From Fidelibacterota bacterium (GTDB lineage Bacteria > Fidelibacterota > UBA2242): a DNA stretch of 32,199 bases. Made by a program: the position numbers and the translations under genes. The notes beneath the pieces are model-generated. The model was not told where the DNA came from, ran no database searches, and saw only the letters and a program-made list of their open reading frames with translations. Shown here in pieces: positions 1 to 32,199 of the stretch. Numbering within the stretch: the stretch's first letter is position 1; each line of letters opens with the position of its first letter. The stretch covers positions 1 to 32,199 of the forward strand of contig DPVY01000086.1 in the NCBI GenBank assembly GCA_003527965.1, read 5' to 3'.

Positions 1-60
1 CTATTGGTTAATTAAAATAAGAAAATATCTTTAATATTCTTATAACTATATTATTATCAA

Positions 61-2475
61 TTAGTTAATCGGGGATTTTGGGGTCTCCTCCCCTTCTCTT
101 TTTGAAAGCTTATTTGATAAATATGATTTATTCTTTTTTATTTCCTCTAATACATCCTTTGTTAATACTAAACTTAATACTTCGTCCATATGTTTCACGA
201 AATGGATTTTCATATTTTCTCTGATTTTCTTTTGTATGTCTTTGAAATCAGCACGGTTGCCTTCAGGAAATATGACTTCTCTTATTCCTTCACGATAAGC
301 AGCTAATATTTTTTCTTTAATTCCACCAACTGGAAGCACTTTTCCTTTAAGAGTTATTTCTCCGCTCGTTGCTATTTTTTTATTAATAGGGATTTCCGTA
401 ATAAGAGAAATAATTGCAGTGGCAATCGTTATCCCAGCAGAAGGTCCTTCTTTTGGAATGGCACCTTCAGGAACATGTATATGAATATCAAAATCCTTAT
501 GGAGAACATCTGTAATATCCCATTCATACATTTTTCCTCGCACAAAACTATATGAAGCTTGGGCAGACTCTTGCATGATTTCTCCGAGTTGACCTGTAAG
601 AATTAAATTTCCTTTTCCATGAACTTTTGTAACTTCAAAGGTTAAAAGTTCTCCTCCAAATTCTGTCCAGGCCATCCCTATTGCTACGCCAATTTCGTCT
701 TTTTTGTCGATATATATATGTTTATAGCGAGGAATGCCAAGATGTTTTTCAAGATTTTTTGGAGTAATTGTTTCTCTATAATCCATTCTTTTTGAAACAA
801 CCTTCTTGACGACTTTACGACAAATGCTTTTTATTTCCCGTTCTAAATTTCTAACTCCAGCTTCGCGCGTGTATTCTCTAATAATCTTTTTTAACGCCAT
901 ATCAGTCATTTTGAGGTTCTTGCTTTTAAGCCCATGTGCATTTATTTGTTTCGGAACAAGAAAATGTTTGGCTATCTGTAATTTTTCATCCTCAGTATAA
1001 CCAGGAATCCTGATTACCTCCATTCTGTCTAATAAAGGCCTTGGAATAGGTTCAACCATATTAGCTGTTACAATAAACATTACTTGAGAAAGATCAAAAT
1101 CTGTATCTATATAATGGTCTAAAAAAGTACTATTTTGTTCAGGATCCAGAACCTCCATCAATGCTGATGCAGGATCTCCGCGGAAATCCATGCTCATCTT
1201 GTCGACTTCGTCAAGCAGAAACACAGGATTTTTTGTTCCTGCTTTTTTAATCATCTGTATTATTCTTCCTGGGTAAGCTCCGATATAAGTCCTCCGATGG
1301 CCCCGGATTTCGGCTTCATCTCTTACTCCTCCTAAAGATAGACGTACGAATTTTCTTCCTGTTGCACGAGCTATAGAGCGACCTAAAGAACTCTTCCCTA
1401 CTCCAGGCGGTCCTACAAGTCCCAATATGATCCCTTTTGGATATTTTACGAGCTGGCGGATTGATAGATATTCCAAAATCCGTTCTTTGACTTTTTCCAA
1501 GGCATAATGGTCTTCATTTAGTATTTTTTCGGCTTCTTTGATGTCTCTTTTCTCTCTTGATTTTTTGTTCCACGGCAAAGAAATAAGCCAGTCAAGATAA
1601 TTCCTACAAACAGTTGCTTCTGCAGACATCGGAGGCATAGATTCTAACCGTTCGATTTCTTTATAAGCTTTCTCTTCAGCATCCTTGTGCATTTTTGCAT
1701 TGGCGACTTTTTCTTTGAGCTCTTCTATTTCATTTGGTTGGTCTTCTTTGTTGAAGCTTATTCCAGATGGAAAAACTTTTTGTTTTTGCCTGCGAAATGT
1801 TGCTTTATCAATAGGGCTCTTTTTGTCTTGTTTTCTAATTTTAGAATGAATCTTTAGAATCTCATTCTCCAAAACAAAGTTCAATCTACGTATTCGTTCC
1901 AAAGTATTTACAGTTTCCAAAAGATTCTGCTTCTCTTCTAAAGGAAGATAAAGATGAGAGGAAATAATATCTGCAACCCTTCCAATGCTATTATCTCTTA
2001 ATGCAGGAATTATTGACTCAAAATTTGTAGTTTGACTCAGCTTCAAATAATCTTCAAAAAGTGTTAAGACCCTTTTTAACATTTCTCTTGCTTCGATGCT
2101 ATCGTCTTCGATTTCCATGATTTCTTTGGCTAATACTTGGTAAAAAGGATAGGTGCTTAAATATTCAATAATCCGAGCTCTTTTCTTGCCTTCGACAATG
2201 ACTTTGATATTTTTGTTATCAATTTTAATAGCACGTACAACCTTTGATAAAACTCCCATAGCATGGATATCTTTGGGTCTTGGATCGTCTATTGATGGAT
2301 CAATTTGAGCTGAGAGAAATAATATTTTATCTTTTTCTATCGCTCTTTCTAACGCTTGAACAGAAGAAGAGCGCCCTATGATAAAAGGCACTAAAGTTGA
2401 AGGAAATACGACTAAATCCCTTAGAGGAATCAAAGGTATGTTTTCAATTATTTCAGAATCTTTTTTGTTTTGCAT
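61..2475 (-). CDS. lon: ATP-dependent Lon protease
   Basis: 804-aa ORF with an N-terminal Lon substrate-binding region, Walker [10 protein letters not shown] and the protease Ser motif PKEGPSAGI. Last gene of the tig-clpP-clpX-lon string. Confidence 0.95.
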
Positions 2476-2524
2476 ATAATGTTATACTCCAATGACTTTT
2501 CTATGAAAATCGAGCTGGTTTTTT

Positions 2525-3733
2525 TCAACCATTTTTTTTTGTTACTTTAATACTTGTGTCCTTCTTTATGGAAGGCAGATAAAACATAATATCTAGCATT
2601 AAATCTTCTATGATATTTCTAAGTCCTCGAGCTCCAAGTTTTTTTTCAATAGATTTTCGAGCAATTGCTGCAAGAGCTTCTCTTGTAAATTCTAACTTGA
2701 TTCCTTCCATTTGAAAAATTTTTTGATATTGTCTAATAATGGCGTTTTTTGGCTTAGTTAAAATATCTATAAGGTCTTTGACTGTGAGGTCAGAAAAGGT
2801 TGCTATAACAGGGATTCTGCCAACTAATTCAGGAATCATTCCATACTTGATTAAGTCCTGTGGAATTAAGTGGCTGAAAATCTCATCTAAAGATTCCTTC
2901 CTTTTTGTTTGAATCTCTGATTTGAATCCTACTGTAGATTTTCCGATTCTTTGGGCTATGATTTTTTCTAATCCTATGAAAGCCCCTCCGCAAATAAATA
3001 GGACGTTTGCAGTGTCAATCGGTATAAATTCTTGATAAGGATGTTTTCTCCCGCCTTGTGGAGGAATATTAGTTACAAATCCCTCAATTATTTTTAAAAG
3101 TGCCTGTTGTACTCCCTCGCCTGAAACATCTCTTGTGATTGATGGACTGTCGCTTTTCCTGCTAAGCTTATCAATTTCATCGATATAAATAATTCCTTTT
3201 TGCGTTTTCTCTATATTGCCTTTTGCAGATTGGAAAAGCTTTAAAATTATGTTCTCAACATCCTCACCCACATATCCTGCTTCAGTCAAAGATGTTGCGT
3301 CAGCAATCGCAAACGGAACAGAAAGAATTTTAGCGAGTGTCTGTGCCATTAAGGTTTTTCCAGTCCCTGTTGGCCCGATTAAAAGAATATTACTTTTTGT
3401 CAATTCTACATCATCGATTTCATTTCCGAAAGATATTCGCTTGTAATGGTTATACACAGCTACAGAGATTTTCTTTTTCGCCTGGTCTTGCCCAATAATG
3501 TATTCATCTAAGGCACGTTTGATTTCAGCAGGAGAAGTAGATTTTGAACGCTCGATTTTTTTATTGTTTTCTTTTTTTTCTGAAAAGATAATCGAATGAG
3601 CAAGTTCAACACAGTTATCACATATATAAACTCCACCCGGGCCCGCAATCAGCTTTTGCACCATGGATTGATGCCTGTTGCAAAAATTACACTTTTCGGT
3701 TGCGTTCGATTTTTTCTCTTGGTAATTGTCCAT
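2525..3733 (-). CDS. clpX: ATP-dependent Clp protease ATP-binding subunit ClpX
   Basis: 402 aa. N-terminal C4 zinc ribbon (CNFCN...CDNC), Walker A GPTGTGKT, typical ClpX core. Follows clpP. Confidence 0.95.
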
Positions 3734-3784
3734 GGTTATCTATTAAACCTTGTTATTTCTTATATTAAAATAAAATCAATATGA

Positions 3785-4381
3785 CTATTTTATTGAACTT
3801 TCCCTTGTTTTAATTATTGAATCGATAATTCCGTATTCCTGGGCTTGCTTGGGCGTCATGATGAAATCTCTTTTTATGTCTTCCTGGATTTTATCCTTTG
3901 GTTGATGTGTATGCTTTGATAAAATTTGATTTATATTCTCCCTGATCCTGATGATTTCATTAGCTTGAATCGCAATATCTGCGGCCTGGCCTTTGAACTC
4001 TCCAAATGGCTGGTGGAGAATAATCCTTGCATTAGGAAGAGAGAAGCGTTTTCCTTTAGTTCCTGCAGAAAGCAGCACGGCTGCCATGCTTGCAGCCTGT
4101 CCCACACAGATTGTAGTGATATCAGAGCTTATGAATTGCATAGTATCATAAATCGCTAACCCTGCAGTGATACTTCCTCCTGGGGAATTAATATACAGGG
4201 AAATTTCCTTATCTGATTTATCGGCTTCAAGGTACAAGAGTTGTGCAATAACAGAGTTTGCAACATCATCATTGATTTCAGCTCCTACGAAAATAATATT
4301 GTCTTTAAGAAGTCTTGAATATATATCATATGCGCGCTCGCTTTTTCCTTCTTGTTCAACAATAAAGGGGATTAATGTCAT
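3785..4381 (-). CDS. clpP: ATP-dependent Clp protease proteolytic subunit ClpP
   Basis: 198 aa. ClpP signatures GQAASMAA (Ser nucleophile context) and ILHQP (His). Lies 7 nt downstream of tig. Confidence 0.95.
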
Positions 4382-4388
4382 CAGATAT

Positions 4389-5660
4389 TTATTCCTCTAT
4401 TATAGTTGATTCCATTAAAAAGTCAACTACCTTCCTGAGAAGAAGGTTGTTGCGCAGGTCATATATTTTCCCATCTTTCTCAAAGTTTTCTTTTACTTTT
4501 TCAACTGATAAATTATTGGCATGGGCAATTTTATTTAATTCGTCGTTCAATTCATTTTCAGAGACTTGTAGATTTTCTTTTTGGGCAATCTTTGTCAGAA
4601 TTAAGTGGTTTTTGATGTTATTTACAGCTTTTTTTCTTACTTCAGTTTTTAAATTTTCAAGCTCCTTAGGTTTTATGCCCTGCTTTTGTAGTGTAGAAAG
4701 GTATTGCCTCAAAATAGATATATATTCTTGTTCCACAAGAGATTCTGGAAGCTCAATAATAACCTTATCTGCAAGTTTCTGCATAAGTTCCTCAGCCATT
4801 GATCTTTTTATAGTGTTTTTCTTTGAAGCCAAAAGCTCTTCCTTAATTTTTGATTTAAGAGACATTAAGTCTTTGTATTCTCCAAATTCCTTTGCAAAAT
4901 CATCATTGATCTCTGGAAGTTTTCTTTCTTTTACGGAAAGAACCTTTAAATTGTATTCAATGCCTTTCCCAGTTAATTTTTTATTTGGATGGTCTTCATT
5001 ATAATTTATGACAAAGTTTTTTTGTTCATTGAGTTTCATTCCCAAAATATTTTCATTTAATACTTTTTCATTTTCATGATGTCCAGCAAGAACCACAACT
5101 TTTTCAGAAGGAAGAAATTTTTTTGATTTAATGTCTCTTCCCTGGATTTCTATAACAACATAATCATCATTGACTACTCCCCTCCCCTCAATAGGAACAT
5201 ATTGAGCCAATCTATATTGAAGATCTTTTAAGGCCTGATTGATTTCTGCTTGAGTCACAGAAGCCTGCTTCTTTTTTATTGTGATCTTTTTATAGTCAGG
5301 AAGGTTAAATTCTGGTAAAACCTCAAATTCAGCTTTAAAAACAAGGGGTTTGCCATGTTCAATAGATAAACTATTAATCACAGGATTCCCAACAGGGCTG
5401 ATATCTTTTGCATGAATCTCCGTCTCTAATGCTTTCGGGACAAGAGAGTTTGTGACAGATTCCTGTATTTCCTGATAATACATCCTTTTGACAATATCTT
5501 TAGGAGCTTTTCCTTGACGAAATCCTCGAATTTTCACACTGTTAGCATACCTATCTAAAACCTTATCAAATTCCTGTATGACACTATCTGCAGAAATTTC
5601 AACCTCAATTTCCCTTTTACATTCGCCTGTTTTTTTTATTTCGCTTTTGACTATATCCAT
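4389..5660 (-). CDS. tig: trigger factor
   Basis: 423 aa. N-terminal ribosome-binding signature GFRQGKAP and a central FKBP-like segment. Conserved tig-clpP-clpX synteny. Confidence 0.9.
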
Positions 5661-5691
5661 TAATATTTCCTCATTTCCAAATTATATAAAA

Positions 5692-5776
5692 TGGGCAGAG
5701 CGGGACTCGAACCCGCACTCCTTTATCAGGAACTAGGTCCTAAGCCTAGCGTGTATACCAATTTCACCACTCTGGC
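5692..5776 (-). tRNA. tRNA-Leu (anticodon TAG), class II with long variable arm; acceptor stem pairs poorly by hand
   Basis: Minus strand reads GCCAGAG TG GTGAAATTGGTATACAC G CTAGG CTTAGGA CCTAG TTCCTGATAAAGGAGT GCGGG TTCGAGT CCCGC TCTGCCC A. The D, anticodon, variable and T arms are canonical. The 5' GCCAGAG and 3' TCTGCCC strands do not pair well (see findings). Confidence 0.75.
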
Positions 5777-5780
5777 AAAT

Positions 5781-5843
5781 AGCGCCGGCGGGCAGGTCTG
5801 CTCCCAAGGGGATCTCCGTTGAGACAATTCCGCCACCGCGGCT
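5781..5843 (-). other. GC-rich structured spacer carrying an 18-nt mimic of a class-II tRNA 5' half
   Basis: Minus strand 5842 to 5825 reads GCCGCGGTGGCGGAATTG (acceptor strand + TG + D-arm pattern). It is followed by small hairpins UCUC-AACG-GAGA and UCCC-CUU-GGGA and closed by GGCGG/CCGCC pairing. A T7 run on the minus strand precedes it (5844-5850). Confidence 0.4.
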
Positions 5844-6034
5844 AAAAAAACACTTTAATTTAAAAAATCTATCCAATTTTCAAAGCGCTGTTACATCGAT
5901 TCTTCTATATGTAAAACATGCGTTACAAATTACTTTATCTACTTCAGGTGAACCATTTTAACCGTCTTGATAAAATCCCCGATTCCGCAGGATTGCCTTC
6001 CTGATCACGCTCCCTAAATAATATTTGGCTGATC

Positions 6035-9000
6035 TTAAGCTTCGGCGCCATGACATTTTTTGTATTTTTTGCCACTACCACAGGGGCAGGGATCATTTCG
6101 CCCTATTTTAGGATCGACGTGGATAGGTTTGAGTTTACGAGGTCGGTTGTCGCCGGTCGATTGTTCCTGTGCTGACGGAGCCAGCCCCATACCTAATGAA
6201 TCCTGGTGAATCATTTGAACGGGCAATGCCCGACGCAGTCCGTGAGGCTCCGGTTGCGCACCTCTTATCTGTGCTCTGAAACAGATCTTCAGGGTCTGTT
6301 TGTTTATTTCATCTATCACGTTAACAAAGGCTTTATATGCTTCGCTTTTATACTCTAGCAGGGGATCTTTTTGTCCGTAGGCGCGCCAGTTAATCCCCTC
6401 TTTTAACTGATCCATGGCATAAAGATGATCCCGCCACTTTTCATCTATTGTCCGCAGGGTAACAAATTTTTCAAGGTAGCGAATTTGTTCTTCGCCGAAA
6501 TATTGTTCTCGACGATTGTAATAATCAACTGCCCGATCAATGATAACCTGCCGGACATTCTCTTCTGAGGCATCGGATAATTCCTGAAGACGAATGTCAA
6601 TACCCAGCGTGTTATTCAGTTCGCTCCGCAGTCCTTCCCAATCCCACTCCTCCGGCAATAGTTTTGGATCGGTGTACTCCTCAACTAACTCACCGGACCA
6701 ATCTTCCAAAATTTCAAGAATCTCTTCCTTGATATTCTCTTCCTTCAGGGAATAATTACGGCGGTCATAAATGATCTCCCGCTGCTGGCTCATCACATCG
6801 TCATACTCAAGCAGATGTTTCCGGATACTGAAGTTCCGACCTTCGACTTTCTTCTGCGCCCGTTCTATCGACCGCGTTACCATGGGATGAGTAATCACCT
6901 GCCCCTCTTCGATCCCCATGCGGTCCATTATAGACGCAATTCGTTCAGAATTAAAGAGGCGCATTAAGTCATCTTCGAGAGACAGGAAAAACCGGGATGC
7001 TCCGGGATCGCCCTGCCGTCCGCTGCGACCGCGCAGCTGGAGATCAATCCGGCGAGATTCATGCCGCTCGGTTCCAATGATATATAAACCACCCAGCTCT
7101 TTCACGCCCTGTCCGAGTTTAATATCAGTCCCGCGACCGGCCATATTAGTTGCAATTGTTAGTGCCTGTTTTTCACCGGCACGGGCAACAATCTCCGCTT
7201 CCCGCTGGTGTTGTTTGGCATTCAATACATTATGAGTGATGCTGCGCCGCTTCAGCATCCGACTGATTGTTTCGGAAACTTCAACGCTAACCGTGCCCAC
7301 AAGAACCGGCTGACCATGGTGGTAGGCATCTTCAATTTCATTTAGGATCGCGTTATATTTTTCGCGTCGTGTTTTATAAACCTGATCCTCGTGATCATCA
7401 CGAATACAGGGTTCATTTGTTGGAATAACAACCACGCCGAGTTTATAAATATCATCAAATTCGGCTGATTCCGTCTCGGCGGTACCGGTCATACCGGCCA
7501 GTTTATCGTACATACGGAAGTAATTCTGAATAGTAATCGTGGCAAAGGTCTGGGTTTCCGCCTCAACTTTAACCTTTTCCTTAGCCTCAATAGCCTGATG
7601 AAGCCCGTCACTATAGCGGCGCCCCGGCAATATCCTGCCGGTAAACTCATCGACGATTAAAACCTTACCACCCTGAACAACATATTCTACGTCTTTTTCA
7701 TATAAAACGTGTGCCCGCAATAACTGGGCAATATTATGAAAACGGTCCGATATTTCCGAATGAACTACATCCAGCTCCATTTTCCTTTTCTCTTTTTCGG
7801 CGTCGCTTAAAGATATATCTTCATCTATTGTAACAAATTCTTCCGCCAGATCGGGGACCACCAGATCATTCACCGGAACACCCAGCAAGACTGCAAGTTT
7901 CTCTTCGCCTCGCGGCGTCAAGGTGATATTATGCTGCTTTTCTTCAATATAATAATACAAATCCTCAAAAAACTCATCCTGACTGATAGATGTTCCTGCT
8001 TTGGCATTGGTAAGCAACAGAAACTCTCTTTCACCGGATTGTAAGAGTCGCTGATAGGCGGCATCTTCCAGCAATTTCCGCAGCCGTCTGTTTTTCGGCA
8101 TGCCCTGGGAAGCGATATATAGTTTACGGGCGCTTTCTTCAGAGTTTTTGATTTCCTCAAAATTATCAGGCAATTGCGATAATATTTCGGTGACTTTGTC
8201 ACGCTGCAAACGAACCAGGGTGGCAATTGCAGGGTTTAATTTATCGTACTTCTCATGCCCTGAACTGGATACAGGACCGGAAATAATTAATGGCGTCCGG
8301 GCTTCATCTATTAAAATATTATCAACTTCATCTACGATACAATAATAATATTCCCGTTGAACCTGATCTTCAGCAGCAATCGCCATATTATCCCGCAGAT
8401 AGTCAAAGCCGAATTCATTGTTTGTACCATAGGTTATATCCATATTGTACATTTCTTTTCGTTCCCGACTATCCATGCTATTCAGGATACAACCAACCGT
8501 CAGCCCCAGCTCGGTATAAATCCGCCCCATCCATTGGCTGTCACGCTGCGCCAGATAATCGTTCACTGTAACGAGGTGGACGCCCCTGCCGGTCAGGGCA
8601 TTCAAATATACGGGTAATGTTGCTACCAGGGTTTTACCTTCACCGGTTTTCATCTCGGCAATTTTTCCCTGGTGTAATACAACGCCGCCAATGAGCTGAA
8701 CATCGTAAGGAATCATTTCCCATAGAGTTTTCTGACCTGCCACAGTCCATTCCTGACCTACCAATCGCCGGCAGACCTCTTTGACCATAGCAAAAGCTTC
8801 CGGCAGAATCTCATCCAACATCTCCTGTTCGGCTTTAATGACCGCTTTGTGCTTTTCAGCCCGAGTCATATTCGAATTTTCGAGATCTGCCTCTCTGCCC
8901 TTGCGAACCTCCTGCAGCATGGCTTTAAATTCATCCGTCCGTTGACGTAGCTTTTCTATCGGGACATCTTCCAAAGAAGCATATATACCGTTAATCTCTG

Positions 9001-9079
9001 CGACCAGAGGCATAATTTTTTTTATTTCTCTTCCTGAAGCAGTGCCAAATATTGATGTTAAGAACGATCCGATACTCAT
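6035..9079 (-). CDS. secA: preprotein translocase ATPase SecA
   Basis: 1014 aa. Motor motifs MKTGEGKTL and DEVD, and the C-terminal zinc-binding tail [14 protein letters not shown]. Confidence 0.97.
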
Positions 9080-9216
9080 AATTTTCCAGGGTTTAGATTA
9101 TGTTCAAAATCATTGTTTTATGATCTCATTTACAAAACAATTAAAGATTCACCAAAAATCCCTCACCATTCAGCCGGACTTGGTTTTTGGGCAATGGAAT
9201 GATCAATTTAATTCTA

Positions 9217-9642
9217 TTACTTATCGGGTTTTTTTTCCATTATTAAGTGCAGGACAGCATCCAGAATACCATTTACAAATGCGCTGCTGTCATCGGTGGA
9301 ATATTTTTTGGCAATCTCAATTGCCTCGGAAATCGACACCTTTGGCGGAATATCTTCAAAATACAAAAATTCACTGATCGCCATCCTAATAATCAATCGG
9401 TCAATAATGGCAATCCGATCGAAATCCCAATTTTCCGATTTGGCTTTTATATAGTCGTCTAACTCTTTTTTATGAAGTGTCGCCGATTTAAAGATTTCAC
9501 CGGCAAAGGATTTTAAATCGTCAGAAAGTTCTTCAGATTTATCAATTATATCGGCTGCAACGGTTTTAATATTATCGCCGGATAGTTCCTGGGCATATAT
9601 AGCCTGCAGGGCTACTTCACGTGCGAGTCGTCTTTCTCTCAT
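9217..9642 (-). CDS. nusB: transcription antitermination factor NusB
   Basis: About 141 aa with the typical N-terminus RRLAREVALQAIYA. I prefer the ATG at 9640-9642 over the upstream TTG used by the ORF track. Confidence 0.85.
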   Translation of the reverse strand: MRERRLAREVALQAIYAQELSGDNIKTVAADIIDKSEELSDDLKSFAGEIFKSATLHKKELDDYIKAKSENWDFDRIAIIDRLIIRMAISEFLYFEDIPPKVSISEAIEIAKKYSTDDSSAFVNGILDAVLHLIMEKKPDK

Positions 9643-9874
9643 TTTCAACAAACCTTTTACAATAACAAAAAACTTCCATGCTAATTTACATCTTTTTTTT
9701 CATCTAAGACACAATTAAATCAGGAATAATTAAAACCCGAGGGGTTTTGAGCATAAATCTCCATTAATTTTTTCAAAATTTTCTATCTATAGTTGTAAAA
9801 TTGTTTAAATTTCCGGTCGTACGATCTTTAAATTCATAGGGAGAACTAACTAACTAAAATTAAAAGGAGAATTC

Positions 9875-10675
9875 ATGAACTTCTATCGCCGTACATCTAA
9901 AGGATTGAAGATAACTGAATCCGTAAAGGATATCTTTTCCACCTGGAAAGATGGAGAAAAATGGCTGTTCATCGGACCCCATGATGACGATATTTTACTA
10001 GGTTCCGGTCTGTTACTCCAGGCAGCTTTAAAATCCGGCATTGATGTGTATGCGCTCATTGCGACAGATGGTCGGATGGGATATTGCACACCGGACCAGG
10101 AAAAAACCATTAGCGAAATCCGCAAAGCGGAAACCAAAGAAGCCTTCAAAATCATTGGCATGCCACTGGAAAAAGTCTTTTTCGCCGATTTTCCAGATTG
10201 TGATACCGGTTCATATCTGGGACGCCGTAAAGCCAAAGAAGGCGATCCCGACATTAAAGGCTATACGGGCTTGCAAAATGCCTTTACATATTATCTGCGA
10301 AAAGTACGTCCGGGGCGAGTTTTTCTGCCTACCGGCTCCGACCTGCATACCGACCATAAACTGGTTTACCAGGAACTCCTGATTTCCCTTTTTCATGCCG
10401 GTGGCGATATCTGGCCGGAACTGGGTGAAGCCCTGACATGGACACCCTGGCCTTACGAATTTTCGGTTTATTGCGATTTCCCAAGTGCTCCCAAGATCAA
10501 GGTAATGGCGGATGATGATATTTTTCAGAAAAAACTGGCTTGCGTTCAGGCCTATAAATCACAACGGCAGATTGCCTCGTTGGTTGAAACGCTGAAAGCC
10601 GGCGGTCCGATTGAATATTACCGCCCCGCAGACATCGCGTTTTATCATCCTGAAAATCACATCGCGTTGTTTTAA
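9875..10675 (+). CDS. PIG-L/LmbE-family N-acetylglucosaminyl deacetylase
   Basis: 266 aa. Family signatures GPHDDD (variant of AHPDD) and HTDH (HxDH). RBS AAGGAG lies 5 nt upstream of the ATG. Confidence 0.75.
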   Translation: MNFYRRTSKGLKITESVKDIFSTWKDGEKWLFIGPHDDDILLGSGLLLQAALKSGIDVYALIATDGRMGYCTPDQEKTISEIRKAETKEAFKIIGMPLEKVFFADFPDCDTGSYLGRRKAKEGDPDIKGYTGLQNAFTYYLRKVRPGRVFLPTGSDLHTDHKLVYQELLISLFHAGGDIWPELGEALTWTPWPYEFSVYCDFPSAPKIKVMADDDIFQKKLACVQAYKSQRQIASLVETLKAGGPIEYYRPADIAFYHPENHIALF

Positions 10676-10698
10676 TTTATCATAAAGGGATTCAGGCG

Positions 10699-11484
10699 AT
10701 GAATCAGACAGCCCAATTGCGTCATTTCTCTCAATCTCAAAAAGAGAGGCGGATTCTGTTTTGCGGTGACGACGATCTGGACCGCGCAGCGGTGTATCTT
10801 GCTGCCATTTTGGATGAACAGAATTACGCTTTTGACTATATACCTTCAGCTCTGAAATTCCCCGATGACCTGCAATTACATCGGTACCGGCTTGTTATTC
10901 TCAGCGATTATCCGCGGATAAACATTTCTGATCACCAGCTGACATTAATTGAGCAGTTCGTTCGGTATGGCGGTCATATTCTGATGATCGGCGGCTGGGA
11001 ATCCTTCACCGGTCTGCAAAATGAATACAACGGCACAATTCTGCGCAATGTGCTGCCGGTCGAAATGCTGGCATCCGATGATCGGGTCAATCTGTCACAG
11101 GGTTGCGTCGTTCTACCCTCGGCAGATCAGCATCCCGTGATTGAGAATATTGACTGGAATCGTCCCGGAATCATCGGGGGATACAATCGGCTCATTCCCA
11201 AAAACGGTTCGGCTATTATATTAAAAGGAAAACATCTGTCAATTACAGCCGGAAACCATCCCCAGGTCACTGTAAATAAAGATGAAATTCCGCTGCTGGT
11301 TGAAGGTTCTTATCATAACGGGAAAACCGGAGCCTTAGCCTTTGACCTGGCGCCACACTGGATCGGGGGACTGGTTGATTGGGGGGATCAGCGCAAACGG
11401 ATCGACTTCAATGATACATTCATCGAAGTCGGCTATTTTTATTATCGTCTTGTATCCAATCTGATTGCATATTTCTATAATTAG
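10699..11484 (+). CDS. class-I glutamine-amidotransferase-like (ThuA/DUF1355-like) protein, function unknown
   Basis: 261 aa. The pattern LVILSDYP...GGHILMIGGWESFTG resembles non-catalytic GATase1-like folds. The assignment is from memory only. Confidence 0.4.
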   Translation: MNQTAQLRHFSQSQKERRILFCGDDDLDRAAVYLAAILDEQNYAFDYIPSALKFPDDLQLHRYRLVILSDYPRINISDHQLTLIEQFVRYGGHILMIGGWESFTGLQNEYNGTILRNVLPVEMLASDDRVNLSQGCVVLPSADQHPVIENIDWNRPGIIGGYNRLIPKNGSAIILKGKHLSITAGNHPQVTVNKDEIPLLVEGSYHNGKTGALAFDLAPHWIGGLVDWGDQRKRIDFNDTFIEVGYFYYRLVSNLIAYFYN

Positions 11485-11493
11485 GAGAAACTC

Positions 11494-12693
11494 ATGAAAG
11501 AAAATGCACTTGTAGCACAGGCGGGCGGACCGACAACGGTTATTAATTCCAGTCTGTCCGGGATTATCAGCCAGTGTCTGAAAGAACCGTCTATCGACAA
11601 CATTTACGGCTGCCACTGGGGTATGCTGGGTCTGGTTGAAGACAACTTGATCGATTTAACTCAGGAAGAAGCCGCGACAATCGAAGGACTGAAGTACACG
11701 CCCTCCAGCGCTCTGGGCTCTTCTCGCTATAAACTGCAGGAATCCGATATGCCGCGAGTCCTGGAAATCCTGCAAAAACATAACATTCGTTACTTTTTCG
11801 GGATCGGCGGTAATGATACTATGTTAAATGTCTATCAAATCGAAAAATATTGCCGCGAACAGGGCTATGAACTCTACGGCATGGGCTGCCCAAAAACCGT
11901 CGATAACGATCATTTCGGCACGGATCATACACCGGGATTCCCCACAGCCGCGCGTTACGTCGCTCTCTCCATTTTGCAGGGCGGTATTCTAGCCCGGGAT
12001 ATGCAGAAAGTCGATCAGTTTGTGATCTATCAAACCATCGGTCGGGATGCCGGCTGGCTGGCTGCCGCGGCCTATGCCGCCAAACAATCCGAATGCGATC
12101 CACCCCACATCATTCTTTTACCCGAAGTTCCTTTCGATGCGGATAAATTCTTCAAAAAATTTGAGAACGTTTATAATCGCTGCGGATTTGTGTCCATCAT
12201 CTGCGGTGAAGGCATTGTGTATGCCGACGGCACACCGGTATCCGCTTCCAAAATCACCGATAATTTTTCCAATGTGGAATTCGGCGCCATGGGCGGCACA
12301 TCGGCGGCAATGATGCTGCATCGCATGATCTGCGATAAATACGATTACCGGGGTGAATTCCAGGTGCCCGAATCCCTGCCGATGTGTTCGGCTGACCGGG
12401 CTGTTGCGAGCGATATTGAAGAGGCCTTTGAATTGGGTCAAGAAGCGGTCGCCCTGGCCTGTCGGGGAAGCTCCGGGTTGATGACCACACTCGTTCGCAA
12501 AGGCAAACTGCCGTATAAAGTCAGCATCGGCGCCTTTCCGCTGGATCAGGTGGCAGCCAAAACCAAGCCGATACCTGCGAAATACATCGCCGAAGACGGA
12601 ATGATGATGACGGAAAAATTCCGGGAATATATCGATCCGCTGATTGGCGAATTACCCGAATACGTCCGCTTAAAATTTATCCCGGTTAAATAA
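11494..12693 (+). CDS. pfp: pyrophosphate-dependent 6-phosphofructokinase (PfkA family, PPi type)
   Basis: 399 aa with GGPTTVINSS. GIGGNDT has Asp where ATP-PFKs have Gly104, and PKTVDND has Lys where ATP-PFKs have Gly124. Both are the established PPi-specificity determinants. RBS AGGAG. Confidence 0.8.
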   Translation: MKENALVAQAGGPTTVINSSLSGIISQCLKEPSIDNIYGCHWGMLGLVEDNLIDLTQEEAATIEGLKYTPSSALGSSRYKLQESDMPRVLEILQKHNIRYFFGIGGNDTMLNVYQIEKYCREQGYELYGMGCPKTVDNDHFGTDHTPGFPTAARYVALSILQGGILARDMQKVDQFVIYQTIGRDAGWLAAAAYAAKQSECDPPHIILLPEVPFDADKFFKKFENVYNRCGFVSIICGEGIVYADGTPVSASKITDNFSNVEFGAMGGTSAAMMLHRMICDKYDYRGEFQVPESLPMCSADRAVASDIEEAFELGQEAVALACRGSSGLMTTLVRKGKLPYKVSIGAFPLDQVAAKTKPIPAKYIAEDGMMMTEKFREYIDPLIGELPEYVRLKFIPVK

Positions 12694-12714
12694 TTTCAGT
12701 TCAAGGAGTCAACT

Positions 12715-13725
12715 ATGAATTTACGTGAAGAAAAATATGCGGGGTTTGCGCTGGTGAAGGAGATGCTCGAAACTATCGGGATCGTTCGTAATTTCAGCAC
12801 AAAGGACCTCAGCGCCGTTACCGAGGCAATTAAGAAAACCGGCAAACTGTTTTTGACCGGTGAGGGATCGTCCCGCATTTTCCCGGCGAAAAACGCAATC
12901 AATGTAGCCCAAAAAAATGCTCTGCCTATTACAATTTATACCGAAGGCAGCCGCCAGGCTGCTGAACTGGATCTCAGTGATTATGTTCTGTTTGGCGCCT
13001 CTAATTCCGGTAAAACCAAAGAGGTTATTGCGCTGTTTAATTCCCGACCCGCAGCGAAAAAATACGCGCTTACCGCTTTTCAGGACACGCCTCTGGGAAA
13101 ACTTAGTGATGACGAATTTATTCTGAATTGCGGCAAAGAGAAAGCCGTGGCAGCAACGAAAAGCGTTATTGAGCAGGCCCTGTTTTATCAAAATTTAATT
13201 TATGATTTAATGGATAAAGAGATTTCCGAAGAAACGCTGAATACTCTTGCAGATCTATCCAAACATGTTTTGGAAATGGCGATCGATTCTGAAATCACGA
13301 CGCTGATTACCAAATCTCCGATTATTTATTTTGCCGGGCGAAATGTCGGCGTGGCCGAAGAAGCCACATTGAAAACCAACGAGATTACCCGCAAAAAGTC
13401 TGCCTATCTGGAAGGAACCTACGCGGTTCACGGTATTGAAGAGGTCATGGCAGCCGGCGAGACGGTTATTCTGGTCGAGCCATATCCGGAAGAAGAGGCA
13501 AAATTCAAAGAAGTCCTGGTAGACGGAGTCGGTCTGAATGTCATCGCCATCAGTTCCCGGAAAACTATTTTCCCGACAATCGAAATACCGGTGCTGGAGG
13601 GCTTCGACCATTACCTGCAGCTGCAGGCCTGCTGGAACGTGTTGATCGAAGTGGGCATTGCCGCCGGTGTTGATCTGGACAAACCGGAACGCGCCCGTAA
13701 AGTAGGCAACGAATTTATTCTGTAA
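12715..13725 (+). CDS. double SIS-domain sugar-phosphate isomerase/deaminase (GlmS-isomerase-like, AgaS/GlmD-like)
   Basis: 336 aa. SIS motifs FLTGEGSSRIFP and FGASNSGKTKEV, with a second SIS-like half. RBS AAGGAG. Confidence 0.7.
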   Translation: MNLREEKYAGFALVKEMLETIGIVRNFSTKDLSAVTEAIKKTGKLFLTGEGSSRIFPAKNAINVAQKNALPITIYTEGSRQAAELDLSDYVLFGASNSGKTKEVIALFNSRPAAKKYALTAFQDTPLGKLSDDEFILNCGKEKAVAATKSVIEQALFYQNLIYDLMDKEISEETLNTLADLSKHVLEMAIDSEITTLITKSPIIYFAGRNVGVAEEATLKTNEITRKKSAYLEGTYAVHGIEEVMAAGETVILVEPYPEEEAKFKEVLVDGVGLNVIAISSRKTIFPTIEIPVLEGFDHYLQLQACWNVLIEVGIAAGVDLDKPERARKVGNEFIL

Positions 13726-13749
13726 TTTTAAACCAATAAGGAATTGAAT

Positions 13750-14709
13750 ATGAATTATTATCTGGGAATCGATTTTGGCGGAACCGAAATCAAGATCGGT
13801 ATTATTGACGAAAACGGTTCAATTGTCACCAAAGACAAATACACCACCGATACCACAAAATCAGGCGCAGAAATTGTCGCCCATATCGCCGATTGTGCGC
13901 AGGAATTGATCGGCAAATCCGGTATCCCGAAAAGCGCTATCAAAGGCGCCGGCATCGGCTCTCCGGGACTGCTCGATCCGGAAAAGGGTCTTCTGAAAGT
14001 CGTAACCAATGTACCGCAACTGAATGGCATCAATTTCGCTGAAGGCATCGGCCGTCACCTGGGATTCCCGGCGTTTCTGGATAATGACGTTAATGCCATG
14101 ACCCTGGGTGAATTTTTCTTCGGCGCCGGCAAAGGCTTCAAACACGTCATCGGACTGACCCTGGGAACGGGTGTCGGCGGCGGCATTATCCTGGACGGCA
14201 AACTCTACCGCGGCACCAGTTTTACAGCCGGAGAGATTGGTCACCTGTCCATCGATTCCAACGGTCTGTACTGCCCTTGCGGCAATTACGGCTGCCTCGA
14301 ACGCTATATCGGCAAAGACGGCATCGTCACCCGCTTTAAAGCATACCAGGGCAAAGGCATTGAGACCGGGATTAATGATTATTTAGACAACGGCGAAATC
14401 ACACCAAAAGCCATCGCTATGGCAGCCGCCAATGGTGATAAACTGTCCGTCGAAGTGCTGACTGAAACCGGTAAAATCCTGGGAATTGCCCTGGCGTCAT
14501 TGACTAATGTTCTCAACCCGGAAATTTTCGTTATTGGCGGCGGTATCGCCAACGCCGGCGACCTGATTCTTGAGCCGGCTCGTCATGAACTGATCAAGCG
14601 GGCTTACACCATCCCGGCTCAGGCGGTCAAAGTTGTCCCGGCAGCGCTGAAAAATGACGCCGGTATCGTCGGTTCAGCCTCAATCGCCGTGGCGAAATTG
14701 GTCAGATAA
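13750..14709 (+). CDS. ROK-family sugar kinase (glucokinase / GlcNAc or GlcN kinase)
   Basis: LGIDFGGTEIKIG phosphate-1 motif and the ROK zinc motif CPCGNYGCLERY. Start moved to the ATG at 13750, 8 nt after AAGGA, instead of the TTG at 13744. Confidence 0.8.
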   Translation: MNYYLGIDFGGTEIKIGIIDENGSIVTKDKYTTDTTKSGAEIVAHIADCAQELIGKSGIPKSAIKGAGIGSPGLLDPEKGLLKVVTNVPQLNGINFAEGIGRHLGFPAFLDNDVNAMTLGEFFFGAGKGFKHVIGLTLGTGVGGGIILDGKLYRGTSFTAGEIGHLSIDSNGLYCPCGNYGCLERYIGKDGIVTRFKAYQGKGIETGINDYLDNGEITPKAIAMAAANGDKLSVEVLTETGKILGIALASLTNVLNPEIFVIGGGIANAGDLILEPARHELIKRAYTIPAQAVKVVPAALKNDAGIVGSASIAVAKLVR

Positions 14710-14831
14710 GAACGGTCTTATGTTTTCGGTGCGAAAACCCTTTAATTGGACAAATATGCAACGTTATTGCAATATTGTCAAATAATAACAGAACTGAAAA
14801 CGGGTTTACTCCGTCAAACCTGTTTCCGGCA

Positions 14832-14934
14832 CGTAGCGGCTAAACAGGTTTGAGTAGATTGTCCGATTCCCTGCATAATTCAATGATAAACCGCCGAAGC
14901 GATTATCCGGCTGGATGGCGCCATAAGTTCACCC
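14832..14934. repeat. 103-nt direct repeat, copy A
   Basis: Hand alignment with 18148-18250: the first 70 nt are identical, then 7 mismatches in 33 nt. Contains the hairpin CGC-CGAA-GCG (cUUCGg on the minus strand). Confidence 0.9.
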
Positions 14935-14954
14935 GAATAAATTCGGGTGTTGTT
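14930..14954 (+). terminator. terminator-like hairpin abutting repeat copy A
   Basis: CACCCGAA-TAAA-TTCGGGTG followed by TTGTT on the plus strand. No T-run in the minus orientation. Confidence 0.35.
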
Positions 14955-15037
14955 CCAAGAATCCAGATCCTAGCATTGAGACAACACCTATTTACTTTAA
15001 TAGAAATGAGCGCAGAAATCGTTCCCAGGCTAATTTA

Positions 15038-17338
15038 TTAGAGCGAGGTTTCCAGAGCCAAATATAACGTTCTTGGAATTCTAGGTCCATAAGTATAAGC
15101 CGGGTCACGATCCGACCCTCTATCAAGATCATCCTGAAAAGCATTTGTCATGTTTTTTATTCCCAGGGATATTTTTCCTTCTAAGCCCTGTGAAAACGTA
15201 TACCGATACGATAATCCTAAATCTACTTCGATAAATGAGCCACTTTTTTCAATAATTAAATCAGGATCTTCCTGACCTTCCACCAAAACCTCATGGGGAA
15301 TTAGAGCGCTACCGGTATAATTGGCGGCTGTAAATATACTACATCTCGAATTAAGATTATAAGAAACTCTAAAATTACCGTAAACATCCGGCGTTCTCAG
15401 GAATTCTTTGGTGCCAAAGTCTTCCAGTATCTGATTATATCTGTTTCTTTTTAAAGTCAAACCGCTGCGCAATTCCAACTTTGTAACAGGCTGAACTCCC
15501 AGATCAAATTCAATGCCTTTTACCCTGGCGCTTTTACCGTTAACCCTTTCCCAGATTTCGATATTTCCCAACTTCTCAATATATTCAATCGTAAATACAT
15601 TTGTCAAATCTGTCAGGAAACCGGTAACCGCGAACATTAGCGGGATCGAACCTATATATCCGATAAAATCGAGCCCTCCGCTGTATGAAAGACTGCGTTC
15701 TTCATTTAATTCTTTAAAGTTACGCGTGACTCTCTGGTCTCCGCCAACCGCGCAAAGATGTAAATCTTCATCATATGTTTGCGGAGCTTTAAATCCGGAT
15801 GTAACAGAAGCTCTGAGATTAAAGCCCCGCCCAAATTGGTATTTCAGGTTAAAGCGCGGACTAAAAATAATATTTTTAACTTCCGAATGCTTATCCAGTC
15901 TGGCGCCGACTACAAATTCCAATTGTTTTTCAGATCCGAAGTGCAGATTGTCCTGAATAAAAAATCCTATGTTCTCATACACCTCATCAATGTGATAAGT
16001 CGGATTAGCCGCGGCTTCATCTTTCAAGCCATCATTTGAATATTGAAGTCCTGCGCTAAATAACTGACCGCCAAGATTAAAATTTGCCTGCAGACCTCCT
16101 ATATTGAGCGGATTTTTTGTCACACCATAAAAACTAAGCGCTTCCAGCGAATCAGCAGGCGTACAACCGCCTAAGCCGCCGTAGTATGATTTACGATCCT
16201 GAAATGCAAAGGAATAATAAACCCGGTAATCAAATAAAGGACCCGTCCGATGACTCCAGCGCAAAGTGCCTCCTGTGCGCCAATGTTCAAGAGCTTCGGC
16301 TATTTCGGCTTCATGATAGGGCTTGTTAAATTTATTTCCGCCCCTGCGCATTTCATGAATGCGGTGCATTTGAACCGTTACTTCACCGGTTTTAAGCGGC
16401 TGATAAAACCATGAAAAACCCAGAGATTCATTCCGCAATTCGCCCAGTTCGCTATAGGTATCGCCATCAACATCAACCGGCTTCCTCACTCTTGACGATC
16501 CAAAAATATACGCGCCTGATTTTCCGTCATCACTCGCAATTTCCGCCATCGCGCCAACATGCATATCGGGCATTCCAAGTGTCGCATTCATCTGATACTT
16601 CATCTGCGCCCGGTTAATCATAGGCCTTCGGGTGATCAGATTTACCACACCGGCAATAGCCCCACCTCCATAAAGAGAAGAACCGCCTCCTTTAACAATT
16701 TCAATCCGGTCGATCATTTCTTCCGGGAAATGCTCTAAACCATAAACCCCCGCAAGACTGCTGACAACCGGATCGCCATCGACTAATATCTGCGAATATT
16801 TACCTTCCATGCCCAGTATTCGCACCTGGCTGAAGTTACAGTTACTGCAATTATTTTCGACCCGGACGCCGGTCTGAAAAGAAAGAGCATCTGCCAGGTT
16901 CATTGGATTTTTCTGCTCGATGGCAATTCGCGTAATAACCTCAGTCCTGACCGGCATATCTTTATAAATATGTGGAGTGCCGGTGCCGGTTACTACGACC
17001 GAACCCATTTCAAACATCGTCTGTTCGAGATCGAAGTTTATGATATATTCTTTTTCCTGATTTGCTTCAATTTCTTTTTTAACCATTTTATAACCAACCA
17101 TAGAGGCTACAATATGAATATTTCCTTTCGGAACGGACCATAATAAATACTCCCCGTTCTGATTGGTTGCAGCTCCAAGTGTCGTGTGTTCAATAAAAAC
17201 ATTGACGCCCGGCAGCGGTTCACCTCCGGAAACATCTGTTACTCGTCCTTTTACCACTATTTTGGATAAGGGCGGTTCTGCCCATGCGAAATTTATCACT
17301 CCCAATACAATCCAAATTAATATCAATATTTTACGCAT
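15038..17338 (-). CDS. TonB-dependent outer-membrane receptor with N-terminal CarboxypepD_reg-like domain
   Basis: 766 aa. Signal peptide MRKILILIWIVLGVINFAWA, a KGRVTD...PLPGVNV domain, a plug region carrying NCSNCNF, and a long beta-barrel with alternating pattern. Confidence 0.9.
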   Translation of the reverse strand: MRKILILIWIVLGVINFAWAEPPLSKIVVKGRVTDVSGGEPLPGVNVFIEHTTLGAATNQNGEYLLWSVPKGNIHIVASMVGYKMVKKEIEANQEKEYIINFDLEQTMFEMGSVVVTGTGTPHIYKDMPVRTEVITRIAIEQKNPMNLADALSFQTGVRVENNCSNCNFSQVRILGMEGKYSQILVDGDPVVSSLAGVYGLEHFPEEMIDRIEIVKGGGSSLYGGGAIAGVVNLITRRPMINRAQMKYQMNATLGMPDMHVGAMAEIASDDGKSGAYIFGSSRVRKPVDVDGDTYSELGELRNESLGFSWFYQPLKTGEVTVQMHRIHEMRRGGNKFNKPYHEAEIAEALEHWRTGGTLRWSHRTGPLFDYRVYYSFAFQDRKSYYGGLGGCTPADSLEALSFYGVTKNPLNIGGLQANFNLGGQLFSAGLQYSNDGLKDEAAANPTYHIDEVYENIGFFIQDNLHFGSEKQLEFVVGARLDKHSEVKNIIFSPRFNLKYQFGRGFNLRASVTSGFKAPQTYDEDLHLCAVGGDQRVTRNFKELNEERSLSYSGGLDFIGYIGSIPLMFAVTGFLTDLTNVFTIEYIEKLGNIEIWERVNGKSARVKGIEFDLGVQPVTKLELRSGLTLKRNRYNQILEDFGTKEFLRTPDVYGNFRVSYNLNSRCSIFTAANYTGSALIPHEVLVEGQEDPDLIIEKSGSFIEVDLGLSYRYTFSQGLEGKISLGIKNMTNAFQDDLDRGSDRDPAYTYGPRIPRTLYLALETSL

Positions 17339-17510
17339 ATTTTATTACCTTTCATTTTTATGTTCCGTTATAAACATACAATCATTTATTTCAACTTTAT
17401 CATTATTACTTTACAATCATTATATTTTCACTATTAATACACATGCCAAACAACTGTTACAAGGATGTTATAGCCCTGCAATTTCTTTTTGGTACTATGT
17501 AAATGATTAA

Positions 17511-17903
17511 TTAATAAATGAAATTTGGCGGGGCTCGAAGATAAATTTGAAATTTCGAGCAGTAATTGTAATTAATTAAAGGTACTTTAAACTTTCCAAT
17601 TAATATCTTCTTTATTATTATACCGAATAAGCAGAAAATAATTAGATAGTTAATTACATTATTTAACGCGTGGATAAATTGAATTTCTGATCTTGAATGA
17701 GAATGGTTAGCCTGTGATGGTCTGGAAACAGGATCATTTATGGGATGGCTATGAACAACTACATATCCATCCTCTAAAACATGTATATGTATGAACAGGT
17801 AATTATATGCAAAACAAATTGACAAAACAAGCGCCAGAATAACCGCGATTGTCTTAAATATTTTTGCCGATCTGTTCATTCCTACTCTTTTTGGGATTGT
17901 CAT
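17511..17903 (-). CDS. small His-rich membrane protein (hypothetical), upstream of the TonB receptor
   Basis: 130 aa with two hydrophobic segments (IAVILALVLSICFAY and YLIIFCLFGIII) flanking a His-rich loop HIHVLEDGYVVVHSHPINDP...NHSHS. The start codon is uncertain (alternative ATG at 17877-17879). Confidence 0.5.
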   Translation of the reverse strand: MTIPKRVGMNRSAKIFKTIAVILALVLSICFAYNYLFIHIHVLEDGYVVVHSHPINDPVSRPSQANHSHSRSEIQFIHALNNVINYLIIFCLFGIIIKKILIGKFKVPLINYNYCSKFQIYLRAPPNFIY

Positions 17904-18147
17904 TCAATATAAAATCTGACTGTGTTTGATTCCGATATTTAATTAATAAAAAAGTACGCGTCATAATATAAAAGATTTTTATCAATGCCGACAGATAAAA
18001 CATTAACTAATCTTTTCAACAGTACACGAGTCAGATCATTGGTTAATTTTGCGAAAGTTTAAATCTTTTGCAAAGTTCTAATAACTATCCCGGCTAAATA
18101 TTAACTGCGCCCGTCTGCCGCCAGGCAGGCAATTTAATTGTCCAGCG

Positions 18148-18250
18148 CGTAGCGGCTAAACAGGTTTGAGTAGATTGTCCGATTCCCTGCATAATTCAAT
18201 GATAAACCGCCGAAGCGGTTGGATGGCTGGATGGCGATATAAGTTCACCC
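18148..18250. repeat. 103-nt direct repeat, copy B
   Basis: See copy A. Here the internal hairpin is perfect: ACCGC-CGAA-GCGGT. Confidence 0.9.
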
Positions 18251-18303
18251 TGTTATAGTTCTGTCATGTCCTCAGACCTGACGGAATAGCGAGAAGATTA
18301 AAG

Positions 18304-18371
18304 TACACCTGTCAGGTTTATTCAAATAATTACATCCGAGGTAGAAGAATCTTTTAAACCTGACAGGTGTA
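18304..18371. repeat. 17-bp perfect inverted repeat with 34-nt spacer
   Basis: TACACCTGTCAGGTTTA (18304-18320) and its exact reverse complement TAAACCTGACAGGTGTA (18355-18371). Confidence 0.85.
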
Positions 18372-18396
18372 TCGCAGTTTGCGATGACGAATTGCG

Positions 18397-18426
18397 ATAA
18401 AAGCGTCAGGAGTAAGCTCCTGACGC
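18397..18426 (-). terminator. rho-independent terminator of the 119-aa ORF
   Basis: Perfect 10-bp stem GCGTCAGGAG/CTCCTGACGC with a 4-nt loop, followed on the minus strand by TTTTAT. It overlaps the stop codon. Confidence 0.55.
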
Positions 18427-18765
18427 AACTAAAAATCGATGAAAATCATGAATACGAATTTTTTCAATTAAATAATAGTAGGGTAATTTTTGAACAAGCT
18501 TTTCTTCAAAGTCTTTACGACTTTTTTTCGGATCACTGTTTTGAAATATTTTCAATTCCTGATTTAAAGCTGATTCAAGCATGATCTCTACGATTGCTCG
18601 AGATGGATAAATTGCTGCTATTAAATTGAAAAATTTTGTTGATTGTTTTTTACACCGCTGTGCTAAACAATAGAATCGTATTGCTCGTTTATATTGCTCT
18701 AAAATTCCCTGAATTTTTACATCTGGAAAGATTTTATCAGATTTAGTTTTATTACTTGATTTCAT
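18406..18765 (-). CDS. hypothetical protein (orphan, AT-rich context)
   Basis: 119-aa ORF with its own terminator. I recognise no family motif, and it may be a gene fragment. Confidence 0.4.
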   Translation of the reverse strand: MKSSNKTKSDKIFPDVKIQGILEQYKRAIRFYCLAQRCKKQSTKFFNLIAAIYPSRAIVEIMLESALNQELKIFQNSDPKKSRKDFEEKLVQKLPYYYLIEKIRIHDFHRFLVASGAYS

Positions 18766-18931
18766 TCGATTTCCGTAGCAACATTTCCACTGGAGTCAGA
18801 CATTTTTTTCATTATTACACTACCTTGCGCTATAACTTTGCAAAATTTTGAAACTTTCGCAAAGATAATAATATTCAGCTTCGGAACAGTCCTTTGCGTT
18901 TCTTTGCGCCTTTGCGGTTAAGTAAAAACCA

Positions 18932-19225
18932 TTATTCCGACGATTTTTTCCGCATCAACATCTCCACCGGCATCAGATACTTTTTTTCACTGTTGCACTG
19001 CTTGCATGACGCAACGATGTTGCCCTTGTTACTTTTTCCGCCACGGGCAACCGGCACGATATGGTCCATCGTCAACTCTTCCCTCGGAAATTTCTTGCCG
19101 CAGTAGTGGCAGATGCCCTCGTTCAATTTATTCTGCCACCACTGGCTTTTACGCAGTTCTTTGGCTCTCGCCCGTTCCCGGGCGATATGCTTTTCATCTT
19201 TTTGGATGGGAATCCAGTCGCTCAC
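18932..19225 (-). CDS. small HNH endonuclease
   Basis: 97 aa. HNH core CHYCG...LTMDHIVPVARGG...NIVASCKQCNSEK. Its GTG start overlaps the deoC stop (GTGA). Confidence 0.8.
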   Translation of the reverse strand: MSDWIPIQKDEKHIARERARAKELRKSQWWQNKLNEGICHYCGKKFPREELTMDHIVPVARGGKSNKGNIVASCKQCNSEKKYLMPVEMLMRKKSSE

Positions 19226-19932
19226 TGTTTTAATTTTTCCTCTGCACGCCGGACAATTTGAACACCTGAGCTGGTGCCAATGCGATTGGCTCCGGCTTCG
19301 ACCATTTTTATGGCTTCCTCAAAAGACCGAATACCACCCGATGCTTTTACGCCCAAATCATCTCCAACTATCCTGCGCATCAGTGCCACATCTTCAGCCG
19401 TTGCGCCCGCTTTACTAAAACCGGTCGATGTTTTGACAAAGTTTGCACCGGACAGTTTTGCAAGCTCGCAGGCTCTGATTTTCTCAGTCTCCGTGAGCAA
19501 GGCAGTTTCAATAATCACCTTAACAAGGTGACTCCGGGCGGCTTCGACCACGGCTTGAATGTCTTCCCGCACATAATTGTCATTGCCGGATTTCAGCATT
19601 CCGATATTTAATACCATGTCGATCTCCAGTGCACCGTCATCAACGGCAAACTCGGTTTCAATCTCTTTAGTCGATATCGTATTCGCTCCCAGTGGAAATC
19701 CAACGACCGTGGCAACCGGAATGCCGCTTCCTGCCAGATGTTCCACACAATAGGCAACATTGCCCGGATTGACACAAACAGCTGCAAAAGAATATTCACG
19801 CGCTTCCCGGCATAGTTTTTCAAGATCATCCAGCGTTGCATCCGCTCTTAGTAATGTATGATCAATAATCCGGGCGATGTTTCCCCGGGCATCGGCGACA
19901 GAAATGGTAGTTACAATGATGTTATTATTCAT
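19222..19932 (-). CDS. deoC: deoxyribose-phosphate aldolase
   Basis: IDHTLL, the VCV stretch, FVKTSTGF (Schiff-base Lys) and KASGGIR. Start set at the ATG 19930-19932, 13 nt after GGAGG. The longer track ORF would overlap the upstream gene. Confidence 0.9.
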   Translation of the reverse strand: MNNNIIVTTISVADARGNIARIIDHTLLRADATLDDLEKLCREAREYSFAAVCVNPGNVAYCVEHLAGSGIPVATVVGFPLGANTISTKEIETEFAVDDGALEIDMVLNIGMLKSGNDNYVREDIQAVVEAARSHLVKVIIETALLTETEKIRACELAKLSGANFVKTSTGFSKAGATAEDVALMRRIVGDDLGVKASGGIRSFEEAIKMVEAGANRIGTSSGVQIVRRAEEKLKQ

Positions 19933-19966
19933 ACTAATTTTTCTACCTCCACTTTTTTTGAATGAT

Positions 19967-21343
19967 CTACCCCAATGCAAGCATCGGGGAATTCTTTCGA
20001 TTAAAATATTCCACAAATGGTTTCGCTACCAGTTCAGCTGCAACCAATGCCGGCGCTTCCGCATAGATCCGGATAATCGGTTCGGTGTTTGAGGGTCGTA
20101 AATGCACCCAGCGGTCTTTCCAGATAAACTTAAAGCCATCCCGGGTATCCAGGGAGTCAGGTTGAGCCAGGCGCTCCAACTCTTCCCGCAAATCGGCTAA
20201 TACAAGATCGCCGCGCTGAACTTTTTTCTTGATCATCGTATATTGCGGCAATTCTTTCATCAATTCTGAAAGTTTTTTACCCTCTTCCGCTAACAATTGC
20301 AGTACCAGCGCGGCAGCCACCAGCGAATCCCGCCCCAAATGCGCTTCGGGAAGCAGTACGCCACCGTTCCCCTCGCCGCCAATCGCCGCATCGATTTCAC
20401 GCATTTTCTTGGCAACATTGATTTCACCAATGGGAGTGCGAACCACGGTGGCGCCATAGCGTTTGGCGATGTCATCCACCGCCATTGTCGTTGACAAATT
20501 GGTAACTACTTTTTGATGTAAGCCCTGAAATTTTGATAAAACCAGCAACTCCGCCAGAACCAGGGTATATTCTTCAGAGATCGGTTGCCCCAGATCGGAA
20601 ACAATCGCCAAACGATCACCGTCCGGATCGATTGCAAAGCCCAAATCGGCTTTATGATTGAGAACAGTCTTGTTCAATTCTCCCAAATTCTCCGGCAACG
20701 GCTCCGGCGAACGCGGAAAGGGTTTGTCGTGATGACAATTCAATTCAATCACTTCACACCCGAGCCGGCGCAACAGTTCCGGAACCGCCCGGTAGGCAGC
20801 GCCATTGACTGCATCGACAACCACTTTAAATTTTGCTTTTTGAATGAGATCTCTGTCAATATAGGAAATAGCCAGGACCGATTGAATGTGATCATCAACG
20901 GCTGATTCATAGGATCGGACCAAACCGTTCTTTTTTTCAATTTGAATGAAGTTTTTACCGATCTCAATTCGGCGATTTTTCAGACGCAACATCTCTTCGC
21001 CGTCCAGAAATATACCATCGGCGCCAATGAATTTGAGTCCATTCCAGGGCAACGGATTGTGACTGGCAGTGACGACAATCCCGCCGGCAGCCTCCTGGTA
21101 CTCCACGGCATATTGTACTGTGGGAGTTGTGCAGATTCCCAGGTCAACGACGGTATTACCGGCATCTTTCAGCGCTTCAACAAGCAAGGATTTTATCCGG
21201 TTGCTGCTTTGACGGGTATCCCGACCCACCAGAATATTTTCACCGGCACAAAATTCGGCAAAGGCATAGGCATAGGATTTGACAAACTCTTCGGTAAGGT
21301 TGGCATCGTGGGCTCGGACCCCCGATAAACTTTCAATCAGCAT
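19967..21343 (-). CDS. alpha-D-phosphohexomutase family enzyme (PGM/PMM/GlmM-like; possibly phosphopentomutase)
   Basis: 458 aa. Phosphoserine loop TASHNPLPWNG, metal loop DPDGDR, sugar loop GGEGNGG. Confidence 0.85.
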   Translation of the reverse strand: MLIESLSGVRAHDANLTEEFVKSYAYAFAEFCAGENILVGRDTRQSSNRIKSLLVEALKDAGNTVVDLGICTTPTVQYAVEYQEAAGGIVVTASHNPLPWNGLKFIGADGIFLDGEEMLRLKNRRIEIGKNFIQIEKKNGLVRSYESAVDDHIQSVLAISYIDRDLIQKAKFKVVVDAVNGAAYRAVPELLRRLGCEVIELNCHHDKPFPRSPEPLPENLGELNKTVLNHKADLGFAIDPDGDRLAIVSDLGQPISEEYTLVLAELLVLSKFQGLHQKVVTNLSTTMAVDDIAKRYGATVVRTPIGEINVAKKMREIDAAIGGEGNGGVLLPEAHLGRDSLVAAALVLQLLAEEGKKLSELMKELPQYTMIKKKVQRGDLVLADLREELERLAQPDSLDTRDGFKFIWKDRWVHLRPSNTEPIIRIYAEAPALVAAELVAKPFVEYFNRKNSPMLALG

Positions 21344-21358
21344 ATTATTCCTCTATAA

Positions 21359-21392
21359 ATTTAAAACCCACCTTTAGCGTGCAAGGTGGGTT
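21359..21392 (-). terminator. rho-independent terminator after rpsU
   Basis: 10-bp stem AACCCACCTT/AAGGTGGGTT with an 8-nt loop, followed on the minus strand by TTTTAAATTT. Confidence 0.6.
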
Positions 21393-21450
21393 ACATATTA
21401 GACTGTCAACAAACTGCACAAATCATTAGATAAGTAACTTTCAAACCATT

Positions 21451-21615
21451 CTATCGATCCTGTCTCCTCATGCCGCTGGCGACACGTTTTGTGGATTTAG
21501 CCCGTTTAAGGCGTTTCTCGACACTGGGTTTGACATAATAAGCATTTTTCTTAACATCTGTGAGAATTCCGGCTTTTTCCAGGGGTTCGTTCCCTCTCAA
21601 AGTTACCTGAACCAT
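21451..21615 (-). CDS. rpsU: 30S ribosomal protein S21, unusually short form
   Basis: 54 aa from the ATG at 21613-21615, preceded by AAGGAG. The ends match S21 (VTLRGNEPLEKAGIL...YYVKPSVEKR), but the central ALRRFKR-type segment is absent. Confidence 0.6.
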   Translation of the reverse strand: MVQVTLRGNEPLEKAGILTDVKKNAYYVKPSVEKRLKRAKSTKRVASGMRRQDR

Positions 21616-21642
21616 ACAACTCCTTAATTGAATCATTTTTAA

Positions 21643-22500
21643 TTAACCTAAATATGCCCGCAGTTTTTTACTGCGCGACGTATGTTGCAAACGGCGGATT
21701 GCTTTCTCTTTTATCTGACGAACCCGTTCCCGGGTAAGATGAAATTCTTCGCCGATTTCATTCAAAGTTAAAGCATATTCGCGATCAATTCCAAAATACA
21801 TTTTAATAACATCCTGTTCCCGCTCTTTTAAGGTACTTAATGCATCTCTAATCTCCAATTTCAGGGATTCGCTCATCATAATATAATCCGGCGTTGGCTG
21901 ATCATTATCCTGGATAACATCAAGAAGCGAGTTCTTTTCACCATCCCTGAAGGGTGCATTGAGTGAGTGATGACGTCTTGAGATACGAATTGCATCGGAT
22001 ATCTCGGTGGTCTGCATTTCCAGACCGTCGGCGATTTCATCCTGGCTGGGGGGGCGCTCATATTGCTGCTCAAGAATTTCGGCTTCCCGGGTAATTTTAC
22101 TGATTGTGCCCACCCGGTTCAGCGGTAAACGCACTATTCTGGAGTGCTCTGCCAGCGCTTGCAGGATTGATTGGCGTATCCACCAAACGGCATAGGATAT
22201 AAATTTAAACCCTCTGGTTTCATCAAAACGCTCAGCCGCTTTGATCAGTCCAAGATTACCTTCATTAATCAAATCGGTTAAAGGCAATCCCTGACCCTGG
22301 TAATCTTTGGCAACACTCACAACAAATCGCAAATTCGACTCGGCTAATTTCTGCTTTGCCTGTCCATCCCCCTGATGAATCCGCTGGGCCAGATCAATCT
22401 CTTCATCAGGAGTTAAGGGTGAGTACTTCCCGATCTCTTCCAAATATTTACTTAACGCCCGGTTTGAATCCGGTGATACTTTCTTGGCTTTTGTGCTCAT
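21643..22500 (-). CDS. rpoD: RNA polymerase sigma-70 family factor, short primary-like type
   Basis: 285 aa. Region 2 [18 protein letters not shown] and [10 protein letters not shown], region 3, and region 4.2 [28 protein letters not shown]. No long region 1.1 or non-conserved insert. Confidence 0.88.
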
Positions 22501-22541
22501 ATTTCCAACCGGTTTAATAATTGGAGTAACATAAACATTTT

Positions 22542-22570
22542 AAGATACGCTATTTTACTTATTTTGTCAA
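22542..22570 (-). promoter_or_regulatory. candidate sigma-70-like promoter for rpoD
   Basis: Minus strand TTGACA (22570-22565), a 17-nt spacer, then TATCTT (22547-22542). A plus-strand TATAAT at 22571-22576 may drive the divergent tRNA cluster. Confidence 0.3.
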
Positions 22571-22654
22571 TATAATGAGAAAACCCGTTTTTAATCTTGA
22601 CTTTATCTGACCTGTAAAATAACTTAACTGGCTTTTAATATGGAGAAATTTTTA

Positions 22655-22734
22655 CAGGGCATAGCCCCGACTGCGTCGGGATAAACTCCGCCCGGTTAGC
22701 GCGTCCCGCAACGGCGGGAAAGTCGCGGGTTTTT
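22655..22734 (+). pseudogene. tRNA-Pro-derived partial paralogue (5' two-thirds, 24-nt hairpin insertion, remodelled anticodon stem, T-run)
   Basis: Aligns by hand to tRNA-Pro: CAGGGCATAGC / insertion CCCGACTGCGTCGGGATAAACTCC / GCCCGGTTAGCGCG / TCCCGCAACGGCGGGA / AAGTCGCGGGTT. It then diverges into TTTTT and has no T-arm or 3' acceptor strand. Confidence 0.55.
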
Positions 22735-22786
22735 GATAATGACATTTTTTACCATATTTGATCGCTTTTTTTAATACAATGATTTT

Positions 22787-22861
22787 CGGGGCATAGCGCA
22801 GCCCGGTTAGCGCGCCTGCTTTGGGAGCAGGAAGTCGCAGGTTCAAATCCTGCTGCCCCGA
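22787..22861 (+). tRNA. tRNA-Pro (anticodon TGG)
   Basis: CGGGGCA...TGCCCCG acceptor, D arm GCGC-AGCCCGGTTA-GCGC, anticodon arm CCTGC-TTTGGGA-GCAGG, T arm GCAGG-TTCAAAT-CCTGC. Confidence 0.93.
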
Positions 22862-22945
22862 CATCCTTAAAGATTCTTTACAATCTGATAATCCCTTTTT
22901 CCACACACCACAACTATTCTGGAAACCGGAAAGATTTTTCAAAAC

Positions 22946-23018
22946 GCCCCGATAGCTCAAAGGATAGAGCATCTGCCTTCTAAGCAGAGGGTTGCAGGTT
23001 CGAGTCCTGCTCGGGGTA
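22946..23018 (+). tRNA. tRNA-Arg (anticodon TCT)
   Basis: GCCCCGA...TCGGGGT acceptor (G1:U72 wobble), anticodon arm TCTGC-CTTCTAA-GCAGA, T arm GCAGG-TTCGAGT-CCTGC. Confidence 0.93.
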
Positions 23019-23145
23019 CACCCCATAACACACTGACTATCAACAATATACAGCAATGTCGCAAATGGCTAATTAGGTCATTTTGGGCAAAATACGGTTG
23101 CCAAATGATGCCATTTCGTGCCATCCTTCTCCGTCGAGAGGGGTG

Positions 23146-23248
23146 AGTTGCCCCACTGAGTTGCCCCAGTAAGTTGCCCCACCCCCTTGGGCCGTTTCTC
23201 GACGAGTGTTTTAGCATGAGTTAATCACAGAAATCAACAGTTGCCCCA
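23146..23248. repeat. four copies of the decamer AGTTGCCCCA, three of them phased at 13 nt
   Basis: Exact copies at 23146, 23159, 23172 and 23239, lying between tRNA-Arg and the integrase remnant and extending into its 3' end. Confidence 0.85.
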
Positions 23249-23538
23249 TCTGGAGCATTCTTTACGGGTCCAAAGTCTCTTTCCAGCTGAGCATTATCGA
23301 ATTCAGCATAGATCTGAGTCGTAGTAACCTTTGAATGTCCCAGCAGTTTCGAAACCCTGTAGATGTCCTTTGTTTCGTAGTATGTTTTTACTGCAAACGT
23401 ATGACGCAAGCAGTGGAAGGATCGTTTGTCGCCACTCGGCAAATGGTACAGGCCAGCATTGACAAGTATTTCTTTAAACATCTTACTCAAAGTCCCATCA
23501 ATATGTTTGCCCTGCTTACAGAGGGTGTATATATTATG
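23221..23538 (-). pseudogene. tyrosine recombinase/integrase, C-terminal fragment only
   Basis: Contains HCLRHTF (HxxR), LLGHSKVTTTQIY (His and catalytic Tyr). The open frame stops about 105 codons upstream at an in-frame TAG (23539-23541), so the N-terminal core-binding domain and the first catalytic Arg are missing. Confidence 0.8.
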
Positions 23539-23803
23539 CTATATGTACATTATAAATAACGAGTTATAGTGTTTAACAGTTAGTAATCTTATTTAATATA
23601 TGCAATATCTGCTCTTCTATCATTTTCATTTGCTTATTTTACCCACAAGTATTAAAATGCATTACTTGTAAACGGTTATGAATGGATACAGATAAAAGTG
23701 AGACCTGTATATGACGCCTGAAGAACCGGCACTTCAACATATTGACCAACAATTAATGCAATCGGGCTGAATCCCGTTTGCATCTACTTTATAAGAGAGA
23801 AGA

Positions 23804-25358
23804 ATGGCAAATAATACAAGTAACGGAGCTAACCTCGGCTTTGAAAACAAGCTCTGGGGAATGGCAGACAAGATGCGGGGGCACATGGACTCCGGCGAAT
23901 ATAAGCACGTTGTCCTCGGCCTGATATTCCTCAAATATATATCCGATGCGTTTCAGGCTAAGTACGATAATCTGGCTGCCCGGCAGGTAACCGATTACAC
24001 CGATCCCGAAGACCGTGACGAGTACTCAGCCGCTAATATCTTCTGGGTACCGAAGGAAGCCCGCTGGGAGAAGTTGCGCGCCGGGGCCAAGCAGCCTATC
24101 ATCGGGCAGCTGGTGGATGACGCCATGGTCGCCATCGAAAAGGAGAATCCCAGTCTAAAGGGCGTTTTGCCCAAAACATACTCCCGCCCGGCGCTCGACA
24201 AATACCGCCTGGGACAGCTGATTGACATTACCAGCAATATCGGGCTTGGGGATAAGCACTCCCGCTCTAAGGACATCCTTGGTCGGGTCTATGAGTACTT
24301 CCTTGGTCGCTTTGCTGCGGCTGAAGGTAAAGGCGGCGGCGAATTCTACACCCCTCAGTGTATTGTTAAACTGCTGGTCACTATGATCGAACCATTCAAG
24401 GGTCGGATCTATGATCCCTGCTGTGGTTCCGGCGGAATGTTCGTTCAGTCTGAACGTTTTATGGAAGAACATGGCGGGCGGCTGGGCGATATTGCGGTGT
24501 ACGGTCAGGAATCAAATCCCACCACCTGGAAGCTGGCGAAGATGAACCTTGCCATCCGGGGTATTGATACCGATCTTGGTCAGTATCAGGCCGACAGCTT
24601 TCACAACGACCTGCATAAAGACCTCAAGGCGGATTTTATATTGGCGAATCCTCCCTTCAATATGTCTGACTGGGGCGGTGAACGGCTGAAAGAGGACGTG
24701 CGCTGGAAGTATGGCGTACCGCCGGTGAACAATGCCAACTACGCTTGGATTTCCCACTTTATTCACCATCTGGCACCCAATGGCATTGCCGGCTTTGTGC
24801 TGGCAAATGGTTCCATGTCAACCAATACATCCAGTGAAGGCGAAATCCGAAAAACAATCATCGAAGCCGATATGGTGGATTGTATGATCGCATTGCCGGG
24901 ACAGCTATTTTATACAACTCAGATTCCGGTCTGCCTGTGGTTTGTGACCAAGTCCAAGAAAGCTGAACCCCGACGCGGCTACCGTGACCGCTCCGGTGAA
25001 ACGCTCTTCATCGATGCCCGTAAAATGGGCAAACTCATCGACCGGGTGCATCGCGAACTTGACGCTGACGATGTCGCCACGATTGCCGGCACCCTATCAC
25101 CAGTGGCGGAATGCTGACGGTGACTACGAGGACAAACCCGGCTGGTGGAAATCTGCCACGCTGGACGAGATCAGAACGCACGGCTATGTGCTGACACCGG
25201 GGCGCTATGTTGGCGCTGAGGAAGTGGAAGACGACGGCATTCCCTTTGAGGAGAAGATGACGGAACTGTCCGCCACACTGTATAAACAGTTTGCTAAATC
25301 GAAGGAACTGGAAACCACGATTAGGACGAACTTGGAAGTATTAGGGTACGGGGAATGA
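23804..25358 (+). pseudogene. hsdM: Type I R-M methyltransferase subunit HsdM, interrupted by a +1 frameshift near 25092-25094
   Basis: N-terminal HsdM domain ([10 protein letters not shown]), SAM motif [10 protein letters not shown], catalytic NPPF. The frame ends at 25117, and the canonical C-terminus (YHQWRN...YVLTPGRYVGAEE) continues in the next frame to 25358. Confidence 0.88.
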
Positions 25359-26453
25359 ATGATGAGCAAACAAGATATGAACGTTAAGATACCAGCAACA
25401 GCCGGGAATGAATATGCGCTTATGCGGGATATTCGCAAGCTAATTGAAGAAACCCGCTCCACAGTTGCCATAGCTGTCAATGCGGCAATGACTATGCTTT
25501 ACTGGAATATAGGCCGGCGGATTAACACAGACATTTTACAAGGTAAGCGGGCCGATTATGGCAAAGAAATAGTCTCCACACTGTCGAGACAATTGATTCA
25601 GGAATATGGGAACAGTTTTTCCGATAAAAATCTACGGCATATGCTTCGCTTTGCTGAGGCTTTTCCAGACGATAAGATTGTCTACGCACTGAGTAGACAA
25701 TTGAGTTGGACGCACTTTCGGACTGTCATTTACCTTGACGATCCTCTAAAACGGGATTTCTATGCTGAAATGTGCAGATTGGAAAACTGGAGCACACGGA
25801 CGTTGCAAACAAAGATTGATTCCATGCTCTATGAACGGACGGCGCTGTCTAAAAAGCCGGATGATTTGATTAAACATGAGCTGCAACAACTGCGCGATAA
25901 AGATCATCTGACACCGGAACTGGTTTTTAAGGATCCCTATTTCCTCGACTTTCTCGGATTGAATGATCGCTATCTGGAAAGAGACCTCGAAGACGCCATC
26001 CTGCGGGAATTGGAACAGTTTCTTCTGGAACTGGGATATGGCTTTGCGTTTATGGCCAGGCAAAAACGCATTCAAATTGATAACGATGATTATTACATTG
26101 ACCTGCTATTCTATCACCGCAGTTTGAAACGTCTGATTGCCATTGATCTGAAACTCGGCGATTTCAAGGCGGGATACAAAGGGCAAATGGAACTCTATCT
26201 GCGCTGGCTTAATAAACATGAACGGAAACCAATGGAAAATGAACCTCTGGGGATTATCTTATGCGCCGGGAAGAAACAGGAGATGATCGAGCTGCTGGAA
26301 CTGGGTAAATCCGGTATTCATGTTGCCGAATATTTAACAGAACTGCCTCCCCGAGAACTGCTCAGACAGAAGTTGCATAAAGCCCTGATCAGTGCAAAAA
26401 CCAGAATTGCAGCATTGCCGGACAGAACTGATAATAAGGTTGATGATGACTAA
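25359..26453 (+). CDS. yhcG: YhcG/DUF1016-family PDDEXK nuclease-like protein
   Basis: 364 aa. Family blocks LYWNIGRRI, LSWTHFR, FYAEMC..ENWSTRTL, FKDPYFLDFLGL, and the PD-(D/E)xK core FLLELGYGFAFMARQKRI...IDLLFYH...IAIDLKLG. Its ATG immediately follows the hsdM stop. Confidence 0.85.
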   Translation: MMSKQDMNVKIPATAGNEYALMRDIRKLIEETRSTVAIAVNAAMTMLYWNIGRRINTDILQGKRADYGKEIVSTLSRQLIQEYGNSFSDKNLRHMLRFAEAFPDDKIVYALSRQLSWTHFRTVIYLDDPLKRDFYAEMCRLENWSTRTLQTKIDSMLYERTALSKKPDDLIKHELQQLRDKDHLTPELVFKDPYFLDFLGLNDRYLERDLEDAILRELEQFLLELGYGFAFMARQKRIQIDNDDYYIDLLFYHRSLKRLIAIDLKLGDFKAGYKGQMELYLRWLNKHERKPMENEPLGIILCAGKKQEMIELLELGKSGIHVAEYLTELPPRELLRQKLHKALISAKTRIAALPDRTDNKVDDD

Positions 26454-26581
26454 TTGTATAGATTACAGTTTTACTTATACTGTAAAACGGGATTCACTGT
26501 CTCCCGAATTCAACCCTACCGCAATAGTGCGGACACTGTTGACACAATTCAGAAATCAATCACGAAAAGAGGCGCTGAGCA

Positions 26582-27859
26582 ATGGGGAGTGAATCAATAA
26601 CATTTGGAAGTTCCGCTATATTAATAAAAGATATCGTACAACCATCGGATGTAGGTGATTTTCCATATATCGGATTAGAGCATATTGAAGAAAGCGAATT
26701 ACGATTAAGCAGTTACGGAAACGCCAAAGATGTTCAAAGTGCAAAGTTCCGGTTTAATAAAGGGGATATCCTGTTTGGTAAGCTTCGACCTTATTTTAGA
26801 AAGGTAATAAAGGCACCGTTTGATGGTATTTGTTCAACAGATATATGGGTAGTACGTGCTAAAAATGGAATAGATCAGGGTTATTTGTACTATTGGATGG
26901 CATCAGATTCATTTATCGAATATGCTACAAGAGGTTCGGAAGGAACTCGGATGCCGCGAGCAAAATGGGAGCATGTAAGTCGATATACTCAGACAAGATT
27001 ATCTCTCCCCGAACAACGCGCCATCGCCCATATTCTCGGTTCGCTGGACGACAAGATTGAGTTGAACCGGCAGATGAACCGCACTCTGGAAGCCATGGCT
27101 CAGGCGGTTTTCAAAAGCTGGTTTGTGGATTTTGATCCCGTCCATGCCAAAGCAGAGGGTCGGGATACCGGTCTGCCCGCTGAGATTGCCGACCTCTTTC
27201 CCGACAGCTTCATGGATTCGGAGCTAGGAGAGATTCCGAAGGGGTGGAGAATACAGGCAATTAGCGATCTTGCGGATATAGTTGGAGGCAGCACTCCACG
27301 TACAACCGAGCTCAACTACTGGCAAGATGGGGTTCATTCCTGGGCGACACCAAAGGATCTCTCAACATTGTCAGTACCGTTATTGTTAGAAACAGAACGA
27401 CGTATCACCGATGCTGGCCTTGCACAGATCAGTTCTGGGCTGTTACCTGTTGGAACTGTCTTACTTTCATCGAGGGCTCCAATCGGATATTTGGCAATTG
27501 CTGAGATACCCGTGGCAATCAATCAGGGATTCATTGCGATGAAACCCAAAAAGGACATATCAAATCTCTTTGTGCTTTTTTGGACAGCCTTCGCTCATGA
27601 CGATATCCTGAGTCGGGCTAATGGCTCAACCTTCCTTGAGATCAGCAAAACAAACTTTAGACCGATCTCTTTAGTCGCGCCACCATCGATGATTATAAGA
27701 GCATTCGACCAACGAGTTCGTGAAATGTACAATCGGATCGTTGATAATGAGCGTGAATCTCGTACTCTTGTAGCCCTACGTGACACACTGCTACCCAAAC
27801 TCATTTCCGGTGAACTGCGAGTGTTGGGTGTCGGAAATTATTTAAAGGAGGTTGTTTGA
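26582..27859 (+). CDS. hsdS: Type I R-M specificity subunit HsdS
   Basis: 425 aa. Two variable target-recognition domains are separated by the conserved helix [40 protein letters not shown], and the protein ends in [23 protein letters not shown]. Confidence 0.92.
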
Positions 27860-28308
27860 TGGCAAATATTGACCTTACACAGGCAGAAATTGACGCACTA
27901 TTGGCAATGAACAAGATCAAGATCAACAATGACGTTTATGATTATCCTGATCAGGGCGGTTCTTTGAGAATACCACTGACCTCCGAGGATAGGCGGGAGG
28001 AATTTATGCTTGACGTCACACGAGGCAGAATCGAACTTTCAAAGGGAACTTTGCAAAATCGAACGCGACAAGTTATCGTCCTTGTGCGTCTGGATTATGG
28101 AGGTTCGCCACACAGAAATCCAGACGGGGAGGAGATGCCGTGTCCGCATTTACATATTCACCGTGAAGGGTATGGAGATAAATGGGCCGCGCCGGTTCCA
28201 CGTGATAAATTTCCACATATTGGCAATGATTGGGAAACATTGCAGGACTTTATAACGTACTGCAACATTACTGACACGCCGAGCATACAGAAAGGCCTGT
28301 TTACATGA
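27859..28308 (+). CDS. hypothetical protein X (149 aa), translationally coupled to hsdS
   Basis: Its ATG overlaps the hsdS stop (TGATG). No TM or signal sequence. Conserved-looking block [28 protein letters not shown] know no characterised family; from memory it may be a DUF-only family. Confidence 0.7.
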
Positions 28309-29072
28309 TAGACGAAATTAAAAGCTTAGTTGAACAATATGTACTTTGGCTTAAAGAAAAAACCACGTTAAAGCAAGTGGGTGCCAACTGGGTACAAATC
28401 ACCACACCATATTTGGACAGACATAATGATTGCCTCCAAATTTACACTAAAAAGCAAAACGGTGGATATATAATCACTGATGATGGCTACATTATTGACG
28501 ATCTTCTGAACTCCGGCTGTAAGTTGGACAGCCTAAAACGGCAAGAACTGTTAAAAATGACACTTGCGGGTTTTGGCGTGGGGAAAAAGGATAATGCCTT
28601 AGAGATTTACGCAACACGTGAGAACTTCGCATTCAAAAAGCACAATCTTTTACAAGCCATGTTGGCTGTGAACGATTTGTTTTTCTTGGCTTCTCCAATG
28701 GTTGCCAGCTTGTTTTACGAGGATGTTGTGGCATGGCTGGATTTGGTGGACATCCGATATACACCGAAGGTCAAGTTCACTGGAAAAAGTGGGTATGATC
28801 ATATGTTTGACTTTGTGATTCCTAAATCAAAAGCCAAACCGGAAAGGATACTTCAAACAATTAATAGGCCCAATCGTGATACAGCCGAGGCTTTGGCTTT
28901 CAAATGGGTGGACACACGAGAGGTACGCCCTCCGGAATCGAAGGTATACGCTATCTTGAATGATCAGAGTCACCCTGTTCCTCAGGGGGTTATTGACGCA
29001 TTAAAGAATTATGACACCAGCCCAGTGTTATGGAGTGTAAGAGGAGAAGTCCGCGAGGAACTTGCTGCATGA
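28305..29072 (+). CDS. hypothetical protein Y (255 aa), possibly DUF1828+DUF1829 architecture
   Basis: ATGA overlap with X. Blocks [19 protein letters not shown] and [17 protein letters not shown]...ERILQTIN. The family assignment is from memory and unverified. Confidence 0.7.
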
Positions 29073-29170
29073 TCCACCATCTTAATGAAAATATAATCGA
29101 GCAAATGACGCTGGTCTGGTTCAAGAATCTTGGCTATGCCATCGCGTTCGGCCCCGACATCAGCCCGGAC
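29069..29170 (+). pseudogene. hsdR: 5' stub of an hsdR gene (about 34 codons)
   Basis: [34 protein letters not shown] parallels the start of the intact HsdR ([34 protein letters not shown]). Its ATG overlaps the Y stop (ATGA). Similarity is lost after about 29170. Confidence 0.75.
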
Positions 29171-29268
29171 CTGTTTTGGCGGGCTTCGCAAAGGCAAGCA
29201 GGAATCCCAGATGCTGAGAAGTTCATTAAGCCTGCCTATGCGTTACACGCAGACAGGGAGGTCGGCGT

Positions 29269-29529
29269 ATGAACAACGAAATTGTATTCTACAGCACGCC
29301 GAATGGTGATAAGAAAGTCGAGGTATTGTTTCAGGATGAGAATTTTTGGTTGACGCAGAAGGCTATTGCGCGGTTATTTGGGGTTGAAGTGCCCGCCATC
29401 AGCAAGCACCTGAAAAACATCTTTGAATCCGGGGAATTGGTGGCGGATTCAGTTATTTCCATTTTGGAAACAACTCGCCATGAGGGTCGTCGTAGCGTTA
29501 AACACAAGCAAGAGAGTAATGATGAGTAA
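29269..29529 (+). pseudogene. rhuM: RhuM-family protein, N-terminal fragment only
   Basis: [62 protein letters not shown] matches the RhuM N-terminal domain. The ORF ends at 86 aa, whereas by recollection full-length members are several-fold longer. Confidence 0.7.
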
Positions 29530-32199
29530 AACTTCCGAAAACACACTCGAACAAACCGCCCTAATGTGGTTTGAAGACCTCGGCTATACTGTCAGGTTCG
29601 GTCCTGATATTGCCTTTGACGGTCTTCAGCCGGAACGTTCTGCTGAAGCTAATTATACCGATGTCGTTCTTGCGGACAGATTGCGCTCAGCCCTGGAACG
29701 GATCAATCCCGGTCTTCCTACAGACGCTATCGATGATGCTGTCCGTCAGATCAGCCATCCGGAAAGCCCGGCACTGATTATCAACAACCGCCGCTTCCAT
29801 AAAATGCTCACCGATGGCGTTGATACTTCCTGGATGAATCACGATGGGGAGCAAAACGGCAAGGTCTGGCTTTTCGATCTCAAAGATATTGATAATAACG
29901 ATTGGCTGGCGGTCAATCAGTTCACAGTGGTGGAAGACAAGCGGGAACGCCGCCCCGATATAGTAGTTTTTATTAACGGTCTGCCGATTGCCGTCATCGA
30001 GTTAAAGAACCCGGCGGATGAAAAGGCAACTATCAAGCATGCTTTCAATCAACTTCAAACCTATAAATCGCAGATACCGTCACTGTTCGTATATAATGAA
30101 TTACTGATAATTTCCGACGGCTTACAGGCACGGGCGGGCGCTCTGACTTCGGGCTGGGATCGCTTCATGCCCTGGCGCACGATTGACGGAACCGATCTAT
30201 ACCGCGAACCCGGCAACGAGAAACAGACCGATGGGGTGGTGCAGCCCGGATTGGAGACACTCCTCAAAGGCGTCTTCAGTAAACAGTTATTGCTCGATTA
30301 CATTCTTAATTTCATCACCTTTGAAGACGATGGCGGTGATACGACAACCATCGCCAAGAAGGCTGCCGGTTATCATCAGTACCATGCGGTAAACAAAGCT
30401 ATCGAATGTACGCTCTCCGCCTGTGGCATTGACGCGGATAGCAAACAAATCTACGGTCGTTTTCTGGATGCGGAGCGGGTCGATCCTTTTAAGTCGAAAG
30501 AAGATAATCCCAAATGGGGTAAAGGTTCATCCCACTTTGGGGATAAACGGATCGGCGTCATCTGGCATACCCAGGGCTCCGGTAAAAGCCTGTCCATGGC
30601 GTTCTATGCCGGTAAAGTCATTCGTCATCCTGCCATGCAGAATCCTACCGTTCTGGTCATTACCGATCGCAACGATCTGGACGAGCAGTTGTTCGGGACA
30701 TTCTCAGTCAACTACTCTCTATTGAGACAGAAGCCGGTACAGGCGGATAGCAGAGTCAATTTGCGGGAACTGTTGTCTGTGGCATCCGGCGGGGTCGTAT
30801 TCTCTACGATCCAGAAGTTCTTTCCTGACCAGAAAGGTGATGAACATCCGCTTCTGAGCGACCGTCGGAATATTGTAGTGATCGCTGACGAAGCCCATCG
30901 CAGCCAGTACGACTTTATCGATGGTTTTGCCCGTCATCTGCACGACGCCTTGCCCAATGCCTCGTTTATCGGCTTCAGCGGTACGCCCATCGAAAGCCGT
31001 GATAAAAACACACCGGCTGTGTTTGGTGATTATATTGACAAATACGACATCCTTCAGGCTGTGGAAGATGGCGCTACGGTTCGCATCTATTATGAAAGCC
31101 GCTTGGCCAAACTCGAACTGAACGAAAGCGAAAAGCCCAAAATCGATCCGGAATTTGAAGAGATTACCGAAGCCGAAGAAGAAGAAACCCGGAAGCAGCG
31201 ATTACGATCTAAGTGGGCATCGTTGGAAGCTATGGTGGGAACAGAAAAGCGTATCGGATTGGTTGCGGCTGATCTGGTGCAACATTTTGAAGACCGGGAT
31301 GCTGCCATGTCGGGAAAAGCCCTGATCGTCTGTATGAGCCGTCGCATCTGTGTGGACATGTACAACGCTATTATCAAACTGCGCCCCGAATGGCATAGCC
31401 CGGATGACAAAACCGGCGCTGTCAAGATCGTGATGTCCGGTTCGGCGTCTGATGAAATCTCCTGGCAACCTCATATCCGCACCAAAAAAGCCCGGGAAGC
31501 GATTGCGAAACGCTTTAAGGATTACAACGATGATCTGAAACTGGTCATTGTCCGTGATATGTGGCTTACGGGATTCGACTGCCCAAGCATGCACACCATG
31601 TATGTTGATAAACCGATGGCGGGTCATAATCTCATGCAGGCAATCGCCCGCGTCAACAGGGTCTTTCGGGATAAGCAGGGCGGATTGGTTGTCGATTACC
31701 TGGGGCTGGCGGACTCACTGAGAGCGGCGATGCGCACCTACGCTGTTAGTGGTGGTAAAGGCGCTGCCCATGTTGACCAGGAACAAGCGGTGGCGGTCAT
31801 GCTTGAAAAATACCAGGTCGTCAAGGACATGCTCCACGGTTACGATTATATGCCGATATTGAAATCCAGACCGGCAGACCGGATTAAAGGTATCGCAATG
31901 ACTATGGATTTCATACTCGGGCTGGAAGACGGAAAGAAGCGGTTCCTCTATGCCGTATCAGCTCTGTCCAAAGCTTTTGCTCTGTCAGTACCCCATGAAA
32001 AGTCGCTTGAGATACGCGATGAAGTGGGACTATTCCAGGAGATACGCTCCGGACTGGTCAAAGCGACTGTTTCCGAATCCGAACGGTCGCCTGAGGAGAT
32101 AGAATCCGCAATCAAGCAGCTGGTATCCAGGGCGGTTTCATCTACGGAAATCGTTGATATATTCGCAGCCGCCGGATTGAAGGAGCCGGATATATCCAT
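29519..32199 (+). CDS. hsdR: Type I restriction enzyme R subunit HsdR (3' end beyond window)
   Basis: Not in the ORF track because it has no stop in the window. My translation from the ATG at 29519 stays open for about 893 codons. Motifs: PD-(D/E)xK nuclease region [18 protein letters not shown], helicase motif [30 protein letters not shown], then [12 protein letters not shown] and QAIARVNR. Confidence 0.95.

Follow-up and report, generated by a model that had tools for sequence, protein, structure and literature searches.

Two uncharacterised genes, here called X and Y, lie between hsdS and hsdR in a type I restriction-modification (R-M) operon of a Fidelibacterota bacterium, and their position raises the question of whether they belong to the R-M system itself or form a module of their own that resides in it, and of what such a module might do. 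An earlier note on this DNA had taken the pair for an R-M-linked accessory or defence module. We analyzed the genes within their window (i.e., the whole stretch of DNA under study, 32,199 nt) and compared them with 80 related reference-genome loci holding Y relatives (L001 to L080), of which L001 and L002 are the two closest to the window.

The hsd operon of the window and its junctions

The hsdM, hsdS, and hsdR genes of the window are all on one strand and make up a type I R-M operon, which also hosts a yhcG/DUF1016 gene of the PD-(D/E)xK nuclease family (Table 1). Not all of its R-M genes are intact, given that hsdM needs a change of frame and hsdR is cut by the window end. More specifically, the sequence of hsdM reads as an apparent +1 frameshift at a CCC run near 25080-25093, and a tblastn search with the HsdM of L001 produced one HSP in frame 2 and another in frame 3, with the change between them at 25080-25093 of the window. 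This change of frame may be either a true mutation or an assembly error; since hsdM carries it, the host operon may be decaying. In the translation of 29401-32199, no stop follows the hsdR start at 29519, and the frame runs past the end of the window; its product is 67% identical to the HsdR of L001 over 893 aa (tblastn). The X-Y copy of the window is chromosomal, being located in an hsd operon beside tRNA genes and not in a prophage. A scan of 23400-30000 for promoters and terminators returned counts that were not above those obtained for shuffled sequences.

Table 1. Features of the hsd operon and the X-Y cassette in the window
Feature	Position	Strand	Evidence and remarks
hsdM (type I methyltransferase)	23804..25358	+	Two frames (23804-25117 and 24984-25358); Pfam HsdM_N and N6_Mtase
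yhcG/DUF1016 gene, embedded	25359..26453	+	Pfam DUF1016_N and YhcG_C; PADLOC candidate PDC-S02, E 6e-135
hsdS (specificity subunit, 425 aa)	26582..27859	+	Pfam Methylase_S, two stretches
Shine-Dalgarno-like AAGGAGG	27845..27851	+	Sequence read; 7 nt 5' of the X start, within the 3' end of hsdS
X (DUF6978, 149 aa, PDC-M24A)	27859..28308	+	Pfam and PADLOC
Y (DUF1828 and DUF1829, 255 aa, PDC-M24B)	28305..29072	+	Pfam and PADLOC
hsdR' stub	29069..29272	+	tblastn with L001 HsdR residues 3-33; ~31-34 HsdR-like codons, then unrelated sequence
rhuM' fragment (86 aa, N-terminal part of a RhuM-like protein)	29269..29529	+	PADLOC candidate PDC-S05, E 1.6e-31
hsdR, intact frame	29519..32199 (start 29519/29522)	+	NCBIfam TIGR00348, E 7e-179; open-ended at the window edge

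Our reading of the sequence agrees with the earlier note on the overlaps that it described. The hsdS stop (TGA, 27857-27859) and the X start (ATG, 27859-27861) share TGATG at 27857-27861; X and Y are joined by an ATGA at 28305-28308 that contains the stop of one and the start of the other, and a second ATGA, at 29069-29072, combines the Y stop with the ATG that follows. The lengths that the note gave for X (149 aa) and Y (255 aa) and the motifs that it quoted from them are likewise present. Two further junctions continue the chain: an ATGA at 29269-29272 joins the end of the stub to the start of rhuM', and the last 11 nt of rhuM' (to 29529) also cover the start of hsdR. Since the junctions of the stub and of rhuM' overlap too, every junction from hsdS to hsdR is an overlap. 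The frame that opens at 29069 does have an HsdR N-terminus, as had been noticed, and it runs for ~31-34 HsdR-like codons before the stop at 29272; it is not the hsdR of the operon, and the intact hsdR lies ~450 bp downstream.

The two short frames between Y and hsdR offer a view of the history of the locus. The hsdR' stub has 78% nucleotide identity to the intact Y-hsdR junction of L002, and also to a stub in L001, while the rhuM' fragment has 91% nucleotide identity to positions 10774-10871 of L001. The stub is the relic of an older Y-hsdR junction. Given its 78% identity to the intact junction of L002, the ancestral order was hsdS-X-Y-hsdR with tight coupling, and a later event put rhuM' and a different hsdR downstream of X-Y. 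The window is a good illustration of the canonical hsdS-X-Y-hsdR layout, and its stub and rhuM' fragment are scars that record cargo swaps in the hsdS-hsdR slot.

Family membership of X and Y and the PDC-M24 candidate

Pfam assigned X, over its full length, to DUF6978 (PF22398; E 1.8e-44, 151.7 bits against a gathering cut-off of 29.6), and Y to DUF1828 (residues 34-122, 96.7 bits) followed by DUF1829 (residues 160-246, 114.9 bits), with both of the Y domains above their gathering scores. These matches corroborate what the earlier note had proposed, namely that X is a member of a DUF-only family and that Y has the DUF1828-DUF1829 architecture. When X and the split Y domains were searched against Pfam at E<=10, only DUFs were retrieved, and NCBIfam held no model matching X or Y.

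The note had also stated that no named defence system contains either protein, which proved not to be the case. In PADLOC-DB v2, X matched the PDC-M24A model PDLC04538 (E 4.3e-58, residues 5-148 of 149) and Y matched the PDC-M24B model PDLC04539 (E 1.7e-105, residues 4-255). As in the PDC-M24 arrangement, the two genes are direct neighbours on one strand with A ahead of B (A>>B); here they share an ATGA overlap. PDC stands for "phage defence candidate" and originates from Payne, Hughes, Fineran & Jackson 2024 (bioRxiv 10.1101/2024.01.29.577857), whose collection of genes lying within BREX, DISARM, and type I R-M loci was curated to 145 candidates. In Table S8 of that study, the cassette is listed as CAS_00098 (FAM_00129>>FAM_00065, count 153) with the remark "Assign as candidate PDC-M24", and it was put forward as a phage-defence candidate by "guilt-by-embedding" (10.1101/2024.01.29.577857). 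Such guilt-by-embedding is association only.

Judged by these profile matches, X-Y is the PDC-M24 cassette, a known candidate with a role that is predicted only, and the argument behind that prediction is the same as the one made in the earlier note. Our search of the literature on PDC-M24, DUF6978, DUF1828, and DUF1829 found no functional or experimental study of the X-Y pair. The window copy has the same two families in the same order, adjacent to each other and embedded in a type I R-M operon, and is no different in kind from PDC-M24. What sets it apart is its novelty as an instance, its origin in an uncultured-type genome, and the relic ORFs that separate Y from hsdR. In conceptual terms, the window goes no further than the guilt-by-embedding prediction already in print.

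Pairing, hsd linkage, and autonomy of the cassette

X and Y both belong to large, well-conserved families. Clustering at 90% identity gave more than 6,115 clusters for Y and more than 2,021 for X, and the DUF6978 profile of X gave 1,358 clusters at 50% identity. Among the matches listed, identity to the window proteins was 60-93% for X and 67-86% for Y, and many phyla were represented. X and Y are both intact and under purifying selection, with dN/dS values of 0.07-0.16 against L001 and L002.

The survey that the earlier note had proposed, i.e., of the neighbourhoods of homologues, bore out its expectation of co-occurrence near R-M genes. An X homologue was found directly 5' of Y in 71 of the 80 loci (a few of the matches being partial or frameshifted), and the X stop and Y start share a 4-nt overlap (ATGA or GTGA) in 61 of them. 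X and Y are thus almost always adjacent, with X first and a 4-nt overlap between them. Recurrence of this overlap in 61 of 80 loci, along with the purifying selection on both genes, shows that the X/Y overlap of the window is more than a chance event. Among the nine loci without an X match, six keep a C-terminal remnant of X (...GLFT*) that ends in the same ATGA. We also assessed fusions among 150 DUF6978 representatives, which amounted to N-terminal extensions without domains, one 8xMP match, and one fusion to DUF1828, none of them informative; the DUF6978-DUF1828 fusion protein (P0292) is a single case and may be an artefact.

A pair of genes with the small one upstream and a 4-nt overlap is also what one would expect of a toxin-antitoxin-like addiction module, which would stabilise its carrier island, prophage, or plasmid and affect phages only incidentally. 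Indeed, X-Y pairs are found on prophages, satellites, and plasmids, and DUF1829 occurs in the non-kinase partner of the toxin-antitoxin-like HipAD/DS-6 (PMC13092281). This explanation is nevertheless improbable in our estimation: full-length Y stands beside a mere C-terminal remnant of X in six loci (L013, L036, L037, L064, L071, and L080), whereas a toxin should not outlive its antitoxin, and neither X nor Y matches a known toxin or antitoxin family. HipAD/DS-6 does place DUF1829 in a validated two-gene defence system (DefensePredictor, PMC13092281), yet there the domain is joined to DUF3037, the partner is a HipA-like kinase, and both DUF6978 and DUF1828 are absent (PMC13092281).

With regard to genomic context, hsd genes were present within the available flanks of 58 of the 80 loci. 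When only well-flanked loci were considered (at least 5 kb on both sides; 48 of 80), 35 had hsd genes, and 28 had hsdS upstream and hsdR downstream on the same strand. The hsdS-X gap was at most 8 nt, or the genes overlapped, in 19 of 52 loci, and the maximal hsdR ORF overlapped or nearly abutted the Y stop in 19 of 48; both junction counts are upper bounds, as ORF starts were taken maximally. A single hsd lineage accounts for 37 of the 39 embedding operons with a long HsdR match, its HsdR being 45-66% and its HsdM 53-80% identical to those of the window. Two loci, L044 and L072, have an unrelated hsd family in the order R-M-S-X-Y. Other genes in the hsdM-hsdR interval encode YhcG (PDC-S02), RhuM (PDC-S05), SIR2-HerA, and HEC-01/02-like ABC ATPases. 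Collectively, these data reveal a strong linkage of the X-Y cassette to type I R-M operons and a very high enrichment inside them, and together with the PDC-M24 match they uphold the proposal that the pair is R-M-linked and plausibly a defence module.

Such linkage might mean that X-Y is an accessory of the type I R-M enzyme, either a PrrC-like guard that the Hsd complex holds latent and that is released upon phage anti-restriction attack, or a modulator of restriction. The position of the cassette exactly between hsdS and hsdR in 28 of 48 well-flanked loci fits this possibility, as do the roughly one-third of junctions that overlap or nearly so (hsdS-X in 19 of 52, Y-hsdR in 19 of 48), the single hsd lineage behind 37 of 39 embedding operons, and the precedent of PrrC, which is almost exclusively hsd-embedded (Payne et al. 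2024, 10.1101/2024.01.29.577857). X-Y resembles PrrC and RloC in being a second-line module inside an hsd operon and co-transcribed with it, but it consists of two proteins rather than one, it also occurs free of hsd genes, and it has no ABC-ATPase or anticodon-nuclease domain. A PrrC/RloC-type embedded anticodon nuclease was accordingly rejected as an identity for X-Y, since neither Pfam nor PADLOC returned an ABC-ATPase or anticodon-nuclease match. Several observations make the accessory explanation as a whole doubtful to us: hsd genes are absent within 10 kb of 13 of the 48 well-flanked loci, the prophage copies are without annotated hsd genes in the stretch shown, L044 and L072 combine the cassette with an unrelated hsd family and a different gene order, and the cassette moves independently of its hsd flanks.

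These hsd-free and mobile copies deserve a closer description. The neighbours of the 13 hsd-free loci are housekeeping genes, such as those for phosphoglucomutase, PrfA/PrmC, and sigma factors. Distant Y homologues (24-34% identity) occur in temperate Firmicutes phages and satellites. In the Lactobacillus prophage Lj965, the pair Ljo_0292/Ljo_0291 lies between the repressor/metalloprotease genes on one side and a superinfection-exclusion gene plus the integrase on the other, and the corresponding genes of Staphylococcus phage 37, ORF031/ORF014, are immediate neighbours of the integrase; Pfam confirmed DUF6978 and DUF1828-DUF1829 in both. The interval between repressor and integrase is a typical seat of lysogen-expressed defence genes. 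The distant X-Y pairs of Lj965 and phage 37, both of which are located in this interval, resemble the defence and superinfection-exclusion genes of prophage lysogeny modules, in contrast to X-Y of the window, which is chromosomal and in an hsd operon.

Comparison with L001 adds a mosaic to this picture. X-Y together with 44 bp of the hsdS tail (27815-29077) has 93% DNA identity to L001, whereas in the flanks hsdM and hsdR are 66-71% identical and hsdS, upstream of that tail, matches in two short stretches (68-78%). Given this mosaic, the hsd-free loci, and the prophage copies, X-Y is a portable unit and not an integral component of the hsd system. The note had reasoned from the overlapping codons that the two genes were built into the operon and not inserted as an independent unit; the mosaic identity to L001, the 13 of 48 hsd-free loci, and the prophage copies speak against this. 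X-Y is an autonomous cassette with a strong preference for the hsdS-hsdR slot.

A portable unit could in principle encode its own mobility or recombination function, one that inserts cargo cassettes into hsd operons. The mosaic of the cassette relative to its flanks would be compatible with such a role, as would the hsdR 5' stubs that recur beside it in the window, L001, L022, L026, L060, and L061 and the Y1-transposase-like gene downstream of it in L001. We consider it highly unlikely, however, that X and Y are agents of this movement. No terminal direct or inverted repeats, nor any transposon-like ones, were found around the cassette, X and Y have no similarity to transposase or recombinase families, and the prophage copies adjoin a dedicated integrase. 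Moreover, Payne et al. state that their curation left out cassettes that were likely mobilome-associated (10.1101/2024.01.29.577857).

Predicted structures and a proposed role

The AF2 model of X (pLDDT 89, pTM 0.85) is mainly beta strand with two helices. A Foldseek comparison of this model with the PDB yielded no significant match (best E 0.19, TM <=0.27), and one with BFVD yielded a single borderline match, to an uncharacterised siphovirus protein, and no significant one. Sequence and profile searches of the PDB with X and Y likewise retrieved nothing relevant. From Proteobacteria-type to Firmicutes-phage homologues, the residues R77, G82, H85, N87, D89, G90, H97, and H99 of X are invariant, and most of them form the cluster H85-x-N87-x-D89-G90...H97-x-H99, which we infer to be a metal-binding or catalytic site. 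The HxH arrangement and the "HLHIH" of the window bring a cupin or HIT fold to mind, and both were rejected, as there was no PDB fold match and H101 is not conserved; in particular, a HIT-triad reading fails because H101 is Tyr in most homologues.

The AF2 model of Y (pLDDT 76.5) is good in its N-terminal domain and falls below 50 at residues 132-175, a region that includes the strongly conserved stretch 135-175. The model places a helix at 139-147, a strand at 181-186, a helix at 191-205, and a strand at 213-218, with no modelled structure at 148-180 (pLDDT <50). Across distant homologues, P35, D38, D42, Y47, D59, R79, K112, Q117, and D124 are invariant in the N-terminal domain, and E139, D169, R181, N219, and D220 are invariant in the C-terminal domain.

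The earlier note had likened the "DFVIPK" of Y to a PD-(D/E)xK core, a reading that our data do not support. Its lysine, K174, is replaced by G or A in Firmicutes homologues, and E180 is T in the Lj965 homologue, so that no conserved D...(D/E)xK catalytic motif with the canonical lysine was found. Searches of Pfam (E<=10), PDB profiles, and Foldseek for PD-(D/E)xK membership of the C-terminal domain returned no significant similarity, and hhalign detected none between Y and an alignment of the PD-(D/E)xK protein YhcG (probability 0.7%). Foldseek matches of the Y model in the PDB were all non-significant and included Kpn2I, VC1899/Card1, and the Lassa L endonuclease, with 6ekr as the best nuclease match (E 0.02, TM 0.27). 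The alpha-beta-beta-beta-alpha-beta order of a PD-(D/E)xK core nonetheless appears compatible with the Y sequence, and we hypothesize that Y might act as a nuclease. Card1, Can2, and VC1899, effectors that couple a sensor domain to a PD-(D/E)xK nuclease, offer a parallel, in that Y also has two domains, an N-terminal alpha/beta one and a C-terminal one whose putative alpha-beta-beta-beta-alpha-beta order would fit a restriction-endonuclease-like core; the matches of Y to 1xmx and 6xl1 were weak and not significant (E >=0.02, TM <0.3). Unlike these proteins, Y has no CARF signature, and its catalytic lysine is not conserved.

Taking the evidence together, we favour, with a confidence that we would place at about even, an autonomous, co-translated, two-protein defence-type module in which Y is the effector and X the sensor or regulator, and which relies on the hsd transcript for its expression. 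In such a scheme, the gap between hsdS and hsdR in a type I R-M operon would carry the X-Y cassette as cargo, and expression of the cassette from the hsd transcript would provide a second-line anti-phage or superinfection-exclusion system. Y would be the effector, its DUF1828 domain, with a conserved acidic/aromatic pocket, serving as sensor or regulator and its DUF1829 domain possibly having a restriction-endonuclease-like fold, in which E139, D169, and R181 are invariant. X, small and rich in beta strands, would be the partner that detects infection or keeps Y under control, with a His/Asn/Asp cluster that probably binds metal; the pair would act independently of the R-M enzyme.

A bolder version, which we regard as possible yet unlikely, is that the pair constitutes a genuine anti-phage system whose mechanism is new. 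X would then be a metalloprotein of new fold (H85/N87/D89/H97/H99), either detecting infection or producing or degrading a signal, and Y a new kind of sensor plus nuclease-like effector. The preference for the site between hsdS and hsdR would stem from functional cross-talk with the restriction complex, e.g., if the system fires when restriction is blocked.

Neither X nor Y has a characterised structural relative. If PDC-M24 does defend its hosts, the known immune systems of prokaryotes would gain a widespread member made of two proteins.

Y persists beside a reduced X

Among the 80 reference-genome loci with relatives of Y (the DUF1828+DUF1829 protein), those with handles L013, L036, L037, L064, L071, and L080 encode a full-length Y, with X (the DUF6978 protein) reduced to a C-terminal remnant (...PPxIxRGLFT*) just upstream. 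The end of each of these remnants still forms the ATGA overlap with Y. Loss of X is survivable for its partner, in that Y can persist. Two other layouts were also observed: L052 carries two Y-like ORFs in tandem without X, and in L015, a 594-aa ORF precedes Y and ends in the same ATGA overlap. Within Y itself, residues 132-175 are strongly conserved, yet they received the worst AF2 prediction in the protein (pLDDT 34-50). Folding of this segment may depend on contact with X or a ligand.

Coordinates of the features discussed, by locus
Feature	Locus	Coordinates	Position
tRNA-Pro, tRNA-Arg and 89-aa ORF	window	22787-23490	just 5' of hsdM
hsdM	window	23804-25358	
Frame change at a CCC run	window	25080-25093	within hsdM
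YhcG/DUF1016 PD-(D/E)xK gene (PADLOC candidate PDC-S02)	window	25359-26453	between hsdM and hsdS
Y residues 132-175	window	28698-28829	within Y
hsdR 5' fragment	window	29069-29272	
RhuM-like gene (PDC-S05), truncated	window	29269-29529	between Y and hsdR
SIR2-like and HerA-like genes	L001	6606-9394	
hsdR 5' fragment	L001	9411-9502	
rhuM' counterpart with its in-frame IS200/Y1-transposase-like fusion	L001	10765-11544	
Tandem Y-like ORFs	L052	9169-10765	
594-aa ORF and Y	L015	5758-7554	

Cargo in the hsd operons

The X-Y cassette is one of several kinds of cargo. In the window, the YhcG/DUF1016 gene starts directly after the hsdM stop, and it is likewise placed in L001 (the closest relative), L033, and L070. 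Two further genes, one SIR2-like and the other HerA-like, lie between hsdS and X in L001, and this single hsd operon contains four cargo modules. The truncated RhuM-like gene of the window has a counterpart in L001 (91% nucleotide identity) that is joined in frame to an IS200/Y1-transposase-like protein, and full-length RhuM-like ORFs lie immediately 5' of hsdR in L011, L021, and L043.

Short hsdR 5' fragments repeatedly adjoin the X-Y cassette (in the window, L001, L022, L026, L060, and L061), either upstream of X or downstream of Y depending on the locus. The fragment spans ~30 codons in both the window and L001, which suggests that cargo is exchanged through recombination inside a conserved stretch, the initial ~100 nt of hsdR.

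The hsdM gene and its setting

At a CCC run ("GGCACCCTATCACC"), the window's hsdM is divided between two frames: the alignment with HsdM of L001 runs in frame 2 as far as 25093 and in frame 3 starting at 25080. Either the frameshift is genuine and inactivates the gene, or the assembly is wrong here. The tRNA genes upstream of hsdM are followed by the 89-aa ORF on the minus strand, which, by eye, resembles the C-terminal end of a tyrosine integrase. Given these tRNA genes and the putative integrase remnant, the entire hsd locus has the appearance of a genomic island linked to tRNA genes.
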